This document shows positions 1 to 64,000 of a stretch of DNA of 64,000 nucleotides, one piece after another. The stretch lies in NCBI GenBank assembly GCA_016703605.1, contig JADJBU010000008.1, forward strand, positions 91,819-155,818, given 5' to 3'. The DNA comes from Candidatus Villigracilis adiacens. GTDB lineage: Bacteria > Chloroflexota > Anaerolineae > Anaerolineales > Villigracilaceae. Made by a program: the position numbers and the translations under genes. The notes under the pieces were generated by a model, which saw only the letters and a program-made list of their open reading frames with translations, did no database searches and was not told the origin of the DNA. How positions within the stretch are numbered: the first letter of the stretch is position 1; each line of letters opens with the position of its first letter.

Positions 1-789
1 TTATGCAAAGTATAGCACGAGCGCAACCGCCGCCCCGAACGCGCCACAGGAGAAATTGACCAGGTCATTGTCCAGCCACTTCCAGCCGCGGAGGTGGACG
101 GTCTCTGCGCCGCAGGTGTGGAGGGGATGTTTCTCGGTCTCTTTTTTATCGGTGGGGCAGTAGTACATGGCTTGGACGGTGCCGCCGATCAGGGAGTCGA
201 AGAGCGAACCAGCCAACCCGGAGATAGTGATCAGTGGGAGGAGTGACCAGTTCCCAGTTAAGAGAGAGGCGAGGAAGGCGATTAACGCTGATCCGGCTAG
301 GGAGGCGAGGGTGCCGACCAGCGAGATTCCGCCCGAGGTGCCTTTTTCCACCGTTTTAAATAAGTTTGTGATCATGCGCGGAGGATTGGGATTCAGCACG
401 CCGAGTTCGGTTGCCCAGGTGTCGGCGTTGACGGCGGCGAGAGAGGCGGCGAAGCCAACCCATACCCAGGGTTCGTTGGGATAAAAATAATGCAATGCGG
501 CGAAGAAGGTGGCGATGCCGCCATTGCCAAAGACCTGACCGGCATCACGCTCATGCCCTTTGGAGAATTTTTCTTCGAGAGCCGCTTTGCGTTTTTTGAA
601 GGCGCGGCTTAACGCGGAGGATGTGATGAAGAAGGTGAGCAATAGAATCGCCCATGCTAAACCGCCGATCCCGAAGATGATTGTGCCGGTGAAGGCGGCG
701 GCAACGGCTCCGCTTTTGTTGAGGCTGCGGGCTTTGTAGGCGAGGAAGGCGATGAGAAGAGCGAGGAGAAAACCGAGGAGGAGTTGCAT
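1..789 (-). CDS. DUF92/TMEM19 family integral membrane protein
   Basis: 262-aa multi-TM ORF with family-typical motifs RDAGQVFGNGG, NADTWATELG, GGISLVGTLAS and DNDLVNF. Confidence 0.85.
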   Translation of the reverse strand: MQLLLGFLLALLIAFLAYKARSLNKSGAVAAAFTGTIIFGIGGLAWAILLLTFFITSSALSRAFKKRKAALEEKFSKGHERDAGQVFGNGGIATFFAALHYFYPNEPWVWVGFAASLAAVNADTWATELGVLNPNPPRMITNLFKTVEKGTSGGISLVGTLASLAGSALIAFLASLLTGNWSLLPLITISGLAGSLFDSLIGGTVQAMYYCPTDKKETEKHPLHTCGAETVHLRGWKWLDNDLVNFSCGAFGAAVALVLYFA

Positions 790-795
790 GGAATG

Positions 796-859
796 GGTTG
801 AAGGTTGCAGGTTGAATGTTGGAAGGTTTTGAACTTGTAACCTTCAACGTTGAACTTTT
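796..859. repeat. Inverted heptamer arrays (GGTTGAA-type) forming a hairpin
   Basis: GGTTGAA GGTTGCA GGTTGAA TGTTGGA followed by AACTTGT AACCTTC AACGTTG; 796-813 matches the reverse complement of 832-849 at 15/18 positions. Confidence 0.75.
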
Positions 860-1766
860 AAACTGGTGTGGTGATGATGAATAGAACGGCTAAAAGAAAA
901 AGCAGGCTGGTGAATGTGCTCGAGCCCCAAACGATGAAGGCGAGCGTTCGTTCGCGGTCCCAGCGATAGAAGTAGAGACCGGCGATCCAACCTGCGACTG
1001 TCAGTAAAAGACTCGCAACCGGGAAGATGATCAGTTGTGAGGAGGGGACAGTTTCTAATGCGCCGCCTGATGCTTGGACACCGAGTGCCACTTGTGGGGT
1101 GGTGGGGATGATCAGGCTTGCCCAAATGAACAAGCCGATGTTGAGAAAGAGCGCCGAAAGCCACAGGTAACGCGCCATGCCGCTTTCCCATGCTTGTGAG
1201 ACGATGAAAGAAGGATAGACCGATTTGGCTTCTGCGGGAGCAAGGCTGCCCAATTCAGTGGCGCGGGCGAAGGTTTGGGTCAGCCCAGCGGGATTGTCTG
1301 GTGAAATTACAAACACGCGTTTGGCGGTTGCGACGATCAAAAGTTTTTTTGCATCTGATGCGATGAATTCCACACTGCCAAGGTCTGGGTGGCGGCGAAT
1401 GCCAAGCAACGCACCAGGCAAAGGCAAAGCAGGCAGGCGGAGCGGGTTGGTCAGATCTTCGGCGGGGCGCATCCATTCGATGTCTGAGAGGGGGATGTCT
1501 TCGACGCGCAAACCCCAATGGATGGCGAGACTGTCGCGGTCTATTTCATAACTTCCGCGATACAGGGCAAAGATGCGATATGCAAAAAAAGGAATCGGCA
1601 CAAATGCCGCCAGCGAGACCAGGAGCCAGATGAGAAAGGCGGGTCCCACGTCGGCGGCGGAGAGTTGGAAGAAGCCGACGATCACCACCGCCGTCAGCGC
1701 GAGGAGGAGGATGCCGTGAATGAGAAGTCCGCGTTGTTTGGGCGGGGGGAATTGTCCGGTGTTCAT
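858..1766 (-). CDS. Membrane protein with bacterial PH (bPH) domain
   Basis: Two N-terminal TM helices, then YEIDRDSLAIHWGLRVEDIPLSDIEWM (bPH-like), then three C-terminal TM helices. Confidence 0.6.
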   Translation of the reverse strand: MNTGQFPPPKQRGLLIHGILLLALTAVVIVGFFQLSAADVGPAFLIWLLVSLAAFVPIPFFAYRIFALYRGSYEIDRDSLAIHWGLRVEDIPLSDIEWMRPAEDLTNPLRLPALPLPGALLGIRRHPDLGSVEFIASDAKKLLIVATAKRVFVISPDNPAGLTQTFARATELGSLAPAEAKSVYPSFIVSQAWESGMARYLWLSALFLNIGLFIWASLIIPTTPQVALGVQASGGALETVPSSQLIIFPVASLLLTVAGWIAGLYFYRWDRERTLAFIVWGSSTFTSLLFLLAVLFIITTPV

Positions 1767-1783
1767 GCCGTCGGAGTTTGGGG

Positions 1784-2257
1784 TTAATCCAGAAAGAGGT
1801 CTTTGATGAAAACGGTCTTTGGGCTTTGTTCCTTGACGATCAGATTCAGTGAGCCGCCCTCGTCGATTCCGTAGACATCCGGGTTGCCCGGCAGTTTGAT
1901 GCGCGACTGGTAATCTTCTCCGTTGACTTTGTAGTCCACCACGGCGTAATAGGAATAATTGCGCCTGCCCTGATTGTTACGCGACGAGGCGGTTTCGTCT
2001 ATGCGCGAGACCCTGCCTTTGATGGTGATTCCCTCGCGAAAAACGGACGTGGCAGCCATATATCGGTATGCCGTCCAAAGAATTCCCGCCAGGCTCAGCA
2101 ACCCGAGCAGATACGGCAGGAACGGGATGGAAATCGTCTCGCCCATGAAATAGGTCGCCAGTTGAAACAGCGGGGGAAAGAGCGCCATGGCAAGCGCGTT
2201 TTTCAGGACGGAGTCTCGCATGATCAGTTTGCCGATGGCGGGTGTTGGGTTTTCCAT
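1784..2257 (-). CDS. DUF3592-like membrane protein (paralog 1)
   Basis: 2 TM helices plus a beta-rich domain with YYAVVDYKVNGEDY; RBS-like AAGGA upstream; aligns with 2515-3003. Confidence 0.6.
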   Translation of the reverse strand: MENPTPAIGKLIMRDSVLKNALAMALFPPLFQLATYFMGETISIPFLPYLLGLLSLAGILWTAYRYMAATSVFREGITIKGRVSRIDETASSRNNQGRRNYSYYAVVDYKVNGEDYQSRIKLPGNPDVYGIDEGGSLNLIVKEQSPKTVFIKDLFLD

Positions 2258-2369
2258 AATGAGTTCCTTTTATGATTACAGTGCAGGGCGTTTTTGATAA
2301 AACACCGCCTGAGTTTTGCCATCGCACAGAGAACGGCGGTAACTACTCAGCCAATTCACTACCTCGCCT

Positions 2370-2456
2370 TGTCATTTCGAGTGGCGCGAGGCGCCACGAG
2401 AAATCTTTCTCAATATTGCGCAAGATTTCTCCTCGCTGGCGCTCGTCGAAATGACA
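2370..2456. repeat. Small palindromic element (TGTCA...TGACA family)
   Basis: Perfect 11-bp terminal inverted repeat TGTCATTTCGA/TCGAAATGACA and inner inverted repeat GAGAAATCTT/AAGATTTCTC. Confidence 0.8.
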
Positions 2457-2514
2457 GGCTGGGTAGTTACGAACGGCGGCAGATTTAGCCCTGACGTATT
2501 CAGTCTCTCCGTAT

Positions 2515-3003
2515 TTAGAAACGGCTGAAATAGACGTTTTTGATCAGGACTTTTTGCGGCGAAGATTCTTTGTACATCAATTCGACTTCCTGCTTGTCGT
2601 GGATGTTATAGACGGAACCGGAATTGGGCATCCGAATTTGCTTTTTATAGGTCTCGCCGTTGACCACGTAACGGACATTGACGTAATACGAATAGCGTTT
2701 GGATTTTACGCGATTCCAATCGTCCTTTTCCTTCGTGACGTGATGATCGAAGCCTTCCACGATTCCCTTCACGGTGACGCCGTCGCGCAGGGTGGAGATG
2801 ACTGTGTTGTATCGAACTGCAAAGACAACCAGCCCCACCAAAGCGACCGGCAACGCCACGGCAAGGACGACCGGCGCTATGGCGGGGTCCGCATAGAATA
2901 CACCGCCCGAAAAAACGAGAGCGATAACCACCGCCTGTATTGCGTACGTGATCGTAAAATCTTTTCGATACAGGGCAACGACGTTCGGTATTTTGTTTTG
3001 CAT
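2515..3003 (-). CDS. DUF3592-like membrane protein (paralog 2)
   Basis: 2 TM helices plus YYVNVRYVVNGETY; aligns end to end with 1784-2257. Confidence 0.6.
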   Translation of the reverse strand: MQNKIPNVVALYRKDFTITYAIQAVVIALVFSGGVFYADPAIAPVVLAVALPVALVGLVVFAVRYNTVISTLRDGVTVKGIVEGFDHHVTKEKDDWNRVKSKRYSYYVNVRYVVNGETYKKQIRMPNSGSVYNIHDKQEVELMYKESSPQKVLIKNVYFSRF

Positions 3004-3006
3004 ATG

Positions 3007-4203
3007 TCACCTCGCGGAAAAAATTTTTATATCCCGGATTTGTTCCAGGACGATTGCCTCGGTGTTTTGCAGGTTTCTTCTTTTCAATTCTACCATCCCG
3101 CTTTGCAGTCCTTTTTCCCCAACCGTCATCCGCGCGGGGCAGCCGATCAGGTCCGCGTCGTTGAACTTGACCCCGGCGCGTTCGTCGCGGTCGTCGAACA
3201 AAACCGAAACGCCGTTGTTTTTCAACGCGTCATAAATTTCTTCGGCTTTGGCTTTCGTATCCATCGTCTTGCCCGGGACGTGCATCAGGTACAGGTCGAA
3301 GGGCGAGGCGGCGGGGGACAGGGTCAAGCCTTTGTCGTCGTGAAAAGTTTCGGCGAGGGCAAGCATCAGATTCGTAAAATCAATCTCATCGCCCGATGCG
3401 ATTTGAATCGCGGACAATATCTCGAGCGGCTTTCCACACTTCGCGCACGCATCCCCGGCTTTAACCTGCGCGAGGTCGGCGACCATGTCCGCCGCATAAT
3501 CGCGCGGAGTGTTCGTATTGAGCAGATGAAAGCCCGGCTCGTTCGCGCCTGCCGCGAGATTCTGCGATTTGGGGATGAGATCGTCCACGAGGATGAGCGC
3601 ATCCTTCAGCCCGATCGGCGACGCATACCCCGCCTCTGCCCCGGACTTTGAAATGGATTCTGCATCCGCAAGTTTTACCCCGCCGACGAGTTTTTCCAGT
3701 TTCGCTTCGCTCAACTGCATGTCGCCACGGAGGACGATGAAGACGAATTTATCATCCGTCTTGCGGACGTACATCAGCGCTTTGGCGGTTTTCTCTTTGG
3801 GGATGTTCAATAAATTCGCCAACGCCTCGATGGTGTTGCAATCCGGCGTGGACACTTTCTCCAGCGGAAGTTCCGCTTTGCGCGGCAGGGGAGTCTTTTT
3901 GAACTGCGCCAGGTCGCGCCGCTCCGTGTAGTGACCGAACGGGCAGATAGCGATTTCCACATCCCCGCTGGAGAGAGGAAAATAAATATCCTGCTCGTTG
4001 TAGCGGATCGGCAATGACAGGTCGAAGATGAAGGAATGGTCAGCCGCCGATTGTTTCAGCCGTTCGATCATCCGCTCGCCCAGCGGCAGGAGTTGATTCT
4101 CGCGGGTCAAATATCCCGCGCGGACGAGCCAGCCAAATCCCTGCGTGCGGGCGTTGTTCGGAAATTCGCGTTGAGTTTGGATTTCGAGTTCGGTGTATCT
4201 CAT
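3007..4203 (-). CDS. Prolyl-tRNA synthetase paralog: editing (INS/YbaK-like) plus anticodon-binding domains, catalytic core largely deleted
   Basis: ProRS-like N-terminus (LVRAGY..LLPLGERM), INS domain (KTAKAL, GYASPIG, AGANEPGFH) and C-terminal DDRDERAGVKFNDADLIG; class II motifs 2 and 3 are absent; 398 aa from the ATG at 4203. Confidence 0.85.
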   Translation of the reverse strand: MRYTELEIQTQREFPNNARTQGFGWLVRAGYLTRENQLLPLGERMIERLKQSAADHSFIFDLSLPIRYNEQDIYFPLSSGDVEIAICPFGHYTERRDLAQFKKTPLPRKAELPLEKVSTPDCNTIEALANLLNIPKEKTAKALMYVRKTDDKFVFIVLRGDMQLSEAKLEKLVGGVKLADAESISKSGAEAGYASPIGLKDALILVDDLIPKSQNLAAGANEPGFHLLNTNTPRDYAADMVADLAQVKAGDACAKCGKPLEILSAIQIASGDEIDFTNLMLALAETFHDDKGLTLSPAASPFDLYLMHVPGKTMDTKAKAEEIYDALKNNGVSVLFDDRDERAGVKFNDADLIGCPARMTVGEKGLQSGMVELKRRNLQNTEAIVLEQIRDIKIFSAR

Positions 4204-4286
4204 GGATGGAAAAGCCCCTTGCAAAAAGTTTATGGACTCCAACGACTCCCGTCGTTGGCTCTCAATCGTCGGAGACGTTCCGGGGG

Positions 4287-4805
4287 TTATGCCTTTTTCT
4301 TCCGCATCAATTTCTGCGTGGTCTCGACAGCCGGAGCCGGTTCCGGGATTTGGATCGGCGTCTGGGCAATGACCTCGGCTTGGGCGGCTTCCGAAGGCGT
4401 GGCTTCAGGAGCAGGCTCGAGATTAAGGTCGACCGATTCTTCCATCCGAATTTGACCGCGCAGGAACGCGCCTTCCTCGGTCACAAAGGCGGTTGTGACC
4501 ACGTCACCCCACACTCGCCCCGTCGCGCGGATTTCCAATTTTTGAGTGGTGATATTTCCGCGCACCGCGCCCGCCACAATGACGGTATTCGCGCGCACGT
4601 TCTGGCAGGTCACGCGTCCCGTCTCACCGACGACGAGCATCCCGCGCAGGGCAATCTCGCCTTCGAACGCGCCCTCGATGCGCACACCGCCCGACCCGTT
4701 GATCGAGCCGTGCCAGATCACGCCCGAGCCAAGCACGGACGTAATCCGCTCCACGGCTTGAACGGGTTGGGCTGTTTCTGCGGGTGTCGTGTTGCGTTTG
4801 AACAT
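4287..4805 (-). CDS. Bactofilin / polymer-forming cytoskeletal protein (CcmA family)
   Basis: ITSVLGSGVIWHGSI..VRIEGAFEGEI..VIVAGAVRGNI..LEIRATGRVWGDV..EEGAFLRG beta-helix signature. Confidence 0.9.
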   Translation of the reverse strand: MFKRNTTPAETAQPVQAVERITSVLGSGVIWHGSINGSGGVRIEGAFEGEIALRGMLVVGETGRVTCQNVRANTVIVAGAVRGNITTQKLEIRATGRVWGDVVTTAFVTEEGAFLRGQIRMEESVDLNLEPAPEATPSEAAQAEVIAQTPIQIPEPAPAVETTQKLMRKKKA

Positions 4806-4856
4806 GGGGGCAATTTTACCTTAAATGAAAAGGACGCTGACGATTCGCCAACGTCC

Positions 4857-4905
4857 CAACTTGTAACTTGTAACTTGTAACTCGTAACTCGTATCTCGTT
4901 ACTCG
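4857..4905. repeat. Heptamer tandem array (TAACTTG/TAACTCG) x7
   Basis: CAACTTG TAACTTG TAACTTG TAACTCG TAACTCG TATCTCG TTACTCG just downstream of the fabI stop. Confidence 0.85.
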
Positions 4906-4908
4906 CTC

Positions 4909-5700
4909 TCACTCCCCCTTCATCCCCATCTGCACGCCCATGATATTGAAACCCGAATCCACGTAAAGGATTTCGCCGGTGATCCGCTTCGAGAGGTCTG
5001 AAGCCAAAAACACTGCCGCGTCGCCCACGTCGTCAATCGTCACATTCTCCTGCATGGGAGACATATCCGCAAAGTGCTTGTACATATCGCGGAAACCGCC
5101 CACGCCCGCCGCCGCCAATGTGCGGATCGCGCCCGCCGAAATCGCATTGACGCGAATCTTCTTCGGTCCCAAATCATATGCCAGGTAGCGGGTGGAAGAT
5201 TCCAACGCCGCCTTCGCCACGCCCATTACGTTGTAGTGGGGGGCAACCTTCACCGCTCCCGACCCATAGGTCAGGCACATGATCGAGCCGCCTTCGTTCA
5301 TAACGGGCAGGAAGGCATTCGTCAACGCCACAAAGGAAAAGACCGAAATATCCAGCGCGTTCTTGAACCCATCCCGGCTGGTTTGATGATACGGCTTGCT
5401 CAACTCGTCGCGCCCCGCGAAGGCAATCGAATGGACGAGGATATCGATCTTCCCAAAATGTTTCGCCGCGCTTTCTGCCGCCGCCGCAATCTGATCGTCC
5501 TTCGTCACATCGCATTCCTCGACCCACTTGCAGTCCACTTTTTCAGCGAGCGGTTTTACGCGCCGTTCGAGCATCTCGCCCGCATAGCTGATGCCGATAT
5601 TCGCGCCTTCGCGCTTGAACGCCTGCGTAATTCCCCATGCAATTGATTTGTCGTTCGCCAGCCCAAAGACCAGCGCGTTCTTGCCTTCAAGTAAACCCAT
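4909..5700 (-). CDS. fabI: Enoyl-ACP reductase FabI
   Basis: GLANDKSIAWGI, LVHSIAFA, YNVMGVAKAALES, RVNAISAGAIRTLA. Confidence 0.95.
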   Translation of the reverse strand: MGLLEGKNALVFGLANDKSIAWGITQAFKREGANIGISYAGEMLERRVKPLAEKVDCKWVEECDVTKDDQIAAAAESAAKHFGKIDILVHSIAFAGRDELSKPYHQTSRDGFKNALDISVFSFVALTNAFLPVMNEGGSIMCLTYGSGAVKVAPHYNVMGVAKAALESSTRYLAYDLGPKKIRVNAISAGAIRTLAAAGVGGFRDMYKHFADMSPMQENVTIDDVGDAAVFLASDLSKRITGEILYVDSGFNIMGVQMGMKGE

Positions 5701-5763
5701 AACTCCTCCGAAAATGTTGCGCAGCGGGCGTTCTCTTACGCCCGCGACGTTAGAGAACGTCGC

Positions 5764-6372
5764 CTACGCCAAATTAATCTTCCAATTTTTTACAACAAAC
5801 CGCCACGGCTTGGAAAACCACGGCTCCGGTGTCTTATTTAACCCCACACGGGGACTAATCGTCACGCTTTTATCGGGGACTTTAACCCCCGCCTCGATCC
5901 ATAGACCTGAGCCTGATTCCGTTAAATCGGCATAATTCTCGCGGATGGTGATTCCCAGCGCCTGAGTCAGTTTCCCCGGACCGAACGTATCCCGCCCCTG
6001 ACGGCGCTTCATCATCACCTCCACGCCTTCCACGGGCTGAATCGCGCGGATCAACACCGCCGCCGGGAAGCCCTCCCGCTCGGTGACGACGTTGAACATC
6101 CAATGATTGCCGTATGTGAAATAAATGTATGCGTGTCCCGGCTCGCCGTACATGGGATCGGTGCGCTTCGTCCGCCCGGCTTTGGCGTGGCAGGCAAGGT
6201 CTTCCTCGCCGATATAACCTTCGGTCTCGGTGATGAGTCCCGCCAGTGTTTTGCCGCGCGAAATATAGACCAGCCGCGCCCCAAGCAATTCGCGGGCGAC
6301 GGTCAGCGTGGGACGGTTGTAGAATTTGCGGGGGAGTGGAAGAGATTTGACCACGGAGATCACAGAAGACAC
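5764..6372 (-). CDS. mpg: DNA-3-methyladenine glycosylase (Mpg/AAG family)
   Basis: VARELLG, ITETEGY, YIYFTYGNH, AVLIRAIQP, GPGKLTQALGI, PRVGL, PWRF. Confidence 0.92.
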   Translation of the reverse strand: MSSVISVVKSLPLPRKFYNRPTLTVARELLGARLVYISRGKTLAGLITETEGYIGEEDLACHAKAGRTKRTDPMYGEPGHAYIYFTYGNHWMFNVVTEREGFPAAVLIRAIQPVEGVEVMMKRRQGRDTFGPGKLTQALGITIRENYADLTESGSGLWIEAGVKVPDKSVTISPRVGLNKTPEPWFSKPWRFVVKNWKINLA

Positions 6373-6379
6373 AGAGAGG
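6350..6379. repeat. Left arm of 9-mer inverted repeat flanking the GxxExxY gene
   Basis: ACCACGGAGAT CACAGAAGA CACAGAGAGG; inverted counterpart at 6814-6841. Confidence 0.8.
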
Positions 6380-6389
6380 ATTTAGAGGA

Positions 6390-6782
6390 TCAGTTAGCGA
6401 GTCTTTTAATGCCGCCGTGTTTGAGCATTTTGACGTTGAAATTCAGCAGTAAACCGATTTTTCCGCCGGAGATTTTCAAGTAGGAAAGCAGTTGTGCTTC
6501 GTGTATGGCAGCCAGACTTTCCACAGATTTTATCTCGACGATAACGGCATCGTTTACCAGCAAGTCCAATTTGTACCCGCAATCCAGGAATATGCCTTTG
6601 TATTTCAAGGGTAGTGGAACTTCTTGTAATGCTTCATATCCGCGTTGAAGTAATTCATATCTCAAACATTTGCGGTAAGCGGATTCCAGCAAGCCCGGAC
6701 CGAGGTTTCGGTGAACCTCGATTGCCGCGCCAATAATGGCTTCGGTGATCTTATTGAGTTCATCCATGCTCAATTGTTTCAT
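6390..6782 (-). CDS. GxxExxY protein (PD-(D/E)XK nuclease-like fold)
   Basis: [10 protein letters not shown] motif, [26 protein letters not shown]; AGGAG RBS before the ATG at 6782. Confidence 0.93.
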
Positions 6783-6813
6783 CGTATCTCCTTCCTGTCT
6801 CAACTCTATTAAA

Positions 6814-6841
6814 CCTCTGTGCTCTCCGTGTTCTCTGTGGT
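6814..6841. repeat. Right arm of 9-mer inverted repeat flanking the GxxExxY gene
   Basis: CCTCTGTG CTCTCCGTG TTCTCTGTGGT; reverse complement is ACCACAGAGAA CACGGAGAG CACAGAGG. Confidence 0.8.
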
Positions 6842-6846
6842 GAATC

Positions 6847-7770
6847 TTACTTGAACCGGGAGTCGCGTTGCAGCGTCAACCTTAACCCTTCCACCAGACT
6901 GATGGAAGGACTAAATCGTAGTTTTTCCTTTGCCAGGGTCAAATCCGCTTTCATGCGCGACAGCCCGCCGGAGGTCTGGGTGTTATACACGACATTGGCT
7001 TTGCTGTCGGTCACGCCCAGCACGGTGCGGATCAAATCCTTTATCGAAGTTTCGACTCCCGAGCCGACGTTGATGACCAGCCCATTCAAATTGGGGGCGG
7101 TTGAGGTGGCGAGCATGGCGCTGACCACATCGTCCACGTAGATGTAGTCGCGGGTCTGGCTCCCGTCGCCGTGAGCGACCAGCGTCCCGCCGCGCAGCGC
7201 CTGTTTGAGGTAGTGCGGCACCACAGGCGGATGCGAGGGCGGCAGGTGCTGCCCCGGCCCATACGCGTTGAAGATGCGCAAGCTGACAGTTTCAATATTC
7301 CATAAATTACCAATGGTGCGGACGTAATGCTCTGCTGCGATTTTCGAAACAGCGTACGGCGAGCGCGGGTTGGGGGTGTCGCTTTCTTTCAAACCGCCGT
7401 CGTTCATATCGCCGTAGACCGCGCCGGAGGAGGCAAGCACAACGCGTTTGACGCCCACGTCGCGCATGGCTTCCATGAGCGCCACCGTCCCGCCGACGTT
7501 TGCGGCGTTGTAGTCGCGCGGGTATAGGATCGACTCCTGGACGGAGACCCGAGCCGCGAGGTGGTAGACCACGTCCACGTCCTGGAGCAAAGTCCACAGC
7601 TTGGGGCGGTCGCCCACATCCCCGCGGGTGAAGTGAACCTCGGAAGATAAAATCCTGGGGTCGCCGGTGGAGAGATCGTCCAGCCCGCGCACTTGATGAC
7701 CCTCGCGGGCCAGATGGTTGGCAAGCGAAGAGCCGAGGAATCCCGCGGCTCCGGTAATGAGAAAGTTCAT
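6847..7770 (-). CDS. NAD-dependent nucleotide-sugar epimerase/dehydratase (extended SDR)
   Basis: [20 protein letters not shown] (YxxxK), [19 protein letters not shown]. Confidence 0.9.
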
Positions 7771-7811
7771 AGGCAGGAGATTATACTCTCGATATTCGCC
7801 CTGCTTTTTGA

Positions 7812-7840
7812 TTGACGTATGCCGTTCCGTGTGTTATTGT
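7812..7840 (+). promoter_or_regulatory. Sigma70-type promoter upstream of cspA
   Basis: TTGACG-17 nt-TATTGT with an extended -10 TG at 7832-7833. Confidence 0.6.
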
Positions 7841-7886
7841 TGAGCCAGATAGGAAAACGGTAGGTTACGTTGGTTTGAAGAACATC

Positions 7887-7923
7887 AGCGGCTCGCGGTT
7901 TGACTGCGGGTCGCTTTGTTTTA
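7887..7923 (+). terminator. Terminator/attenuator-like hairpin in the cspA leader region
   Basis: AGCGGCTCGCGGT-TTG-ACTGCGGGTCGCT (stem with G-U pairs) followed by TTGTTTT. Confidence 0.5.
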
Positions 7924-8000
7924 TCCTCCGATGGAACAAACAGATTTGCCTATAAAATGCCCGCAAGGGTATAAAATCTCAATTGCCATAGGAGGCAAAC

Positions 8001-8213
8001 ATGTCTGACAGAATTATTGGAACAGTGAAGTGGTTCAACGGCGACAAGGGCTACGGCTTCATCGAACGCGAAGGCGGACCCGATGTTTTCGTCCACTTCT
8101 CCGCCATCCAGGGTGACGGTTACCGGAACCTGCAGGAAGGCCAGAAGGTCGAATTCACCGTCGAGAAGGGACCGAAAGGTCCGCAAGCCAGCAACGTCAC
8201 TGTTCTGGGCTAA
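8001..8213 (+). CDS. cspA: Cold-shock protein (CspA family)
   Basis: [15 protein letters not shown] (RNP1), DVFVHFSAI (RNP2); AGGAGG RBS. Confidence 0.97.
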
Positions 8214-8217
8214 AGAC

Positions 8218-8253
8218 AAAAAAGACGCCCCGCAATTTTGCGGGGCGTCTTTT
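8218..8253 (+). terminator. Bidirectional rho-independent terminator after cspA
   Basis: AAAAGACGCCCCGCA-ATTT-TGCGGGGCGTCTTTT. Confidence 0.85.
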
Positions 8254-8344
8254 GCATTAAAACCCGTGTATTAAGACTTGGTCAGAACGGACGCAGAATA
8301 ATTACAGCGTAAATTTAGTTTCTGAATAACCTTCTATGATTACG

Positions 8345-8510
8345 TATCACCCTGAGCCGCTAGGCGAAGGGTCTCTGGGATTGGCGTAGAGATGCTTCGT
8401 GGCGTCTTGCGCTCCAAAGTCTGGAGATGCCGTGCGGCGTCACGGCGCCGTTTTGGACTCCAGTTTCATCCCTTCGGCTTCGCCCAGGACAAGCCTTCGG
8501 GATGAAACTC
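8345..8510. repeat. Composite palindromic element (TCACCCTGAG...GCGAAGGG family with nested hairpins)
   Basis: Starts TATCACCCTGAGCCGCTAGGCGAAGGG (similar to 46598-46620); contains AGTTTCATCCC...GGGATGAAACT and a 40-nt segment resembling 46845-46886. Confidence 0.6.
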
Positions 8511-8555
8511 GTTTCATGAATACTCTGTGGCAAAAAAGAGTTAGGAATCAGTCTC

Positions 8556-9452
8556 TTATCGAACGCTGTTCGAGTTATCCGACCAATTCGGGGCGACATT
8601 TTCAGGGACGGACTGCTGCCCCTGCGTGTGACTCCTGTGCCAGTTCTTCAGGACGAGATAGGCAATCGGCAAGCCGACTCCCAGCGCCTTTAATTGAATA
8701 TTCTTCCGGTTATGCAGCGACAGGTTGACGAAATAATGCCTCCCATTTCGGCTCTGGGTAAACCGGAACTGGACAATGGCGATCTCGTCGGCGCGGATGG
8801 TCCTTTCGCCAAGAATGTACTTTAAACCCATTGTGTTCCCATCAAGAGTCAGCGCGCGCGGCACAGAAAAGACCATTGACCCAAAGGCAATCGTTATGAG
8901 GACAAAGACCAGCAGGGGCAGGTACTCCACGGGCGAAGTATTCGGCGAATCCATCGTCACATAAACATAGAAAAGCGAAATGCCGAGGATCAGCGTCACG
9001 AAGAGAAATATCAGGACGTAGACCGTCACCCCGCGCTTCATGTCGCTGTATTGGTTCGGGCTGAACAGGTCGGGGCGTCTGACCCCCGCAAATTCGACGA
9101 TCTCTTCGTAGCCCGGCAGCTGCGGGTTGATGGACATTTTCACACCCTCATCCCGGTCGTGAAGTTTCAACGCATACCCCCGCCCCGAAACGCGGTCCAC
9201 CTCCGCCCAGCGCAGCGATTTGACGCCAAATAAATTCTGAATGCTGATCTCTTCGTCCGAGACGGTAACTTTTGCGAATTGCGCCACGAACGCCAACACC
9301 AATAAAAGCATGATGATCGCAACCATTGGCAGAGTAAATGAAATGCCCTCCAGCCCGACCCCAAAAATGATACCGCCGAACAACAGTGCAAAAGACACCA
9401 GAAGCACAACAAAGACCATCGGAGACGATTTATAAACGCGCGGTTCCTTCAT
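8556..9452 (-). CDS. Membrane protein with two tandem (2TM + bPH-like) modules
   Basis: VTVSDEEISIQNLFGVKSLRWAEV and LTLDGNTMGLKYILGERTIRADEI, each preceded by two TM helices. Confidence 0.55.
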   Translation of the reverse strand: MKEPRVYKSSPMVFVVLLVSFALLFGGIIFGVGLEGISFTLPMVAIIMLLLVLAFVAQFAKVTVSDEEISIQNLFGVKSLRWAEVDRVSGRGYALKLHDRDEGVKMSINPQLPGYEEIVEFAGVRRPDLFSPNQYSDMKRGVTVYVLIFLFVTLILGISLFYVYVTMDSPNTSPVEYLPLLVFVLITIAFGSMVFSVPRALTLDGNTMGLKYILGERTIRADEIAIVQFRFTQSRNGRHYFVNLSLHNRKNIQLKALGVGLPIAYLVLKNWHRSHTQGQQSVPENVAPNWSDNSNSVR

Positions 9453-9538
9453 GAAAAGTTCCTTTTCTTGTGGCTAAAAAATCTGCACAACTATACAACA
9501 GAAAAGACGGAATTGGGATAACTTTCATCTCCGCGCCC

Positions 9539-9591
9539 GGAGTCAAAAGTCTCCCGACTTTTGAACCCAACGACGGGAGTCGTTGGACTCC
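9539..9591. repeat. REP-like doublet (GGAGTC head, TCCC loop)
   Basis: GGAGTC-AAAAGTC-TCCC-GACTTTT on + and GGAGTC-CAACGAC-TCCC-GTCGTTG on -; the 20-mer CCAACGACTCCCGTCGTTGG recurs exactly at 4239-4258. Confidence 0.7.
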
Positions 9592-9631
9592 GTCTCTCCC
9601 TTTCCCGCCATAACCCCTGTATAATTACCCC

Positions 9632-10951
9632 ATGTCCATGAACGACGAACCAATCCTTCCCCCACAGCCCGCGAAGGATGAATTGCCCGCCCCGCTGCCT
9701 TCACCGCGAAGGCGGCGCGCCACGCGCCGGTCGCACATCCCAACCGACCCCGAGGGACAGGCGGAGTTAATTGCATCACTGGCTCGCCGCGCATATCCCT
9801 CGTGGGAGTTGTTCGTCTATTCGCTGGTTTGCGGCGCGATCATCGGACTGGGCTATCTACTCGACTCACAGGCAGCGCTTCTCTTCGGAATACTCGTCGC
9901 GCCGCTCATGACCCCCTGGGTGGGTTTCCTGCTTGCCCTGCTCACCGGCTCGATCCGCTTCATGTTCGAAACGCTCATGGCGCTGTTCATCAGCATCATC
10001 TTCGTCTTCCTCGGCGGCTTGCTGACCGGCTTTGCCGCCCTGCCCTTCATGCCCCGAACCTTCGACAACGTCTACCTCCACTCGCGGCTTTGGATTCCCG
10101 AGCTGATCGTCTTCGCCATCGGCGCCATCACCCTCGTCATCTCATTTGCGCGTTCCGAAGAACGTCCCTTCCTGCCGAGCGTCATTGTCGCATACGCCTT
10201 CTTCCTGCCCATCAGCGCCGCCGCCTTCGGTCTTGGCTCCGGCATCCCCAATGTCTGGATGCAGGGCTTGCTGGTCTTTGCCGCCCACTTCGCCTTAACC
10301 GGCATCCTCGGTCTCGTCACGCTCTTCATCCTTCGATTGCGCCCCTCCACCGGTGGATTCATCCTGAGCGGGCTCACCCTGCTCGTCTTCAGCGGAGTCT
10401 TCGTTTTCCTCGCCGCATCAGGCTCCCCGTCCAGGAATGAAGCGGAGATTCCCCAGTTTACGCCGACAAATCAGATTCAGACGGTTCCTTCCCCAAGCCC
10501 GAGCCTGACTCTTCCCCCCAATCCAAACCCAACGCTGACAAAACTCCCCGCCACGCGCACGCCGACAGCGGACCAGTTGACCCCGGAGGGGATCACGCCC
10601 AGCCCCGTCCCGTTGACGTTGGAGATTACCCTGCCGCCGACCGAAACCCCCACCATCACGCTCACCATCCAGCCGACGCCCACGTATGGGCGGGTTGCCG
10701 CCAGCGAGGGCGGCGGCGCGAACCTGCGCGATGAGCCGGGCGGCAACTACGTCATGACCCTGCTCAATGGGACCATTGTCGAAACCTATTCTGAATTCCA
10801 GATCGTGAACGGCAGCACCTGGGTGAAGGTGTATGCGCTCCTCAACGGGCAGCGCATCGAAGGCTGGCTCTTGGAGTCGGTCATCGCCTACGCCACCCCC
10901 GCCCCCAATTTCAGCCCATCGACCACACCCACAGCGACCGTAACGCCATAG
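9632..10951 (+). CDS. DUF389-like membrane protein with Pro/Thr linker and C-terminal SH3b-like domain
   Basis: IIGLGYLLDS..GILVAPLMTP DUF389-type TM bundle; PT-rich stalk; GANLRDEPG..NGTIV..WVKV SH3-like tail. Confidence 0.65.
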   Translation: MSMNDEPILPPQPAKDELPAPLPSPRRRRATRRSHIPTDPEGQAELIASLARRAYPSWELFVYSLVCGAIIGLGYLLDSQAALLFGILVAPLMTPWVGFLLALLTGSIRFMFETLMALFISIIFVFLGGLLTGFAALPFMPRTFDNVYLHSRLWIPELIVFAIGAITLVISFARSEERPFLPSVIVAYAFFLPISAAAFGLGSGIPNVWMQGLLVFAAHFALTGILGLVTLFILRLRPSTGGFILSGLTLLVFSGVFVFLAASGSPSRNEAEIPQFTPTNQIQTVPSPSPSLTLPPNPNPTLTKLPATRTPTADQLTPEGITPSPVPLTLEITLPPTETPTITLTIQPTPTYGRVAASEGGGANLRDEPGGNYVMTLLNGTIVETYSEFQIVNGSTWVKVYALLNGQRIEGWLLESVIAYATPAPNFSPSTTPTATVTP

Positions 10952-11053
10952 ATTACAAACAGCATAACGAATAGCGCATCACGATTTTCTTTTGCGTTTT
11001 ACCATTTTCATTTCATCCATCGCATATTACAAACCACCATTCAAGGAGCAACA

Positions 11054-12502
11054 ATGCCCATTCACTTCGGCACCGACGGCTGGCGCGCCGTCATCTCGGA
11101 TAGTTTCACCTTCGGCAACCTGCGCATGGTTTCGCAAGCCATCGCCGACGCGGTCGCCTCGGACCATTGGGACAAATTCGATTCTGTGGACGCGAAAAAG
11201 ATCGTCATCGGCTACGATACGCGCTTTCTTTCAGACCGCTTTGCGGGAGAAGTGGCGCGCGTGCTTGCCGCGAACGGATTTTCCGTCCTGCTTGCCCAGT
11301 CTGATTCGCCCACGCCTGCCGTTTCGTATGCGGTCAAGAACAACAACGCCATCGCGGGCGTGATGATCACCGCTTCGCACAATGCGCCGCGTTACAACGG
11401 CGTGAAGTTGAAGGGCGCGTTTGGCGGTTCTGCCCTGCCCGAACAATGCCGCCGCGTGGAAGTGTACATCAACGATAACGAAGAACAGGCGCGCGGTCCG
11501 AACCTGATGGATTTCAAAAAAGCGCGTGAAGCGGGGCTGATCCAGAAATTCAACCCCCTGCCCGCCTACTTCGACCATCTGCGGACGCTGATCAAGACCG
11601 ATGTTATTGCCGAGAATCCCCAGCGCTTCGTGGCAGACGCCATGTACGGCTCGGGGCGCGGGGTGATCAAATCCTTTTTGCAGGGGACGGGCTGTGAAGT
11701 CTATGAGATCCGCGGCGAGATGAACCCCGGCTTCGGCGGCGTACATCCGGAGCCGATTGCCAAAAACCTTGGCGCGTTATCGAGCGCGGTCAGCTCGGGC
11801 TTTGGCAGCTTCGGCGTGGTCACCGACGGCGACGCCGACCGTATCGGCGCGATGGACGAGCGCGGCAACTTTGTAGACCCGCATAAGATCATGGCGCTTT
11901 CGTTGAAATACCTGGTTGAGAAGCGCGGCATGAGCGGCTCGGTCGTGCGGACGGTTTCCACCACGCGCATGTTGGACAGACTCGCCAAACGCTACGGTTT
12001 CAAAATCCACGAGACGCCGGTGGGTTTCAATCACATTGCCGATATCATGATGGGCGAGGATGTGTTGATCGGTGGGGAAGAGTCCGGCGGCATTTCGTTC
12101 AAGGGGCACATCCCCGAAGGCGACGGTCCGATCATGGGTTTGCTGGTCGTCGAAATGCTTGCGGCTTCGGGCAAGTCGCTGGGCGAGATGGTGGAAGACC
12201 TGCTCGCGGATGTCGGCCCCGCCTTTTACGAGCGCGTAGACCTGCGCCTCAGCCGCCCTGTTGCCAAAGCCGAGATGACAGAGTTCCTCACTAAAAAGGC
12301 TCCAGCCGAGATCGGCGGCGCGAAAGTCGGCGAGATCAGCCAGCGCGATGGGGTGAAATATATTATGGAGGATGATTCGTGGCTGCTGATCCGCCCATCG
12401 GGAACGGAGCCGGTTCTGCGAGTCTACGCTGAGGGGCGCACGCAGGAGATGGTGAAGGCGCTTTTGGGCTATGGCAGGAAGGTTGCCGAGAGCGTGGTGT
12501 AA
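11054..12502 (+). CDS. Phosphoglucomutase/phosphomannomutase family protein
   Basis: FGTDGWR, ITASHNA (phosphoserine), TDGDADR (metal loop), GGEESGG, RPSGTEP. Confidence 0.95.
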   Translation: MPIHFGTDGWRAVISDSFTFGNLRMVSQAIADAVASDHWDKFDSVDAKKIVIGYDTRFLSDRFAGEVARVLAANGFSVLLAQSDSPTPAVSYAVKNNNAIAGVMITASHNAPRYNGVKLKGAFGGSALPEQCRRVEVYINDNEEQARGPNLMDFKKAREAGLIQKFNPLPAYFDHLRTLIKTDVIAENPQRFVADAMYGSGRGVIKSFLQGTGCEVYEIRGEMNPGFGGVHPEPIAKNLGALSSAVSSGFGSFGVVTDGDADRIGAMDERGNFVDPHKIMALSLKYLVEKRGMSGSVVRTVSTTRMLDRLAKRYGFKIHETPVGFNHIADIMMGEDVLIGGEESGGISFKGHIPEGDGPIMGLLVVEMLAASGKSLGEMVEDLLADVGPAFYERVDLRLSRPVAKAEMTEFLTKKAPAEIGGAKVGEISQRDGVKYIMEDDSWLLIRPSGTEPVLRVYAEGRTQEMVKALLGYGRKVAESVV

Positions 12503-12507
12503 ATATT

Positions 12508-12796
12508 GTACGACAAGGTTCACCTTGTCCTTCTGACGGCGCAAAGTGAACTTTGCGGTACGACAAGGTTCACCTTGTCCTTCTGACGGCGCAAAGTGAA
12601 CTTTGCGGTACGACAAGGTTCACCTTGTCCTTCTGACGGTGCAAAGTAAACTTTGCGGTACGACAAGGTTCACCTTTCGACGGGCAAAGTACTTCGGTAC
12701 GACAAGGTTCACCTTGTCCTTCTGACGGTGCAAAGTAAACTTTGCGGTACGACAAGGTTCACCTTGTCCTTCTGACGGCGCAAAGTAAACTTTGCG
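12508..12796. repeat. BIME-like tandem array of a 50-nt double-hairpin unit (5 full copies plus one 39-nt variant)
   Basis: Unit GTACGACAAGGTTCACCTTGTCCTTCTGACGG(C/T)GCAAAGT(G/A)AACTTTGCG at 12508, 12558, 12608, 12697 and 12747; shortened copy at 12658-12696. Confidence 0.9.
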
Positions 12797-12797
12797 G

Positions 12798-12832
12798 CAA
12801 AAAAATACCCCGATACATCGGGGTATTTTTTT
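12798..12832. terminator. Bidirectional rho-independent terminator
   Basis: AAAAAAATACCCCGAT-AC-ATCGGGGTATTTTTTT between convergent genes. Confidence 0.85.
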
Positions 12833-12848
12833 GAGGTTGGGTAAGCAA

Positions 12849-13424
12849 CTACCGGCTGGGGACGAAGCGCAGTCTGCGGACGACGAGGATGACGATCATG
12901 AAAGCCAGCGCCATGACGACGAGTCCGGGCGCGCCGACGTCATCCACGAAACCGGTATCGGGCAGCCCGGTGGTGGTGGGGACGATGGTCAATTGCGCGA
13001 TGGCAGCCTGGGTCAACGCTGCGCCGACAGTGGCGGTTGCGGCGACTTGGGTTGCATTAAGCGCCTGCGGCGTGCCGGCGCTGGGGTCGGGTGTGTTTGT
13101 GACGGTGGGGACGTTGACGACCGGCGTGTTTGTGGGCTGCAAGGTGGCGGTGGGAACCAGGGCTGCCGCCTGCGTGGCGGTCAGCGCTTCGTTGATGAAG
13201 TTGCTGTTGACGACCGCGGTCTCCGTCAGGGCGGCGTTTTGATCTTCGACCTGCGCGGTGGTGTTCTGGGTGTAGAGATAAACGCCAACGATACAGGCGA
13301 ATGCCAGCAGGATGATCCCGCCGAGAATGCCAGCCGCGATCAGGAAGGTGCGGTTATTATTTGATTCTTCCGGCAGTTGGCCGTCTTCCGGGGTATCGTC
13401 GAAATTGGATTCTTCAAAAGACAT
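12849..13424 (-). CDS. Thr/Ala-rich surface protein with an N-terminal TM helix and a C-terminal LPXTG sorting signal
   Basis: Acidic N-tail, TM (FLIAAGILGGIILLAFACIVGV), TAT/PTNT stalk, then LPDTG + hydrophobic helix + RRLR tail; AGGAG RBS before the ATG at 13424. Confidence 0.75.
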   Translation of the reverse strand: MSFEESNFDDTPEDGQLPEESNNNRTFLIAAGILGGIILLAFACIVGVYLYTQNTTAQVEDQNAALTETAVVNSNFINEALTATQAAALVPTATLQPTNTPVVNVPTVTNTPDPSAGTPQALNATQVAATATVGAALTQAAIAQLTIVPTTTGLPDTGFVDDVGAPGLVVMALAFMIVILVVRRLRFVPSR

Positions 13425-13464
13425 GAAGCACTCTCCTGATTTTTGGTTGAAGGTGATTGGGTAA

Positions 13465-14520
13465 TTATCCCACAACTTCCATGTTTACGAGCGGGACAAT
13501 GATGTTTTCGTTGTTCTCGAGTTTGACCTCCGCAGCCGGGGCGCGCAGCCCGCTGGGCAGCGCTGTCAGCCCGGGTTTGATGGAGACGATGGAGCCGATC
13601 ATGCCCATGGCGGGGGCGCGGCGCATCCGTACCTGCGAGCCGGGGACGAAGGTCTCGGTCTCATTCGGCATGGGCGGGTCGGAGGATGTGGGCAGGGGGA
13701 TGATGATCTCGGGGCGCGAGCCTGAATAGCGGTCGAAGGTTTCGGCGTTCAGCGCCACGTCGCGTTTGGCATTGGTGCTGAGCAATTTATAGGCGACCGA
13801 GTTCATCGGCAGCGATCCGATGCCGTCTGTCACAAGGATCGGATAACGCATTTCGCGCGCTTTTGCCAGCAGACCGGGCACGATGCTGGAGGCGACCAGA
13901 CCACGGGCGGGAAGTTCCGCGAGGGCTTGCAGGGTTTCGAGGTGTTCGATGCGCCCGCCCAGAATGACTGAGCCGCGCAGGCTGACATCCACCTGGTCGG
14001 GGATCAGGACCGTGGCGGGGGTTTGCATCAGGTTGACCATCAAACCGGAGTCGATGCGTCCGTTTCCCCATACGCATTGAACCAGGCCGCCGGAAGCCTG
14101 GATGACCACGCCGCGGTTGGGGATGACCTGAATCACCGTGCCGGGGAAGCCCGCGCGCAATTCGATTTTCGATTCGCCGACTTCCAGCAGGACCTGCCCG
14201 CCTCCCACTGCCACTACGCGCGCTTCGCGCGGCGCGCGGACCGAACGCGGGAATAAGCCTTTGCCGACTGCGATTTCACTGGATGCTGCCAGTTTATCGT
14301 CCACCTGGCATTTGATCAGGCGGTCTGCCGCGGCGGGGGTGACTCCCAGTGAACGCGCCACATCCAGCAGGACATGTTCGCGCGCCCAGCGGGTTTCAGC
14401 GACGACCTCACCGGCGGTTACCTTTTGCTGCGCGCGCGCGGCGACATTGCCCGAGATGGGCAGCAACCGCTCGCGGATGATGGTGGTTAATCCGATGATG
14501 TGGTGAACAGGAGCAAGCAT
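13465..14520 (-). CDS. Conserved hypothetical protein; barrel-sandwich-hybrid-like N-terminal half and KOW/SH3-like C-terminal domain
   Basis: KVTAGEVVAE and SVRAPREARVVAVGGGQVLLE (lipoyl-like strands); C-terminal GSQVRMRRAPAMGMIGSIVSI resembles a KOW motif; 3-nt gap to the upstream gene. Confidence 0.55.
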   Translation of the reverse strand: MLAPVHHIIGLTTIIRERLLPISGNVAARAQQKVTAGEVVAETRWAREHVLLDVARSLGVTPAAADRLIKCQVDDKLAASSEIAVGKGLFPRSVRAPREARVVAVGGGQVLLEVGESKIELRAGFPGTVIQVIPNRGVVIQASGGLVQCVWGNGRIDSGLMVNLMQTPATVLIPDQVDVSLRGSVILGGRIEHLETLQALAELPARGLVASSIVPGLLAKAREMRYPILVTDGIGSLPMNSVAYKLLSTNAKRDVALNAETFDRYSGSRPEIIIPLPTSSDPPMPNETETFVPGSQVRMRRAPAMGMIGSIVSIKPGLTALPSGLRAPAAEVKLENNENIIVPLVNMEVVG

Positions 14521-14523
14521 GAG

Positions 14524-16284
14524 TTATCCGCCTCCCAGCGTCCAGTCCCATTTTTTGATGAGTTCGCGCCGGCGCACCGGGTCGGACGGCATATCGAGCG
14601 GACGCCCACGCCCGTCGAAGACGACTCCCAGGGCGCCGCCGTTGATCTGCATATTTTTCACGCCTCGCCCGGGACCGAAGCCAATATCCACGCCGCGGGC
14701 GGGCTGGATGCTCATTTTTCCGGATTCGCCGCTGCCCAGGGGCAGGACTTCGAGGAAGCCGTACTTCAGATCAACATTTGCTTCTGCGCCGGTATCGTAA
14801 ACGACTTTTGCCTTCAGGATGGTCGCGCCATATTTTGCCGTGACCACCGGGCAGACGACTGTGCCAATGCTCAGGAATGCGCCGGACTCGAGCACATGCA
14901 CCGGCAGGATGTTGTTGACCGAACCTGCCGCGCCGAGGAGGGGCATAAGGTTGTTCTGGTCGAGGATGACGGTGGAAATGCCCACGGGTTGAACCGAGTC
15001 CAGCAGCAGGAGCAGGCTCTGACCGGGGCGCGAAGCGTCGCTTAGGGCGGCGCCCCCGGCGATGATGGGGTCGAAGAGCGGGGTGAGAGTCGGCTTGATG
15101 AAGGCGGCATCCCTCGGAAAATCTTTTCGGGCTTCGCGCACGGCAAGGAACAATGATTGTTTTGCGACCGATTGCGCGATGACCAGGTCTTCCCTGGTGG
15201 CGGGGATGGTTGCGGGGTAAAGCGCCTTTTGATGAAGGAAATCGATGATGGCTGTGGGCGGGATGTCGAGCGTGGACCAGCGCAGGATATCGTCGATGGA
15301 CGTGTAGTTGAGCAGACCGGTCAGGTTCTCGCCCTGCCCAAATTGGGGATACACCTTCAGGACGGACTTGTCCTTGAATCCGGCGGCAATGACCGTGGAC
15401 GATGCGCCCAGGTCGACGCTCAAGAGACCTTTTGGCGAGCCGTAGACGTTGGAAAGAAACCGAACCATGCGCCCCGTGGCGAAGGCGGTCGGCAGGGTGT
15501 GACCTCCCGCCCACAGGTCGAGGATATCGAGCCCTTTGAGCTGCTTTTTGCGGACCTTGATGAACATGTGCGCCAGTTCGCTCTCGGCAGGCGGGATGTT
15601 TTCCTTATCGAGCGAGGGGCGGATGTTGGAACTGAAATGCAGGTGCGAGGCGAGCGAGCCAACCAATGCCTTGACTTCGTCCACAAGTTGGTCGTTGCCC
15701 GCGAAGAGGACGGCGGGGCGTTTTTCTTCGGGCAGAAGGTAGCTGGCAAGCCCGATCGGTTCGAGAAGTTTTTGAACGGAACGCGATGCGCCTCCGTTCG
15801 TGCCCCCGGCGATGATGACCATCTCGGGGCGCTGGCGCAGGATGGTGTCTATCTGTTGTTCGGGCTTGCGCTGCCCTCCGAGGCTGACGGAGTCGATTAT
15901 GCGCGTATAGGTGGATTCAGTCAGGCGGCGGGCGCTTTCGAGCGAGACGTCTTTGAGCAAGCCGACGACGAGCGTGCGCACAGCAGGACCCGCGGATACT
16001 GTGACCACCAGCGCGTCCACGCCGGAGCCGTCGGGCTGGCTTGGCAGGATCAGGTTGCGCGAGACGTCTAGCAGGTTCCTTTTTAGAATGCCCTGCAACG
16101 CCTGAATGGCATTGCGCGCGCCTTCTGAAACATCCCTGAGAGGCGATTCAGCCGTGCTGGGCGCGATTCCCGAAGCCACAAAGCGATATTCGCCTTCGAT
16201 GACGTCGAAAAGCACGGCGCGGGTGTTCGCGGCTCCGATATCGATGGCGAGCATGGAATTGGCGGTGACGATGGAAGTAGGCAT
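14524..16284 (-). CDS. GlmL/MutL(glutamate mutase L)-like ASKHA (actin-fold) ATPase
   Basis: LAIDIGAANTR (phosphate 1), IIAGGTNGG, LSVDLGASST (phosphate 2), IIAGGAAL (adenosine), GGALGVVFDGRGRP. Confidence 0.75.
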   Translation of the reverse strand: MPTSIVTANSMLAIDIGAANTRAVLFDVIEGEYRFVASGIAPSTAESPLRDVSEGARNAIQALQGILKRNLLDVSRNLILPSQPDGSGVDALVVTVSAGPAVRTLVVGLLKDVSLESARRLTESTYTRIIDSVSLGGQRKPEQQIDTILRQRPEMVIIAGGTNGGASRSVQKLLEPIGLASYLLPEEKRPAVLFAGNDQLVDEVKALVGSLASHLHFSSNIRPSLDKENIPPAESELAHMFIKVRKKQLKGLDILDLWAGGHTLPTAFATGRMVRFLSNVYGSPKGLLSVDLGASSTVIAAGFKDKSVLKVYPQFGQGENLTGLLNYTSIDDILRWSTLDIPPTAIIDFLHQKALYPATIPATREDLVIAQSVAKQSLFLAVREARKDFPRDAAFIKPTLTPLFDPIIAGGAALSDASRPGQSLLLLLDSVQPVGISTVILDQNNLMPLLGAAGSVNNILPVHVLESGAFLSIGTVVCPVVTAKYGATILKAKVVYDTGAEANVDLKYGFLEVLPLGSGESGKMSIQPARGVDIGFGPGRGVKNMQINGGALGVVFDGRGRPLDMPSDPVRRRELIKKWDWTLGGG

Positions 16285-16290
16285 GAGACC

Positions 16291-16992
16291 TTAGGATCGT
16301 CCAAATATAGACATGAGGAAGCCGACAATCGAAGCGATGCGTTCGATCAGGGCGGTCAGCGCCGCGGCGTATACGCCTGCAAAGACGGCGCCCAATGCGC
16401 TGCCGATGAAGACCCGCCCCACCCAGGCTAGCAGGTTGATGACGCCCGCCCGCTTTGCCGACCCATCGGGTTTCTGGCGCGCTCCGAAGTGGAAGTATGC
16501 CAGGGAAGTGACCGTTCCCAAAAGGATCACGCCGCCGCTGAGCGCGATCTCGAGCATTTGGTCTGCCGGTTTGGAGATCGCGCCGTCGAAGAAATTAACG
16601 GTGGCTTCGATCTGCGGGATGATGGTCCCGGTCAATGCGCCGACGATGGTCACCGCCGCGCCCACGCCGACCAGGTATGCCATGGTGATGCGCGCCGTCC
16701 CTGCCAGGCGCGGCGAGATCTTCATCAAAATAAAGGCAAAACCCAGCCACGGCGCAGCCAGCAGGATCATGCGGCTGTAATCACCGGTTTGGATGATGTT
16801 CCATGTTGGCAGGAAGAGTTTCGGCATCAGCACCTGCCAGATCACGATCGTCGCGGCATACCCCGAAGCGACGCCGACAAACAGGTAGACCGCGACCTTG
16901 AAGAGCGGGTTGTCGCCGATCAGGTAACTGAGAATCATCACCGTGAACAATAAACTGAGCGCGCCGGTGACGAGGTCGAGGGAGAAGATCAT
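16291..16992 (-). CDS. Conserved multi-pass membrane protein of unknown function
   Basis: About 6 TM helices; LSYLIGDNPLFKVAVYLFVGVASGY; likely ATG at 16992, 1 nt after the upstream stop. Confidence 0.7.
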   Translation of the reverse strand: MIFSLDLVTGALSLLFTVMILSYLIGDNPLFKVAVYLFVGVASGYAATIVIWQVLMPKLFLPTWNIIQTGDYSRMILLAAPWLGFAFILMKISPRLAGTARITMAYLVGVGAAVTIVGALTGTIIPQIEATVNFFDGAISKPADQMLEIALSGGVILLGTVTSLAYFHFGARQKPDGSAKRAGVINLLAWVGRVFIGSALGAVFAGVYAAALTALIERIASIVGFLMSIFGRS

Positions 16993-16993
16993 G

Positions 16994-19561
16994 TTATTTC
17001 CCGCCCTTCGCTGACGGTTGTTTGCGCATTCCGAGACCCCAATTGATGAAGCCTCCGCCGAGGGTAAAGACCAGCGCAAGCGCCATGCCGATGCTGTAGG
17101 CGTCCCAATATCCGCGCGAGGTGCCGGGACGGCCGCTGTTGTACTGCCGCTCGACGATCGCGCCGCCGTACAAGCCCGATACCACGCCCGCCACCTGTCC
17201 CGAGTCGTAATACGGCTGGATCAGCGGCGCGGCTTGCGCGCTGGCAACCGCCACAACCGGAACGACCCCGCGCGCGGATTGAGTCTGTTCGATCCAATCG
17301 CGGGCGGCATCGGCGTCATCGGTGACGAGGATGATCAGGGCAAACTGATTGAGGGATTTCACGTCTTGCAGCATGGGGAGGGTCCACGCGGGCTGACCGG
17401 TAATGTCAACGGGCATTGCCGCCGCGGGGTTCTGCGCAAAGGAGCGGATGCCGACCTGCCCACCGGCAAGGTAGCCCAGGTTCAGGTAGGTGACTCCGTT
17501 TTGCACATGGAACGCCAGGGGTCCGTTCATGAAGCGTTCGGTCAGGATCGAACCGGCTTCATTGCTGGCAACAAAGGTCAAACGCGGATGTTTGAACAGG
17601 ATCAGGTTATCAAACAGAGGCGCGGCGGCGGCTTCCATTTCACCGGCGCGCGAAGCGTCGTAATCCATTGCCACCAAAACAGGGGCGTTTTCCGGGATGG
17701 CTTGCGCCACCGAGACGGCAAAGGCAATCTCATTGGGAACGCCGATCGGCACCGAGAGGAACTGGCTTCCCATAAAGGAAGTGACAAGGATGACGCCGAT
17801 CAGAATCGCCGAGATCGCCCAGCGCAGTCCGCGGGACGCCCCGAGCGTCTTTTCGGTCGACAAAACCTCAGGCGCGGTTTCGGCTGCAAGAATCTGCTCG
17901 AAGATCCCGGCATGTTTCAATTGCTCATCGTCCACACTGAGTTTATTCGAATAGGCTTTGGGCTTGCTGGTCGGCGCAAACCCCGCGCCGGCAGGCAATA
18001 CGCCCTGCAAACCCGCCAATGCCCCGCGTTGTTCGAGGGTCTGATCGCTCATCAACGAAGCGGAACCGGGGATGGTTTGTTCCATGGGGCGCATGGCTTC
18101 GAGCCAGCCGGGCAGGGAACCGGAGGCAAGCGCTTCCTGGCTGACAGGTTCGGCTGCCGGTATTGACGGCGTCTCGACGGCGTTGGAAAGCCAGTCGGGC
18201 ATTTCGGTGAACAGATCATCGGAGCCGGAGGTTGCATCATCAGTGAAAGCCGCCGCCGTGAGGGGGGGAGCCGCTTCGATGCCCGGCGCAGGCTGGGCGG
18301 GCTGCTCGAAGACCATCGGTTCCGGCGCGGCAGATTTCAACCAGTCGGGCATGTCGATCAGACCGTCGTCGACTGGCGGCGCATTTATCTCCTGCGCGGG
18401 CTGCTGCGTTTTCGCCTCGTCCGCAGACAACCATGCAGGCGTGTCGGCGCTGCTGTTGTCTTTTAACCAGATCGGCGTGGAATCAGATTTTTTGGATTCT
18501 TCCGGGGCAAGCCAGGACGGCAGTTCCCCATCGGACGCGAACGGTTCAGACTCAGCCGGGGCTGGTTCGGCGAACGGAGCCGCGTCCTGGCTGGGGGGGC
18601 CACCCAGGTCTTGCAACCAGTCCGGCGAATCCACGGTATAGGCGGGCTGCCCGGATTCTTCCTCCTGCGGACCGGTGTTCATGTCGGCTTGCAATTTGCT
18701 CAACCAATCGGGCGTGTCGGAACCGGCGGCAGGCGCAAACGATTCCTGTGAACCCGGTGATGCGGCAGCGTCTGCCTGTAATTGACTTAACCAATCCGGG
18801 GCTTGGGATTCAGCGGAGGAAACGAACGGGGTCGCCGATTCAGCCGTCGGCGCGGAGGGAGCCGCAGCCGGGGGTTGGCTGAACCAGTCCAGCGTGGCAT
18901 CAGGCGCCGGTTCGCTTTTCATCTCTCCGGCATCGGCTGCCATTTGCTTCAACCAATCCGGCGTATCGTCTGAAGCGGATGGGGTGAAGGGCGGCTCGAG
19001 TTCGGAGAGGGGTTGGAATGAATTTTGGAACGGGCTTGAGGCGTTGTCCCAGTCGGATGTCAATTCGTCTTTTTTCTCGGCGCCCCCGGCAGACGGTTGC
19101 AAACCTGCCAGCCAGTCTGGAGTGTCTTCCTCCTGCTGGAAATCGTCCTTGCGCCCGGTTTCCACCCAGCGCGCTCCGGTCGGTTCGGCGGGTTCTTCGG
19201 TCCTGGCTTTTGGTTTCGAGACCCCGGTAATGCTGGCAAGCCAGTCTGGCACTTCTTCGTCGTCGTCAGCAGCGGTTTGAGATTGCAGACCCGCCAAAAA
19301 GTCTGTTGGCGACGCGGCTGGCTGGTTTTGCTCGGGTGGGTTGAGGCGTTCCTCCATCCCCGATTGCTTGGCGGTCTCGCGGGCATCCCGCAGCCATTCC
19401 GGCAGGATGGGTTCCAGTTCGCCGGTATCTTTTCTTATCGGAGCCTGCCCCGGCTGGAAGGATTCGCCGGAAAGCGGGGTCTGGCAGTTCTGGCAGATTT
19501 TCTGGTCGGGCGGGTTGATCGTTCCGCACAGGGGGCATTTCACCGTGTTTGCCATTTTCAT
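16994..19561 (-). CDS. Zinc-ribbon / acidic PxWL-repeat membrane protein
   Basis: CPLC..CQNC ribbon; 13 PxWL motifs in an acidic low-complexity region; TM near residue 580; alpha/beta domain (LVAMDYD, YLNLGYLAGG); C-terminal TM. Confidence 0.8.
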   Translation of the reverse strand: MKMANTVKCPLCGTINPPDQKICQNCQTPLSGESFQPGQAPIRKDTGELEPILPEWLRDARETAKQSGMEERLNPPEQNQPAASPTDFLAGLQSQTAADDDEEVPDWLASITGVSKPKARTEEPAEPTGARWVETGRKDDFQQEEDTPDWLAGLQPSAGGAEKKDELTSDWDNASSPFQNSFQPLSELEPPFTPSASDDTPDWLKQMAADAGEMKSEPAPDATLDWFSQPPAAAPSAPTAESATPFVSSAESQAPDWLSQLQADAAASPGSQESFAPAAGSDTPDWLSKLQADMNTGPQEEESGQPAYTVDSPDWLQDLGGPPSQDAAPFAEPAPAESEPFASDGELPSWLAPEESKKSDSTPIWLKDNSSADTPAWLSADEAKTQQPAQEINAPPVDDGLIDMPDWLKSAAPEPMVFEQPAQPAPGIEAAPPLTAAAFTDDATSGSDDLFTEMPDWLSNAVETPSIPAAEPVSQEALASGSLPGWLEAMRPMEQTIPGSASLMSDQTLEQRGALAGLQGVLPAGAGFAPTSKPKAYSNKLSVDDEQLKHAGIFEQILAAETAPEVLSTEKTLGASRGLRWAISAILIGVILVTSFMGSQFLSVPIGVPNEIAFAVSVAQAIPENAPVLVAMDYDASRAGEMEAAAAPLFDNLILFKHPRLTFVASNEAGSILTERFMNGPLAFHVQNGVTYLNLGYLAGGQVGIRSFAQNPAAAMPVDITGQPAWTLPMLQDVKSLNQFALIILVTDDADAARDWIEQTQSARGVVPVVAVASAQAAPLIQPYYDSGQVAGVVSGLYGGAIVERQYNSGRPGTSRGYWDAYSIGMALALVFTLGGGFINWGLGMRKQPSAKGGK

Positions 19562-20187
19562 TTGCCCCCGTACGGGCGGTCCATGCCGAACAATACGCGC
19601 AGACCGGTCAGCAGTGCGCCAAGCCCCACGCCGATCAAAATTCCGCGCGCCCCGCCCAACGCCCAGACCTGCGAAACCCAGGGGCGGATCAGGGTGCCAA
19701 ACAGGGGCAGGTCGCCAAAGGGCAGGGTGATGGAGCCGAGGAAGATCAATGCGGCGGTGGCGATGAATGCCACGCCCATCAGGTCGGCGCGGCGGCGCAG
19801 CAGTCTTACCGCGGCATAGAGCAGGGAGACGGCGAGCAGCCCCATCAACGAGGCTTCGACCGGGATGATGATCCCTTCGAGCAGGATGGATTGCATCAGG
19901 ATGTGCTGCGGCTTGAGGAAGAGTCCGAGGGTGAAGGCGGCGATCAAGCCCATCACAAGCAGGGCGCTGTAAATGCCGTCTTTTTTACGGCGGCGGATCT
20001 TTTCAGTGTGAACGCTGAACAGGTTGAAGACGCCGATCAATGCCGCGGCAGCCGCAAGAATGACCGCCCAGTCGAGCAGCACGGCTTGCAGCCCCGCCGC
20101 ATTGGGGAACAATTCCTGCGGAAGGAAATAGCCGAGCAGGACCAGGACACCGAAGGCGATGGCTATTACGGCGGTGATGACGCGCAT
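19558..20187 (-). CDS. Conserved multi-pass membrane protein of unknown function
   Basis: About 6 TM helices; C-terminal GGARGILIGVGLGALLTGLRVLFGMDRPY; overlaps both neighbours. Confidence 0.7.
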   Translation of the reverse strand: MRVITAVIAIAFGVLVLLGYFLPQELFPNAAGLQAVLLDWAVILAAAAALIGVFNLFSVHTEKIRRRKKDGIYSALLVMGLIAAFTLGLFLKPQHILMQSILLEGIIIPVEASLMGLLAVSLLYAAVRLLRRRADLMGVAFIATAALIFLGSITLPFGDLPLFGTLIRPWVSQVWALGGARGILIGVGLGALLTGLRVLFGMDRPYGGK

Positions 20188-20918
20188 TAGAAGACCCCCA
20201 TGAATTTCGCGGCAGACCCTGCCAGCAAGCCGAGGATGATCAGCCAGCGGAAGAGGTCCTGCGCGGACAAGCTTGCTTCATGCGCCGGGTCTGAGTTCAG
20301 GTAGGCGCCGGCGGCAAAGAGTTCTTCACCGATCAAAGGTTCCTGCGCACCGGCGAAAAGAACGGACTGCCCCGCAATATCTTCTGTGGCGCCGATCAGG
20401 GTCGTGGCGGCGCGTTCCGATGCTTCGGCGAGCAGACCCGCTTCGGGACCGAAATGCCCGAGCAGGATGTTTGTGGAGATGTTTTCGTTTTGGGGGATGG
20501 GCATGGTTCCTGCCGCGTAACTGAACGGGGTGAGCCCGGTGACGCGCCCCATCGTGTGGACGTAGGCATCCTCGACGCCTGCCGCCTGATATCCGGCTTG
20601 AAGCGTGTCCTGTGTGAGCAGCCCAAGGGTTGGGTCGCCGGCGGTGGCAACGGAGGGCATGTCGCTGACCGAGGTGCGTTCGGCGACGTTTCGCAGTAAT
20701 GCCAGCCCGGCGAGCGCCGAGCCGCCGCGTCCGTCGAACAGGCCGCCGTGACCGAGCGAGATGTGCAGGCGTTTGCCGTCTTCGATGCTCAAACCGACGG
20801 CGCGCGCCAGTGTGGTGAAGGCGGGAATCTGTCTCAGCGATCCGGGGCTGCGGCGTTTCCATAATGTGATGACACCCAGCAGGAAGGCGGCAAGTAAAAG
20901 CACGGTAAGCGGAATCAT
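20187..20918 (-). CDS. DUF6754-like membrane-anchored protein
   Basis: N-terminal TM, LRQIPAFTTLARAVGLSIEDGKRLHISLG, IGEELFAAGAYL, C-terminal TM; family name from recall only. Confidence 0.6.
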   Translation of the reverse strand: MIPLTVLLLAAFLLGVITLWKRRSPGSLRQIPAFTTLARAVGLSIEDGKRLHISLGHGGLFDGRGGSALAGLALLRNVAERTSVSDMPSVATAGDPTLGLLTQDTLQAGYQAAGVEDAYVHTMGRVTGLTPFSYAAGTMPIPQNENISTNILLGHFGPEAGLLAEASERAATTLIGATEDIAGQSVLFAGAQEPLIGEELFAAGAYLNSDPAHEASLSAQDLFRWLIILGLLAGSAAKFMGVF

Positions 20919-21160
20919 GAAGCCGTCCCTTCCCGGTTCAAATATGCCGCAAATGCCCGCGTTTCAGATTCATCCTCGAGCATTGCGGCGAGCGCGTCGA
21001 GATGCTCGTTTTTAATGAACGCGCCGCCAAAATAAATCGCCTGCGCGCCGAGCAAGGCAAGCGGGCTGCCTGCTTCGAGGAACGAGGCGATCAAATCATG
21101 AAGTTGATAACGGCGCAGGGAGTCAGCCCAGCGCTGCCAGAATTCGTGTGTTGAATTCAT
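20915..21160 (-). CDS. Small hypothetical protein, first gene of the operon
   Basis: 81 aa; ATGA overlap with the next gene; extended -10 TGcTATACT at 21171-21179 on the minus strand. Confidence 0.6.
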   Translation of the reverse strand: MNSTHEFWQRWADSLRRYQLHDLIASFLEAGSPLALLGAQAIYFGGAFIKNEHLDALAAMLEDESETRAFAAYLNREGTAS

Positions 21161-21318
21161 AGTTTTTGCCAGTATAGCATAATTTTAATGTTGACCCGCG
21201 TCGCGCGCGCCGGAAAGTATTGCAATTTTGTAATAGACCCTGAATTTTACGCGCGACGCCCGCAGATCGCATGATCGCAGGCGTCTTTCAGGCAATCTTT
21301 TGCGCTTTCGGCGCGTCT

Positions 21319-22566
21319 TTATGGCGCGATGACCGTGCCGGGCTGTATTTCGACATCCTTCGGGATGATAACGATGCCGTCGCGCACGTACCAGTTCTCA
21401 TTGTCAATGTCCACATTGCGCGGGAATGGGCGGATGACGACGCCGTCGCCGAGGCGGGCGTTCTTGTCGAGGATCGCGCCTTCGATGTGGCAGTTTGCGC
21501 CGATGCCGATGGGCAGCCCGCCCCAATCGCGCTCGTAATAGTCCGCGCCCATCACGATGCTGTCGCGGATGACGCATCCCGCCGCGATCTGGCTGCGGAT
21601 GCCGATGATGGAATGGGAAATCTCCGACCTGAGCACGCGGCTGCCTTCGGCGATCAGCACATCCTTCAGGCGGCTGTCTTCGACGATGGAGGCGGGCAGG
21701 TAGCGCGTATCGGTATAGATCGGCAGTTTGGCGTCGTAAAAATTAAAGGGCGAGTTCGACGTGGTCAGCATCAGGTTGGTCTCATAGAACGAGCGGATCG
21801 TTCCGATATCCTGCCAGTAGTCGTCGAAATCAAAGCCGTAGACGTTGTGGGTCTTGATGGCATGGGGGATGATATCCCCGCCGAAGTCGTCGTATCCGGG
21901 ATACTCGCTGAGAAAATCGAGCAGGACCTTGGTGTTGAACATGTAAATCCCCATCGAGCCGAGGAAGGGACGCGCCGGGTCTTCGCGGCTGACGAATTGA
22001 TCCTGAACCGCCGGGTCTTTTGGCTTCTCGACAAAATTGCTGATCTTCAAATCGGCTTCGCGCTTCAGAATCCCGAAGCGGCTTGCCTCCTCTTTCGCAA
22101 CCGGCTGCACGGCGACGGTGATGTCGGCGCGGTTCTGCCAGTGAAATTCCGCCATGGCTTTGTAGTCCATGCGGTATAGATGGTCGCCTGCCAACACCAG
22201 CACATACTTCGCGCCCGTCGAACGGATCTCAAGCATCTGCTTGCGGACGGCGTCTGCCGTGCCCTGGTACCAGTCGGCGCTTTCCATCGTTTGTTCCGCC
22301 GCCCAGATCTGCACCCAGCCCTGGTGAAAGGAGTCGAAATTGTAAATGCGGGTGATATGGCGGTGAAGAGAGACCGAGTTGAACTGGGTCAGGATCGCTA
22401 TTCTAAAAATTTCCGAGTTAATGCAATTGCTGATGGGGATGTCGATCAGGCGGTATTTCCCGGCGATCGGCACGGCAGGTTTGGACCGCATCTGCGTCAA
22501 CGGATAAAGCCGCGCCCCGCGTCCACCCCCAAGAATGACCGCCAGAACTTCGTTGTAAGACGGCAT
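21319..22566 (-). CDS. glgC: Glucose-1-phosphate adenylyltransferase
   Basis: ILGGGRGARLYPLT..RSKPAVPIAGKYRLIDIP, WYQGTADAV, GDHLY, FVEKP, YWQDIGTI. Confidence 0.97.
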   Translation of the reverse strand: MPSYNEVLAVILGGGRGARLYPLTQMRSKPAVPIAGKYRLIDIPISNCINSEIFRIAILTQFNSVSLHRHITRIYNFDSFHQGWVQIWAAEQTMESADWYQGTADAVRKQMLEIRSTGAKYVLVLAGDHLYRMDYKAMAEFHWQNRADITVAVQPVAKEEASRFGILKREADLKISNFVEKPKDPAVQDQFVSREDPARPFLGSMGIYMFNTKVLLDFLSEYPGYDDFGGDIIPHAIKTHNVYGFDFDDYWQDIGTIRSFYETNLMLTTSNSPFNFYDAKLPIYTDTRYLPASIVEDSRLKDVLIAEGSRVLRSEISHSIIGIRSQIAAGCVIRDSIVMGADYYERDWGGLPIGIGANCHIEGAILDKNARLGDGVVIRPFPRNVDIDNENWYVRDGIVIIPKDVEIQPGTVIAP

Positions 22567-22745
22567 GAAAAGCCTCCCGAAAGGGTATTGGAATGTCTGG
22601 CAATGGGTTTATTTTACACCCTTCATCCTTTTCAGGCGATGGAAAACATATGCAATCGGATACACCAGTAGAATGAGCATATCGAACAGCGCGAAGAATA
22701 GTTTGAGTTTCATGAAACCGCCTCCTGGCGGATCGTCGTTTTATT

Positions 22746-23732
22746 TTACCTGGCGCATCCCGCAGATAATTTTTCCACAGGCAGACCAAATGCCTCGTAG
22801 ATCGGCACGCCGTCCCATTCGGCGGGTATCGGCAGGTTCAACGCAAAGGCGGCGGTGGCGGCGGTGTCGGTGGTTGTGATGCTTGAATTCAACGCGGCGG
22901 GTTGTACGCCCGCGCCGAACGCGATCCAGGGGATGGTCATATCTTCGGGCAGGCTGTAGCCGTGGGTGGTGTCGTGCCCGCCGTGGTCGGCGGTGATGAT
23001 GAAAAGCGTTTCTTCCATCAAGCCGCGTGATTCAAGTTCGGTCACAAGTTTTTCGATGGCTTGATCGGCGCGGAAGAGCACGCTGAGTTGTTCGGGGGAG
23101 AGCCAGCCGTATTCGTGTCCCATGAAGTCGGGGGTGGGGAAGTGGACGAACATCAGTCGAAAATCGGCGGGAAAGTTTTGGAGGAGGTCTTCGGTGATGA
23201 CGAGGTCGCGGTCGTTGATGAATTTGAAGATGTCGGTGCTGGGCGGTTCGGTGACCTGGCGCAGTTTTTCCTTGCCAACGTACATTACGGTTTGCATCCC
23301 GGCGGCGTGGGCGATGTCGAAGAGGTCGGTGACCTGGGCGTAGCCGTTTTCGGGGATGTAGTCGTTCCAGTCCACTTTATGTTTGGCGGGGCATTGTCCG
23401 CTGAGCATGGAGGTGTGCGCCACGAGAGTCACGCTGGGGTAAACCGTCTGCGCGGTGAGGGAGTAGGCGGATTTTTCGAGCAGGGTCATCAGGAAGGGCA
23501 TGGGGGCGAGGGGCATGGCGTCGGGGCGGAAACCGTCAATGGAGAGGATCAGCACACGGCGAGTCAGAGGCGCGGGCGTGGGAGTCAGAGTCGGCTTGGG
23601 GGTGAGAGTCGCTGTGGGAGTCAGAGTCGGTTCGGGGGTCAGAGTCGGCGTTTGGGTTGGAATCGGCATGATCTGCGATTGACAGGCAAGCGCGGCAAGA
23701 CAAAGAATTACAACAAGGTTGTAGCGTGACAT
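22746..23732 (-). CDS. Alkaline phosphatase superfamily (NPP/PglZ-like) lipoprotein
   Basis: Signal ending LAC, PT-rich linker, LILSIDGFRPD, PSVTLVAHTSM, PDFMGH, ITADHGG; start placed at ATG 23732. Confidence 0.85.
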   Translation of the reverse strand: MSRYNLVVILCLAALACQSQIMPIPTQTPTLTPEPTLTPTATLTPKPTLTPTPAPLTRRVLILSIDGFRPDAMPLAPMPFLMTLLEKSAYSLTAQTVYPSVTLVAHTSMLSGQCPAKHKVDWNDYIPENGYAQVTDLFDIAHAAGMQTVMYVGKEKLRQVTEPPSTDIFKFINDRDLVITEDLLQNFPADFRLMFVHFPTPDFMGHEYGWLSPEQLSVLFRADQAIEKLVTELESRGLMEETLFIITADHGGHDTTHGYSLPEDMTIPWIAFGAGVQPAALNSSITTTDTAATAAFALNLPIPAEWDGVPIYEAFGLPVEKLSAGCAR

Positions 23733-23774
23733 TCGTCCATTATAAATAGTTTGGGGCGCGGGTATGATGGGAAT

Positions 23775-24515
23775 ATGGAAACGAGAATTCATAAAACATT
23801 GCACGAGGAAATTTTTCATCACAATTATACGGACCCGCACAGGCGCGGTTCGGGACTTTCGGATTTTATTTTGGGGGCGCAGGATGGGCTGGTGAATGTG
23901 CTTGGGGTCGCTTTGGGGATTGCGGCGGCGACGAACGATGCGCGGGTGGTGCTGGTGGCGGGGCTGGCGACGACCTTTGCTGAATCCATTTCGATGGGGG
24001 CGGTGGCGTTCACGACGACGCTCGCCGATGCGGATTTGTATCAGAGCGAGCGTGAGCGGGAGTATCGTCACATTGTCGAGGCGCCGGCGTTGGAGAGGAA
24101 GGAGATCCGCGATATTTATGAAAGCAAGGGCTTCAAGGGGGATTTGCTGGAGCGCATTGTGGATACGATCACGGCGAACAAGGATGTGTGGGTGGCGGTG
24201 ATGATGGCGGAGGAACATCAGCTCTCGCCGGTGGATCGCAAGACTGCGATGAAGGCGGCGTGGGTGGTGGGGCTTTCGGCGATCATCGGGTCGCTGGTGC
24301 CGATCCTGCCGTTTGTGTTTTTGCCGGTGTCGGTCAGTATGTGGCTGTCGGTGTTGGCGACCGCATTGGTGTTGTTCGGTATCGGGTTTTACAAGGCGCG
24401 GGTGACGGTGGGCAAGCCGATGCGGAGCGGATTGGAAATGATGTTGATCGGGACGGTCAGCGCGATGGCGGGGTATTTGGTGGGGGTTTTATTGAAAGTC
24501 CCGCCCCTGCCTTAG
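23775..24515 (+). CDS. VIT1/CCC1 family iron/manganese transporter
   Basis: SDFILGAQDGLV, AESISMGAV, E-rich cytosolic loop (EREREY, MMAEEH), three C-terminal TM helices. Confidence 0.92.
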   Translation: METRIHKTLHEEIFHHNYTDPHRRGSGLSDFILGAQDGLVNVLGVALGIAAATNDARVVLVAGLATTFAESISMGAVAFTTTLADADLYQSEREREYRHIVEAPALERKEIRDIYESKGFKGDLLERIVDTITANKDVWVAVMMAEEHQLSPVDRKTAMKAAWVVGLSAIIGSLVPILPFVFLPVSVSMWLSVLATALVLFGIGFYKARVTVGKPMRSGLEMMLIGTVSAMAGYLVGVLLKVPPLP

Positions 24516-24528
24516 TGGTCGTCCATTC

Positions 24529-24561
24529 AGACCTGACGGGTTTTAGAAACCCGTCAGGTCT
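24529..24561. repeat. 33-nt palindromic REP-like hairpin
   Basis: AGACCTGACGGGTTT-TAG-AAACCCGTCAGGTCT; near-identical copy at 52104-52136. Confidence 0.8.
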
Positions 24562-24889
24562 TTTTTGTTCCTTTACCGAAATATAGATTCGCGAGCATTC
24601 CCAGAAAGAAGACGAAGAGCATTGCCACGATCACTTCGGCGACCCAGCCGATGAGGGGGACAAAGGTGAGGACTTCGAGCGCGGCGTCTTTCAGCACGGT
24701 GGAAAGTCCGTAGAGGGCGATGGCGGATATTCCGATCTCTTCGATGCCCAGTTTCGCGTCGTGGATTTTGGAGAGATGCACGATCATGTACACTTCCAGC
24801 CCGGTCAGCAGGAGCGAGGTTCCGGGAATCGGCGCGGTGAGCGCGGAGATGACGCCTGCGATGAGGGTGTAGAGCAGGATCAGTTTCAT
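24554..24889 (-). CDS. Small hydrophobic protein (DUF697-like)
   Basis: 111 aa; SALTAPIPG..LEVYMIVHLSKI..TFVPLIGW pattern. Confidence 0.45.
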   Translation of the reverse strand: MKLILLYTLIAGVISALTAPIPGTSLLLTGLEVYMIVHLSKIHDAKLGIEEIGISAIALYGLSTVLKDAALEVLTFVPLIGWVAEVIVAMLFVFFLGMLANLYFGKGTKKT

Positions 24890-25365
24890 GATCGGTTCAT
24901 GAAATAGAAGGCGGCAAACGCGGCGACCGCCAGCGCGAAGCAGAGGACGACGCCCAGGATGACGTAGGTGAATGCGCCCGTCCGCCCGTCCTCTTCGATG
25001 GCGGAGGATGGCTGGGATGGGAGAAACGGCTTCGAGACGGTTTGAGGCGGCGGGGTGTTTGTGTCGGCTGGGGTTGTGAGCATTCCCATGTTGGAGAGCG
25101 TTTTGAACGCGCCATCCACAGACTGGCGCAGGTCGGGGGGGAGGTCTTCGAGGGTGTGGTAGACCTTTCCATTTACGGTGACATGCGCGTTATTTGAATG
25201 TGCCGCGAGGACGTTTTGCACCATGTCGCCTTCGAGCAGGTCGGGGATGCCGTTCCCGTTTTTGTCCACGAGCAGTTGGGATACCTGTTCGTACGCCTGT
25301 CGTTCGTTGGCGGGCATGTCTTCGATGGAGTTGTATGTCTTGCCGTTGAAGATGATGATCTGCAT
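24886..25365 (-). CDS. Hypothetical tail-anchored protein with an internal duplication
   Basis: Repeats IFNGKTYNSIEDMP and TVNGKVYHTLEDLP, a DKNGNGIPD loop and a C-terminal TM. Confidence 0.6.
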   Translation of the reverse strand: MQIIIFNGKTYNSIEDMPANERQAYEQVSQLLVDKNGNGIPDLLEGDMVQNVLAAHSNNAHVTVNGKVYHTLEDLPPDLRQSVDGAFKTLSNMGMLTTPADTNTPPPQTVSKPFLPSQPSSAIEEDGRTGAFTYVILGVVLCFALAVAAFAAFYFMNRS

Positions 25366-25469
25366 GGAGATATCCTTTGCCCCCATTTTACACTCCCCGC
25401 GGCTCGGTCCGCGCTCTCTGTACGCAACGGGTTTTCACTTCACTTTAACTCGCCTTACGCAGTTCCTCG

Positions 25470-25520
25470 GTACCGCGACATGCATGTCGCCCTGAAATTG
25501 CGAGATAAATCTCGCAATAC
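25470..25520. repeat. REP doublet (GTAN + hairpin on each strand)
   Basis: GTAC-CGCGACA-TGCA-TGTCGC on + and GTAT-TGCGAGA-TTTA-TCTCGCA on -. Confidence 0.7.
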
Positions 25521-25638
25521 CGCGTAAGGGGACCACTTAATTCTGAAGGGTCAAAGAAAAGCCCAAAACAGGCTTGGACGGAGTCGAACGTGGCGCGCTA
25601 ATGAGTCGGTTGACGCGGCGGCATTTCCTGGCGTTCGA

Positions 25639-26631
25639 TTAATTTCCCTGCCTGATGGAATATTTTTTGTCGAAGACTTTTTGCTTTTCGATCTGGTTGA
25701 CGGAGTTCTCGATCAGCTTCCCGATATATCTTGCAAAAACAAGGGCGGTTTCTTTTTCATGGTTGGTAAATGGGGAATAGGTGGCGCGGGAAAGCGAGAG
25801 CAGCCCGACGGGTCCGTTCGGGCTGATGACCGGGGCGCCAAGCCAGCACCGGGTTCTGGGTGGAAACTCTCCGCTCGACCAGCCCGGCACGCGGTTGACA
25901 TCCTCGACCACGATGGGCTGGTTTAGGGAGACCACCGAGGCGAAGATGCTGTTGCGTTCCAGCAGCCTTTGCTGGTATCGAATATTCGGATGCGCAAAGA
26001 ATCCCCCGTCTTCTTCGAGATTCAGATAGACATGGGTGTGATGGGTGGGGACCACGCTTTCCATGCCTTCCAGGATCAATTCGAGGGTGGTGGAGAATTT
26101 TCCCTGGTCGCTGCCCAGCATCATTTCGATATTGTTGAGCGAGGTGATGATTCCGCTCAGGTTTTGTGATAACTGTGACTGGCTGAGGAGAAGGACGTAC
26201 ATATCGAGCAGGCGGAGTTCTCCGTTTTCAAGTTCGACGATGATCGGATCGTAAATGCGGGTCTGGACGCGGCTTAAGGCGAGTTTTACCGCAATGTTAA
26301 TGGAAAGGTGACTCTTCAATACCAGGGCATCCGAGCCGAGGTCCTGTTCGAGTTTGAGGATGGGTCTTCTGAGAAATAACTCGACGCCGTAGCGCCTTCC
26401 AAGGCGTTCGAACATTTTTTGGCGCGGGATGATGCTTTTCACCCGCCCGTCATGCAGGATGATCGCCCCCGGCACGAGCGGATTCGAATCGAGATAAGCT
26501 GCCACCTCTTCGGTCAGGGTCTCGTCGGTGATGATATAGTCCGACATGGGCAGGTCGCCGATACAGACCGGCACAATGATCTTCCCGGTCGGGAATATAT
26601 TGAAATAGTGTGGGATCTCCGAAGGTTTCAT
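25639..26631 (-). CDS. CBS-like + GAF domain protein with no output domain
   Basis: EEVAAYLDSNPLVPGAII..IIPRQKMFERL..YGVELFLRRPI N-domain; GAF signature PIVVEDV..RCWLGAPVI..VGLLSL..FTNHE. Confidence 0.65.
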   Translation of the reverse strand: MKPSEIPHYFNIFPTGKIIVPVCIGDLPMSDYIITDETLTEEVAAYLDSNPLVPGAIILHDGRVKSIIPRQKMFERLGRRYGVELFLRRPILKLEQDLGSDALVLKSHLSINIAVKLALSRVQTRIYDPIIVELENGELRLLDMYVLLLSQSQLSQNLSGIITSLNNIEMMLGSDQGKFSTTLELILEGMESVVPTHHTHVYLNLEEDGGFFAHPNIRYQQRLLERNSIFASVVSLNQPIVVEDVNRVPGWSSGEFPPRTRCWLGAPVISPNGPVGLLSLSRATYSPFTNHEKETALVFARYIGKLIENSVNQIEKQKVFDKKYSIRQGN

Positions 26632-26750
26632 GGATACCTTCGGGATTATAAGTTTGGGTATTTAAGCTTTTTTGAAGCAGGGATTAACGACGCGTAAAGG
26701 GGTGGGATTGAAAGGTTCCTGTAATGACGGGGCTGACCCCTTCGCCTGGG

Positions 26751-27578
26751 TCAGTCTTTGCGATGCCCCGGGCTGCGCAGGTGGTTTTCGTAATCTTGAA
26801 AGTCCACCCGGGCGGTCATGTCGAGGCTGATCGGCGTGACGGCGACGATCTTCTCCCTGCGCAGGTAGTAGACGTCGGTGCCTTCCTGTTCATGCGGAAG
26901 GTTGTTGTCGTGTTCATAGCCGACGGGGCCCGGCTCGTTCCATGAAGCGCGTTTGGCGGGTGTGGGTTTGTAATATCGGAGGTGGGAAAGCCGCGAGAGG
27001 CGCCACTCCGTTTCGGGCGTGGCATGACGCGGCACTTCCACTTTCAACAGATCCACACCCTCGAAGGTTTTCTTCGCCAGCAGGATGCGGGCAAAGTAGG
27101 CGGTGAAATGCGCCGCAGCTTTAAAGTCCACGTCTTCGGAATGGGAGAGATGCAGGCGCGGATCGGTTTCGAGCGAGACAGCCAGGGCGCGGTACCCAAG
27201 CCCGGCGGCTTCCATTGCGGCTCCGACCGTGCCGGAGATGGTGATTCCCAACCCGACATTTTCTCCGTAGTTGATTCCTGATACGACAAGATCAGGTTGA
27301 TGCGGGGCGATTTCAAGGATGCCATGCAAGACAGCCTGTGCCGGGGAGCCGCCCACCGCGTACACATCCCAGGATTGTCCGTTGATTTGTACCTGTTCCT
27401 TTTTGATGATCCCATCCGATGTGCTGGGCAGGCTGCGTCCCATTCCGCTGGATTGTTCGCGCGGCGCGGCGACGGTGACGTAGCCGATCTTCGAGAGTTC
27501 GCCGGCTGCCGCCCACAAGCCGGGCGAGCGGATGCCGTCGTCATTGGTGAGCAGGATATGGGGTTTGCGTTTTGTCAT
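26751..27578 (-). CDS. surE: 5'/3'-nucleotidase SurE
   Basis: ILLTNDDGIRSPGL, VSGINYGEN, ISGTVGAAME, VTPISLDMT. Confidence 0.95.
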   Translation of the reverse strand: MTKRKPHILLTNDDGIRSPGLWAAAGELSKIGYVTVAAPREQSSGMGRSLPSTSDGIIKKEQVQINGQSWDVYAVGGSPAQAVLHGILEIAPHQPDLVVSGINYGENVGLGITISGTVGAAMEAAGLGYRALAVSLETDPRLHLSHSEDVDFKAAAHFTAYFARILLAKKTFEGVDLLKVEVPRHATPETEWRLSRLSHLRYYKPTPAKRASWNEPGPVGYEHDNNLPHEQEGTDVYYLRREKIVAVTPISLDMTARVDFQDYENHLRSPGHRKD

Positions 27579-27638
27579 GGCGGGGGATTATAACCAGGCT
27601 GTAAATAATAAACCGTCTCTGGTGTGAGACGGCTGGTG

Positions 27639-27712
27639 CGCCCTCGGACGGACTCGAACCGCCGACCTATTGCTCCGCAAGCAAGCGCTCTAATCCACTG
27701 AGCTACGAGGGC
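27639..27712 (-). tRNA. tRNA-Arg (anticodon GCG)
   Basis: Cloverleaf GCCCTCG/CGAGGGC, D-loop AGTGGATTA containing A20, anticodon loop TT-GCG-GA, T-loop TTCGAGT, discriminator G; CCA is not immediately encoded. Confidence 0.9.
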
Positions 27713-27804
27713 ATTGATTAAGCGGGCTGATTGTACTTTAATGCCCCGGGACGGTCAAGGTGCTTGACGCTCTGCCTTCCAGCATGTAAAATCGGTATCG
27801 CCTT

Positions 27805-27877
27805 GCGGGAGTCGCCAAGTGGTAAGGCATCAGCCTTCCAAGCTGACATTACGTGGGTTCGAATCCCATCTCCCGCT
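27805..27877 (+). tRNA. tRNA-Gly (anticodon TCC)
   Basis: GCGGGAG/CTCCCGC acceptor, TCAGC-CT TCC AA-GCTGA, T-loop TTCGAAT, discriminator U; 6-nt variable loop. Confidence 0.92.
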
Positions 27878-27885
27878 CTGATGTT

Positions 27886-27931
27886 CGGTGTCAAGTGTCA
27901 GGTGTCACACGACACTCCGCGCTTGACACCG
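27886..27931. repeat. Heptamer (RGTGTCA x3) hairpin between tRNA genes
   Basis: GGTGTCA AGTGTCA GGTGTCA; CGGTGTCAA (27886-94) pairs with TTGACACCG (27923-31). Confidence 0.65.
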
Positions 27932-27946
27932 GATACTTTAAGCCAC

Positions 27947-28019
27947 GGGCTCGTGGCGCAGCGGTTAGCGCAGGCGACTCATAATCGCTTGGTCGTAGGT
28001 TCGAATCCTACCGGGCCCA
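27947..28019 (+). tRNA. tRNA-Ile2 (anticodon CAT, lysidine type)
   Basis: GGGCTCG/CGGGCCC acceptor; anticodon arm AGGCGACTCATAATCGCTTGGTC matches the E. coli ileX type; no initiator GGG/CCC stem. Confidence 0.8.
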
Positions 28020-28096
28020 CCTAAAGGGGAGGAAGCAGACTCCCAATGCGTATAAAAGGCTGCTGGAAAAGATCGCCGGGAACAAAAGCGATGGAG

Positions 28097-28129
28097 AAGC
28101 GACTGTCATTTTCAAGGTGACAGTCGCTT
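28097..28129. repeat. 33-nt GACTGTC/GACAGTC hairpin
   Basis: AAGCGACTGTCA-TTTTCAAGG-TGACAGTCGCTT; also a likely terminator. Confidence 0.7.
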
Positions 28130-28137
28130 TTGTTTAA

Positions 28138-29061
28138 CTACGGCGCAGACAGGCGGAACTCGCCCACGCAGGTGAAGCCATAGGGCGCCTGGAGCGGTTC
28201 GTAACGATATTCATCGAGATACAGGACCGCGTCGAGGTTGGGACCGGTGACGTGATACACGTCCAGGATCGTGTCTCCGCTGGAGACGGAGCCTTCGCGT
28301 TCATAAGCCAGGATTTCGCCATTGGGACCGAGCAGGTTATCGAGGTAGGCGCGTTCGCGGGCTGGACCTTCGAAAAAATCGCCGCCGACCTGGATCGGGT
28401 TCGCCTCGGTGTATCCGTAGGTTTTATCTTCGCTGATGGGGCATCCGCCGCGGTTTTGAACTTCGACGAATTCGAGCGAGTCGAGCATCGCTTCGAAATA
28501 GACCGAACCGGAGGTCTGCCACACGTCTGCGCCGCTTTCGAGGTTCGACACCCCGATCGCAAAGAAGACCGAGTCGCCCGCCGGTTCGACCGCAACCGCC
28601 CGGCCTTCAACGGGGCGGTCGGACAATATTCCTTCCAATTCCACAGAAACGCCGCGCATCCCTCCCAGGGTGATCGGAACCGCCTCGCTTCGCGTGAACT
28701 TTGCTCCGCGCTCCCCAATCGCTTTGATGTAATTGTCAATGACATCCTCCAGCGAATTGGTCCTGCCGTCGTAGGGTGTCCGCATGAATGAGGCGAGGAA
28801 GGTGCCCTCCTGGTCATAGATGCCCAGAATTTTATTGGTCACCTCGAAGCCCAGCGCGTTGGGAACAAGCAGCGAGAACCCGTCTGCCTCCACTTTGACC
28901 GCTTTCGGCGCAGGCGAGGCTGTGGCTGTGGGTGCAGGCGTCGGCGTAGGAAGAGGCGTGGAGGTAAAGGTTGGGGCGGGGGAGGGCGTCGGTTCGGGGG
29001 CGGGGGTTCCACATCCCACCAGCAGGGCGGATATCAAAATAAACTTCAAAGTACGGAGCAT
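28138..29061 (-). CDS. Lipoprotein with PT linker and two extracellular domains, function unknown
   Basis: Lipobox LLVG-C, Pro/Thr linker, PsbP-like middle domain, C-domain YGYTEANPIQVGG..LLGPNGE. Confidence 0.7.
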   Translation of the reverse strand: MLRTLKFILISALLVGCGTPAPEPTPSPAPTFTSTPLPTPTPAPTATASPAPKAVKVEADGFSLLVPNALGFEVTNKILGIYDQEGTFLASFMRTPYDGRTNSLEDVIDNYIKAIGERGAKFTRSEAVPITLGGMRGVSVELEGILSDRPVEGRAVAVEPAGDSVFFAIGVSNLESGADVWQTSGSVYFEAMLDSLEFVEVQNRGGCPISEDKTYGYTEANPIQVGGDFFEGPARERAYLDNLLGPNGEILAYEREGSVSSGDTILDVYHVTGPNLDAVLYLDEYRYEPLQAPYGFTCVGEFRLSAP

Positions 29062-29240
29062 GTTTCCTCCTTTTGGGAAAGGCTGATTGCATTATAACGG
29101 CGGGATGCAACCGGCTTCCCTGGATTTGTATAAACAACTTGATAATTTTGGAAAACTGTGCTATTAACAAGCGACTAAATTTACCCTGCCTCGCCAAAAT
29201 TTGGGATACGGCAATAGGAGGCTGGTTGGAAGGCAAACAC

Positions 29241-30071
29241 ATGCACCGCGAACGAGTATCTGAAAATGTTTTTTGGTTTCAAAGCGAAGTCTATGCCCAG
29301 GTGACGGCGGGAGTCATTGTCGGACCGCAATGGGCGGTGGTCATCGATACGCTGGCGCTTCCCGAAGAGGCGTTGACCATGCGCGAATTCATCGAGCACG
29401 AGCTGGGCGTACAGGTCCGCTATGTGATCAACACGCACTACCATGCCGACCACTGCTGGGGGAATTGCTTCTTCCCCGGCGCCATTGTGGTGGGTCATGC
29501 CAGGTGCCGCCAATACCTGGTGGAGGAGGGCGTTGCCTCGCTGGAGAGCGCCCAGAAGCAGAATCCCAGCCTGCGCCAGGTGAAGATCGTGCCGCCGCAT
29601 CTCACCTTCGAAACCGGCGAGATGACCCTGCGGGTCGGCAAAAAGAATCTCATCCTTTCCACGACCCCGGGGCATAGCAGTGACGGCATCTCGGTGCTGG
29701 TCGAGGAAGACCGCGTATTGTTTGCCGGCGACGCGTTCATGCCCCTGCCCTTCATCGTGGACGGGGACGCGGACGACATGCTCGCCTCGATTAAAAAGAT
29801 CGGCAAGATGGGTCTGGAAAACATCATCCAGGGTCACGGCGATATCATCCTGCGCGGCGAGATCGACGCCGCCGTGCGCGACAACGTCAACTACCTGAAC
29901 AATATCAAGAAGGCGGTCAAGGCTGGCGGCAGGCGAAAGAATGCCGCGGAATATCTCGAGGAGATCGCCATCGAAGACTGCGGCAAAAGCCGGGTCCATC
30001 TTGGCGGGCTTGCGGAGACCCTGCACCGGCGCAACCTGCGCGCCCTGCACCGCCAGATGTTCGGCGAATAG
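29241..30071 (+). CDS. MBL-fold metallo-hydrolase
   Basis: VVIDT, INTHYHADHCWGN (HxHxDH), PGHS, LFAGD, IQGHG; AGGAGG RBS. Confidence 0.9.
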   Translation: MHRERVSENVFWFQSEVYAQVTAGVIVGPQWAVVIDTLALPEEALTMREFIEHELGVQVRYVINTHYHADHCWGNCFFPGAIVVGHARCRQYLVEEGVASLESAQKQNPSLRQVKIVPPHLTFETGEMTLRVGKKNLILSTTPGHSSDGISVLVEEDRVLFAGDAFMPLPFIVDGDADDMLASIKKIGKMGLENIIQGHGDIILRGEIDAAVRDNVNYLNNIKKAVKAGGRRKNAAEYLEEIAIEDCGKSRVHLGGLAETLHRRNLRALHRQMFGE

Positions 30072-30144
30072 CACAAGGATGTTGCAGATGCCCGCCCGGT
30101 CTGCAACATCCTGCATTTAAATGTGATTGAGTGGAAAAGCAGAC

Positions 30145-30597
30145 ATGAAATATATCCTTGAACGAAGCCGTTACCTGACCCTCGTCGGAATCCCCGCCCT
30201 GTTGACCGCCTCCCTCACCGCCTTTGCCTGGGGCGCCATCAAGACGGTGACCACCACGCTGCTGGTGATCCGTTCCCTCGGCGCGGACAGTTCCATCACC
30301 GTCGAATTGATCGAGATCATCGACATCTTCCTGATTGCCACCACCATCCTGATCTTCGCGGCGAGCCTGTACGAACTCTTCATCGACAAACTCGACCTGC
30401 CCGAGTGGATGCTGGCGCATAACCTGTACGAACTCAAGAATAAATTGAGCAGTATGATCGTGCTGGTGATGGCGGTCAAGTTCCTTCAAAAGTTGATCGA
30501 TATCAAAGATGGGACCGAACTCCTCCAGCGCGGGGTCGCGGTTGCGGTCGTCTCGGCGGCGCTGATCGCATTTGGGTATTTCGGAAAGAAGGACTGA
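30145..30597 (+). CDS. YqhA/UPF0114 family membrane protein
   Basis: IIDIFLIAT..SLYELFI..LYELKNKLSSMIVLV; 4 TM helices. Confidence 0.85.
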   Translation: MKYILERSRYLTLVGIPALLTASLTAFAWGAIKTVTTTLLVIRSLGADSSITVELIEIIDIFLIATTILIFAASLYELFIDKLDLPEWMLAHNLYELKNKLSSMIVLVMAVKFLQKLIDIKDGTELLQRGVAVAVVSAALIAFGYFGKKD

Positions 30598-30604
30598 CGC
30601 GCTC

Positions 30605-31183
30605 ATGGCAAACCCGAACCGCCTGATGACCGGTTTGCCGCCCTTTCAGCAGGGAGGCTTGGATTCCCTCTGCGGCTTGTACAGCATCATCAACGCCGAG
30701 CGCATCGTCAACCGTTCCTCCGACGATGAAACCCAGCAGCTATTCAACGACCTGATCCATTATCTCTCGCGCCGCGGGCTGTTGAGCAAATTCCTGATCG
30801 ATGGCATCATCCACAGGGAGATGCTCGTGATCCTGAACAAGGTGGTTACAAAAAAACGCATCGCCTACGTTGAAATTCCCTTTCGCGGCGTGCCCAACCC
30901 CGACCTGACCACCTTCTGGAAGGCGATGCAAGCCTTTCTCGACGGCGCCCCCGGGCGTTCGATCATCCTCGGTTTGCAGGGCTATCACGACCACTGGACC
31001 GTCATCGAAAAGATCACCAACCGCTCCATCCTCCTCTACGACTCGGCGCTCATCAAGCGGCTGCCGCGCCTCTCCTGCACCACCGTCTACGCCACATACA
31101 AACGCAAACACGTCCTGCTCCCCGCGCAGACGTACTTCCTCTCGAACGATCTACAGGGCGTCGGCAGGAGCCAGAATCTTTAG
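30605..31183 (+). CDS. Stand-alone papain-fold (C39-like) putative cysteine peptidase
   Basis: QQGGLDSLCGLYS (Q..C), HWTVI (H), LLYDS (D) in papain order. Confidence 0.55.
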   Translation: MANPNRLMTGLPPFQQGGLDSLCGLYSIINAERIVNRSSDDETQQLFNDLIHYLSRRGLLSKFLIDGIIHREMLVILNKVVTKKRIAYVEIPFRGVPNPDLTTFWKAMQAFLDGAPGRSIILGLQGYHDHWTVIEKITNRSILLYDSALIKRLPRLSCTTVYATYKRKHVLLPAQTYFLSNDLQGVGRSQNL

Positions 31184-31203
31184 CCCATCCCTTTCGATCC
31201 CCG

Positions 31204-31803
31204 CTAATTTTCCAGCGTAATGTATTTTTTCTTGGTCTTCTTTTTGGGGTTGATCCCGCTCATATTTTGAAACGCAGCCATGATCTTCGGCATATCCGCT
31301 TCGGCATCCTCCGTGGGCTGGAATACCTCGCCCACACGGGCAGTCTTTTTTACCCCGTCGATCTTCGCCATCACAATTGGGATATTCGCCTTCTGCGCGA
31401 TGTGATGAAACCCCCGCTTCCATTCGTTGACGTGATAGCGCGTCCCCTCCGGCGCGATGACCAGGATGAACTTCTTCGACTGGCTGCATATCTCCACCAT
31501 CTGCTCCACCAGCCCCGTGGACTTTTTCCGATCCACCGGCACGCCGCCGCACCAGTAGAAGAACCAGCCAAAGGGGTTGTTGAACAACTCCGCCTTGCCC
31601 ATGTAACGCACGCTGATTTTCAGGTGAAAGACAATCCCCAAAAAAAGCAGAAAATCCCAATTCGAGGTGTGCGGCGCGCCGATAATGATGTATTTCGGCA
31701 GGTCTGGCATTTTACCGTCCACGCGCCAGCCTGCCAGGCGCATGATAAGTCCGCTCAACAGGCGGAGGATGGGGCTGATGATGGGGGTGTCGAAAATGGT
31801 CAC
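31204..31803 (-). CDS. Lysophospholipid acyltransferase (PlsC family)
   Basis: APHTSNWD (Hx4D), GKAELF, PVDR, APEGTR. Confidence 0.9.
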   Translation of the reverse strand: MTIFDTPIISPILRLLSGLIMRLAGWRVDGKMPDLPKYIIIGAPHTSNWDFLLFLGIVFHLKISVRYMGKAELFNNPFGWFFYWCGGVPVDRKKSTGLVEQMVEICSQSKKFILVIAPEGTRYHVNEWKRGFHHIAQKANIPIVMAKIDGVKKTARVGEVFQPTEDAEADMPKIMAAFQNMSGINPKKKTKKKYITLEN

Positions 31804-31877
31804 GGGAAACTCTCCGCAAGGTAAAACCCTGAACTCACGCGGAAGTCTCGCCGGGGAATCTGTGGTTAAATACCCGC

Positions 31878-32723
31878 ATGTTCAAAGCATCCCTGCGTTC
31901 CGCGGTATATCAGGCTGAAAAAAAATTGCAGCGCCTGCGCTTCCCGTCCGCACCCGCAAATCTGCCCATTCTGCTCGGAATTTCCTTCCCGAAAAGCGGA
32001 ACTCACCTGCTCGACCAGATCCTGCTCGGCTTTGCAAACGTCGCGCCGTATGCCAAACGCCTGCATTCGTTTTACGCCGAATACGAAGGCGAGAGCGGAA
32101 AGAAACGCGAACCGCAACAGGCGCTCGACTGGCTCGACTCGCTTCGCCCGCGCGACATCGCCTCCGCCCATCTCTTCGCCCGACCCGAAGCCGTCGCCCG
32201 CGTCTGTAGCCCAAAATTCGCGCCCTACTTCATCTTCCGCGACCCGCGCGACGTGGTCGTCTCGCACGTCTTCTACGTCACCGACATGGAAGCCCGCCAC
32301 GTCCATCACGACTACTACCAATCCCTGCCCGACTTCAACGCGCGTCTCAAAATCAGCATCCTCGGCAGACCCGACGCGCGAGTGGAATTCCCAAACATCG
32401 CCGCCCGCTTCGAACCTTATCTCGGCTGGCTCGATCATAAGGAAGTATTGACGCTTCACTTCGAGGACCTGATCCACCGCCGCGAGTCGACTCTCCTCTC
32501 GATCATGGATCACCTCCTCAGCCGCGTCCCGCTTCCCACCAGCCGACAGTTGATCCTCGCTTCGCTTGAAGCCTCCATCAACCCGACAAAATCCCCGACC
32601 TTCCGCTCTGGCAAGACCGGCGAATGGAGGAAACATTTCACCGACGAACACAGGGAGATATTCAAAGATGTGGCGGGTGATCTGTTGGTGAAGTTGGGGT
32701 ATGAGAAAGGTGGGGAATGGTGA
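31878..32723 (+). CDS. Sulfotransferase (PAPS-dependent)
   Basis: ISFPKSGTHLL (5'-PSB), FRDPRDVVVS (3'-PB), FRSGKTGEWRKHFT; stop codon supplied by the heptamer array. Confidence 0.88.
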   Translation: MFKASLRSAVYQAEKKLQRLRFPSAPANLPILLGISFPKSGTHLLDQILLGFANVAPYAKRLHSFYAEYEGESGKKREPQQALDWLDSLRPRDIASAHLFARPEAVARVCSPKFAPYFIFRDPRDVVVSHVFYVTDMEARHVHHDYYQSLPDFNARLKISILGRPDARVEFPNIAARFEPYLGWLDHKEVLTLHFEDLIHRRESTLLSIMDHLLSRVPLPTSRQLILASLEASINPTKSPTFRSGKTGEWRKHFTDEHREIFKDVAGDLLVKLGYEKGGEW

Positions 32724-32770
32724 ATAGGAAATAGGAAACCCATTCCCCATTCACCATTCCCCATTCCCCC
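32712..32770. repeat. ORF-less inverted heptamer hairpin (AATGGTG/CACCATT type)
   Basis: GGGGAATGGTGAAT (32712-25) is the perfect reverse complement of ATTCACCATTCCCC (32749-62). Confidence 0.85.
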
Positions 32771-33718
32771 ATGCCCTGCTCCCTCATCATCCGCGCCTAT
32801 AACGAAGCCCAGCACATCGGACGTTTGCTCGAAGGAATCAAACAGCAGACCGTCCGCGATGTGGAGGTTATTTTGGTTGATTCCGGCTCGACCGACGCGA
32901 CGGTTTCCATCGCCGAATATTTTGGCGCGAGAGTCGTCCACATCCCCCCGGCGGAGTTTACCTTTGGGAGGTCGCTCAACCTGGGGATTAAGTCCGCGAG
33001 CCGCGAATTGATCGTCATCGCCAGCGCGCATGTCTACCCCGTCTACCCCGATTGGCTGGAGACTCTGCTGCGTCCATTTCAAGATGATAGCGTGGCATTG
33101 ACCTACGGCAAACAGCGCGGACACGCAGTCTCGAAATATTCCGAGCATCAGATATTTCATCAATGGTATCCAGATGCAGGTAGTCTCGATCAAGCCACAG
33201 CATTTTGCAATAACGCCAATTCTGCCATTCGAAAAAGTTTGTGGAAGCAACATTCCTACGACGAAACGCTCACTGGCTTGGAAGATTTGGAATGGAGCAA
33301 GTGGGCGAAGGGGCAGGGACACAAGATCGCCTACGCCGCCGAAGCCGAGATCGTCCACATCCACAACGAGACGCCGCGCGGAGTCTATAACCGTTACCGC
33401 CGCGAAGCCATGGCATTGCGGAATATTTATCCTGAAACAAATTTCAATTTTTATGACTTTTTGCGCCTGACCTTTACGAACATCGTCAGCGACCTTTGGC
33501 ATTCCTCGCGCGAAGGGGTTTTCTTGAAAAGTTTTATCTCCATCTTCTGGTTTCGATTCGCCCAATTCCACGGCACCCGCATGGGACACCGCGAGACCAG
33601 CCTTGTAACGCCGCAATTGCGCGAGACGTTCTATTATGCGCGGGAACGAAAGAGGAAAGAGGAGAGAAAGAGGGATGTGGAGCCGATTCGGTATAATGAT
33701 AGGAATGGTGAATGGTGA
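32771..33718 (+). CDS. Glycosyltransferase family 2 (rhamnosyltransferase-like)
   Basis: SLIIRAYNE, VILVDSGSTD, FCNNANSAIR, EDLEW; stop codon lies within the heptamer array. Confidence 0.9.
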   Translation: MPCSLIIRAYNEAQHIGRLLEGIKQQTVRDVEVILVDSGSTDATVSIAEYFGARVVHIPPAEFTFGRSLNLGIKSASRELIVIASAHVYPVYPDWLETLLRPFQDDSVALTYGKQRGHAVSKYSEHQIFHQWYPDAGSLDQATAFCNNANSAIRKSLWKQHSYDETLTGLEDLEWSKWAKGQGHKIAYAAEAEIVHIHNETPRGVYNRYRREAMALRNIYPETNFNFYDFLRLTFTNIVSDLWHSSREGVFLKSFISIFWFRFAQFHGTRMGHRETSLVTPQLRETFYYARERKRKEERKRDVEPIRYNDRNGEW

Positions 33719-33787
33719 ATGGTGAATGGTGAATGGTGAATGGTGAATGGTGAATAGGTAATAGTGAATAGTGAATAGGTAATGGTG
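33704..33787 (+). repeat. Heptamer array x12 upstream of the four-helix-bundle gene
   Basis: (AATGGTG)7 AATAGGT AATAGTG AATAGTG AATAGGT AATGGTG. Confidence 0.95.
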
Positions 33788-33801
33788 AACAGGAGTTTGA
33801 T

Positions 33802-34251
33802 GTGAGCAGCGATAATATTCAAGGGTTGGAGACATTGGAGACTTGGAAAAAAGCAAGGGCATTTTCGCTTGTTGTTTACAAGGAAGTTCTGCCGCAATTG
33901 CCTGCTGATGAGAAATGGCATTTGAATCAGCAAATTCGACGTTCCGCTCAAAGCGTCCCAGCCAATCTTGCCGAGGGACATGGACGATTTTATTATCAAG
34001 ACAACGTCCGTTTTTGCTATATCGCTCGCGGCTCGCTGACAGAGACCTACACTCACCTTCTTCTTGCTCGTGACCTGGGATATATTTCAAGCGGACTCTT
34101 TGATCGTCTGAAAAGTCAAATCGAAGAACTCATTCGAATTATCAATGGGTACATCGCCTATTTGAAACGTTCTAAACGCGGCGAAAAAGAACCCGGAGCC
34201 AATTACGCTGTTCGCGATGAATCATCAGAGTATTTGACTGAAGATATCTAA
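33802..34251 (+). CDS. Four-helix-bundle protein (23S rRNA IVS protein / Avd-like family)
   Basis: LETWKKA, LPADEKWHLNQQIRRSAQSVPANLAEGHGR, YIARGSLTET, ARDLGYI; AGGAG RBS then GTG. Confidence 0.93.
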   Translation: MSSDNIQGLETLETWKKARAFSLVVYKEVLPQLPADEKWHLNQQIRRSAQSVPANLAEGHGRFYYQDNVRFCYIARGSLTETYTHLLLARDLGYISSGLFDRLKSQIEELIRIINGYIAYLKRSKRGEKEPGANYAVRDESSEYLTEDI

Positions 34252-34256
34252 TCTCC

Positions 34257-34326
34257 CCCTATTTCCCTATTCCCTATCCCCTATCCCCCATTCCCTATTC
34301 CCTATCCCCCATTCCCCATTCACTAT
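34257..34326 (+). repeat. Inverted heptamer array (about 10 units) downstream of the four-helix-bundle gene
   Basis: TCCCTAT/CCCCTAT/CCCCCAT/TCCCCAT/TCACTAT units, complementary (about 6/7 with G-U) to the upstream ATGGTGA/ATAGTGA units. Confidence 0.92.
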
Positions 34327-34334
34327 TTCTCCCC

Positions 34335-35198
34335 ATGACCAATTCACTATTACCCTACTCACTTTCCCCCGCTTCCGCCCACCCCATCCCCGCCCTCGCG
34401 GACTTGATGACTCGCAGTTTCGAGGGCTATCTCGTGCCGATCAACATCACCGAGGCGGTCATGCACACCATGATCCGGCGCGACGGGATTGACCTGACCG
34501 CCAGCCGCGTATTGACCAAAGATAACGAACCCGTCGGCATCGCCTTCATCGCCCGCCGCGGCTGGACGAGTCGACTCGCGGCGATGGGGATCACGATGAA
34601 TGTCCGCAAGGACGGCGCGGGGACGTGGACGATGGAGCAACTCATCGAAGAAGCAAGAGGACGCGGCGAAAAGGAAATGCTGCTCGAAGTCATCGAACAA
34701 AACACGGCGGGGGTGAAGTTGTACGAGAAGGTCGGTTTCAAAAAGATGCGCAGGCTGGTGGGTTATAAACTCGACCTCACCTCTGCTCCCGCCGCCGGGG
34801 ACAGCGGCTTGAGCAAACAGATGGATATCGAAGAAATAGACATCCGCGAACTTGCCCGCACAGTCGCATACCACGGATTGAAAGACCTGCCCTGGCAGTT
34901 ATCCGGCGCGACCATCATGCAATACACCCCGCCCGCGCGCGCCTTCAAACTCAACGACGCCTATTGTCTCATCAGCAACCCCGAAGGGGCGGACATCGCC
35001 ATCCATTCGGTGCTGGTCAAAGCCCGGTCGCGCGGAGCAGGCTTGAGCGCGGTCTTGATGCGCGGTCTGTTCGCCAAATTCCCAAACAAAATCTGGCACG
35101 TCTCGCCGATCTATCCCGAAGAGATGGGCTTCATCTTCGAACACGTCGGCATGGAACGCGAGCCGCTTTCGCAGTGGCAGATGTCCCGCGTTTTGTAA
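34335..35198 (+). CDS. GNAT family N-acetyltransferase (tandem GNAT)
   Basis: RLAAMGITMNVRKDGAG, LEVIEQNTAGVKLYEKVGF; second degenerate GNAT half with ARSRGAGLS. Confidence 0.85.
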   Translation: MTNSLLPYSLSPASAHPIPALADLMTRSFEGYLVPINITEAVMHTMIRRDGIDLTASRVLTKDNEPVGIAFIARRGWTSRLAAMGITMNVRKDGAGTWTMEQLIEEARGRGEKEMLLEVIEQNTAGVKLYEKVGFKKMRRLVGYKLDLTSAPAAGDSGLSKQMDIEEIDIRELARTVAYHGLKDLPWQLSGATIMQYTPPARAFKLNDAYCLISNPEGADIAIHSVLVKARSRGAGLSAVLMRGLFAKFPNKIWHVSPIYPEEMGFIFEHVGMEREPLSQWQMSRVL

Positions 35199-35221
35199 GT
35201 CGGAATTGAATTCCGACTTAC
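35195..35221. repeat. GTAN-REP palindrome overlapping the GNAT stop codon
   Basis: GTAAGTCGGAATT-G-AATTCCGACTTAC. Confidence 0.75.
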
Positions 35222-35235
35222 GATAAAATAAGCGC

Positions 35236-35898
35236 ATGAAAATTGCCGCCCTCGTTCCCATGCGCCATCACAGCCAGCGCGTGCCGGGAAAAAACTACCG
35301 TCCCCTCGCGGGCAAACCCCTCTACCAGCACATTTTGGAAACGCTTCAAGCCGTGCCTGAAATTGATACCGTGATCGTGGATACGGATTCCGAGCCGGTG
35401 ATGGATGGAGTGCAGCGGTTCTACCCAGATGTGAAGTTGATCGCGCGCCCCGAGCATCTCCGCGCCGACGACGTTCCCATGAACGACATCCTGCTCCATG
35501 ACACGGCGCAAGCGCAGGCGGATTTTTACCTGCAAACCCACAGCACAAATCCATTGCTCAAACCCGGGACCATCTCCCGCGCAATCCAATCTCTCATCTC
35601 CAATTACCCAAAATACGACTCTCTTTTTTCAGTTACGCGCCTGCAAACCCGCCTCTACTGGCAGGACGGACGCGCCATCAACCATAATCCGCTGGAGTTG
35701 ATTCAGACGCAGGATTTACCGCCCGTCTATGAAGAGAACTCCTGCATCTACGTTTTCACCCGCGAGAATCTCGAACGCAAAAAACATCGCATCGGCGACA
35801 GTCCGATGATGTTCGAGATCAGCGCCGACGAGGCCTGGGACATTGACGAAGAACTGGATTTCGAGATCGCGGATTTTTTGATGAGAAAGAAAGTGTAG
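35236..35898 (+). CDS. Acylneuraminate cytidylyltransferase family (NeuA/KdsB-like)
   Basis: ALVPMRHHSQRVPGKNYRPLAGKPL, THSTNPL, YEENSCIY, DIDEELDF. Confidence 0.9.
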   Translation: MKIAALVPMRHHSQRVPGKNYRPLAGKPLYQHILETLQAVPEIDTVIVDTDSEPVMDGVQRFYPDVKLIARPEHLRADDVPMNDILLHDTAQAQADFYLQTHSTNPLLKPGTISRAIQSLISNYPKYDSLFSVTRLQTRLYWQDGRAINHNPLELIQTQDLPPVYEENSCIYVFTRENLERKKHRIGDSPMMFEISADEAWDIDEELDFEIADFLMRKKV

Positions 35899-35917
35899 CG
35901 CAAGATTTATCTTGCGC
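35895..35917 (+). repeat. GTAG-REP overlapping the cytidylyltransferase stop codon
   Basis: GTAG-CGCAAGA-TTTA-TCTTGCG. Confidence 0.75.
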
Positions 35918-35984
35918 ATGGCAATTGTGCCAAGGTTCCCCGCTGAGACCGGAAAATGAATTTTGCGGTACTAAAAAAATCACC

Positions 35985-38012
35985 ATGCAAACCCTAAAAG
36001 ACAAACTCGGCTCATTTCGGTTCGGCGCGTTGTTCCTGACCCTGCTCGGCGCGTTGACCTACCTGCCCCTCGCCGCGCGGATGGGATATATCAACGACGA
36101 TTGGTATTTGATGTTCGACGGCTACGTGGGGGGCGCGTCGTTCTTCCACGATGTCTTCATCGTGGACCGTCCCCTGCGCGGATATGTGATGCAGGCGGCG
36201 TTCGCGCTGTTCGGGATGAATCCACTGTATTATCACCTGAGCGCGTTTTTATTCCGCCTGGTCAGCGCGGCAGCGTTATTCTGGATCGGGAATCAACTCT
36301 GGTCGCGCCGGGTCACGTATAACTGGCTGGCGGCCTTGCTCTTCCTCGTTTATCCCGGCTTTCTTTCGCAGGTCAACCCGATTGACTATCAATCGCAGGT
36401 CTTCAGCCTCGCCTGCGGGATGGTCTCCGTCGCGTTGACGCTGAAAGCCTTGCAGGCGAAAACATCCGCGGCGCGTTGGGGATATATTGCCGCCTCTGCC
36501 GCGTTGGCGTGGGTCTATCTCGGCTTGGTGGAATATTTTCTCGGCTTCGAGGCATTGCGTTTTGCGATCATCGGCGTTTTGCGGCTGAGGCAAACTGACC
36601 AGCCCATTTTTACCCGGTTGAAATCGGCGGCTGTGGAATCGCTTCCGTTTCTGGCGGGCGCGGGCGGATTTTTGATCTGGCGTCTGTTCTTCTTTGAAGC
36701 CGAGCGCAAGGCGACCGATGTCAGTTTGCAATTGTCGTCCGTGTTCGAGTCGCCGTTGACGGTTTTGTGGTGGTTGAATTATCTGATCCAGGATGTCTTC
36801 AAGGTCGTCATGGCGGCGTGGACGGTTCCGCTGAACCTGTTCGGGTTCTCCCTGCGGCTGGGCGATTCCTTCGCCGGCTTTGGGCTGGCGGCGCTGGCTG
36901 TGGCTGTCTTGCTGGTCTTTTTGCGTCAGGGTGGGGAAATGCCCGGGGACGAAGAATCAAGCCAAAGTCTGGGTGAGATGCGTGAGCAAATCTGGCTGGC
37001 GTTCATTACCATCGTCGCCTGTCTGGTTCCGGTCATCCTCGTCAACCGCCATGTCACGCTTCCCGATTATTCGCGTTACGCGCTCGCGCCCGCGGTGGGA
37101 GTCGGCATTTTGTTCTCGGTCATTTTTGAGAGGGTGAGTTCAGTGTCGCTTCGCGCCGGGCTGGCCGCCTTTCTGTTGGGCGTTTCGGTGTTGACCCATC
37201 ATGGCAACGCCGTGCGCGTGGCGGATGAGACCGAAGCGACGCGCAATTTTTGGTGGCAGGCTGCCTGGCGCGCGCCGAAGATCGAGGAAGGCGTGACGTT
37301 GATTGCGTTGTACCCGGGCGGCTCTTTGAGCGAGGATTATTTCATTTGGGGTCCGGCGAATTTTATTTATTATCCCGAAAAGCAGGACGCGAATCCGCTG
37401 ACGATTAAACTGCCCGCCGCTGTGTTGAACGGCGAGACGGTGATGCAGATCATAACGGGCAGCGGCGTGGAGACCCCGCTGCGGCGCGGCAATTATCTCG
37501 AACGCGATTTCGGGAACGTGCTGGTGATAACGCAATCCAGTTCCGACAGTTGCGTTCGTTTTATCAACGGCGCTTCGCCGGAATTAAACTCTTTTGATGA
37601 CGGTCGCATTGTGATGGTCGCGCCGTATTCGCGGCTGGATGCGGTCACGACCGAGGGCGAAGTCCCCAACGTGCCGGTGGAAATTTTCGGCGCGGAACCG
37701 GAGCGCGGCTGGTGTTACTATTATCAGCAGGCAGACCTTGCCCGCCAGCGCGGCGATTGGGATGTTGTGACAACTCTGCTCGACGAAGCCTTGAAGAAGG
37801 GCTATTATCCCAACGACCCGCTCGAATGGATTCCCTTCATGCAGGGATATGCCGCGCAGGGGAATGTGGAGGAGATGCGCAAGATGATGAAACTGGTTGC
37901 GCTGGATAAATATCTGCGTTTGCAGGTTTGCAACAGCATGAAGTACCTGGCTGAAAACGAATCGCTTTCGGATGAGGTCAACGAATTCATTACGAAGAAA
38001 ATTTGCGAGTGA
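35985..38012 (+). CDS. Multi-TM GT-C-fold-like putative glycosyltransferase / membrane protein
   Basis: GYINDDWY loop after TM1, DRPLRG, 10 or more TM helices, extracellular C-domain. Confidence 0.55.
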   Translation: MQTLKDKLGSFRFGALFLTLLGALTYLPLAARMGYINDDWYLMFDGYVGGASFFHDVFIVDRPLRGYVMQAAFALFGMNPLYYHLSAFLFRLVSAAALFWIGNQLWSRRVTYNWLAALLFLVYPGFLSQVNPIDYQSQVFSLACGMVSVALTLKALQAKTSAARWGYIAASAALAWVYLGLVEYFLGFEALRFAIIGVLRLRQTDQPIFTRLKSAAVESLPFLAGAGGFLIWRLFFFEAERKATDVSLQLSSVFESPLTVLWWLNYLIQDVFKVVMAAWTVPLNLFGFSLRLGDSFAGFGLAALAVAVLLVFLRQGGEMPGDEESSQSLGEMREQIWLAFITIVACLVPVILVNRHVTLPDYSRYALAPAVGVGILFSVIFERVSSVSLRAGLAAFLLGVSVLTHHGNAVRVADETEATRNFWWQAAWRAPKIEEGVTLIALYPGGSLSEDYFIWGPANFIYYPEKQDANPLTIKLPAAVLNGETVMQIITGSGVETPLRRGNYLERDFGNVLVITQSSSDSCVRFINGASPELNSFDDGRIVMVAPYSRLDAVTTEGEVPNVPVEIFGAEPERGWCYYYQQADLARQRGDWDVVTTLLDEALKKGYYPNDPLEWIPFMQGYAAQGNVEEMRKMMKLVALDKYLRLQVCNSMKYLAENESLSDEVNEFITKKICE

Positions 38013-38015
38013 ATA

Positions 38016-38962
38016 ATGCCCACTGTTTTGATGACCGCCCCCTACATGATTCCTTTCCTTGACCGCTTCCGCCCGGCGCTGGCGGATTACGGCATTGACC
38101 TGATCGTGCCGGATGTGGAAGAACGCATGGAGGAGGAGGACATCCTCAAATACGCCGGTCAGTTCGATGGAACGATCTGCGGCGACGACCGCTACACGGC
38201 GCGGGTCATCGAAGCCTGCCTCCGCGTTTGAAGGTCATCTCCAAATGGGGAACGGGGGTCGACTCGATTGACGCCGAAGCCTGCGCGAAGTTCGGGGTGA
38301 AACTTGGGCGCACGCCGAACGCGTTCACCACCCCGGTGGCGGATACGGTGCTTGGCTACATGCTCGCCTTCGCCCGCCGCGCTCCGTGGATGGATCGTGC
38401 CATGAAAAGCGGAAAGTGGGAAAAAATTCCCGGCAGGACTCTCAGCGAAATGACTCTCGGCGTGATCGGCATCGGCAACATCGGCAAGGCGGTCACGAGA
38501 CGCGCCAAAGCCTTCGGGATGAAAGTTTATGGCACAGACATCATTGACGTGGATCACGTCTTCGTCGGCGAAACCGGCATCGAAATGACCAATCTCCAAT
38601 CTCTACTCTCTAACTCCGACTTCGTGTCCGTCAACTGCGACCTCAACCCAACCAGCCATCACCTCATCAACGCCGATACGCTTGCGCTGATGAAACCGAC
38701 GGCGATTCTGATCAACACCGCGCGGGGTCCCATCGTGGAGGAAAAGGCTTTGGTCGCCGCGCTAGGCTCGGGTCAGGTGGGAGGCGCGGCGCTGGATGTC
38801 TTCGAGTTCGAGCCGTTGCCCGCGGATAGTCCGCTTTTGAAGATGGATAACGTCATGCTCGCGCCGCATAATTCCAACTCCAGCCCGGCGGCGTGGGAGC
38901 GCGTGCATTGGAACACGATCAAAAATTTGGTGGAGGGGCTGGGGATGCAGGTGAAAAAATGA
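38016..38962 (+). pseudogene. D-2-hydroxyacid (phosphoglycerate-like) dehydrogenase split by a 1-nt frameshift
   Basis: 38016-38231 and 38228-38962 join into one enzyme (KVISKWGTGVD, GVIGIGNIG, INTARG, LDVFEFEP, LAPH) if one C is restored at about 38222 (CTC C[C]G CGT TTG AAG). Confidence 0.8.
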
Positions 38963-40521
38963 CGACGAAAATCCGCCTCGCGCTGCCTTTTATCTTTCTC
39001 CTGTTGCTGACGGCGGTTGTCCTCGACCTTGCCAATCCCTTCTTCGACGCGCCCGCCCGCGACGGCGGATTTTTCCTTTACGCGGGCGATCAAATTCTGG
39101 ACGGCAAAATTCCATACCGCGATTTTTGGGATTCGAAAGGTCCCGGCATTTTTTACATCAACGCGCTGGGTTTGTTGATCGGCGGCGGTTCGCGCTGGGG
39201 GGGGTGGCTGGTCGAGTTTGCCTTTATCTTTGGCGCTTTATGTCTTTTGTATTACACGCTTTCGAAACGCTGGGGCGTCGGCGCGGGCTTGTTTGGTTCG
39301 CTGCTGGCGGGGCTGGGTCTGCGTGTTGCGCTGGGCTATGGAAATTACACCGAGGAATATGCCCTGCTCTTCAACGCGGCGGGACTGACCCTCTTCCTCT
39401 CGATGGTGGACGTGGAACGGAATTATTGGAAGTATCTCTGGGTCGGCGCGTTCTTCGGCTTGAGTTTCACCTTTCGCGCGAATAACATCGGCGGGTTGGT
39501 TGCGGTCCTTGGCGCGGTGTTTTTGTTTTACATGCCCAAAAGGCATTTCCTCGAAGCCCTGCGGATCATCCTCGCCGCGCTGGCGGGGTTTGCAATTCCC
39601 CTGATTCTGTGGATGCTTTACTTTGCCGTGCCGGGCGTTGCGGGCGAAATGATCAACGCCTCGATTCTCTTCAACTTTTCCTATGCAGCCGCCAAGGAAC
39701 GCGAATGGCTCGACATCTTCGGCGGACTTGGTCGTTATGGCATGGGCTGGGTTGGCTGGTTCACGCTGGCGGCATGGTTTGTCCTGGTTTTCAGGATGCT
39801 GGTCAGTTTCGTCCAACGCAAGGTTTCCGTGTTTGAGACTTTTTTGCTCGTCTGGTTTCCCGTCGAGATTCTGCTCAGCAATCTCTCCGGCAGGAACTTC
39901 ACGCATTACTACATCAGTTGGACGCTGGCAGTGGGCGTGTATTCCGCCTTCCTGTTCGCCGAAGCGTGGCAGGCGGCGTTTCGAATCCATCCGCTCGAAG
40001 GTTTTGGCGAGAACGCGGGCGCGATGCTGACGCTTGCCCTGGGCATTGCATTGTTTGCGTTCTTTCCCTCCACGCCGGGCAGGTACATCGACTCTTTCGG
40101 CGGCGGCGAATATCCCGACCCCGTCTCAGCCTACATTCGCGACAATTCCCAGCCCGGCGATCTTCTGCTGACGTGGTATCCTGAAATGGGGGTCAACTTC
40201 ATGGCAGACCGCGCCTCGCCGGTCAAGTATGTGTATTATCCGCTTTTCCTCGACGGCTCATTGACCAAGGAAATCGAATCCCGCTACCTTGAAGACCTGA
40301 TGAAGACCCCGCCTCAACTCATCCTCGACTGTTCCCGCACCGTGGACGCCATCCCTTCGCTGGATCCTGTCACGCGCGAAATTCAATACGACATCCCCGG
40401 CGTGAAGAAAAAGATGTACATCCAGCCGGGCATGGATGAGGTCTTCGAGTTCGTGCAGGCGAATTACCAGATCGAGAACACGATTGATGAATGTTTGATC
40501 TTCAGGTTGAAAACAGATTGA
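38959..40521 (+). CDS. GT-C fold (PMT/ArnT-like) glycosyltransferase
   Basis: RDGGFFLY..G..PYRDFWDSKGPG, NYTEEY, HYY motif, many TM helices. Confidence 0.7.
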   Translation: MTTKIRLALPFIFLLLLTAVVLDLANPFFDAPARDGGFFLYAGDQILDGKIPYRDFWDSKGPGIFYINALGLLIGGGSRWGGWLVEFAFIFGALCLLYYTLSKRWGVGAGLFGSLLAGLGLRVALGYGNYTEEYALLFNAAGLTLFLSMVDVERNYWKYLWVGAFFGLSFTFRANNIGGLVAVLGAVFLFYMPKRHFLEALRIILAALAGFAIPLILWMLYFAVPGVAGEMINASILFNFSYAAAKEREWLDIFGGLGRYGMGWVGWFTLAAWFVLVFRMLVSFVQRKVSVFETFLLVWFPVEILLSNLSGRNFTHYYISWTLAVGVYSAFLFAEAWQAAFRIHPLEGFGENAGAMLTLALGIALFAFFPSTPGRYIDSFGGGEYPDPVSAYIRDNSQPGDLLLTWYPEMGVNFMADRASPVKYVYYPLFLDGSLTKEIESRYLEDLMKTPPQLILDCSRTVDAIPSLDPVTREIQYDIPGVKKKMYIQPGMDEVFEFVQANYQIENTIDECLIFRLKTD

Positions 40522-40534
40522 TTTACTTTATTGA

Positions 40535-40598
40535 TGTCATGCCGAGGGGGGGGGGGCCCCCCCCCCCCGCCCGGGGGCCCCCCGCGCTCAGGGTGACA
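40535..40598. repeat. TGTCA...TGACA element with homopolymeric G/C interior (probable sequence artefact)
   Basis: TGTCATGCCGA + G11 C12 G C3 G5 C6 + GCGCTCAGGGTGACA. Confidence 0.5.
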
Positions 40599-40766
40599 TT
40601 TCACAAGATAGCCCATGATTATCTGAATACCACAATCGGCGCGAAGCCGAATTTCGACGTAAAATATACGATAATCCCAAGAAAGGTTCACTGACTTGGA
40701 TCAGCCCAAATCCGTAACCCTTAATCTCTTTCCGTGGAATCCGTGTCACTCCGTGTACAAAAAACA

Positions 40767-41537
40767 ATGACCAAAACAATCCTCATCACCGGCGCGGGCG
40801 GCGGCATTGGGCGCGCCTGCATAAGCCATTTCGCCAAACTCGGCTGGCGCGTCATCGGCGTGGACCGAAACGCCCTGAGTGAAGTCGAAGGAGGCGAAGA
40901 CTTTCCGGCGAATGGACGCTTCATCCAAGCCGATATTTCCCAGCCCGAATCGGTTGAGATGATCTTCCAGCAGGCAAGGGATTTCCACCCGACGCTCGAC
41001 GCGCTGGTCAACAATGCCGCCGTGCAGGTCGCCAAACCGCTCGTGGAAACCACCGTCGAGGAGTGGGACGCGGTCATGGCGTCCAATTTGCGGTCCGTGT
41101 TCTTATTCGTCAAACTCGCTCATCCGCTTCTTAAAGCGGCGGGAGGCGGCTCCATCGTCAACGTCTCCTCCGTCCATGCCATGCAGACTTCCGCCAACAT
41201 CGCCGCCTATGCCGCCTCCAAAGGCGGTCTGCTCGCGTTGACCCGCGCCCTGGCAATCGAATTCGCAGCGGATGACATCCGCGTCAACGCCATTTTGCCC
41301 GGCGCGGTGGATACGCCCATGCTGAGAGCCGGCCTTGGGCGCGGACACGCCGGCTCGGGCGATATGCAGGAACGGCTCGACAACCTTGCGCGAAGAACTG
41401 TAAACGGTCGTGTTGGCACGCCCGCCGAAATTGCCAATGCCATTTATTTTCTCGCCGACAGCGAACAATCCTCCTTCATGACCGGTCAGGCAATGATCGT
41501 GGATGGCGGCGCAACGGCGAGACTCAGTACGGAGTAA
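40767..41537 (+). CDS. Short-chain dehydrogenase/reductase (SDR)
   Basis: TGAGGGIG, LVNNAA, YAASK, IRVNAILPG. Confidence 0.92.
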   Translation: MTKTILITGAGGGIGRACISHFAKLGWRVIGVDRNALSEVEGGEDFPANGRFIQADISQPESVEMIFQQARDFHPTLDALVNNAAVQVAKPLVETTVEEWDAVMASNLRSVFLFVKLAHPLLKAAGGGSIVNVSSVHAMQTSANIAAYAASKGGLLALTRALAIEFAADDIRVNAILPGAVDTPMLRAGLGRGHAGSGDMQERLDNLARRTVNGRVGTPAEIANAIYFLADSEQSSFMTGQAMIVDGGATARLSTE

Positions 41538-41541
41538 ACTC

Positions 41542-41889
41542 ATGCAAACTTCTCAATATGCTCGTTATTTGGTCCTGCTCACATCGGGAGTCCTGGCTTT
41601 CTTCAGTGTCGCCTCGCTGACACGCATCGGAGTCAACCCCGAGGCGGCGGGCTGGGTTGCCATCTACGCCTTCATCATGCTGATCGAAGCAGGCGCGCTT
41701 TTGCTTTGTTACTATCGGCTGCCGCGCCAGAAAAAGTTCATCTTCTGGCTGACCTTCATCATTCTCGCGCTGAACATCATCCTGCCGGTCTTCGACCAGA
41801 TCGGGCTGGCGGATGTCCTCTTCATTCTCCTCAACATGGCAACGCTGGCGTTGCTCTACTCATCGCGCAAGGATTTCCTCCCCGCATAA
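41542..41889 (+). CDS. Small 4-TM membrane protein
   Basis: 115 aa, hydrophobic; weakly similar to 41918-42295. Confidence 0.55.
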   Translation: MQTSQYARYLVLLTSGVLAFFSVASLTRIGVNPEAAGWVAIYAFIMLIEAGALLLCYYRLPRQKKFIFWLTFIILALNIILPVFDQIGLADVLFILLNMATLALLYSSRKDFLPA

Positions 41890-41917
41890 AGATGACCCCC
41901 AAAGGCGGCAACCCGGC

Positions 41918-42295
41918 ATGAAGAACACCAGGAAGCGAACCCGCGAAACGAACCTGTCGCGCATTTTGATCGCGCGGATTCTTTATTACGTCAACTTTGC
42001 CCTCTGGCTGGTCATGGGCGCGTATTACGTCTATAGAATGGTCGAGGATAACAACGGCTGGACCTCCGCCATGGTCGGCTTCTTCTTCCTGGTGGCGGCG
42101 TTCTCGCTCCTCTTTGCCGCGCGGATCCTCGACCAGCGCGGCAGGCGGGTATACTTCACCCTCATCTTCGTCACCGGGTTGAATATCTTCCTGACCCTTT
42201 TCGGCTTTCAGGATTTCCCGTTCATCATCGCCGCCCTGTTGGATGCCGCCACGCTTGCAAACCTCATCCCACTCAAGGATCATTACTCCGCTTGA
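41918..42295 (+). CDS. Small 4-TM membrane protein
   Basis: 125 aa; LNIFLTLF..LLDAATL resembles LNIILPVF..LLNMATL of the upstream gene. Confidence 0.55.
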   Translation: MKNTRKRTRETNLSRILIARILYYVNFALWLVMGAYYVYRMVEDNNGWTSAMVGFFFLVAAFSLLFAARILDQRGRRVYFTLIFVTGLNIFLTLFGFQDFPFIIAALLDAATLANLIPLKDHYSA

Positions 42296-43113
42296 GCATC
42301 AAACAAACCGTCAAAAGCATCATCCCCCAGCCGCTCTGGAGTTTCGTCCGCGATATCTACGACGGGTTCCGCCGCATTCCGCAGCTGCCCGCCGCGTATT
42401 TTCATCCCTGGCGGCGCGAGAGCATCAAACGTCTCGCCGCGTTGAAAGACATTCACAAAGGCAAACGCGCCTTCATCATCGGCAATGGACCCTCGCTGAA
42501 GCAGACCGATCTCAACAAGCTCAAGAACGAGATCACCTTCGGCATGAACCGCATCTATCTAGCCTTTCCCGATCTCGGTTTCACCACCTCGTATATCTGT
42601 GTCACCAACGACCTCGTCATCGAACAATTCGTCAACGATTTTCTCGCTCTGCAAGTTCCGCAATTCATCGCCTGGCGTTCGCGCCGTCACTACAACCCCC
42701 AATTACCAATCTCTAATCTCCCCACATTCGTTTACACAACATATACAGGCCCGCGTTTCGCCACAGACGTTCGCAATCGCGTCTGGGAAGGCGCAACCGT
42801 CACCAACCTTGCCTTGCAAATGGCGTATCACATGGGCATCGAGCAAGCCATCCTTATCGGCGTCGATCACAACTTCGCATCGAAAGGGGATGCCAACAAG
42901 ACCGTCGTCTCCGAAGGCGATGACCCGAATCATTTCATGCCGAATTATTTTGGCAAAGGCGTCAAATGGCAATTGCCCGATCTCGACACCTCTGAAGTCG
43001 GTTACATCATGGCGCGTGATGCCTACGTCAAAGCCGGTCGTCAGATCGTGGATGCAACCATCGGCGGCAAACTGACCGTCTTCCCCAAAGTCGACTACAA
43101 TTCCCTCTTCTAA
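42292..43113 (+). CDS. MAF_flag10/MptE-like (DUF115) putative nonulosonate-type transferase
   Basis: GKRAFIIGNGPSL, TFGMNRI, LQMAYHMG..ILIGVDH, VDATIGGKL. Confidence 0.75.
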   Translation: MSIKQTVKSIIPQPLWSFVRDIYDGFRRIPQLPAAYFHPWRRESIKRLAALKDIHKGKRAFIIGNGPSLKQTDLNKLKNEITFGMNRIYLAFPDLGFTTSYICVTNDLVIEQFVNDFLALQVPQFIAWRSRRHYNPQLPISNLPTFVYTTYTGPRFATDVRNRVWEGATVTNLALQMAYHMGIEQAILIGVDHNFASKGDANKTVVSEGDDPNHFMPNYFGKGVKWQLPDLDTSEVGYIMARDAYVKAGRQIVDATIGGKLTVFPKVDYNSLF

Positions 43114-43141
43114 TTTGACCTTCGACTTTTGACCTTTGACT
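43114..43141 (+). repeat. Heptamer array (TTTGACC-type) x4
   Basis: TTTGACC TTCGACT TTTGACC TTTGACT. Confidence 0.65.
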
Positions 43142-43146
43142 CCTCA

Positions 43147-44649
43147 ATGACCCTTTCGCTTCTTTCCCGTACCAAAACCTGGTCCATCCCCTTCATCCTT
43201 CTCCTCACCCTGGGCGGACTCCTCCGACTCCTCGACCTGACTGACCCTCCACTCGACTTTCATACTTCGCGTCAACTTCGCAACTCGCTGGTCGCGCGCG
43301 AGATCTATTACAACGCCCTTCCCTCCGCCACCGAGGAACAACGTCAGCTTGCAGCATCCTTTGCTAACTCGGTGGGGAAATATGAACCGCCCGTCATTGA
43401 AACCATTGTCGCTTATTCCTACTTCCTGACCGGCGGCGAGAACATCGCCGTTGCCCGCGTCTGGGTGACCATCTTCTGGCTCGCGGCAGGAGTTGCCCTG
43501 TTCGATCTCATGCGCCGTGTGGCATCCCCTTGGGCGGCGTTGGTCGCCCTGGCGTATTATTTCGTCCTGCCATTTTCCGTCGAAGTCAGCCGTTCCTTCC
43601 AACCAGACCCATTGATGACTTCGGCATTTATCATCGGCGTTTATTTCCTCTACCGCTGGAGCGAGGATAGTTCCCCTCTTCTCGCAGGGACGAATTCCAC
43701 GTGGAAGTGGGCGATCCTTGCAGGTGTGTTTCTTGGGTTTGCCACTTTCGTAAAGGTCATCATTGCCTTCATGGTGGGAGCCGCCGCGATTGCTCTAGTT
43801 CTTTTTACTCTCGGCAAAGATTTCTGGAAATCGAAACAAGTATGGGCGATGGCTACCATCATGGTCACCCCGGCGTTGCTGTTCTATGTAGTGCTCAGCT
43901 CCGGGCGTTCCACTGAATATTTCTTTGCATGGACGGTCGCGCTGATGAAGCTCATCACCAGCACCGATTTTTATACCAAGTGGCTGGCGTTCCTCGGCAC
44001 GCTCTTCGGCTTGACCATTCTCTTCCTCGGCATTGCAGGCGCGCTCATCGCTCCTTCACGTATGCGCTGGCTGCTCGTCAGTTTGTGGATCGGTTATCTG
44101 CTGTATGGGCTCACGTTGCCATTTCAGATGTACACACACAGTTATTATCACATTCAACTCATCCCACTCATTGCGCTGGGACTCGCTGTCGTGTTGAATC
44201 CGCTCACTGAAAGTGTGGCAGGCATGGGCGGAGTCGGACGCGTGGGTTTCATCGCATTGGTCGTGGCTGTCATTGGGTATCAAGCCTATGCGGCGCGGTC
44301 CGTTCTCGTGGCTGAAAGCTTCCGTCATGAGCCTGCATTTTGGAATGAAGTGGGCGAAGCCTTCCCATCGGATGCGAAGGTGATCGCGTTGACTCAGGAT
44401 TACGGCTACCGCCTGATGCTTTACGGCTGGCGCAAAGTGGATTTGTGGCCCCTCGCCACCGAGTTGAGCGCGGAACGCAACCCCGATAAAGACAACGCCG
44501 CGCAGTTCGATGAATTGACTGAAGGCAAGGATTATTTTCTCGTCACCGCGTTTGGGCAATTGGAGAAACAGCCCGGGTTGAAAAAGATTTTAGATACCTA
44601 TCCCATCGCTTTTGAAGGCGAAGGATTCATTCTTTACGATTTACGATAA
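43147..44649 (+). CDS. ArnT/PMT (GT39/83-like) GT-C glycosyltransferase
   Basis: DFHTSRQ loop, EPPVIE, SRSFQPDPLM, ATFVK, HSYYH. Confidence 0.8.
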   Translation: MTLSLLSRTKTWSIPFILLLTLGGLLRLLDLTDPPLDFHTSRQLRNSLVAREIYYNALPSATEEQRQLAASFANSVGKYEPPVIETIVAYSYFLTGGENIAVARVWVTIFWLAAGVALFDLMRRVASPWAALVALAYYFVLPFSVEVSRSFQPDPLMTSAFIIGVYFLYRWSEDSSPLLAGTNSTWKWAILAGVFLGFATFVKVIIAFMVGAAAIALVLFTLGKDFWKSKQVWAMATIMVTPALLFYVVLSSGRSTEYFFAWTVALMKLITSTDFYTKWLAFLGTLFGLTILFLGIAGALIAPSRMRWLLVSLWIGYLLYGLTLPFQMYTHSYYHIQLIPLIALGLAVVLNPLTESVAGMGGVGRVGFIALVVAVIGYQAYAARSVLVAESFRHEPAFWNEVGEAFPSDAKVIALTQDYGYRLMLYGWRKVDLWPLATELSAERNPDKDNAAQFDELTEGKDYFLVTAFGQLEKQPGLKKILDTYPIAFEGEGFILYDLR

Positions 44650-44651
44650 AC

Positions 44652-44677
44652 GTAGGGGCGACCCTTGCGGTCGCCCT
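44652..44677 (+). repeat. GTAG-REP
   Basis: GTAG-GGGCGACC-CTTGC-GGTCGCCC. Confidence 0.75.
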
Positions 44678-44690
44678 TTGTATTACAACC

Positions 44691-45635
44691 ATGACCCTCG
44701 TTTCCATCATCACCCCCTCGTACAACCAAGCCAAATATCTTGAGCAGACGATTCTCTCTGTCTTGAATCAAGATCATCCACGCATCGAATACATCGTCAT
44801 GGACGGTGCTTCCACGGACGGCAGTGTGGACATTATCAAGAAGTATGCTGGGAGATTGGTACATTGGGAATCAGAAAAAGATAAAGGGCAAGCAGACGCC
44901 ATCAACAAAGGATTTGCGCGTGCGACCGGTGAGATCATTGCATGGCTAAACTCGGATGATTACTACCTGCCCGGAACGATTCGCACCGTGGTAAAAGTAT
45001 TTGAAGAAAACCCCGATGTCGTTTTGGTTTATGGAAATATGCTCGCTGTGGACGAGAACGGCAAGACGTTCAATACCTTGAATTATAAACAATTAACTCT
45101 CGAAGATTTATTGTGTTTCCAGATCATCGGTCAGCCTGCCGTGTTCATGCGTCGTTCTGCGTTGCAAAAAACGGACGGTCTGGACTCTACTTTCCACTTT
45201 CTACTCGACCATCTCTTATGGATTCAAATCGCCAAACATGGGCGCATTCTGCATATCGACCAAACCTGGTCTGCGGCGCGTTACCATGCCGAGGCAAAGA
45301 ACGTCGCCAAAGCCGCCGAGTTTGGGCGTGAAGCTTTTCGTATTTTGGAAACCATCGCACAGGATAAAGACCTGGCTGCCACATTGCTGAAAATAGATCG
45401 CCGCGCGCACGCCTCTGCCTTCCGAGTGGATGCGCGTTATCTGCTCGATGGTGGGTTACCAGGTAAAGCATTGCAAGCATGGTTCCGCGCCTTGCTTATC
45501 TATCCGCCGGTGGCGTTGAAGCGCATGAATATTTTTGTGTCGGCGATTTTGAATTTGCTGGGACTGGGGAAATTACGCGAGATGATTTTGAAGCGAAGAA
45601 AAAAGAATATTAAACCAGGTGACAGTCACCTTTAA
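44691..45635 (+). CDS. Glycosyltransferase family 2
   Basis: VSIITPSYNQ, VMDGASTDG, WLNSDD. Confidence 0.93.
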   Translation: MTLVSIITPSYNQAKYLEQTILSVLNQDHPRIEYIVMDGASTDGSVDIIKKYAGRLVHWESEKDKGQADAINKGFARATGEIIAWLNSDDYYLPGTIRTVVKVFEENPDVVLVYGNMLAVDENGKTFNTLNYKQLTLEDLLCFQIIGQPAVFMRRSALQKTDGLDSTFHFLLDHLLWIQIAKHGRILHIDQTWSAARYHAEAKNVAKAAEFGREAFRILETIAQDKDLAATLLKIDRRAHASAFRVDARYLLDGGLPGKALQAWFRALLIYPPVALKRMNIFVSAILNLLGLGKLREMILKRRKKNIKPGDSHL

Positions 45636-45645
45636 GGTGACTGTC
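45621..45645. repeat. GACAGTC hairpin (likely bidirectional terminator)
   Basis: GACAGTCACCTT-T-AAGGTGACTGTC followed by a T-run. Confidence 0.7.
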
Positions 45646-45650
45646 CTTTT

Positions 45651-46589
45651 TTATTCAGGGATCGTCAACCGCGTCTTCGGCGGGATTTGTCCGCTGGCGT
45701 AAAAACTGCGGTTGGCGTTGACATAATGTGGGAAATCTTCTGTCCATGCGCGGCGTGTGTCGTAACCGAACAACTCAACGTATGCCATGAACAAGTCTGC
45801 ATTTTGGGCGGCGAAGTAATGCGGGTTGCGGAAGAACATCTCGAGATAGCCCGCCGCGAATTCACCGTCATTTTGAAAGACATACGGATGCCCAACCGGA
45901 ATCGGCTGGGAAAAATCTCCAGATTGGCGAGACAGGTAGCGCGTTAGTTCGAGGCGTTTGCCTTGGAGGAAGAGAATCCGCGCTTGAGGGGTGAAGATGT
46001 CGCCGTCGCTGACTCTTAATCCGGGGTACAGTCCCTCGCCTCGTTTCATGGACCCGGAGCCTGAGTCGAACGCATCGAGCATGTGACCCAGCTCATGCAA
46101 GAACGGACACACGCCGGGCGTGGCTTGATTGAAGCCTTCGAACAGGCGCGACATGACGAGTTGAATGCATTCGCGGGCCGGGTTGTAACATCCGCCAGAT
46201 ACGCCGCCATCTTGCTGAAAGGCTTCGGGCGTGGTGTAGAGTTGAAAGTGGCGCGGACTGGACAGAAAACGCGCAAGGATGTCGCGCCGGAAGAAGAAAA
46301 CTTCGACAAGATGCCCCGCCACGAGATGCCGCACAGACGCAGGCATTTGCGTTGTGAGATTCATTCTATTCGCGCCGATGAGTTGCAGGTCAAAGTTGGG
46401 GTGATGTGCAATGTGTTGAACGAGTTGATAAAACGAATCAGCGTCGTCAAGGATGCGCACGATGGGGAAGTAACGATCAAGTGCCCGTAGATCGCCTGTG
46501 GAGTCAAAGGTCAACGCCGCGGCTTGCGGACGGCATTGTCCGTTTGTGAGTGAGTCGAATTTGGCGGAGGCGGATTGAAGGTGGGACAT
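45651..46589 (-). CDS. Zinc-dependent peptidase (M90/MtfA-like)
   Basis: LHELGHMLD (HExxH), EFAAGYLEMFFRNP. Confidence 0.7.
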   Translation of the reverse strand: MSHLQSASAKFDSLTNGQCRPQAAALTFDSTGDLRALDRYFPIVRILDDADSFYQLVQHIAHHPNFDLQLIGANRMNLTTQMPASVRHLVAGHLVEVFFFRRDILARFLSSPRHFQLYTTPEAFQQDGGVSGGCYNPARECIQLVMSRLFEGFNQATPGVCPFLHELGHMLDAFDSGSGSMKRGEGLYPGLRVSDGDIFTPQARILFLQGKRLELTRYLSRQSGDFSQPIPVGHPYVFQNDGEFAAGYLEMFFRNPHYFAAQNADLFMAYVELFGYDTRRAWTEDFPHYVNANRSFYASGQIPPKTRLTIPE

Positions 46590-46633
46590 TTTTTGCTTAT
46601 CACCCTGAGTGGCGAAGGGCGCCACTCAGGGTG

Positions 46634-46750
46634 CATATTTATTCGGCTGGCAGCATTTTCCTGGCGAGTTCTAAAGCCTGAAATAGTTTGGTCGGACTTT
46701 GTGAAAGTTTCATGCGTTTCTGGTGAAAAAAGATTTATATAGTCCGCCAT
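46634..46750 (-). pseudogene. N-terminal remnant of a probable EVE-domain protein, truncated at a hairpin element
   Basis: MADYINLFSPETHETFTKSDQTISGFRTRQENAASRI, then the frame runs into the hairpin at 46601-46633; family identity from recall. Confidence 0.5.
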
Positions 46751-46995
46751 TTAATTCCGGTTTTCAAGATTATACCTTTCCCTGATGTGCAAGCAAAGGT
46801 TGTCAATGTGGACTGCAAAATCTCCCGATTTTGCTCGAAAGTCGGGAGATGCCGCCACGGCGTCACTCTGCGCCGCTTTCGACTCCGTGCCTGGCATGTT
46901 TTGCTTGCGCACTTTTCCCGCCATTCGATTCTCCTCTTACAAACATGCGTTAAAATACTCCAGGTTTAACAAAAAAAATTATGACGGAGGTCTCA

Positions 46996-47358
46996 ATGCA
47001 ATCCCCTGAAAAACCAACCCGCCTCGGAACGATCTCTTTTGCCCTCGCTGTTTTGGTCATCGTCATCTGGTGCGTTTACTTCATCGTCTTTGCCGCCACA
47101 ACGGAAGGCGGCTTTAACTTTGGGGCAGATGCCGAAACTGCCGGATATATGGTTGTGCTTGGCGGCAGCCTGGTCATGGGAGTTTTAACCGTTCTGATCA
47201 CGCTGGCGGGAGTCATCACGGGCATCCTTGCCTTGCGAAATAAAGACCCAAAACGGGCGCTTGCCATCAGCGGTATCCTTCTTAACTTCCTGTGCCTTGC
47301 CCCGTACTGCCTCCTTTTGATTTTCATCGCCGTTTCCGGCATGTCGTTCGGCCCGTAA
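46996..47358 (+). CDS. Small 3-TM membrane protein
   Basis: GGAGG RBS; GILALRNKDPKRALAISGIL. Confidence 0.55.
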   Translation: MQSPEKPTRLGTISFALAVLVIVIWCVYFIVFAATTEGGFNFGADAETAGYMVVLGGSLVMGVLTVLITLAGVITGILALRNKDPKRALAISGILLNFLCLAPYCLLLIFIAVSGMSFGP

Positions 47359-47427
47359 TCCTTTGTCATGAAATTGCATAGTTTGCACTCGGCGCTATCC
47401 GGTACAGTGTAGCAACGGAGGCAGGCC

Positions 47428-47742
47428 ATGTACATCTTTCAAGTCCACCACTACATTAAACCCGAGGGCATCGAAGCCTACAAAGCGGTCACCCTGGAAA
47501 ACGCGCAAAAGACCCGCCTCGAACCGGGCGTGTTGCGTTTTGAATTCTTTCAGGACGCTGCAGACCCGGCGCACTTCAGCCTGTTTGAAGTCTACGCCGA
47601 TATGGCTGCGCGTGACGACCACCTGCAAACCCAGCATTTTCTAAAATGGAAGGATGTCTATCTTGCCACGCAGGCGCGCAAAGGCGAAGGGCATGAATTT
47701 ATTGCAGTGTATCCAGAAGAAGGGGATTGGAAAAAGGTCTAG
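47428..47742 (+). CDS. Antibiotic biosynthesis monooxygenase (LsrG/YgiN-like)
   Basis: EPGVLRFEF..FSLFEVY..HLQTQHF..W. Confidence 0.85.
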   Translation: MYIFQVHHYIKPEGIEAYKAVTLENAQKTRLEPGVLRFEFFQDAADPAHFSLFEVYADMAARDDHLQTQHFLKWKDVYLATQARKGEGHEFIAVYPEEGDWKKV

Positions 47743-48710
47743 CGCGCCAATTCCACAACCAGCGTATCGAGAGCCAGGTCCAGCGCGATCTGGCTTCTTT
47801 TTACCTGCTCATCGATCCTAAGCAAACGGCGGTAAATACCTTCGAGCGCATCCATCGAAAAACGGCTCGCCTGCCCGGTGGTTTTCTCCGCCACGAAGGG
47901 ATGCACACCCAGCGCGCGCGCCACATCGTCTTTGTTCCCGCGTCCGTCCAAAATCTCGCGCGCCTGAATCAGCAAACGGAACTGGCGCACGACCATGCCC
48001 CACAGCGAGAACGCCTCTTCGTTTTCAAGCAGCCGATGCAATAACCTTTGAGCGACTTTGGCATTGCCCTGCGACAGGGCGTCCACGAAGTCGAACACGC
48101 TTTGCTGGGAGGTGACGATACAAACCGCCTCCACATCGGATCCGCGAACGGGTCGCTCCCAGTTGACATATGCCAGCAGTTTGGAGAGTTCCATGCCCGC
48201 CTGGCGGGTATCCACACCCACCATTTCGGCGAGCTTGGCGGCGGCGGCTGGTTCGATCTGTCCCTTTTGATTTCTGGCTTCGTTGATGATCCAGCCGGGC
48301 ATGTCGCGCTGCTGCGGCAGGAAAAATGCCTGGGCTTTGACGAGCGTCTTGTTCTTCTCCGCCCATTTCACCAGCCAGTGTTTCTCGGCTTCCTTCGGTT
48401 TTTCCACCGTGTCGTACAAAACGACCTTTGCTGTGTCGGGCGCCTTCTCCAGAAACTCTTGAAACTTCTTGCGGGCGTCCGGTTTATTGAATTTGGTTGA
48501 CGGGTATGCTATGAAGACCAGCCGCTTCGGCGCGAGGAAGGGCATGGCGTTGACCGCGTTGTTGAGATCGTTCTCGGTCATCGTCCGCGCTTCGAGACGG
48601 GTCGTGTTCATGTCCGCAGTGGTGGGGTCGCTGAACTCTGACTCGAAATCCTTGAGCTTGCGAGCAATGGCAAATTCGTCGTTGCCGTAGAGGAGGGAGA
48701 TGTTTGGCAT
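47739..48710 (-). CDS. holA: DNA polymerase III delta subunit
   Basis: LLYGNDEF, AMPFLAPKRLV, ELSKL, VFDFVDAL, GVHPFVAEK. Confidence 0.9.
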   Translation of the reverse strand: MPNISLLYGNDEFAIARKLKDFESEFSDPTTADMNTTRLEARTMTENDLNNAVNAMPFLAPKRLVFIAYPSTKFNKPDARKKFQEFLEKAPDTAKVVLYDTVEKPKEAEKHWLVKWAEKNKTLVKAQAFFLPQQRDMPGWIINEARNQKGQIEPAAAAKLAEMVGVDTRQAGMELSKLLAYVNWERPVRGSDVEAVCIVTSQQSVFDFVDALSQGNAKVAQRLLHRLLENEEAFSLWGMVVRQFRLLIQAREILDGRGNKDDVARALGVHPFVAEKTTGQASRFSMDALEGIYRRLLRIDEQVKRSQIALDLALDTLVVELAR

Positions 48711-48754
48711 TTCGGAAGGATGAATTAGGAATGATGAAAAGAAGAAAGATGGGG

Positions 48755-49243
48755 TTATTTTGTGACGACTCGATGAACGCCCTTGCGGACGGGCACAATA
48801 TCCACGATCTGCATATTACCCAAATCTGCCTCGGTGGTGACGTGTTTCTGGAGCCACGGTCCGAGCGGACGGCTGAGTTGGTAACCTGCGATGGCAAAGA
48901 GCAAGGCGAACGGGATGAGCAGAATCCGCCACAGCGTAGACTTCGTTCCCCGCAGCGGCATCCAGGCGAAGGTCCCGGCGAGAAGCGCGGTGGTCGCCAT
49001 GTTGGTCCCGCAGCCCGGGTGGACCGCCAATCCGCTTTCACCGGAATTGAGTCGTGTATGCGCTTCGGTTGCAGATTCCCGGATTTCCTGCGCCGTCAGG
49101 TTGCCGAGCAGAAAAAAGCCGGTCGGGTTGGAATGTCCCGCCATGCGTTTGCCCGGATGTTTATGCGCGAGCAAATGGATGGTGGCATGTTCGAGCGCAT
49201 GGTTGCGCCGGGTTTCGAGAATGAGGGGGAGGTTGAGAAGCAT
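48755..49243 (-). CDS. DUF6391-like membrane-associated protein
   Basis: RRNHALEHATIH, LAVHPGCGTN; family name from recall. Confidence 0.6.
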   Translation of the reverse strand: MLLNLPLILETRRNHALEHATIHLLAHKHPGKRMAGHSNPTGFFLLGNLTAQEIRESATEAHTRLNSGESGLAVHPGCGTNMATTALLAGTFAWMPLRGTKSTLWRILLIPFALLFAIAGYQLSRPLGPWLQKHVTTEADLGNMQIVDIVPVRKGVHRVVTK

Positions 49244-49260
49244 AGTTTGATTATAAAGTA

Positions 49261-49299
49261 AGACCTGGCAGTCGCGCTGACAGCGCGACTGTCAGGTCT
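49261..49299. repeat. AGACCTG...CAGGTCT hairpin
   Basis: AGACCTGGCAGTCGCGCTG-A-CAGCGCGACTGTCAGGTCT. Confidence 0.7.
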
Positions 49300-50263
49300 G
49301 CATAATGGGTGAGTCGTAAATAGTTTCGAGCAGTTCCAAAAACTCAGCCGACGGGCGCGAACGGAGAATTTCGCGGCGCTCGTCGCGGGTGAGATGATTC
49401 ATCATCACATATTGCACGGCATTTTTGCGGAAGAGGCGCGAACCGTCTTCGTCGCCGTAGAATTCGACGCTGCGGGCGAGATGCTTGCGGATGGTCTCCT
49501 TGACCATCTCCGGCGGGACCTGGTCGCGGTCGAGACGGGAAAATATCCACGGGTTGGGGATCGCGCCGCGCCCGATCATGACGGCATCCACGCTGGCATG
49601 AGCTTTCAAACGGTCTATATCGGCGACGGTTTTCAAATCACCGCTGCCGATGACGGGAATCTTCACCAGCGATTTGACTTCGGCAATCGCATCCCAATCG
49701 GCATTCCCAGCATAGCGTTGTTCCTTCGTCCGTCCATGGACTGCAACCAACGAGCCGCCTTCTTCTTCGATAATGCGGGCGATGAGCTTGTAATTCTTGT
49801 TGCGGTCCCAGCCGAGGCGGATTTTGCCGGTGACTGGCACGCGTAAATGCTTGACGAGTTTGCGAAATGTCCGCGCGATGCGAAGCGGAGAAGGCATCAT
49901 GCCCACGCCCGCGCCGCGGTCTGCAATCGTCTTGGCAGGGCAGCCCATGTTGAGGTCGATCACATCGGGATTATTCTCCTGGATCTTTAGCGCGGCTTGC
50001 AGGATGAGGTCCGGGTCTTCGCCGTAAATTTGAAACGTGATCGGGCGCTCCGGTTCGGTGAAATACATCCGTTTGGCAGGCTGTTTGGATTTGCTGAGAA
50101 TTTTTTCGACCTTGATGAACTCGGTGTAACTCATGGCAGAGCCAAGTTCGCGGCAGAGCGAGCGGAAGGGCCAGTCGGAATACCCGTCCATCGGCGCGAG
50201 AATCGTGTCGCCGTAGATGGGTACATCGCGGATATGGAAGTTTGGCGTCTTGTTCTCAATCAT
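49292..50263 (-). CDS. dusB: tRNA-dihydrouridine synthase DusB
   Basis: LAPMDG, IDLNMGCP, KIRLGW, AVHGRT, VMIGRGA. Confidence 0.93.
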   Translation of the reverse strand: MIENKTPNFHIRDVPIYGDTILAPMDGYSDWPFRSLCRELGSAMSYTEFIKVEKILSKSKQPAKRMYFTEPERPITFQIYGEDPDLILQAALKIQENNPDVIDLNMGCPAKTIADRGAGVGMMPSPLRIARTFRKLVKHLRVPVTGKIRLGWDRNKNYKLIARIIEEEGGSLVAVHGRTKEQRYAGNADWDAIAEVKSLVKIPVIGSGDLKTVADIDRLKAHASVDAVMIGRGAIPNPWIFSRLDRDQVPPEMVKETIRKHLARSVEFYGDEDGSRLFRKNAVQYVMMNHLTRDERREILRSRPSAEFLELLETIYDSPIMQT

Positions 50264-50302
50264 AAGTTTAGAAAGTATAACAAACTATTTTCCCCATAAT
50301 TC

Positions 50303-50335
50303 AGGTGACAGTCACTTTCAAAGTGACTGTCACCT
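50303..50335. repeat. 33-nt GACAGTC hairpin
   Basis: AGGTGACAGTCACTTT-C-AAAGTGACTGTCACCT, perfect. Confidence 0.8.
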
Positions 50336-50342
50336 TTTTTAC

Positions 50343-50894
50343 TTAAGTTGCCTGTTTCCTCCACAAGTCCTGGTAGTGCTTGCGGAACTTGCTCACCTTC
50401 GGCGCAATGACCGCCATGCAATATGGCTGGTATTGATTGCGCGCGAAATATTCCTGGTGATAATCTTCGGCGATGTAAAAATCCTTCACCGGCTCCACCT
50501 CGGTGACGATGGGCTGGTCCCAAATCTTTTGCGCGTTCAATTCCGTAATCAGCGTTTCGGCGATCTCCTTTTGCTCCGGGGTATGATAGTAAATCCCTGA
50601 ACGATACTGCGGACCCACATCCGCGCCCTGACGGTTCAATGTGGTCGGATCGTGGATGCCGAAGAAGACATTCAAAATATCGCGGACGCCGATCACCGCG
50701 GGGTCGAACTTGACCTGCACCACCTCGGCATGACCCGAATCCCCGTTGCAGACCTGCCGATAGGTCGGATTCTTCAAATGCCCATTGGCATAACCAGAAT
50801 CCACAGACAGCACTCCCTTCACTTCATCGAAAACAGCCTCCAAACACCAGAAACATCCCCCCGCCAGCGTAATGGTTTCAACACCTGCGCTCAT
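50343..50894 (-). CDS. msrA: Peptide-methionine (S)-S-oxide reductase
   Basis: GGCFWC, GHAEVVQV, HDPT, QYRSGI, AEDYHQ. Confidence 0.96.
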   Translation of the reverse strand: MSAGVETITLAGGCFWCLEAVFDEVKGVLSVDSGYANGHLKNPTYRQVCNGDSGHAEVVQVKFDPAVIGVRDILNVFFGIHDPTTLNRQGADVGPQYRSGIYYHTPEQKEIAETLITELNAQKIWDQPIVTEVEPVKDFYIAEDYHQEYFARNQYQPYCMAVIAPKVSKFRKHYQDLWRKQAT

Positions 50895-51043
50895 AATAAA
50901 TTCTCCTTTTTGCCCTGCTTCAGCGGGCTGTAACAGATAGACGCAGCGTGAGCGAAAAATATTCTTAATCACAGGTAAAAGTTTTGGATGAAAACAAAAA
51001 GCCCGCCTCACGCGGACTTTGAGCTTGCTCAGCGCTTCGTGAC

Positions 51044-52096
51044 TTATCTCGTCCCTGAAAGCGTTACCAACCCACTCGTCACCTTGAGGCTCACCAACGC
51101 CAGACCCGGAGCCTGCCGTTCGATCTGCTCGCTGAGGGATTGGTTCAGCCATGCTTCCATTTGCGCGAGAAGCGCTGTTGGGACGACCTGCTGACCGACC
51201 TGCATCGACTCGATGCTGAGATATGGGTGTTTGTTCTCACCGATGACCAACTCGCTCACCACAAGGGCAGAGGTGGAATTTTCGCTGCCGGTGATCATGC
51301 CCCAAATCTGCACCTTTCCATCGCGGAGGTAAACCTGCACCTCGCTCAACGGCAGGTCGGGGTTGTTCTTCATCTCCAGCGCCAGCCAGGAGGAAATCTG
51401 CTGTTCGGTGATTGTGACCGATGTCATGCTCCCCGGCTGGGGCAGGCTGTTCGCCAGCATGTCCTTTGTCTCCATTGCCGCGCTATCCGAGGTAAGGATG
51501 CGGTCACCGGGGCGTTCGGGCGCGCCGTCCATGCCGCTGTTGGTATTTGCGACAGCGAAGCCAAGGAGGGCATCCACCAGCGGGGCGTATTCGGGATGAG
51601 ACTCGTTGATCTCCGCCCGGGTTTGTGGGGCGACATCGTCCGGGAGGGCGGCGTTATCGAAGACCGTGGGCGTGGCAACCGCAAAAATTTGCGCGACCTG
51701 CGAGCCGGGGTTGTTCCGCGCGAATGCAAAGGCGGTCGTCCCAAATAACAGGAGTCCCACCAGAGTCAACAAAGCGCCGCGCAAGACATTCCCTGCCCGG
51801 CTGGTCCTGGGTTTCTGGCTTTTTATTTGTTTCGGCAGCGGAAGGGTGGGGCTGATCGAAGCGCGCACCCGCACAATGGCAAGTTTGGCTTCGTCGTTAC
51901 GCGGGTTGATCTTCAAGACCCGCTCATAACATTCGATCTTGCGCTCTTTTTCCTCCACCACGCGGGCGAGGAGCATCCACGCGGCTTCATCGTCAGGGTA
52001 TGCGTTGAGAAGATCGGAAAGATACTTCTTCGCCAGTTCGCGGTTTCCGCGCTGGAAGGTGTAATCGGCTTGCTTTAAAAGTTCCTGTTTGTTCAT
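51044..52096 (-). CDS. TPR + TM + LmeA/DUF2993-like extracellular domain protein
   Basis: N-terminal TPR (AWMLLA..CYERVLKINPRN), one TM, beta-rich C-domain; start at 52096. Confidence 0.6.
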   Translation of the reverse strand: MNKQELLKQADYTFQRGNRELAKKYLSDLLNAYPDDEAAWMLLARVVEEKERKIECYERVLKINPRNDEAKLAIVRVRASISPTLPLPKQIKSQKPRTSRAGNVLRGALLTLVGLLLFGTTAFAFARNNPGSQVAQIFAVATPTVFDNAALPDDVAPQTRAEINESHPEYAPLVDALLGFAVANTNSGMDGAPERPGDRILTSDSAAMETKDMLANSLPQPGSMTSVTITEQQISSWLALEMKNNPDLPLSEVQVYLRDGKVQIWGMITGSENSTSALVVSELVIGENKHPYLSIESMQVGQQVVPTALLAQMEAWLNQSLSEQIERQAPGLALVSLKVTSGLVTLSGTR

Positions 52097-52103
52097 CTTG
52101 AAT

Positions 52104-52136
52104 AGACCTGACAGGTTTTTAAAACCTGTCAGGTCT
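52104..52136. repeat. 33-nt palindromic REP-like hairpin
   Basis: AGACCTGACAGGTTTT-T-AAAACCTGTCAGGTCT, perfect. Confidence 0.8.
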
Positions 52137-52145
52137 GAGTGGCTT

Positions 52146-54629
52146 TTATAAACTCGGCTCGACGATCGCCTCAGATGATTTCGCCAGCGCGATCTCGCCG
52201 TCGTCATCGACGACAATCGTGATGTTATCGCCATCGACGAATTCGCCGGAGAGCAATTTATCGGAGAGCGGGTCTTCGACCTTCATCTGGATGACGCGGC
52301 GTAACGGTCTTGCGCCAAACTCGGAGTCGTATCCCTGCTCTGCCAGAAGAGACAGGGCTTCCTCGATTGCGATCAGTCCCAGGTCGTGGTCTGTGAGGCG
52401 TTCGGCGACCTTGTCCAGTTCGAGGCTGACGATTTTGCGGATGTCTTCCTTGTTGAGGGCGCGGAAGATGACCACGGCATCCACGCGGTTGATGAACTCG
52501 GGGCGGAAGGCGCGTTTGAGCGATTCGTTCAACTTCTTGCGCATGTCTTCGTACGAAAGTTTCTCCTCGGTCTCTTCATCGCGTTTGAGCGCAAAACCGA
52601 GATTGCTCTGGCGTTTAATCACATCCGCGCCGATGTTGGAGGTCATGACGATGATGGCGTTGCGGAAGTCAACCTTGTGTCCCTTCGCGTCGCTGAGGTG
52701 ACCTTCTTCCATGATTTGCAGCAACATGTTGTGGACTTCGGGATGCGCCTTCTCGATCTCATCAAAGACGACGATGGAATACGGGCGGCGGCGCAGGGCT
52801 TCGGTCAGTTGACCGGCGTCTTCGTAGCCGATGTATCCGGGAGGGGCGCCAACCAGGCGCGAGGCGGTGTGGCGTTCCATGAACTCGGACATGTCGAGCA
52901 TCACGGCGGCGTCTTCGCTGCCAAACATAAATTTGGCGAGAGCCTTGGTCAATTCGGTTTTGCCGACGCCGGTGGGTCCGAGGAACATGAACGAACCGAT
53001 GGGGCGTTTGGGATTCTTCAACCCGGCGCGGGCGCGGCGCACGGCGCGGGAGATGGCAATGATGGCGTCCTCCTGCCCGACGATGGCTTTGCGCAACTCT
53101 TCTTCCATCTTGAGCAGGCGCTGCGATTCGGCTTCAGTAAGCTGCATGAGCGGAACGCCCGTCCACATCGAGACGACTTCAGCGATATCTTCGGCAGAAA
53201 CGACCGGGCTGCTGGCGCGGTCCCAGCCGGTGCGCAGGCGTTCGATCTGCTGACCAAGGTCGATCTCGCGTTCCTCCCATTCGCGCAGGTCTTCGGTGTT
53301 GCCCTCTTCATTGGCAAGTGAGCGGTTCTGGCGCGCCTGGCGCAACTGACTGAACAAATCCTTGGCTTGTTTCGCGGCGGGGCTTTTGTACATGCGCACG
53401 CGCGAGGATGATTCATCAATCAGGTCGATGGCTTTGTCGGGTAAAAACCGTTCGGTGACATAGCGCGACGATAAATGCGCGGCGGCTTCGAGCGCATCGT
53501 CTGAAATGACAAGGTGGTGGTGTTCTTCGTAGGCGGAGCGAATGCCCTTGAGGATTTGGATCGTCTCTTCTTCCGAGGGTTCATCCACCTGCACGGGTTG
53601 GAAGCGGCGTTCGAGCGCGGCATCCGATTCGATGTGTTTGCGGTATTCGTCCAGCGTGGTCGCGCCGATGACCTGCAACTCGCCGCGCGATAATGCCGGT
53701 TTGAGGATGTTTGCGGCGTCGACGGAGGAGCCCGCGGCTCCCGCCCCGACCAGCATGTGGACCTCGTCTATGAACAGGATCGCCCCCGATTGTTTTAACT
53801 CATCTATGATTCGTTTGAGTCTTTCCTCGAATTGACCGCGATACATGGTGCCCGCCACGAGTGAGCCTACATCCAATTGAAGCAGGCGCTTGTTCATGAG
53901 CGGAGCAGGCACATCGCCGTCGACGATGCGCTGGGCGAGCCCTTCCACGATGGCGGTCTTGCCCACGCCGGGTTCGCCGATGAGGGCGGGGTTGTTCTTG
54001 GTGCGGCGCGCCAGAATTTGAATGACGCGCTCAATTTCCATCTGGCGGCCGATGACCGGGTCGAGTTTTTTCTCTTCGGCTTTGGCGGTCAGGTCGCTGG
54101 CGAGTTGGTCGACGAGCGGGGTTTTGGGATTCGCTCCCGGGGCAGACCTGCCCGGTTGGGGTCCCGCAGGCGTCGGCGCGGAGGTCGAGGCGGACTCATT
54201 AAGGACGCGCCGGGTCTGGCGGCGAATCTGGTCTGGAGTCACGCCGAGTCGCCTTAAGGCTTCCAAGGCAGTCGAATCCACGCGGACAAGCCCGAGCAGG
54301 ATGTGCTCGGTGCCGATGTAGTGATGCCCGAGTCGGCGGGCTTCGTCCACGGCATATTCGAGAACCTGCTGGGTCTCCGGGGCAAGTTCGACGCGGTTGG
54401 GATCGAAATTGGCGGCGCTGCCCGAGATGCGGTTGATCACGTCACGCACCCGGTCGGATGACATGCCAAGTTCGCGCAGGACGCGTCCCGCCACGCCGCC
54501 CTCTTCGTCCATGAGACCGAGGAGCAGGTGTTCGGTGCCGATATTATTCTGCCGGGCGCGTTCCGCCTCCTGATGGGCGAGGGAAAGCACGCGCCGTGCC
54601 CTTTGTGTAAATCGTTCCATGCCAGCCAT
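52146..54629 (-). CDS. clpC: ATP-dependent Clp protease ATP-binding subunit ClpC
   Basis: Clp N repeats, [37 protein letters not shown]. Confidence 0.97.
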
Positions 54630-54997
54630 AATTTTCTCCTAACTAACTATCGGGATTCTACCAAAAAGCGGGGAGGCGGGTGTAGGAAAAAGGTTAGAGT
54701 TTCCTTACGGGAGTGAATTTTGGTCGTGAAAAATTGATTTTTTATTACATACCTGGACAAATGGGTAGGTTCTTGAATAGACCTTTTGGAAAAGTTCCAG
54801 CCAAACTCTTCATATAACCTTTCCACCACGAAAGCAAGGAGCGCGGAGTTTTTGAATTCTTTGTGCGTCCGTGTCTCACGGTTGGGGCTTGTATCTTTTC
54901 AGCGTTCCCAATAAATCTCCATGCCGCAACCTGCTTTTCAAGATGGTAAGAATTCCGCCCGGGGTATAATGCGGAAATTTTTCACAGCGGACATCCC

Positions 54998-56176
54998 ATG
55001 AATCTCAACACACAATTCGAACTCATCCGGCAATCTGCGACGGTTGCCATGGCGGACAGGATCCTGGCGCTCAAGGCAGGCGGAAGGAACATCATCGGTT
55101 TGCAGGTCGGCGACCCGGATTACGGCACGCACCCCGCCATTGCAGAAGCGGCGCTCAAAGCGATTCAAAGCGGGTTGACCCATTACGGTCCTTCACGCGG
55201 ATATCCAGACCTGCGTGAAGCAATCGCAGCAAAATTGAAACGCGATGAAAACGTGATTTACGATCCCGCCTCGGAGATACTGGTCACCCACGGCGGCATC
55301 CATGCCTATTACACCGCCATGCAGTCGATTCTCAACCCCGGCGACGATGTCTTGATCCCCGACCCATCCTGGGCAACCCATTCCAATATGGCGATCATGC
55401 TGAGGGGAAACGTGATCCGCGTGCCTGCTCCGGCGGAAAACAACTTCATCCCGCATTTCGAATCTTGGGAGAAGGCTCTCACACCCAAAACACGGATCAT
55501 CGTGTTGAACTACCCCTCCAACCCGACCGGCGCATACCCAACACGGGACTATCTGCAAAAATTACAAGGCTTCGCAAAGGCGCATAACCTGTGGATCGTC
55601 AGCGATGAAGTGTATGGAAGTTTGTATTATGGAGGGAAGCCGACATGTGCCGCGGCGTTCGAAGGCGCAAAGGAGCGGACGATCCTCGTCAACAGCCTGT
55701 CGAAGTCTTATGCGATGACGGGCTGGCGGGTCGGTTTTCTTGCCGCGCCCGCATCCGTGATCGATAACGCCTTGAAAGCCGGGCAAAACTCGATCACCTG
55801 TGTCGCCCCTTTCATTCAAAAAGCCGCCGCGTTCGCATTGACCGACCCTGAGATTCAACAGGTCACAGCCAGGATGCGAGCCGGGTATGCCCATCGCCGC
55901 GAATCGGTTTTGAGGATCGCGCGCGAACTTGAAAGCGACAAAGTCCTCGTTACGCCTCCGCAAGGCGCGTTCTATTTCTTCCTCGACCTGCGTCCTTTGA
56001 AGATGACCTCGCTCGATATCTGCGAAAGAATCCTTGATGAAGCGGGCGTGGGACTGGTTCCCGGTTCGGCGTTTGGGACCCAGGGAGAAGGTTTCGTGCG
56101 GATGTGCATTGCCGCCTCCGATGAAGATGTGGAGAATGGGTTTCGGAAGATTGTGGAGTGGGCGGAGAGACGTTAA
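54998..56176 (+). CDS. PLP-dependent class I/II aminotransferase (aspartate/aromatic)
   Basis: GDPD, NYPSNPTG, SDEVY, SLSKSYAMTGWRVG. Confidence 0.92.
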   Translation: MNLNTQFELIRQSATVAMADRILALKAGGRNIIGLQVGDPDYGTHPAIAEAALKAIQSGLTHYGPSRGYPDLREAIAAKLKRDENVIYDPASEILVTHGGIHAYYTAMQSILNPGDDVLIPDPSWATHSNMAIMLRGNVIRVPAPAENNFIPHFESWEKALTPKTRIIVLNYPSNPTGAYPTRDYLQKLQGFAKAHNLWIVSDEVYGSLYYGGKPTCAAAFEGAKERTILVNSLSKSYAMTGWRVGFLAAPASVIDNALKAGQNSITCVAPFIQKAAAFALTDPEIQQVTARMRAGYAHRRESVLRIARELESDKVLVTPPQGAFYFFLDLRPLKMTSLDICERILDEAGVGLVPGSAFGTQGEGFVRMCIAASDEDVENGFRKIVEWAERR

Positions 56177-56178
56177 GT

Positions 56179-56276
56179 AGTTATCAGTGAGTAGTGAGTA
56201 GTGAGTAGTGAATGGTGAATGGTAAGTAGTGAGTAGTGAATGGTGAATGGTGAATGGTGAATAGTGGATAGTGGAG
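56179..56276 (+). repeat. Heptamer array x14, all units RGT-N4
   Basis: AGTTATC (AGTGAGT)3 AGTGAAT GGTGAAT GGTAAGT AGTGAGT AGTGAAT (GGTGAAT)3 AGTGGAT AGTGGAG. Confidence 0.92.
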
Positions 56277-56281
56277 ATGAT

Positions 56282-57094
56282 ATGAGAGTTGCATTTCAGG
56301 GCGAACCGGGGGCTTATTCGGAACAGGCAGTGTTCGAATATTTTGGCGAGGTGGAAACCGTCCCTTGCGAATCTTTCGATGTGATGTTCGATTCGGTCGC
56401 CTCGGGCAAAAGCGACGCCGCCCTCGCCCCCATCGAGAATTCCCTCGCCGGGAGCATTCATCAAAACTACGACCTGCTCCTGCGCCATTCCCTGCACATC
56501 ACGGGTGAGTATTTTTTGCGCGTCCGGCATTGTCTGATCGCAAACCATGGGGTCAAGAAGGAGGAATTAAAGAAAGCCATCAGCCATCCGCAGGCTTTGG
56601 GTCAATGCGCCGGGTATTTGCACAGCTGCGGCATCAAAGCGGAACAGGTCTACGATACGGCGGGAAGCGTCAAGATGTTGAAGGAATCCGGCGCGCGCGA
56701 CACTGCCGCCATTGCATCGAAACGCGCTGCAAAGTTATACGGAATGCAGATATTGGAAGAGGGAATTGAAGACAACGCCGAGAACTACACCCGCTTCCTT
56801 GCTGTGCAGCGCGAACCTGTCGCCCCGCAAGGCAACGCAAAAACTTCCATTGTGTTTACCCTGAAGAATGTCCCCGGGTCGCTTTTCAAAGCCATGAGCG
56901 TCTTTGCCCTGCGCGACATCGACCTGACCAAGATCGAATCGCGCCCGCTGGCGGGCAAGCCCTGGGAATATTTGTTTTATATCGATTTCCTCGGCTCTAT
57001 CAATGAAGAGCCGGCCAAACGCGCGCTCGATCATCTCGGCGAATATGCCATCATGCTGCGCGTGTTGGGTTCGTATCCGCGCTTCATCCCTTGA
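56282..57094 (+). CDS. pheA: Prephenate dehydratase
   Basis: VAFQGEPGAYS, PIENS, SHPQALGQC, NYTRF, LTKIESRP ACT domain. Confidence 0.95.
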   Translation: MRVAFQGEPGAYSEQAVFEYFGEVETVPCESFDVMFDSVASGKSDAALAPIENSLAGSIHQNYDLLLRHSLHITGEYFLRVRHCLIANHGVKKEELKKAISHPQALGQCAGYLHSCGIKAEQVYDTAGSVKMLKESGARDTAAIASKRAAKLYGMQILEEGIEDNAENYTRFLAVQREPVAPQGNAKTSIVFTLKNVPGSLFKAMSVFALRDIDLTKIESRPLAGKPWEYLFYIDFLGSINEEPAKRALDHLGEYAIMLRVLGSYPRFIP

Positions 57095-57518
57095 TGATCT
57101 CGACCAATCCCCTCAAGCCCAATTCATAAGAGCGCCAGCCGAAGCCGGTTACTTTGCCTTTACACACGGCAGACACAAATGATGTATGCCTGAATTCTTC
57201 ACGCGCATACACGTTCGAAAGATGCACTTCGATCACTGGAATCACAATCGCTGAGATTGCATCACGCAACGCCACAGACGTATGAGTGTACCCACCCGGG
57301 TTGAAGACCACGCCCGAAGCCCATGTCCGCGCATCGTGCAGGGCATCGATCAACGCGCCTTCATGGTTCGACTGCAAACAGCTCACTTCGGCGCCCAACT
57401 CCTTGCCCAATGCGATCATCTTCTGGTTGATGTCATCCAATGTCATCGAGCCGTACACATCCGGCTCACGTGTGCCAAGTAAATTTAAGTTTGGTCCGTG
57501 CAGGATCAATATTTTCAT
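57084..57518 (-). CDS. aroQ: Type II 3-dehydroquinate dehydratase
   Basis: LHGPNLNLLGTREPDVYG, SNHEG, NPGGYTHTS, EVHLSN. Confidence 0.97.
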   Translation of the reverse strand: MKILILHGPNLNLLGTREPDVYGSMTLDDINQKMIALGKELGAEVSCLQSNHEGALIDALHDARTWASGVVFNPGGYTHTSVALRDAISAIVIPVIEVHLSNVYAREEFRHTSFVSAVCKGKVTGFGWRSYELGLRGLVEIIKG

Positions 57519-57574
57519 TCAGCCTCTCGTACTGCAAAATTTATTTTGCAACTTCACACAACCTGAAGGTTGCG

Positions 57575-59089
57575 CTACAAAACTTCTTCCAAATCATCCA
57601 CGTTCACCAACTCCACCCTGCCGATCTCAACTGGCAAAGCAAAGCGAATGGATTTTGCATTCTTCTTTTTATCCACCCGCATGGCTTGGATGATTTTCCC
57701 GCGCGGCATTTCAGCAGGGATTTGGATGGGCAGTCCCAACGCTGACAACGTGGACTCAATCGCCTCAACTGTGCTTTGACTTGCCAGCCCAACCCGAGCC
57801 GCATACCTCGCCTCAGCCGCCGTGCCGATGGCGATTGCCTCGCCATGCCGCAGCTCAAACTTGCTGACAAGTTCCACCGCATGTCCAATTGTGTGCCCCA
57901 GATTTAATTTCGCGCGGTCTCCCTTTTCATACGGGTCTTCTTCGATGACTTTTATCTTCACCGCCATTGCGCGTTTAACGACTTCTTCCAGATTCGACTT
58001 AACCCAGTCCATGCCCTGCTGGCACATGGCGAAGAGGTCTGGGTCTGAGATGATGCCGTGCTTGACCACCTCCGCCATGCCGGAGCGGAGCTCGCGATCT
58101 GTCAGCGTAAGCAAAAGGCTTGGGTCTGCAATGACCAGCTTCGGCGGATGGAAAGAGCCGATGAGGTTTTTTCCTTCCGGTAGATCAAAGCCAGTCTTCC
58201 CACCCAGCGAAGCATCCACCATGGAAAGCAGGGTCGTGGGAACGCCGATCCAATCGATGCCGCGCATGTAGGTGGACGCGGCAAAACCGGTCATGTCGCC
58301 GATCACGCCGCCGCCGAGGGCAATGACGGCGCTTTTGCGGTCGAGCCCGTTTTCGAGAAAAGCTTTCCACAGGCGCGAAACGGTTTCGAGATTTTTATGC
58401 TCTTCGCCCGCAGGCACGATAACGGATTTGGCGTTGAAGAGCGTTTGAATTTTTTCGAGATGATGCTTTGCTACGTTTTCGTCAGTGACGATGATGGGGT
58501 TTTGCAAAGATGGCAAGTTGAAAACTTGCCCTACGATGATGTCATATTCACCCATCGCGGAGAGATGATGCCTGCCGAGTTTAATTTGGGCTTCGCGCGC
58601 GTTTTGCTCGGAAGGCTTGTTGTCAACATGGTGTTTTAGTGTGAACGAGTTGTAATGTTCTTTGCGTTTTTCAAGCAACGCCGCGAGTTTATTTTTGAGA
58701 TCACCTGCCAACAGCGGACGTTTGCCCGGCTCATGCTGAATGCGGTTGAGCAGGGTTGGGAGTTCCGCCATGAGCAAAAGGATTTTGCCATTCGCTTCGG
58801 CGTAGTCACGGTTTTCATTGCGCAGCAACGCGCCGCCGCCAAGGGCGATGATTTTGTGTGAGTCTGTCACGCTGGAAGCGTGACCTACAAGTTCTTTTAA
58901 CGCGGCAGTTTCCATGTCACGAAAAGCGGTCTCGCCCTGCTGTTCCATGATCTGCGGAATGGACATGCCTGCATTTGTTTCGATCACGCGGTCAAGGTCT
59001 ATGAACGCGAGTTTGAGACTCCGCGCCAGAAGTTTGCCGAGGGTGCTTTTGCCCGTGCCGGGCGGTCCGTAGAGGAAGATATGTTTCAT
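57575..59089 (-). CDS. aroB: Bifunctional shikimate kinase / 3-dehydroquinate synthase (AroK-AroB fusion)
   Basis: GPPGTGKS..DLDRVIE..GGG (AroK), then GGGVIGD, PTTLL..DAS.GGKTG, NLGHTIGHA (AroB). Confidence 0.93.
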   Translation of the reverse strand: MKHIFLYGPPGTGKSTLGKLLARSLKLAFIDLDRVIETNAGMSIPQIMEQQGETAFRDMETAALKELVGHASSVTDSHKIIALGGGALLRNENRDYAEANGKILLLMAELPTLLNRIQHEPGKRPLLAGDLKNKLAALLEKRKEHYNSFTLKHHVDNKPSEQNAREAQIKLGRHHLSAMGEYDIIVGQVFNLPSLQNPIIVTDENVAKHHLEKIQTLFNAKSVIVPAGEEHKNLETVSRLWKAFLENGLDRKSAVIALGGGVIGDMTGFAASTYMRGIDWIGVPTTLLSMVDASLGGKTGFDLPEGKNLIGSFHPPKLVIADPSLLLTLTDRELRSGMAEVVKHGIISDPDLFAMCQQGMDWVKSNLEEVVKRAMAVKIKVIEEDPYEKGDRAKLNLGHTIGHAVELVSKFELRHGEAIAIGTAAEARYAARVGLASQSTVEAIESTLSALGLPIQIPAEMPRGKIIQAMRVDKKKNAKSIRFALPVEIGRVELVNVDDLEEVL

Positions 59090-59166
59090 AATGAAGAATG
59101 CAGAATGATGAATGAGGAATGGGGCGTGTTTACTTGTTTACTTGTCTACTTGTTTCCATGTTTACT
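59090..59166. repeat. Heptamer array (AATG-N3 x5) followed by an octamer array (TGTTTACT-type x5)
   Basis: AATGAAG AATGCAG AATGATG AATGAGG AATGGGG; TGTTTACT TGTTTACT TGTCTACT TGTTTCCA TGTTTACT. Confidence 0.85.
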
Positions 59167-59169
59167 TTC

Positions 59170-60345
59170 TTACTCCCAAAACACATGCGGAATATTATCC
59201 ATCGGCAGGTCTTCGAGGGTGGCTTTGCGCAAGGACTCAAAGCGCGGTTTCATTTCGTTCATTGAGTCACCGCCGAGTTTTTCGAGGAGCGCATCTGCCA
59301 AAACGAAGGCGACCATTGCCTCAAGAATCGGCACCGCGCGCGGAACGGGGCAGAAGTCGGAACGTTCGTATTTGGTGGGGGCATTCTCGCCAGAAGCAAG
59401 GTCAACGGTTTGTTGTGGGACGAGGGTTGTAGCAATCGGTTTCATCGCAGCGCGGATGATGATGGGCTGTCCGTTGCTTACTCCGCCTTCGGTGCCGCCG
59501 GCTCTGTTGGTTGAACGTTGAAGGTCGAAGGTTGAAGGTTGAAGGTTGATTGGGTCATGCGCTTTAGTTCCTAATCGTTTTGCATTTTCAAATGCGTCGC
59601 CGACTTCGACACCTTTGATCGCTTGAACGGACATGATGGCATGAGCCAGTTTGGCTTCGAGGCGTTTGTCCCATTGCACGAAACTACCCAAGCCAACGGG
59701 TAGATTGAGCGCAACGATTTCAAGGACGCCGCCGAGGGTATTTTTGCTGTGGATGGTCTTTTCGATTTCGGCGCGCATCTTTTCAGCGGAGGATTCGATT
59801 GGGCAACGGATATCCGATTCTTCGGCGCGAGTGAAGCGTTCTTCATAGGGCAAATCGCCAAAATCGGTTTGCACTTCGCCAATTGACGAAACGTATCCGC
59901 CAACGATGATGCCGAACTGGGCAAGGAAATGTTTACACACAGCTCCAGCCGCAACGCGCATGGTGGTCTCACGAGCGGAGGCGCGCTCCAATGCAGGGCG
60001 CAAATCTTTATAGCCATACTTGACTGCGCCGGTTAAGTCCGCGTGACCTGGGCGGGGAGCGGTCATCGGCTCGATGGCTTTGCCCTTCCATTTGACATGG
60101 TCATCGTTTTGCACGAGCAAAGCAATCGGCGCGCCGGTGGTTTCGCCGCCCATCACGCCGCCGAGAATTTGCACCGTGTCTTTCTCGATCTTCATGCGCC
60201 CGCCGGAGCCGTATCCCTGCTGGCGGCGGGTGAGTTCTTTGTTGATAATGTCTGGCGAGAGGGGAAGCCCGGCGGGGATGCCATCGAGAATGGTGGTGAG
60301 TGATGGTCCGTGGGATTCACCGGCGGTGAGAAAGCGTAAGGGCAT
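59170..60345 (-). CDS. aroC: Chorismate synthase
   Basis: LRFLTAGESHG, PRPGHAD, ERASARET, NRAGGTEGG, KPIAT, RSD; contains an in-frame heptamer tract at 59509-59550. Confidence 0.96.
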   Translation of the reverse strand: MPLRFLTAGESHGPSLTTILDGIPAGLPLSPDIINKELTRRQQGYGSGGRMKIEKDTVQILGGVMGGETTGAPIALLVQNDDHVKWKGKAIEPMTAPRPGHADLTGAVKYGYKDLRPALERASARETTMRVAAGAVCKHFLAQFGIIVGGYVSSIGEVQTDFGDLPYEERFTRAEESDIRCPIESSAEKMRAEIEKTIHSKNTLGGVLEIVALNLPVGLGSFVQWDKRLEAKLAHAIMSVQAIKGVEVGDAFENAKRLGTKAHDPINLQPSTFDLQRSTNRAGGTEGGVSNGQPIIIRAAMKPIATTLVPQQTVDLASGENAPTKYERSDFCPVPRAVPILEAMVAFVLADALLEKLGGDSMNEMKPRFESLRKATLEDLPMDNIPHVFWE

Positions 60346-60355
60346 GGGGTCTCCG

Positions 60356-60418
60356 AGTGGAAAGTGGTGAGTGGAAAGTGGAAAGTTATCAGTTGTCAGT
60401 GAATAGTGATAAGTATTC
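60356..60418. repeat. Heptamer array x9, all units AGT-N4
   Basis: AGTGGAA AGTGGTG AGTGGAA AGTGGAA AGTTATC AGTTGTC AGTGAAT AGTGATA AGTATTC. Confidence 0.88.
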
Positions 60419-60446
60419 AAAAGAGGAAAGAAGAAAGAAGACGGAA

Positions 60447-61271
60447 TTATGATTCGATAGCTTGATAAAGAATGTCGCGCGGCGGGTTGTGTCCTGTCCA
60501 TTTTTCGAAGGCGAGGGCGGCTTGTTCGATGAGCATGCCCAAGCCGGTGGAGGCGTTCAGTCCCTGGGCGCGGGCGTCGCGGACGAGTTTGGTCTCACGT
60601 GGGTTATACACTAAATCATAAACGAATGTGCGTTTCGATAAAACCGTATTTTCAGGCAGGGGTGAGGTTTCGATGTTGGGTGTCATGCCGAGAGGAGTGG
60701 TGTTGACGAGTAAGTGGAAAGTTAAAAGTGGAAAGTCGGCGAGGTTGGTAATTGGTAATTGGTAATTGGTAAATGAGTCTGCGAGTTTTTGCGCTTGTTC
60801 AATTCGACGGGCCGCAATTGTGACGTTCCAGCCATCGTTAAGCAAAGCATAAACAACGGCTCTGGCAGAACCTCCCGCACCGAGTACCAACGCAGAATGC
60901 GGAATGATGAATGATGAATTTGAAACCCTCTTCAAATCGGAAAGGAAACCTGGCGCGTCGGTATTGTCTCCGATGAGTTTGTCGTCTCGCATATAAATGG
61001 TATTGACTGCGCCAATGGATTTTGCTGTTTGCGTGAGTTCATCCATGAACCCGATCACATTTTGTTTATGCGGAATGGTGACATTGAGTCCGTGGATTTC
61101 GCCTGCACGGACACGGGTTAGGAGATTAAAAAGTTCTTGCTTATCATCCGGGTGAATGGGGAATAGAGAATAGTTACCTTGCAAGTTAAACGCACTCAAA
61201 GCAGCCGTATGAATCTTTGGCGAAAGTGAGTGTCCTAAAGGGTAACCGATCAAACCGAGTTGATAATTCAT
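60447..61271 (-). CDS. aroE: Shikimate dehydrogenase
   Basis: GYPLGHSLSP, NVTIPHK, GAVNT, NTD, LGAGGSAR, DLVYNP, GMLIEQA; two in-frame heptamer tracts. Confidence 0.95.
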   Translation of the reverse strand: MNYQLGLIGYPLGHSLSPKIHTAALSAFNLQGNYSLFPIHPDDKQELFNLLTRVRAGEIHGLNVTIPHKQNVIGFMDELTQTAKSIGAVNTIYMRDDKLIGDNTDAPGFLSDLKRVSNSSFIIPHSALVLGAGGSARAVVYALLNDGWNVTIAARRIEQAQKLADSFTNYQLPITNLADFPLLTFHLLVNTTPLGMTPNIETSPLPENTVLSKRTFVYDLVYNPRETKLVRDARAQGLNASTGLGMLIEQAALAFEKWTGHNPPRDILYQAIES

Positions 61272-61281
61272 CTTTACCTGT

Positions 61282-62637
61282 TTACTTGTTTCCTTGTGTA
61301 CGTAATTTCTCAAGGACTTCAAAGTAGTTTGGGAAAGTCTTGGAAACACAGGAGGGATTTTCGATGGTGACGCCGTCAACGCGCAAGCCGATGAGGGAGA
61401 ATGCCATTGCCATGCGGTGGTCGTTGTAGGTTTGGATGGTTGCAGGTTTGAAGGTTGAAAGTTGAAGGTTGAAGGTTGGGTGGATGGTCATGCCGTCTGC
61501 GTGTTCTTCGACTTGCACACCTAAACGGGCGAGTTCGGCGCAGGTTGCGTGGACACGGTCTGTTTCCTTCACACGGGCGGAAGCAATGCCGCGAATTCGT
61601 GTTGGTGACGAAGCGAAGGGAGCGACGGCGGCGAGGGTTTGGGCTGTGTCTGGGATGTCGCGCATGTCTACGTCTACGCCGTGCAAGAGCGAGTGACCAG
61701 TGACCAGTAAACAGTTATCAGTTTCTTGTACAGTACAGCCCATTTGTTGAAGGACATCAAGAAAGGCGATGTCGCCTTGAACAGACTTGCGCGAGATGTT
61801 CTCTACTTTGACAGTCCCACCGCAGATGGCAGGGGCAGCGAAGAAGTAGGAGGCGGCGGAGGCGTCACTTTCAAGAGGATACGAGTTACGAGTTACAGAT
61901 TGCGTAACTTGTAACTCGTAACTCGCGGGCGGCACACGAAAAAAATCATAACCACGCCGTTCCACTTCCACGCCAAAGTCTTGCATGATGGAGAGAGTCA
62001 TATCCACGTAGGGTTTAGAGTTGAGGTCGGTGGTGAGCTTCACTTCAACGGGAGTTTGAGCGTACGGGGCAACCATCAATAAAGCCGATAAGAATTGAGA
62101 GGAAATATCTCCCGCAATCGTTGTCCTTCCGCCCTTCAAGCCCGATGCCGTAATTTTTACTGGCGGGCAAATCTGCCTTCCGCCTTCCGCTTTCTGCATT
62201 GGCTGAATATCACACCCCAATTGTGCCAATGCCTCCACCAAATCCCCGATCGGACGTTCGCGCATTCTAGGTTCGCCATCCAGAATATATTCGCCGTTTC
62301 CAAGAGTCAGAAAGGCGGAAAGGAATCTGGCGGCAGTGCCTGCGTTGCCAATGAAGAGTTCCGCTTTCTTTGCAGGAATTTTCCCGCCCAGCCCGGTAAC
62401 CGTCATGGAGAAATTTGCTTCATCCAGTTGAACGTCGAAGCCGAGAGTTTGCAGGGCTTTGGCGAAGTAGCGCGAGTCGTCGGAGAAGAGGGCGTTGGTG
62501 AGATGAGTTGTCCCGTTTGCAAGGGCGGCAATGAGCAAGGCGCGGTTGGTGAGGGATTTCGAACCGGGCACGCGGACGGTGGCGTTGAGGGGGTGGTGGA
62601 TGGGGGGGATGCGGAGGGAAGGGGGGAGAGTGGGCAT
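61282..62637 (-). CDS. aroA: 3-phosphoshikimate 1-carboxyvinyltransferase (EPSP synthase)
   Basis: PGSKSLTNR, GNAGTAARF, SSQFLSALL, KETDR, DHRMAM, KTFP; three in-frame heptamer tracts. Confidence 0.96.
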   Translation of the reverse strand: MPTLPPSLRIPPIHHPLNATVRVPGSKSLTNRALLIAALANGTTHLTNALFSDDSRYFAKALQTLGFDVQLDEANFSMTVTGLGGKIPAKKAELFIGNAGTAARFLSAFLTLGNGEYILDGEPRMRERPIGDLVEALAQLGCDIQPMQKAEGGRQICPPVKITASGLKGGRTTIAGDISSQFLSALLMVAPYAQTPVEVKLTTDLNSKPYVDMTLSIMQDFGVEVERRGYDFFRVPPASYELQVTQSVTRNSYPLESDASAASYFFAAPAICGGTVKVENISRKSVQGDIAFLDVLQQMGCTVQETDNCLLVTGHSLLHGVDVDMRDIPDTAQTLAAVAPFASSPTRIRGIASARVKETDRVHATCAELARLGVQVEEHADGMTIHPTFNLQLSTFKPATIQTYNDHRMAMAFSLIGLRVDGVTIENPSCVSKTFPNYFEVLEKLRTQGNK

Positions 62638-62714
62638 GGTGGGGAGTGGAAAGTGGGGAGTGGAAAGTGAATAGTGAATAGTGAATAGTGAATAGTGATC
62701 AGTGAACAGTGAGA
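62638..62714. repeat. Heptamer array x11 (RGT-N4) between tyrA and aroA
   Basis: GGTGGGG AGTGGAA AGTGGGG AGTGGAA (AGTGAAT)4 AGTGATC AGTGAAC AGTGAGA; contains the tyrA stop codon. Confidence 0.9.
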
Positions 62715-63556
62715 GAGTGGTAGGCGGATTGTGATTCGTTGAGGAGCGATTCAAGTTTGGTGAAATCTTCTGAAGATAACGCAGACTCGATCTCTGCCAG
62801 TTGACTTTGCATTCCACGCAGAGCATTTAATACATTTTCGCGGTTGGATTGTAAGACGCCCAACATCATGGAAGATGATGTGCCTGCGAGTCTACTCGTG
62901 GACTTGAAGCCGGGTCCAACAAAAGGGGCGACGTCTTCGGGTGTAGTGCGTGCCAGTGCAGACGAGATCAGAAATGGCAGATGGCTTGTGGAAGCAAGGA
63001 TGCGGTCATGGTCTACGGCATCCAGCGTTTTGCCTTTGGCACCGAGGGCTTCGATGATCTGATATGCGGCAGAGATGGCGCGAGGCGATGTGCGATCCAG
63101 CGGAGTCAACAAAAAAGGCGCAGCGTAGTAAAGCGTTCTCTCTGCATTCGCCAGCGAAAGCTTTTCTTTGCCGCAAATGGGATGCCCGCCGATGGGGTCG
63201 AAGCGTTCAGGCAATTTTGCCATCGCTTCGACGACCAATCGTTTTGTGGAGCCCAAGTCCATGACGATGCAGGGATGGGGAATGGTAATTGGTAATTGGT
63301 CAATGAGTGTGATGATTGACTGGACTGGCGCTGACAGAATCACAACATCAACATCGGCGGGGAGGGTGGCAGGGTCGCTGTCGGCGTAGTCCACGATATG
63401 TTGGGACAGAGCAAGCTCGAGCGTGGCAGGATGCGGGTCAATTCCATAAAGAGCCGCACATTTGCCGCGCAGTCCCAATGCCAACGAGCCGCCCATCAAG
63501 CCCAATCCGATGATGGCGATTTTTGATTCGGAGAGTGTAAAGTTTATGTCTTCCAT
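62699..63556 (-). CDS. tyrA: Prephenate dehydrogenase
   Basis: [30 protein letters not shown]; start at 63556. Confidence 0.92.
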
Positions 63557-64000
63557 TGGGTAATTGGTAATTGGTAATTGGAGATTACCAATCTCCTCTC
63601 CACCGCCTCCGCCACCGCTTTGACCTGCTTCACCATTTTGGCAAAGGCTTCGGGTGTGAGCGACTGCTTGCCATCGGAAATGGCGTGTGGCGGGTCTTGA
63701 TGGACTTCGACGATGAGACCGTCGGCGCCAGCGGCGATGCTTGCTTTGGCAATGGATTGCACATACGCCGAGTCGCCGGTGGAGTGGGATGGGTCCATGA
63801 CAACTGGGAGATGCGTGAGTTTCTTGAGCACGGGCACGGCGTTGATGTCGGTGGTGTTGCGCGTGGCGGTTTCGAATGTGCGGATGCCGCGCTCGCAAAG
63901 AATGACGCGATGATTGCCGCCGTTGAGAATGTATTCGCTCGCCATGAGCATTTCTTCGATGGTGGCAGACATGCCGCGCTTGAACAAGACGGGCGTGCGG
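63544..64000 (-). CDS. aroF: DAHP synthase (type I-beta), C-terminal part; the gene starts beyond the window
   Basis: [33 protein letters not shown]; C-terminus ([13 protein letters not shown]) is encoded by a GGTAATT heptamer tract. Confidence 0.9.

Follow-up and report, generated by a model that had tools for sequence, protein, structure and literature searches.

The PF05635 family of four-helix-bundle (4HB) proteins was first found inside intervening sequences (IVSs) of rRNA. To our knowledge, the family (PF05635/TIGR02436) is large and widespread with no known role outside diversity-generating retroelements (DGRs), and the origin and purpose of the ORF-bearing rRNA IVSs have been unsettled since the early 1990s. 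In the helix-45 IVS of Coxiella burnetii, RNase III cuts a 28-bp stem that encloses an S23p gene, and tandem GACAGAT heptamers are present; ORF-bearing 23S rRNA IVSs also occur in Leptospira, Brucella, and Xanthomonas (PMC4990558). Furthermore, intergenic regions of bacteria contain an excess of heptameric repeats and of their convergent pairs, e.g. GGGAATC in Xanthomonas and GGGGAYT in Nostoc (PMC4692102).

Within a window of 64,000 nucleotides (the whole stretch of DNA analyzed) from Candidatus Villigracilis adiacens, genome G000, a gene of this family is bracketed by inverted heptamer arrays. The closest known system is the ORF-bearing 23S rRNA IVS, as in Coxiella. In both elements, terminal inverted repeats make a long stem whose loop encodes a PF05635 protein, and both lie within a host transcript and, presumably in the focal case too, have no promoter of their own; the Coxiella IVS also has tandem heptamers beside its ORF, the copy number of which varies between strains. 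The likeness to IVSs drawn in the preliminary description is thus upheld by the Coxiella element (PMC4990558). However, the focal element lies between the protein-coding genes for a family-2 glycosyltransferase (GT2) and a GNAT acetyltransferase rather than in an rRNA helix, its arms of approximately 80 bp are almost wholly tandem units, and RNase III, which cuts the IVS, seems absent from G000. Since it is sited in mRNA, the focal cassette is not a member of the IVSs. The Avd protein of DGRs belongs to the homologous four-helix-bundle family PF05635, but the focal locus has no reverse transcriptase or template/variable repeats, while the DGR copy has no heptamer arms. Intergenic heptameric simple sequence repeats (PMC4692102) and the cyanobacterial STRR heptamers are likewise tandem 7-nt intergenic units, often in inverted pairs, that differ in copy number among close relatives; no enclosed gene family is named in these reports, whereas here one family is enclosed and the units are locus-specific. 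No prior account of an association between PF05635 genes and inverted heptamer arrays was found in the searchable literature.

The cassette between GT2 and GNAT

The 4HB gene lies among genes for a sulfotransferase, GT2, GNAT, and a cytidylyltransferase in a co-directional sugar-modification operon, where the cassette fills the entire GT2-GNAT junction (Table 1). Its GTG-initiated product matched PF05635 with 116.5 bits (cut-off 33.8) and TIGR02436 with 110.4 bits (cut-off 24), is homologous in sequence to the pentameric XCC0516 (PDB 2GSC) over residues 10-115 (E = 4.5e-13), and carries AVRDESSEY in its C-terminal tail. The heptamer arrays previously described on either side of the ORF were recovered both by direct reading and by Tandem Repeats Finder. 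The 5' array is C-poor and consists of seven perfect GAATGGT units followed by AATAGG/AATAGT variants, while the G-poor 3' arm comprises ten period-7 copies of CCCTATT/CCCCATT (34257-34327) trailed by CACTATT units to approximately 34352.

Table 1. Features of the focal locus, in positions of the window.
Feature	Position	Strand	Basis
Gene-less heptamer hairpin at the sulfotransferase/GT2 junction (GGGGAATGGTGAATAGGAAATAGG / CCCATTCCCCATTCACCATTCCCC)	32711..32769		Repeats and hairpin census
Upstream host gene, family-2 glycosyltransferase (GT2)	32771..33718	+	ORF and profile match
5' arm, 12.4 heptamers	33703..33789	+	Direct reading, Tandem Repeats Finder
AGGAG, Shine-Dalgarno-like, 6 nt 5' of the GTG, outside the stem	33791..33795	+	Direct reading
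Four-helix-bundle (4HB) gene, PF05635/TIGR02436, 149 aa	33802..34251	+	ORF, profiles
3' arm, 10 heptamers and trailing CACTATT, overlapping the first GNAT codons	34254..34352	+	Direct reading, Tandem Repeats Finder
Downstream host gene, GNAT acetyltransferase	34335..35198	+	ORF and profile match

Both host genes run into the arms, in agreement with the earlier claim that the left array supplies the GT2 stop and the right array reaches the GNAT start. The GT2 TGA (33716-33718) lies within the 5' array, which supplies this stop and the final six codons; relatives end in EPIRYN(K) and a stop, with no such extension. The GNAT ATG is located 7 nt past the end of the 3' array as delimited by Tandem Repeats Finder, and heptamer-like units continue into the first GNAT codons, resulting in an array-encoded N-terminus approximately five residues longer.

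The two arms are complementary. The RNA of positions 33690-34370 was predicted to fold at -205 kcal/mol (shuffles -176 +/- 6, z = -4.7), with 81 inter-array pairs in the minimum-free-energy structure, and the arm-to-arm duplex reached -75 kcal/mol compared with -51 +/- 5 when the right arm was shuffled. Local alignment of the left flank with the reverse complement of the right flank scored 30-31, whereas the 99th percentile for mismatched flank pairs was 15-17.5. The pairing of about 70 bp put forward initially is borne out by the predicted fold, but not its reliance on G-U pairs, which account for only 6 of the 81. Since the antisense strand folds equally well (-206.5 kcal/mol), the sequence singles out neither RNA nor DNA as the level of pairing. 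Mismatches between arms gave no G-U bias (125 sense-compatible and 142 antisense-compatible, p = 0.33, in addition to 303 transversions), and G-U asymmetry was dropped as a sign of RNA-level selection. A G>C polarity of the arms was observed at 108 of 122 armed loci and in gene-less hairpins (78 G>C, 12 C>G); the idea that a purine-rich 5' arm makes the ORF strand matter was rejected, as this polarity reads alike from either strand of an inverted repeat.

Inverted heptamer arms are inherited with stand-alone PF05635 genes

Inverted 7-8-nt arrays flank nine of the ten PF05635-family members of G000, each with a different unit, compared with at most 35 of approximately 4100 other genes (Fisher 8e-18). 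The tenth member, a true DGR Avd (C26:543603-543881), is without arms. The G000 paralogs are 18-57% identical and have no arm sequences in common, and their most conserved protein motif, QIRRS..S..ANIAEG, is invariant while the units vary. An ortholog in a relative (G019) occupies the same GT2/GNAT slot with the same unit family, with only 3-4 units per arm. Together, the nine paralogs and this ortholog show that array, ORF, and inverted array form one inherited unit, as originally suggested, termed here a hairpin-armed cassette.

The cassette layout is shared by most of approximately 170 sampled related genes from more than ten bacterial phyla. Scores at or above the 99th percentile of the mismatched-pair null were obtained for 32 of 49 loci in the order, for 14 of 57 further loci in the genus (42 of 57 at the 95th percentile), and for 35 of 71 loci across more than ten phyla (61 of 71 at the 95th), the last sample being drawn by similarity to the focal subfamily. 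It is biased in that direction because an alignment of the nine paralogs was too diverse and one of four sequences was used instead; in this biased sample, 50-85% of the genes are armed. The 7-periodic inverted flanks sought in homologs were thus found far above the null. Among 122 armed loci the repeat period was 7 nt in 93 and 8 nt in 22, with a median arm length of 31 nt. The upstream stop lies in the left arm or no more than 20 nt from it at 104 of 121 loci, the right arm is followed by the first downstream start at a median distance of 11.5 nt, and the upstream neighbor is co-directional at 73 loci and not at 1. A promoter and terminator scan detected no promoter-like or terminator-like sites above chance at the cassette borders. 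These comparisons place the focal cassette in a large class of PF05635 genes that stand alone and have inverted tandem 7-nt (less often 8-9-nt) flanks, and show that arm complementarity outlasts sequence turnover while the units change from locus to locus.

It appears very unlikely that the arms have no function, i.e. that slippage-prone repeats amass at junctions, template switching keeps them symmetrical, and the 4HB gene is only a passenger unrelated to them. Intergenic heptameric repeats, convergent pairs included, do abound without a named gene (PMC4692102), arrays in G000 also bracket ordinary genes (ilvC-like, leuD-like, pheS, and GT2), and the lack of G-U bias fits this explanation. 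Against it, nine of ten 4HB genes are armed compared with <1% of other genes, the exception is the DGR Avd copy, and the association recurs across phyla with arms exactly at the ORF borders; moreover, template switching is not an established means of keeping arms alike across a loop of 450 nt.

Junctions in relatives and read-through of the cassette

Relatives differ at the GT2/GNAT junction: some have an orthologous cassette, some a deletion scar or other inserts, and some are empty. The empty site looked for was found, with GT2 and GNAT adjacent. Other junctions are occupied by gene-less heptamer hairpins or, depending on the species, by cassettes of unrelated lineages. At the pheS/pheT junction, three cassette lineages are 74-90% identical within and 50-58% identical between lineages, compared with 82-92% for the flanking genes across all of them; at C2:120k, the G007 cassette is 27-30% identical to the others, with flanking genes at 92% and 74%. 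Within one junction, arms pair with their own partner and not across lineages. Clean, translationally coupled empty junctions were observed at C5:43k and C5:160k. A putative ortholog group at C22:578k was dropped as non-syntenic (flanks 26% identical).

Replacement of cassette lineages between conserved flanks (pheS/pheT, and C2:120k in G007), presence and absence including the clean empty junctions, and the variety of other inserts that makes GT2/GNAT a hot spot all speak for a mobile element acting at the DNA level. The arms would then be the ends of an insertable cassette gained and lost at junctions, their single-strand hairpins or cruciforms recognized by a structure-specific function of the host or element, and 23S IVSs would be copies that landed in rRNA genes. 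Equal folding of both strands and the absent G-U bias are also consistent with this explanation, yet it is considered unlikely. No target-site duplication is visible in comparison with empty sites, the cassettes neither contain nor adjoin a transposase or integrase gene, and orthologous cassettes keep to one junction across the genus. The low identity of the paralogs and their lack of common arms speak against recent transposition and make sequence-specific recognition of ends impossible, and homologous recombination of the conserved flanks would explain lineage replacement without mobility encoded by the element. Against transposon and MITE criteria, the nine cassettes have nine different arm units with neither target duplication nor an adjacent or internal transposase. 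MITEs and REP-BIME elements likewise consist of short inverted repeats at the junctions of genes and recur many times within a genome, and G000 also has REP-like hairpins and RAYT-type genes, but cassette copies have no common terminal sequence and their arms are tandem arrays. Of the mobile unit first proposed, the unit stands, and support for mobility is only indirect: no recombinase, target duplication, or recent copies were found, and mobility of the cassette was not seen but is inferred.

The best overall explanation, in which we place about even confidence, is an inherited hairpin-armed cassette transcribed by read-through, with a stem of approximately 80 bp in the polycistronic RNA. The cassette, presumably with no promoter of its own, would be transcribed from upstream, and its arms would zip together, looping out the 4HB cistron and placing the downstream start next to the upstream stop, so that the insert would be tolerated in the operon as an IVS is in 23S rRNA. 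Tandem units should make this zipper tolerant of register shifts, and slippage could therefore lengthen, shorten, or replace units with pairing kept. A ribosome terminating within the left arm would unzip the stem, which counts against juxtaposition of stop and start. In hosts with RNase III, the stem would probably be cut as in IVSs. An RNase III gene was found in 35 of 41 relatives and none was detected in G000; IVS-like cutting is accordingly not to be assumed in G000, where the stem would persist. The genus offers filled, empty, scarred, and replaced junctions as well as one apparent natural RNase III-null member.

Gene-less hairpins and heptamer load

The G000 genome contains 808 period-7 arrays with 184 canonical units, including GGTAATT (86) and AATRGKG (approximately 73), and 95 gene-less 7/8-mer hairpins. 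In the focal operon, the left array of the cassette has a second complement in the C-rich arm of the gene-less hairpin upstream of GT2 (duplex -44 kcal/mol), and in the relative G013 a 4HB cassette occupies the same sulfotransferase/GT2 junction, its GGGAATT arms being related. With one criterion applied to junctions and background alike, gene-less heptamer hairpins were present at 4 of the 10 junctions occupied by cassettes in relatives, compared with a background of 2.3% (P = 5e-5). Their units often match other arrays of their own genome, not the orthologous cassette. Gene-less hairpins may thus be derivatives of cassettes, as proposed, but also their targets or independent relatives.

Another explanation, distinctly unlikely in our assessment, is a protein-repeat system in which the 4HB protein, as a pentameric ring like Avd and XCC0516, binds its own arm units as RNA or single-stranded DNA, resulting in autoregulation or in the upkeep or generation of heptamer arrays genome-wide. 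Typical arms of 4-6 units are near the number of five binding sites, the unit family of every cassette also recurs abundantly in gene-less arrays of that genome, and AGT is enriched in units (44 observed, 27 expected, z = 3.8). An RGT-N4 unit register stands only as a trend, as it is missing from many units. Array density is also suggestive, with 184 period-7 arrays per Mb in G000 (10 4HB copies) and 41-55 per Mb in three relatives (0-4 copies). However, genomes without PF05635 matches still carry heptamer arrays, and GGTAATT-type arrays are as numerous in G004 (4 copies) as in G000; a simple dependence of heptamer load on 4HB copy number was not consistent. Constancy of the QIRRS..S..ANIAEG motif among varying units further argues against binding of specific units. 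Arms are alike only where the proteins are >65% identical; below approximately 65%, arm and protein sequence are uncorrelated, so a protein-to-unit recognition code does not hold as a long-range rule and was rejected.

Stand-alone genes of the PF05635 family and inverted heptamer hairpins may, more tentatively than the read-through reading, constitute one system colonizing transcribed junctions, both rRNA helices and operon boundaries. The cassette would move or be exchanged as a unit, gene-less hairpins would be its ORF-free form at the same junctions, and the 4HB pentamer would act on the arms; this is possible, though somewhat improbable. If true, the unexplained 7-nt repeat excess of bacterial genomes would be connected with the large PF05635 family. 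The association described here links the family to that long-noted surplus, and the heptamer arms are a concrete candidate for the nucleic-acid partner of the 4HB protein. A repeat-armed gene at operon junctions of many phyla suggests that IVSs are one particular form of a more general cassette.

The focal cassette and its likeness to intervening sequences

The genome carrying the window, which corresponds to C8:91819-155818 (G000, Candidatus Villigracilis adiacens; 4.44 Mb, 26 contigs, 99.45% complete), has metagenome-assembled genomes of Anaerolineales (Chloroflexota) as its nearest named relatives. The preliminary description of a 149-aa four-helix-bundle (4HB) ORF preceded by 12 heptamers and followed by about ten of opposite sense was borne out by repeat analysis and domain matches (see table). 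The protein is homologous to pentameric XCC0516 (2GSC; E = 4.5e-13). The two arrays, or arms, also proved to merge with the neighboring genes as described: the frame of the upstream family-2 glycosyltransferase (GT2) enters the left array by six codons and stops at an array-encoded TGA, while the downstream acetyltransferase (GNAT) starts 7 nt past the right array and has array-derived N-terminal codons. RNA folding paired the arms over 81 bp, six of them G-U (z = -4.7), in agreement with the mRNA stem of about 70 bp suggested earlier. No prominent promoter-like or terminator-like sites were found at the cassette borders.

Coordinates of features in the window and in contigs (C) of G000
Feature	Location	Description
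Left array	window 33703-33789	12.4 tandem heptamers, GAATGGT x7 then AATAGG/AATAGT variants
AGGAG		6 nt 5' of the 4HB GTG start
4HB ORF	window 33802-34251	149 aa, GTG start, between arrays; clear PF05635/TIGR02436 match
Right array	window 34257-34327	10 heptamers, opposite sense, CCCTATT/CCCCATT
Trailing CACTATT units	to ~window 34352	follow right array
Decayed eleventh 4HB gene	C2:701090-701420	start intact (MTTAKRFEELEVWQNAKDL...), degenerate beyond; arms GGTTGAAGG / CCTTCAACC
Complete diversity-generating retroelement (DGR)	C26:541911-547282, outside window	target protein, Avd, A-rich TR, reverse transcriptase (PF00078)
Avd of this DGR	C26:543603-543881	PF05635; no heptamer arms
Arrayed GxxExxY / PDDEXK_3 genes	window 6345-6846 (minus strand); C6:55828-56344; C13:15.4-16.1k; C22:852k
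Ordinary genes between complementary arrays	window 32740-33729; C8:7773-8931; C8:12388-13023; C2:523086-524214; C26:431528-432663
Armless unrelated inserts between GT2 and GNAT	L013, L017, L025	in relatives G013, G011, G020

Overall, the cassette is best read as a tolerated insert resembling an intervening sequence (IVS), a reading with about an even chance of being correct. The element is alike in build to ORF-bearing rRNA intervening sequences and may be likened to them in working, but it lies outside 23S rRNA, the defining feature of that class, and is not a member. Assignment to a DGR, MITE or transposon was rejected. Heptameric inverted arrays have been published with no gene named alongside them (PMC4692102), and our literature search found no paper tying them to the PF05635 family.

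As an IVS-like insert, the cassette would be transcribed by read-through from the upstream gene, and its arms would zip into a stem, looping out the 4HB cistron and bringing the host stop and start close together. In hosts having RNase III this stem would probably be cut, by analogy with the Coxiella intervening sequence, whose stem is cut by that enzyme (PMC4990558). Tandem units would let the zipper tolerate register shifts, allowing quick unit turnover while pairing persists. Several observations argue against a purely RNA-based account: arm mismatches were not enriched for sense-strand G-U (125 vs 142), the focal antisense strand folds equally well, and RNase III was undetectable in G000 by TIGR02191, PF14622, a same-genus tblastn query or a motif scan, although present in 35 of 41 relatives. 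The syntenic site (C22:516.8k), where the conserved block runs into unrelated DNA, falls midway along a 900-kb contig, making an assembly gap an unlikely cause; G000 may be a natural rnc-null genome.

Association of 4HB genes with inverted arrays

Inverted arrays of 7-8-nt units bracket nine of the ten PF05635 genes in G000, with a different unit in each (GGTTGRY, GGCAGAA, GAATGGT, GAGTAGA, AAGGTCA, AAGTAGAC, GGTAATT, ACGATTT and GAAAGAG), compared to at most 35 of ~4100 other genes (Fisher 8e-18). The tenth copy, a true Avd from a DGR whose target protein has an FGE-sulfatase-fold C-terminus and VR, lacks arms and serves as an internal control. That the arrays are a neutral by-product is very unlikely, as it would leave this association unexplained.

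The layout was examined in 39 loci spread over 15 genomes of the order, in 60 additional loci from the genus, and in 80 loci whose named host genomes span more than ten phyla (taxa: Chloroflexota, Bacteroidota, Balneolaceae, Planctomycetota, Verrucomicrobiota, Acidobacteriota, Gemmatimonadota, Nitrospirota, Pseudomonadota, Actinomycetota and CPR). Left flanks were compared with the reverse complement of right flanks and scored as percentiles of a mismatched-pair null, which is inflated because arms are common to orthologs. The 7-periodic inverted flanks anticipated for 4HB homologs were present, with 32/49 order, 14/57 genus and 35/71 cross-phylum loci at or above the 99th percentile, and 42/57 genus and 61/71 cross-phylum loci at or above the 95th; the cross-phylum loci were chosen by similarity to the focal subfamily, so their armed fraction may not represent all of PF05635. 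Of 122 armed loci, 93 had a repeat period of 7 nt, 22 one of 8 nt and six one of 9 nt; median arm length was 31 nt. The upstream stop fell within the left arm or at most 20 nt from it in 104 of 121, the first downstream start followed the right arm by a median of 11.5 nt, and upstream neighbors were co-directional in 73 cases vs 1. A 4HB gene between inverted arrays is a rule and no accident.

Arms of about five units and a unit vocabulary common to the genome would suit a system in which the 4HB protein binds the repeats; no long-range protein-to-unit code was found, and such a system seems distinctly unlikely.

Approximately 5% of cassettes (L061, L117, L151, L168 and L171) have in their leader a heptamer hairpin that is already complete (L + R'), plus another R arm 3' of the ORF. 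Alternative pairings are possible in these, and recombination between the R'/R direct repeats would remove the ORF cleanly. A conserved tail, [IVL]R[ED][ED]xxxEY, often after GEKEPGA, lies C-terminal to the Pfam domain (e.g. window 34186-34251) in 4/9 G000 paralogs and 10/60 genus loci (e.g. L004, L006, L009, L186, L194) and may be a docking peptide. PDDEXK_3 (PF13366) / GxxExxY genes, a second small-gene family sharing the layout, lie between inverted arrays of ~9-nt units (CACGGAGAG, ACGCGAAWG, CACGAAGGA). Complementary heptamer or octamer arrays also bracket ordinary genes (GT2, ilvC-like, leuD-like, pheS and one 334-aa gene), since consecutive operon junctions bear one unit family in alternating sense.

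Inheritance and replacement at operon junctions

Each orthologous cassette keeps to a single junction throughout the genus, e.g. pheS|pheT in at least ten genomes, which speaks for vertical inheritance with loss. Three cassette lineages, each with its own arms, occupy pheS|pheT (50-58% identity between, 74-90% within), and pheS and pheT themselves are 82-92% identical throughout their carriers. Furthermore, at the C2:120k junction the cassette of G007 is just 27-30% identical to the others. Such divergence suggests that junctions were re-occupied or exchanged. A DNA-level mobile element would agree with this replacement but is unlikely: the cassettes showed neither a recombinase nor a target duplication, and they have no ends in common and no recent copies. 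Homologous recombination via conserved flanks would be enough to account for the replacement. Arms were recognizably alike only between cassettes with proteins >65% identical, and each one has kept its match to the opposite arm. Complementarity outlasts arm sequence.

The GT2-GNAT junction varies within the genus: G019 carries an orthologous cassette (protein 84% identical, AATAGTG unit family kept, merely 3-4 units per arm), and G012 a deletion scar of left heptamers and the first ~10 4HB codons fused to GNAT. An empty site of the kind suggested earlier for comparison, with GT2 and GNAT adjacent, exists in G018, G015 and G003. Armless unrelated inserts (a ~200-aa ORF of unknown function, a nucleotidyltransferase-HEPN (MNT-HEPN) pair and an alpha/beta hydrolase) occur in other relatives, and the junction appears to be an insertion hot spot.

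Ten junctions were cassette-filled in relatives and cassette-free in G000. Gene-less hairpins occupied four of these, vs 2.3% background (P = 5e-5), with a fifth seen by eye; two held REP-like hairpins, two a clean overlapping stop/start, and one a decayed 4HB pseudogene with retained arms, intact at that junction in relatives. The units of gene-less hairpins (95 of 7/8-mers in G000) often resemble other G000 arrays instead of the orthologous cassette, and the C7:205.9k hairpin has the GAATGGT/CCCTATT pair of the focal cassette. The 5' arm was purine-rich in 78 vs 12 gene-less hairpins and 108 vs 8 cassettes; this polarity is strand-symmetric and was ruled out as information on ORF strand. Cassettes and gene-less hairpins appear to be related, and either kind might have given rise to the other.

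The 808 period-7 arrays of G000 are built from just 184 canonical units, most commonly GGTAATT (86) and the AATRGKG family (~73). Heptamer arrays were densest in G000 among the genomes sampled (184/Mb vs 41-55/Mb), and unit families were volatile and lineage-specific among G000 and its relatives (G000-G040): (GGTAATT)3 with at most two mismatches occurred 165 times in G000, 166 in G004, 98 in G002, once in G012 and never in G009, a complete same-genus genome. Near-pure poly-G / poly-C runs of ~1 kb at C6:80640-81593, with ORFs reading PPPP... and GGGG..., look like an assembly or sequencing artefact.

Follow-up and report, generated by a model that had tools for sequence, protein, structure and literature searches.

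The STRR heptamers of heterocystous cyanobacteria were reportedly defined by Mazel and colleagues in 1990 on three specific words, and we know of no mechanism that accounts for them. Heptameric long SSRs have been described in Xanthomonas (GGGAATC) and in Nostoc PCC 7120 (GGGGA(C/T)T) (Rehm et al., 2015; PMC4692102), and direct repeats of TAACTGA in marine Beggiatoaceae, cyanobacteria and Bacteroidetes (MacGregor, 2015; PMC4679880). Both papers cite Mrazek et al. (2007) for a general bacterial excess of heptanucleotide LSSRs. For the Anaerolineales (Chloroflexota), a full-text literature search retrieved no earlier report of heptamer arrays.

A 64-kb stretch of an Anaerolineales genome (the window) was analyzed with TRF, and strict arrays were counted in the whole 4.4 Mb genome by a lag-7 scan. 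A sequence-only reading of the window had listed heptamer arrays whose units share a purine-G-T (RGT) register. All arrays that it cited were recovered by TRF, and the excess of period 7 lies far beyond chance: the genome contains 189 strict arrays of this period (11 of them in the window) versus 31 of period 8, 11 of period 6 and 7 of period 9, while a third-order Markov simulation gave 0. They consist of at least three head-to-tail 7-base copies in TRF as well as in the lag-7 scan and, together with the over-representation of period 7, their concentration near gene ends and their whole-unit variation between strains, correspond to heptanucleotide SSRs in the broad sense. These are heptanucleotide arrays of a known kind, here in an uncultured bacterium of wastewater/biofilm communities, and the Anaerolineales are an additional host lineage for them. 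The genome has 184 distinct unit types, GGTAATT being the commonest (86 arrays), and C is scarce on one strand of the units (A 37%, G 35%, T 20%, C 7.5%). Adjacent arrays have units in common (63 observed, 30 +/- 5 expected), higher-order periods of 14-35 bases occur within arrays (TRF), and the strand concordance of neighboring arrays is 52%, which gives no replication-like coherence. The following features of the window are referred to below.

33703..34327, plus strand: cassette with a PF05635 (23S rRNA IVP, four-helix-bundle) gene at 33802-34251 (Pfam), flanked by 12.4 copies of GAATGGT (33703-33789) and 10 of CCCTATT/CCCCATT (34257-34327; TRF)
56179..56276, plus strand: 14-unit heptamer array (sequence; TRF periods 7, 14, 28 and 35) with units AGTTATC, AGTGAGT, AGTGAAT, GGTGAAT, GGTAAGT, AGTGGAT and AGTGGAG, occupying the spacer from the aminotransferase stop (TAA, 56174-56176) to the Shine-Dalgarno sequence (GGAG, 56272-56275) and start (ATG, 56282) of the prephenate dehydratase gene (flanking genes by Pfam)
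59090..59121, plus strand: AATG-N3 heptamer array of about 4.6 units (TRF) in the spacer of aroC and aroK-aroB; no RGT
59127..59167, plus strand: octamer array of five TGTTTACT (TRF), belonging to a genome-wide period-8 family
59509..59549, plus strand: 5.9 copies of GGTTGAA (TRF) in aroC, a minus-strand gene, translated in frame as the loop NLQPSTFDLQRST, whose length is normal relative to solved chorismate synthases
60356..60418, plus strand: 9-unit AGT-N4 array between aroE stop and aroC start, on the gene strand NNNNACT and continuing into the Shine-Dalgarno context CACTCGGAGAC
60420..60441, plus strand: three AAAGAAG without RGT, adjoining the aroE stop (TRF)
60712..60772, plus strand: arrays of 3.6 AAGTGGA and 4 TTGGTAA, in frame in aroE (TRF)
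60902..60919, plus strand: 2.6 copies of GAATGAT without RGT, in aroE (TRF)
61273..61301, plus strand: octamer array of 3.6 TTTACTTG at the junction of aroA stop and aroE start (TRF)
61438..61478, plus strand: 5.7 copies of GGTTGAA in aroA (TRF), translated TFNLQLSTFKPA; the orthologous loop of congeners has different 7- or 8-base periodic units
61692..61708, plus strand: 2.4 copies of AGTGACC in aroA (LVTGHS; TRF)
61880..61925, plus strand: inverted pair of 2.4 TACGAGT and 3.3 CGTAACT in aroA (TRF), loop SYELQVTQSVTRNSY, 21 bases shorter in most congeners, with units AATTACC, AATCTCT, CCACTTT and others
62175..62194, plus strand: 2.9 copies of GCCTTCC without RGT, in a length-variable loop of aroA (TRF)
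62638..62714, plus strand: 11-unit RGT-N4 array with units GGTGGGG, AGTGGAA, AGTGGGG, AGTGAAT (four times), AGTGATC, AGTGAAC and AGTGAGA, filling the entire tyrA/aroA spacer and the last tyrA codons and stop (62699-62701)
63283..63300, plus strand: 2.6 copies of TGGTAAT in tyrA (TRF)
63559..63581, plus strand: 3.3 copies of GGTAATT where tyrA meets the next gene (TRF)

With genes called by a crude home-made caller, 131 of the 189 strict arrays lie between genes or extend over a gene end, in a genome of which about 15% is non-coding. The stop codon of the upstream gene indeed lies inside the arrays at 32723, 33718 and 62699, and 70 arrays genome-wide contain one. A further 31% of the strict arrays are found in genes, where the coding strand is nearly always the stop-free one. 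A clear polarity was obtained: near stops the G-rich strand is sense (102:42), near starts the C-rich strand (88:23; p = 1e-15). Arrays that fill an entire spacer show no orientation preference (22:19), and overall the RGT strand falls equally often on the sense and the antisense side.

Copy-number polymorphism, suggested earlier as a check in reads, was observed in independent assembled metagenome contigs: -14 and -21 bases at 62657 and, in the right arm of the PF05635 cassette, +7 at 34262 and one change of +8 at 34256. Apart from this +8, all indels between metagenomes measure 7, 14 or 21 bases, showing that arrays gain or lose one to three units at a time. In-gene arrays were spanned without gaps in independent metagenomes. 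In 15 congeners the same AroA loops carry different units while their length is held at 42 or 63 bases, demonstrating that arrays are homogenized in place and evolve in concert between species, so that orthologous sites of sister species differ in units. Congeners conserve the end of tyrA, TTCACTG GCAACTG A ('FTGN*'), the aroC Shine-Dalgarno context reads ACTGGAG, and in array-less species the tyrA stop and the aroA start overlap. At these two junctions (tyrA/aroA and aroE/aroC) the ACT(G) core keeps its phase across many species while the other positions change, which presumably reflects re-seeding from constrained anchors. Arrays are seeded from local short sequence at weakly constrained places, namely spacers at stop codons or Shine-Dalgarno sites and in-gene surface loops.

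On balance, the arrays are probably of the STRR/LSSR type and arise by local seeding, change by one to three units and in-place homogenization, followed by a translational filter. Translation would act on arrays after their growth. The G/A/T-rich strand, with stop codons in all frames, may be tolerated as sense right behind the stop of a gene. Before start codons and within genes, the sense strand would be the G-poor one, with no start codons, no Shine-Dalgarno-like runs and almost no stops, and such a filter could leave units strongly C-poor on one strand. A constant core with a variable remainder is explained because seeds are two or three imperfect units with just the core in common and because 14- or 21-base blocks duplicate together. 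Several points count against this explanation: a period of 7 does not follow from plain polymerase slippage, which also leaves arrays in essential genes without frameshifts unexplained, the ACT(G) phase is kept in many species at two junctions, and the PF05635 co-occurrence described below may indicate a process that depends on a protein.

With clearly less confidence, we consider it possible that a system based on PF05635 (four-helix-bundle, Avd-like) generates or spreads heptamer arrays and recognizes the period or a structure instead of RGT. Cassettes with inverted arms would then represent the autonomous form, with by-products or relics of it in the solo arrays and the tracts within genes. 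The proposed relation between array abundance and four-helix-bundle genes was confirmed in 41 Chloroflexota genomes, with counts sampled away from the PF05635 genes: 16 of 25 PF05635-positive genomes contain strong arrays, versus 1 of 16 PF05635-negative ones (p = 2.7e-4), at densities of 5.3 versus 0.46 per 100 kb, and the correlation (Spearman 0.55-0.74) is specific to period 7, other repeat periods being uncorrelated. Inverted arrays bracket 9 of the 10 PF05635 genes of the genome, including the one at 33703-34327, with heptamer arms in eight cases and octamer (period 8) arms in one, compared with an array nearby in just 7-11% of all predicted genes. However, causality may run the other way, cassettes simply needing arrays for insertion or expression. 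Counts are only moderately correlated (genome G121 has 37 arrays per 100 kb and one PF05635 gene, G009 none in 80 kb and four genes), fragmented MAGs lose repeats as well as cassettes, and the arrays at the tyrA/aroA junction come from local coding sequence. The arrays at 56179-62714 are not cassette arms, as all have one orientation and lie 22 kb from the nearest PF05635 gene. Outside DGR Avd, the family is not known to have a biochemical function. For the period of 7, the co-occurrence is nevertheless the best lead, and one that can be tested.

A function selected at the RNA level, with all-frame stop safety nets, G-free leaders, RNase III-type hairpin arms or G-quadruplexes, would ascribe array abundance to selection and not to mutation bias. 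The polarity rule and the 70 arrays with an upstream stop codon fit this idea, as do a slight excess of inverted array pairs (42 vs 29 +/- 6), the occurrence of array-bearing gene segments in metatranscriptome contigs, and the functional reading of comparable positional rules for GGGNATC (PMC4692102) and TAACTGA (PMC4679880). It seems unlikely nonetheless: it accounts neither for period 7 nor for 184 unit types or enzyme-loop arrays, arrays are nearly absent from the PF05635-negative sister species G015 and G016, which have the same operons, and whole-spacer arrays lack the polarity. The arrays at 56179, 60356 and 62638 have no complementary partner and few G-tracts; apart from GGTGGGG and two AGTGGGG at 62638-62658, their units contain at most two consecutive G, unlike a GGGNATC-type G-quadruplex repeat.

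The sequence-only reading had derived a templated or protein-selected process from the RGT register. Its unit counts are correct: all units start with RGT at 56179-56276 (14/14), 60356-60418 (9/9) and 62638-62714 (11/11). Across the window the statement is only partly true: RGT is present in some strand and rotation in 18 of 29 period-7 TRF rows and absent from 11, among them 32723 AATAGGA, 33648 GAAAGAG, 34257 CCCTATT, 59090 AATGAAG, 60420 AAAGAAG, 60902 GAATGAT and 62175 GCCTTCC; 32739 CCCATTC was also counted as lacking it, its reverse complement being mostly GGGGAAT with GGT in one of four units. Since each heptamer offers 14 strand-by-rotation choices, chance levels were obtained as exact permutation expectations, and RGT is expected in 43-51% of composition-matched heptamers. 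Genome-wide, 54.7% of arrays have RGT versus 42.8% expected (z 7.8) and 45% lack it; among unit types the share is 46% versus 40% (z 1.85; 184 types), and 54% lack it. For arrays scoring at least 50, the values are 72% versus 51% for arrays and 61% versus 49% (z 1.9) for unit types. The array-level excess in the genome is significant and counts against the explanation favored here. It was found again in congeners (60-62% vs 46-49% expected), without enrichment across independent unit types in the genome (z below 2.2) or in congeners (z below 1), and other Chloroflexota families with heptamer arrays, in which AAGGATG dominates, show no excess (31% vs 40% expected). RGT is not the top R/Y-N-N triplet among the unit types of the genome, where RCC, RAA and YAC score equally high. 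Contrary to the predicted positional conservation, a register-free alignment of unit types genome-wide gave a logo of 3.70 bits versus 3.42 +/- 0.10 for shuffles, overall just 0.3-0.6 bits above them. Arrays beginning with purine-G-T are thus neither all nor nearly all arrays in the window, the genome or the other Chloroflexota families. RGT is no general register and mostly reflects base composition, a few abundant related families and the free choice of strand and phase. RGTGAAT, AGTGGAA, AGTGAGT, GGTAATT and GGTTGAA, abundant and mutually related, would push up the array-level share, and a single window looks more uniform than the genome because neighboring arrays tend to share units.

The sequence-only reading also described RGT as constant while the other four positions vary. 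In long arrays GT is seldom variable (12 of 146 variants) and G at position 2 varies in just 2 of 49, but G is similarly stable before A (5% variable), C (8%) and T (6%). GT did not differ from GA or GC (Fisher p = 0.78), a preceding G makes T no more stable than a preceding A does, and variable sites are purines preceding G (35%) and A generally (17-22%), so that a specific protection of the RGT positions was not detected in these arrays.

A sequence-specific factor or template that recognizes or writes RGT every 7 bases and leaves the other four positions free is accordingly very unlikely. It would suit the 34 of 34 units in the three arrays, the array-level excess in genome and congeners, the near-invariant G, the ACT phase kept across species at two junctions and the classical heptamers CCCCAGT, CAACAGT, TTGGTCA and TAACTGA, which contain RGT once rotated. 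Against it stand the arrays and unit types without RGT, a type-level excess of z about 1.6-2.1 matched by other triplets, the lack of excess in other families, the equal stability of GA and GC, and Xanthomonas GGGAATC, which has no RGT; the equal frequency of sense and antisense argues against RNA recognition, and 184 unit types speak against a single template. The inference from RGT to a templated or protein-selected process fails, with RGT absent from about half of the types and no excess in other Chloroflexota, and a constant core with a variable rest has simpler causes (periods of 14-35 bases, indels of 7, 14 or 21 bases, and seeds sharing a core). The copy-number and PF05635 tests came out in favor of the sequence-only reading, and heptamer arrays in general may still owe their origin to a protein, on this evidence and not on that of RGT. 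Least probable of all is that RGT/ACY families are the preferred substrate of PF05635-dependent propagation, the core being the site at which a ring-shaped four-helix-bundle protein holds or primes the slipped strand, which if true would cover both the array-level RGT excess of the genus and the scarcity of arrays in PF05635-free genomes.

Compared with described systems, the PF05635 cassettes of the genome have inverted arms (9 of 10 genes) in common with free-standing PF05635 (S23p/IVP, Avd-like) cassettes and with 23S rRNA intervening sequences that carry an ORF, but lie in operon spacers and not in rRNA, and the arrays at 56179-62714, unlike cassette arms, have no adjoining PF05635 gene or inverted partner. 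With the Xanthomonas and Nostoc LSSRs, the genome has in common tandem 7-base units spread genome-wide and mostly between co-directional genes, variable copy number, no replication-strand preference and the identical polarity, the G-rich strand of GGGNATC repeats being sense after stops and antisense before starts (PMC4692102). It differs from them in having 184 unit types instead of a single consensus, few G-tracts and hence no G-quadruplex rationale, about a third of the strict arrays in frame within genes, and an Anaerolineales (Chloroflexota) host. At the tyrA/aroA and aroE/aroC junctions, here and in congeners, the sense strand of the arrays reads NNACTGN and partly resembles TAACTGA repeats; TAACTGA-like units (GATAACT, GTAACTG, ATTACTG) with stops in all frames lie directly 5' of the Shine-Dalgarno sequence and start of aroA and aroC, and AGTTATC, listed as the reverse complement of TAACTGA, is a unit at 56179 and 60356. 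Unlike in the repeats described by MacGregor (2015), TAACTGA is a minor unit here, TAACTGA/AGTTATC is not among the frequent consensus units, most arrays use other words, and the orientation relative to genes is variable. The RGT/ACY-bearing families have a CAGT/ACTG core in common with cyanobacterial STRR1 and STRR3 and with Beggiatoa TAACTGA. An assignment to cyanobacterial STRRs in the strict sense was rejected, as the host belongs to the Anaerolineales (closest relatives Anaerolineales MAGs) and CCCCAGT, TTGGTCA and CAACAGT are not common units. Phylum and unit sequences differ from those of the STRRs, and the word is almost free here, but in both cases tandem heptamers of more than one sequence family are dispersed over the genome of a filamentous bacterium.

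The genome of the window (4.44 Mb in 26 contigs, 55% G+C; the window is C8:91819-155818, C8 being the contig label) belongs by AroA comparison to the uncultured Anaerolineales (Chloroflexota), not to the cyanobacteria, and the window sequence recurs in many metagenomes from wastewater, activated sludge and biofilm. TRF gave 66 rows for the window, mostly of period 7 or its multiples, and genome-wide 815 rows of period 7 versus 159 of period 6 and 258 of period 8. By a strict lag-7 scan (at least 3 copies, high identity) 189 arrays of period 7 were obtained genome-wide, compared with 31 strict arrays of period 8, 11 of period 6 and 7 of period 9, and a third-order Markov simulation of the genome yielded 0 arrays in the strict period-7 scan. 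The heptamer arrays are real and lie far above chance. They are accompanied by a genome-wide period-8 family with the approximate consensus RGTANACA / TGTNTACY (88 TRF rows at score at least 40), examples in the window being 59127-59167 and 61273-61301. A different repeat occupies 12508-12797. It is a 50-base unit repeated six times in tandem, with two hairpins (GACAAGGTTCACCTTGTC, CGCAAAGTGAACTTTGCG) per copy, and lies immediately 3' of a stop codon; an intrinsic-terminator-like hairpin comes next, at 12800-12835. An Rfam search with this repeat gave no match.

The sequence-only reading had claimed that arrays across the window, read on the appropriate strand, share a register in which units begin with RGT (R, purine), with a few exceptions named. 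For the three main arrays, located at gene junctions of the aro/tyrA region, its unit counts were reproduced:

56179-56276, heptamer array, 14 of 14 units beginning with RGT
60356-60418, heptamer array, 9 of 9 units beginning with RGT
62638-62714, heptamer array, 11 of 11 units beginning with RGT

The arrays and counts thus stood, whereas RGT as a common register did not. In the window, RGT is present in 18 of 29 period-7 rows and missing in 11, far more exceptions than had been listed. With two strands and seven phases open to a reader (14 states), the chance of finding RGT in a unit of such composition is 0.43-0.51. With the expected share calculated from an exact permutation of the letters in every unit, RGT was found in 54.7% of 808 arrays genome-wide versus 42.8% expected (z 7.8). 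Since arrays are not independent, counting by distinct unit type lowers the excess to 46% versus 40% expected among 184 types (z 1.85), which does not support a general rule. At a TRF score of at least 50, RGT occurs in 72% of arrays versus 51% expected and in 61% of 46 unit types versus 49% expected (z 1.9). The triplets RCC, RAA and YAC reach scores no lower than that of RGT.

A hidden common register was searched for without a prior motif by expectation-maximisation, in which each unit could take any of the 14 combinations of strand and rotation. The alignment reached 3.70 bits for all unit types (shuffled, 3.42 +/- 0.10) and 5.12 bits for strong arrays (shuffled, 4.51 +/- 0.16). This gain of only 0.3-0.6 bits led to rejection of a hidden register, and the genome-wide positional logo that had been proposed as a check rises above shuffled units by no more than that. 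In the logo of the strong arrays, the anchoring G is followed by T in 50% and by A in 41%. Loci of the aro operon in other Anaerolineales, like random congener samples, have RGT in 60-62% of arrays versus 46-49% expected, and in 49-52% of unit types versus 45% (z below 1). Among the other families of Chloroflexota that carry heptamer arrays, where AAGGATG is the leading unit, the share is 31-33% versus 40-43% expected. Two such genomes of another family, G121 and G076 (loci L168-L169 and L178-L179), carry 20-37 strong heptamer arrays per 100 kb, with AAGGATG/TTCATCC predominating; just one or two PF05635 genes (four-helix-bundle family; 23S rRNA IVP, Avd-like) were detected there.

RGT is therefore the mark of a few abundant related families in this lineage (RGTGAAT, AGTGGAA, AGTGAGT, GGTAATT, GGTTGAA and GGTCGAA), and the genus keeps a modest array-level excess and nothing more of a register. 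Arrays at most 2.5 kb apart share units in direct orientation 63 times versus 30 +/- 5 after shuffling, and in inverted orientation 42 times versus 29 +/- 6, so that any one window appears less varied than the genome as a whole. Most of the apparent register can be put down to base composition, the abundance of certain families, the sharing of units between neighbours and the freedom to choose a phase.

Variation inside arrays was analyzed in 49 strict arrays with at least 5 copies and a consensus containing RGT. Variants per position of the RGT register numbered 49, 2, 10, 29, 17, 20 and 19, so GT is quiet and the most variable site is the purine 5' of G, the 'R' of the register, which had not been scored as variation. 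Variability depends on a base's neighbour: a consensus G varies in 6% of arrays when followed by T, 5% by A, 8% by C and 35% by G (Fisher, GT vs GA/GC p = 0.78; GG vs the rest p = 3e-11), and the other consensus bases vary in 17-22% (A) and 9-13% (T). The supposedly free positions are mostly interconverting purines, with A>G in 79 and G>A in 49 of 210 variants. Strict arrays genome-wide thus show a context-dependent A/G dimorphism, in which 35% of arrays vary at the purine 5' of G, as against a stable 5-8% at a G that precedes A, C or T.

A probable origin of the shared core was traced to gene junctions. In many congeners tyrA ends in ...TTC ACT GGC AAC TGA (FTGN*), two heptamers with only ACTG in common, and units of the NNNACTG type follow as far as the aroA start. 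In four relatives (loci L003, L007, L011 and L026) the tyrA stop overlaps the aroA start (TAATG / CAATGA) with no spacer, while the window's genome has a 61-base, all-heptamer spacer and final tyrA codons that are themselves array units. Likewise, NNNACTG-type arrays 5' of aroC span the distance between the stop context of aroE (AACTGA) and the SD context (ACTGGAG). These ACTG cores indicate that the AGT of the register (ACT on the gene strand) was inherited from constrained local sequence. TRF periods of junction arrays include 14, 21, 28 and 35, and copy-number polymorphism, anticipated by the sequence-only reading, was observed in independent metagenome contigs (-14 and -21 bases at 62657; +7, and +8, at 34256-34262). 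Imperfect seeds duplicated in blocks of several units would leave a constant core and a variable remainder. Such duplication needs neither a template nor a recognising protein, and the templated or protein-selected process argued from RGT loses its basis.

On the C-poor strand the units consist of 37% A, 35% G, 20% T and 7.5% C. A G-quadruplex reading was rejected, as the units have hardly any G-tracts. Neighbouring arrays are concordant in orientation in just 52% of cases, with no long runs or long-range coherence; the arrays are therefore not tied to replication, and a replication-linked strand bias was dismissed. Recognition of RGT at the RNA level was also rejected, since over all spacer arrays the G-rich strand is sense 125 times and antisense 130 times. 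Orientation depends instead on nearness to a stop or a start: in spacers between co-directional genes, arrays closer to the upstream stop have a G-rich versus C-rich sense strand in a ratio of 102:42, and those closer to the downstream start a C-rich versus G-rich one in a ratio of 88:23 (p = 1e-15). The stop codon itself lies within 70 arrays, and the gene ends at 32723, 33718 and 62699 do have their stop codons inside arrays, as had been noted. GGGNATC repeats of Xanthomonas and Nostoc obey the same polarity rule (PMC4692102). On a G-free sense strand ATG, GTG, TTG, SD, TGA and TAG would all be impossible, and a G/A/T strand would present stops in every frame, since all seven triplets of a heptamer recur in each frame within 21 bases. 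Composition and polarity together suggest a translational filter.

Within genes predicted by a home-made caller lie 58 of the 189 strict arrays, and in nearly all of them the coding strand is the stop-free one. In the window these are found in aroC, aroE, aroA and tyrA; the operon also contains a fused shikimate kinase / 3-dehydroquinate synthase gene (aroK-aroB, 57575-59089), with an aminotransferase gene and pheA upstream on the opposite strand. In alignment with solved chorismate synthases, the aroC tract falls on a loop of ordinary length. In 15 congeners the array-bearing AroA loops are hypervariable and draw their periodicity from other units, those at one 42-base loop (63 bases in the window's genome and one other) including AATTACC, AATTACG, AATCTCT, CCACTTT, CTTTCCT and CTTCTCA; AroA loops of two more distant families showed no periodicity. 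Metagenome contigs cross the in-gene arrays gap-free, and splicing or removal found no support: metatranscriptome contigs, in which DNA carry-over is possible, span 61692-61708, 61880-61925 and 63283-63300 unchanged. In-gene arrays reflect concerted evolution in place with length mostly kept. At 61880-61925 in aroA the gene strand reads (GAGTTAC)3 and then its reverse complement (GTAACTC)3, a potential hairpin in coding sequence that one congener (L009) also has.

The gene at 33802-34251 belongs to PF05635, and nine of the ten PF05635 genes in the genome lie bracketed between arrays inverted relative to each other, with period 8 in one case (C22:577619-577936); the share of all genes with a nearby array is just 7-11%. 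In these cassettes (33703-34327 in the window and nine other loci) the gene sits in an operon spacer, and in the bracketed ones the arm after the upstream stop is G-rich and the arm ahead of the next gene's SD is C-rich. The main arrays do not belong to such arms. The PF05635 system might generate or spread heptamer arrays, and the proposed correlation of array and four-helix-bundle gene counts was borne out in three tests on mutually related genomes and small samples, in which fragmented MAGs under-assemble both arrays and cassettes: Spearman 0.70 for aro-locus arrays of 23 relatives (p = 2e-4), 0.74 for 20-97 kb samples of 12 genomes (p = 0.005) and 0.55 for 41 genomes phylum-wide, with regions near PF05635 genes avoided in sampling (p = 2e-4). 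For repeat periods other than 7, the 41-genome set gave 0.21, which was not significant. Strong arrays occur in 16 of 25 PF05635-positive versus 1 of 16 negative genomes (Fisher p = 2.7e-4), at 5.3 versus 0.46 per 100 kb. Causality could run in either direction, and the co-occurrence is the most useful lead on these arrays. Copy-number change and this correlation are thus what survives of the earlier interpretation, and an RGT-based process is not.

A conserved register would have suggested a recognising protein or a template, hence the weight of RGT not being general. The lineage displays the birth of arrays from local coding and ribosome-binding sequence, their shift by whole units among natural populations and their concerted reshaping within essential enzymes. 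As arrays are nearly confined to PF05635-bearing genomes within one phylum, the origin of heptamer repeats becomes a testable question.

To our knowledge, heptamer arrays have been recorded in filamentous and other bacteria since 1990, with no mechanism. The window's arrays have the features that define heptanucleotide long SSRs in bacteria. They are not STRRs in the strict sense because host and unit words differ, and the main arrays are excluded from the G-quadruplex repeat class. TAACTGA-like units upstream of start codons resemble the repeats of Beggiatoaceae (PMC4679880), but TAACTGA is a minor word in this genome. The window's genome extends a known type of repeat to a new host lineage, as a literature search found no account of heptamer repeats in Anaerolineae.

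Follow-up and report, generated by a model that had tools for sequence, protein, structure and literature searches.

In-frame heptanucleotide repeat tracts in shikimate-pathway enzymes of Candidatus Villigracilis adiacens

Short tandem arrays of seven-nucleotide units lie in frame, and would be translated, within shikimate-pathway enzymes of Candidatus Villigracilis adiacens, a wastewater bacterium of the Chloroflexota (Anaerolineales, Villigracilaceae) whose genome is 99.45% complete. Judged from sequence comparison, these tracts are probably tolerated, translated members of a heptanucleotide array population that extends over the whole genome. Coordinates are positions in the window, the 64,000-nt stretch of contig JADJBU010000008.1 (GCA_016703605.1) that was analysed. 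The comparison set comprised 12 congeners, 6 outgroups of the same order and 75 further AroC orthologs. Arrays were called with Tandem Repeats Finder (TRF), gene families were assigned by Pfam and copy number was determined by tblastn.

A first-pass annotation had placed the host correctly in the Anaerolineae and had listed a series of heptamer tracts with their peptides. Their peptides and coordinates are exact on the minus-strand gene translation, and each is a period-7 tandem array that lies in frame. The enzyme identities are likewise borne out by full-length Pfam domain matches (chorismate synthase, shikimate dehydrogenase, EPSP synthase, prephenate dehydrogenase and DAHP synthase), and the catalytic motifs are kept, as had been claimed. 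The gene described as MAF-like does contain its tract at 42700-42720, but its family is PF01973 (MptE-like). AroC, AroE and AroA occur in one copy each in a whole-genome search. The features are as follows.

42700-42720, plus strand: MptE-like gene (PF01973), tract CAATTAC CAATCTC TAATCTC, peptide QLPISNL (sequence and Pfam)
59170-60345, minus strand: aroC, chorismate synthase, 391 aa (Pfam PF01264, E=2e-118, full length; single genome match)
59509-59550, minus strand: AroC tract, sense (TCAACCT)x5.9, peptide INLQPSTFDLQRST, aa 266-279 (TRF 59509-59549 GGTTGAA x5.9; translation)
60447-61271, minus strand: aroE, shikimate dehydrogenase, 274 aa, single copy (Pfam PF08501, PF18317, PF01488; tblastn)
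60714-60773, minus strand: AroE double tract, (TTACCAA)x4 then (ACTTTCC)x3.6, peptide FTNYQLPITNLADFPLLTFH, aa 167-186 (TRF 60712-60736 AAGTGGA x3.6; 60745-60772 TTGGTAA x4.0, 100% matches)
60894-60920, minus strand: AroE tract (ATTCATC)x2.6, peptide NSSFIIPHS, aa 118-126 (TRF 60902-60919 GAATGAT x2.6)
61149-61175, minus strand: AroE conserved heptamer-like tract CTATTCT CTATTCC CCATTCA (CTATTCY), peptide NYSLFPIHP (TRF in orthologs)
61282-62637, minus strand: aroA, EPSP synthase, 451 aa, single copy (Pfam PF00275, E=6e-122)
61438-61479, minus strand: AroA tract (CAACCTT)x5.7, peptide PTFNLQLSTF (TRF 61438-61478 GGTTGAA x5.7)
61690-61725, minus strand: AroA imperfect ACTGnTn array of about 4.7 copies, peptide ETDNCLLVTGHS (TRF 61692-61708 AGTGACC x2.4)
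61879-61925, minus strand: AroA in-frame inverted pair (CGAGTTA)x3.3 ... (GTAACTC)x2.4, peptide SYELQVTQSVTRNSY (TRF; alignments)
62173-62205, minus strand: AroA tract (GAAGGCG)x2.9, peptide QPMQKAEGGRQ (TRF 62175-62194 GCCTTCC x2.9)
62639-62712, no strand: intergenic aroA-tyrA arrays AGTGGAA / AGTGAAT, strain-polymorphic (TRF)
62699-63556, minus strand: tyrA, prephenate dehydrogenase, 285 aa (Pfam PF02153, PF20463)
63284-63304, minus strand: TyrA tract (ACCAATT)x2.6, peptide IDQLPIT (TRF 63283-63300 TGGTAAT x2.6)
63544-63586, minus strand: AroF C-terminal extension through a (CCAATTA)x3.3 junction array (TRF 63559-63581 GGTAATT x3.3; translation)

The AroC, AroE, AroA and TyrA tracts are present without gaps in contigs of four unrelated metagenomes, and metatranscriptome contigs contain them too, unexcised. 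As the metagenome contigs are independent, the tracts are no assembly artefact.

In AroC, the tract replaces the hairpin between HD and NRAGG, adding one or two residues relative to PDB 1q1l/1ztb. At this loop period 7 is strongest in 53 of the 75 orthologs, more distant relatives being without periodicity, and the unit family differs between near-identical species. The AroC gene of congener G010 is split, with the break away from the tract.

The double tract of AroE forms a coil between H157-165 and E187-190 in the AlphaFold2 model (pLDDT 83-87), replacing what is presumably an edge strand plus loop in the E. coli enzyme. This segment (60713-60774) measures 93 nt in most congeners, whatever unit pairs fill it, and the AroC tract is only 6 nt above the genus mode; the earlier suggestion of same-length overwriting therefore agrees with both sites. 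The second tract, NSSFIIPHS, lies directly before the GAGG nucleotide-binding loop and is also modelled as coil; across orthologs its segment ranges from 63 to 114 nt and holds other heptamers, such as ATTGGAG and ATCGGGA. At the NYSLFPIHP position, TRF finds two to three copies of CTATTCC in the orthologs of G013, G005, G009 and G011, the array in G009 being the only one in its operon locus.

With five TRF arrays, aroA is among the most array-rich genes in the genome's arrays-per-gene distribution. Its PTFNLQLSTF tract, a coil or short helix in the AlphaFold2 model, had been proposed to be an insertion (at 61445), and it does hold 15 nt (5 aa) of extra sequence, opposite a gap in every one of the 14 orthologs and also in PDB 7tm4/5xwb; a relative about 94% identical is 15 nt shorter at this point. 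The SYELQVTQSVTRNSY pair adds seven residues in the ortholog alignment and six relative to PDB 7tm4, lies within a 16-residue coil (pLDDT 63) and is contiguous in one metatranscriptome contig. The QPMQKAEGGRQ loop, coil at 147-159 in the model, is five residues longer than in PDB homologs, and in other species the GAAGGCG family encodes peptides of the NAEGGMQ type, both in AroC and in AroA. The tracts at 62175-62194 and 61880-61925 were absent from the first-pass list.

The site of IDQLPIT in TyrA is occupied by LPSFTSNP, LQITISHP and similar peptides in congeners, and by ISNLQPPTSNLQPP, encoded by (AATCTCC)x6.9, in outgroup L042. The C-terminal extension of AroF overlaps the tyrA start; AroF orthologs align only up to residue ~138-142 of the query, a 151-aa AroF fragment.

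The tracts occupy permissive sites. Outgroup conservation is 0.455 at the tracts and 0.754 under random placement (0 of 10,000 permutations as low; P<1e-4), while gap columns make up 13.9% of tract positions against 0.65% elsewhere, so that the tracts fall in the least conserved, indel-prone segments. Mapped on AlphaFold2 models, they consist largely of coil joining secondary-structure elements. The one exception is ETDNCLLVTGHS in AroA, which encodes a regular, conserved beta-hairpin (E302-306 and E309-314, pLDDT about 90) of the same length as in PDB homologs. Its peptide is also conserved in outgroup L042. At the tract sites, distant relatives have non-periodic loops of basal length. The proposal that a repeat process remodels surface loops agrees with the ortholog comparison, with the qualification that not all sites are floppy loops, as illustrated by the AroA beta-hairpin and by the AroE site, presumably an edge strand plus loop in E. 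coli. The accompanying idea that changes by three units (21 nt) preserve the frame is true as arithmetic but does not describe the sites, where the length differences (3, 6, 15, 21, 24, 27 and 36 nt) are all divisible by 3 but only in some cases by 21.

Beyond the operon, a genome-wide census places these tracts within a large population. Coding sequences hold 319 period-7 arrays, whereas five codon shuffles average 47.8 (3846 gene models), and periods 10 and 11 show no excess over the shuffles in the same gene models. Internal coding arrays with a TRF score of at least 40 number 102-112, against 0-1 after shuffling. Arrays are spread evenly along genes; 258 of them, in 178 of the 3846 genes, are separated from a gene end by over 30 codons. 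The genome total is ~800 heptanucleotide arrays in ~190 unit classes, with the highest density between genes. The top families are common to coding and intergenic arrays; AATTACC, for example, accounts for 86 arrays, of which 27 lie within genes. Unit families are genome-specific, and coding tracts mostly use those common in their own genome. AATTACC x3 matches number 71 in G000, 46 in G004, 25 in G011, 4 in G001 and 0 in G009, whereas AATTACG x3 has 13 matches in G001 and none in G000 (reversed-pattern controls, 0 matches); in G001 the AATTACG family occurs in AroA, in AroE and between genes.

Such a population would be seeded, expanded, contracted and replaced continually throughout the genome, and selection would admit to coding sequence those arrays whose sense strand has no stop codon, whose net length is a multiple of three and whose site is permissive. 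Coding arrays show an orientation ratio of 92:13 for units with a stop codon in their reverse complement and of 110:96 for units that are stop-free on both strands; arrays of at least six units make up 4% of coding and 15% of intergenic arrays. As an outcome, repeats would rapidly remodel a few loops of single-copy housekeeping enzymes that are conserved in other respects, and the encoded peptides (NYQLPIT, NLQPSTF and similar) are most likely by-products rather than adaptations.

Turnover is visible on two scales. Strains differ by whole units in the length of intergenic arrays, which demonstrates unit-register slippage there. Over ~24 kb, just two multi-base indels separate the strains, -14 nt at 62657, in the aroA-tyrA spacer, and +14 nt at 32738, each within an intergenic heptamer array; the former is found in three metagenomes whose contigs are otherwise >99.5% identical. 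Within the species, no length variation was seen in coding tracts among assembled contigs, which hide rare variants. Between species, closely related genomes differ in family and length at orthologous loop positions. Across the 12 congeners, 6 outgroups and 75 AroC orthologs the tract sites are hypervariable, with other species having other heptamer families, and some loops are composites of two adjacent families. Because related species have different repeat families at these positions, repeat DNA probably keeps rewriting the loops. Within the genus, identity is ~0.50 at third codon positions (saturated) and 0.53 at the tracts, and the arrays are still near-perfect. On the AroC tree the family label requires 24 changes (minimum 5; shuffled labels 29.1), and the smallest well-supported clade with the window (8 rows) contains three families.

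Family switching could in principle be allele shuffling, with old loop alleles moved between species by homologous recombination. ACTCGT-type AroC loops do have common flanking residues ("AM...S") in non-sister species, but flank identity is equal for same-family and different-family pairs (0.789 vs 0.790 over 120 nt; 0.764 vs 0.765 over 30 nt), and shuffling leaves the match of families to each genome's own repertoire unaccounted for, making this reading very unlikely.

For the tolerated array population, both slippage and a templated copy process stand as candidate generators. Simple slippage does not cover everything. A slip by one unit shifts the frame of an essential gene, and coding arrays should therefore homogenise less under slippage, yet they are as uniform as intergenic ones (matches at equal copy number, 86.5% vs 85.4% and 83.7% vs 83.2%). 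Moreover, switches between near-identical species go to families common genome-wide, which looks like replacement rather than drift. Together, homogeneity and switching would require a length-preserving templated copy process, or at least raise the suspicion of one.

A rival reading, possible but doubtful, attributes the arrays to an active templated writer instead of replication slippage. Blocks would be copied out of existing arrays or off an RNA or DNA template, perhaps through gene conversion, through template switching at hairpins or along a retroelement-like route with Avd-like four-helix-bundle proteins, and would land preferentially on existing arrays, overwriting loops at unchanged length. 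Genome-specific families common to dispersed loci, family switches between sister species that do not share flanking DNA, the constant 93 nt of the AroE segment, composite loops and the homogeneity of coding arrays are consistent with a writer, as is the clustering of same-family arrays at most 2 kb apart (34 pairs vs 16.6 +/- 4.3 expected). Additionally, 9 of 10 PF05635 genes are flanked by inverted arrays, and PF05635 gene count correlates with operon array density (Spearman 0.59, P=0.008, n=19, without phylogenetic correction). However, G003 has no PF05635 match yet six operon arrays, and G009 has four such genes yet one operon array. The dominant family of G001 and G004 (AATTACG or AATTACC) flanks none of the PF05635 genes examined there, and the arms of these genes can have period 8 or 9. 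The genome's sole reverse transcriptase has an Avd-like gene of its own beside it, as in an ordinary DGR, strain polymorphisms are plain unit-register indels, and neither enzyme nor template was found.

The distribution of arrays adds a further consideration. The shikimate operon is the densest bin of the genome (20 arrays per 10 kb; mean 1.8), followed by the histidine operon, and several congeners have 14-15 arrays in a shikimate operon locus of 7.7-10.5 kb; a purely neutral process predicts neither this density nor its recurrence. Both observations would suit arrays selected as cis-acting RNA or DNA signals of operons, serving as binding or processing sites for a heptamer-reading protein or tuning mRNA stability or translation, with functional in-gene copies translated incidentally. 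Arrays keep to the same sites even though divergence is saturated, hairpins could arise from inverted pairs, and post-transcriptional roles have been proposed for intergenic heptamer repeats (PMC4679880, PMC4692102). Such signals are nevertheless unlikely: the unit at a given site is unconserved even between near-identical species, G009, G015 and G016 have 0-1 arrays in the operon, intergenic orientation relative to transcription is weakly biased (58:42), and structural tolerance alone predicts the in-gene positions.

The case extends two known kinds of repeat, heptanucleotide SSRs and Rickettsia-type in-frame repeat DNA. Bacterial heptanucleotide SSRs include the cyanobacterial STRR, GGGNATC of Xanthomonas and Nostoc (Rehm 2015, PMC4692102) and the TAACTGA repeats found in Beggiatoaceae and cyanobacteria (MacGregor 2015, PMC4679880); the Mrazek 2007 survey, as cited in these two papers, also covers them. 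Like the host arrays, they consist of tandem 7-nt units of variable copy number in strong genome-wide period-7 excess, lie mostly between co-directional genes and often form inverted pairs. Published examples are described as rarer than expected within coding sequence, and those in ORFs are at the ends of proteins or belong to hypothetical ones (PMC4679880). The host, in contrast, has ~190 coexisting unit classes and ~260 arrays deep in genes, including single-copy core enzymes, and in its clade sister species have different families in orthologous loops.

Dispersed repeat DNA is translated in frame within housekeeping genes elsewhere, too. Rickettsia palindromic elements (RPE) were reportedly described by Ogata et al. 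in 2000. In RPE (summarised in PMC10969869), as in the host, the family is also intergenic and the insertions sit at tolerant surface positions away from catalytic residues. RPE are defined palindromes of roughly 100-150 bp with conserved sequence, whereas host tracts are 15-45-nt tandem arrays of many families, only some forming inverted pairs, which overwrite loops at constant length and turn over much faster.

A third likeness, to the phase-variable heptanucleotide VNTR of E. coli K1 neuO (PMC13001214), bears on the reading of the tracts as contingency switches, in which repeat number would shift the frame and turn enzymes on or off as in neuO or Haemophilus loci. In neuO as in the host, the repeats are coding and copy numbers in multiples of three keep the frame, and intergenic arrays of the host do vary by unit steps. 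Still, neuO is an accessory phage-borne gene with a 5' repeat, whereas the host tracts are short (2.4-6 units), located in internal loops and invariant within the species sampled, in essential single-copy biosynthetic enzymes, and switching is accordingly extremely improbable. No frame-shifted variant appears in metagenome and metatranscriptome contigs over the operon, and the frame is kept in every ortholog examined except the split AroC of G010.

The right end of the window carries a minus-strand aromatic amino-acid operon in the order aroF (partial), tyrA, aroA, aroE, aroC, aroK/B and aroQ, with full-length Pfam domains in all five genes scanned (aroF to aroC). The first-pass annotation had proposed that heptamer arrays are translated in frame within these enzymes. 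Tandem Repeats Finder (TRF) placed a period-7 array at each of the positions it named, and gene translation recovered the quoted peptides together with their coordinates. The tracts are 15-45 nt long and belong to many families (classes of 7-nt unit), an inverted pair being found at a single place in AroA. Window coordinates are as follows:

59509-59550, minus strand: tract in aroC
60714-60773, minus strand: tract in aroE
60894-60920, minus strand: tract in aroE
61438-61479, minus strand: tract in aroA
61690-61725, minus strand: tract in aroA, at a beta-hairpin
61879-61925, minus strand: tract in aroA, inverted pair
62173-62205, minus strand: tract in aroA
58182-64000: part of the hot-spot bin G000:C8:150001-160000 (G000, the source genome; C8, a contig within it)

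In a genome of 99.45% completeness AroC, AroE and AroA each occur once, which makes the genes with tracts the ones in use. The AroC, AroE, AroA and TyrA tracts are spanned without gaps, and with 0-6 substitutions, by contigs from four unrelated metagenomes, and metatranscriptome contigs read through three of these tracts uninterrupted.

Over the whole genome TRF lists 815 rows of period 7, in some 190 unit classes, and the tracts belong to this population. A gene model built for the genome (3846 genes, 83.7% coding) reproduced the operon, and within its coding sequences 319 period-7 arrays were observed vs 47.8 after codon shuffling; the same comparison gave no coding excess at periods 10 and 11. 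Between genes, period 7 accounts for 395 arrays, period 6 for 12 and period 8 for 121, and period-7 arrays are about 6-fold denser there than within genes (395 in 0.717 Mb vs 319 in 3.72 Mb of coding sequence). There are 102-112 strong internal arrays (score of at least 40, over 30 codons away from a gene end) vs 0-1 in the shuffles. Internal arrays occur in 178 genes altogether and are distributed evenly over gene length, and NYQLPIT with its rotations accounts for 38 exact 7-mers in 33 proteins of the proteome. Chance or a codon-usage artefact is ruled out by the codon shuffles and by reversed-pattern controls. Arrays of the same family are also clustered (34 pairs within 2 kb vs 16.6 +/- 4.3).

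Each genome has its own unit families. Three-unit matches to AATTACC (at most one mismatch) number 71 in the source genome and 46, 25, 4 and 0 in the related genomes G004, G011, G001 and G009, while AATTACG x3 is matched 13 times in G001 and never in the source genome; reversed-pattern controls for both scans gave 0. Coding tracts are mostly drawn from the repertoire of their own genome, as in G001, where AATTACG occurs in AroA, in AroE and in spacers. Stop codons set the orientation of arrays within genes: the ratio is 92:13 for units with a stop on their opposite strand, and 110:96 when both strands are stop-free. A transcription-coupled orientation bias of intergenic arrays was also considered and rejected, their ratio being only 58:42.

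The most likely reading, held with reasonable confidence, is that the tracts are tolerated, translated members of this heptanucleotide-array population that have passed a filter of selection. Selection would keep those arrays whose sense strand is free of stops, whose length is a multiple of three and whose site is permissive, and the encoded peptides would be by-products.

The placement of the tracts in the proteins is consistent with such permissive sites. Mean conservation of tract residues across outgroup sequences is 0.455 vs 0.754 for random placement, with none of 10000 permutations as low; gapped alignment columns make up 13.9% under the tracts vs 0.65% elsewhere. Some tracts had been thought to be insertions and others same-length replacements of variable loops, and comparison with PDB homologs bears out this distinction: three AroA tracts face gaps (+5, +6 and +5 aa), and the AroC tract stands in for a hairpin of near-equal length. 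In AlphaFold2 models (pLDDT 78.5 for AroE and 81.3 for AroA), both AroE tracts and three AroA tracts form coil between regular elements, which mostly bears out their description as loops. AroA ETDNCLLVTGHS is a well-predicted beta-hairpin, so the sites are not always floppy. Taken together, the conservation permutation, predicted secondary structure and PDB gaps place the tracts at tolerant, putative surface sites away from the active site.

The same sites were compared in the syntenic operon of 12 congeners and 6 further genomes of the same order, and congeners carry different heptamer-derived peptides at each of them. In the AroC loop the unit is CAACCTT in the window and CAATTAC, AACTCGT, TCACTCG, TACGTAA or AGTCAAA elsewhere; in outgroups this loop is mostly non-periodic and 66-69 nt long. 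The AroE segment from F167 to LLVN measures 93 nt in most species and consists of two adjoining arrays whose units differ (TTACCAA, TTACAAG, GAATTAC or ATTATCC in the first; ACTTTCC, TTCCGCA, CCTTCGA or TTCATCT in the second). In 53 of 75 further AroC orthologs the best lag is period 7; mean lag-7 identity is 0.50 vs 0.20-0.32 at other lags, and the periodicity is absent from orthologs of about 75% identity or less. Most of the 75 have a loop of 39 or 45 nt, and it reaches 87 nt where a second family has been added (GCAGAAG, encoding NAEGGMQ). The AroC ortholog of G010 (locus L038) is broken into two frames around residue 28, outside the heptamer loop, by a frameshift or an assembly error.

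Four operon proteins gave a star-like tree of the genus that left the branching order of its species without resolution, so unit changes were followed on a 73-row AroC tree. There the family label requires 24 changes, where the minimum is 5 and shuffled labels give 29.1, and three families occur within the smallest well-supported clade around the window. Homologous recombination could in principle shuffle loop alleles among species and produce such switching. However, the DNA flanking same-family pairs is no more alike than that flanking different-family pairs, which argues against loop-allele transfer, and the flanks carry no recombination signal; this explanation is very unlikely.

Within the genus, third codon positions are saturated (identity about 0.50; tract identity 0.53), yet arrays retain 83-100% uniformity, which implies a recent origin or continual homogenisation. 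Unit-register slippage does occur in spacers: between near-identical strains compared over about 24 kb, the sole multi-base indels are -14 nt at window 62657 and +14 nt at window 32738, both in intergenic heptamer arrays. Both are two-unit steps; steps of one unit are absent from this small sample (n=2). In a relative about 94% identical, the AroA tract at 61446 is 15 nt shorter. Logan contigs from metagenomes and metatranscriptomes, which break at arrays and may mask rare variants, gave no within-species length variation of coding tracts, neither +/-7 nor +/-14 nt. Contingency loci built on simple sequence repeats (SSRs) belong to genes for accessory functions, surface structures or restriction-modification, and their repeats mostly lie close to the 5' end. 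Phase variation is extremely unlikely here, given the lack of frame-shifting repeat-number variants in those contigs and the internal position of the tracts in single-copy shikimate enzymes.

Coding and intergenic arrays are equally uniform at equal copy number. This goes beyond what single-unit slippage alone would give, since a slip of one unit shifts the reading frame here. That the generator is a templated copy process which preserves length is a serious possibility, if a less than probable one; the genome-specific families, their rapid switching and the overwriting of loops at constant length all speak for it.

A candidate partner of the arrays is the PF05635 (Avd-like four-helix-bundle) gene. 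Nine of the ten such genes in the source genome are flanked by inverted arrays of abundant families, and across 19 genomes the PF05635 count follows operon array density with a Spearman coefficient of 0.59, phylogeny ignored. In G001 and G004 the dominant family (AATTACG or AATTACC) flanks 0 of 16 PF05635 cassettes examined, so the link is an association only. A master gene of its own for each family fits the arms of the nine genes but is not supported by these 16 cassettes, several of whose arms have period 8-9. Some inverted arrays at these PF05635 loci (L045-L060) have 8- or 9-nt units, such as TAGTTTGA, GTACACAG, AGAGAATTG and TAGAGGAT. The tenth gene of the source genome, unlike the other nine, lacks heptamer arms and lies about 800 nt from, and on the same strand as, the sole reverse transcriptase of the genome (PF00078, G000:C26:542100-543881, outside the window). 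This pair looks like an ordinary diversity-generating retroelement, a type of element in which a variable region is paired with a template repeat beside an RT and an Avd gene and changes specifically at adenines.

The shikimate operon bin is the densest 10-kb bin genome-wide, with 20 period-7 arrays vs a mean of 1.8 and 12 in the next highest; the second densest holds the histidine biosynthesis operon (G000:C7:40000-50000), and several congeners have 14-15 arrays in their shikimate operon. A cis-regulatory role of the arrays would accord with this otherwise unexplained ranking and with a hot spot common to several congeners, though such a role is rather doubtful. A broader scheme can be put forward as speculation: a dedicated system for the templated writing or homogenising of arrays might act in Villigracilaceae, and possibly across many phyla, maintaining arrays with genome-specific units and repeatedly overwriting the same permissive loops of core enzymes at constant length. 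It would be tied to Avd-like cassettes between inverted arrays and concentrated on long biosynthetic operons (shikimate, histidine), with arrays maybe doubling as RNA-level signals.

Each Rickettsia palindromic element (RPE) is a discrete palindrome, roughly 100-150 bp long, whose consensus is conserved. RPEs place in-frame repeat DNA within core genes (PMC10969869). Like them, heptamer families occur both between genes and in frame at tolerant sites of conserved genes, a single family being found in both settings with reading frames intact; unlike them, the tracts are short tandem arrays of many families and not one discrete palindrome. Heptanucleotide SSRs, a class of repeat that is known from bacteria but unexplained, are described as intergenic or, within ORFs, as lying at protein termini (PMC4692102; PMC4679880), and no detailed literature on them was available as of 2015 (PMC4692102). 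The present tracts resemble this SSR/STRR type in their head-to-tail 7-nt units, period-7 excess, mainly intergenic location and unit-step copy-number change between strains, here in intergenic arrays only. Our literature search found no account of internal loops in housekeeping enzymes being rewritten by heptamer arrays, nothing specific on in-frame heptamer tracts in Chloroflexota or housekeeping enzymes, and no account of a heptamer-repeat generator later than 2015.

With translated arrays as the preferred reading, particular loops of single-copy enzymes that are presumably essential owe most of their change to the repeat process; it touches about 5% of all genes and gives different loop sequences to species with proteins that are 93-95% identical elsewhere. 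In the usual view, housekeeping enzymes evolve by point substitution under strong constraint. As a natural map, the tracts show which sites of AroA, AroC and AroE are structurally permissive, and since the loops are not homologous residue by residue, they call for caution in annotation and phylogenetics. Dozens of close genomes and strain-level metagenomes make this a tractable comparative system for the origin of heptanucleotide repeats in bacteria.

In some species the array-bearing loops also contain other small in-frame elements (L093, L108, L118, L094, L124 and L129 in AroC; L028 and L029 in AroE before LLVN). One is a G/C-rich palindrome encoding SPLPxGEGxGVR and another encodes PFDxAQGK or PFDKLS, which points to the loops as general landing sites for small repeats. 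The outgroup locus L042 (G021, another family of the same order, with 10 PF05635 genes) has in-frame heptamer tracts at the same sites: AATAACC/AATTACC in AroE, ISNLQPPTSNLQPP in TyrA, an inverted GACGACA/CGTCGTC pair in AroC and VRAIHES x3 in AroA. In the window, AroE NYSLFPIHP (61149-61175) is encoded by CTATTCT CTATTCC CCATTCA, and in G013, G005, G009 and G011 TRF finds a matching CTATTCC array at the corresponding position. In G009 it is the sole array of the operon locus, so this tract may be a repeat fixed into a conserved protein.
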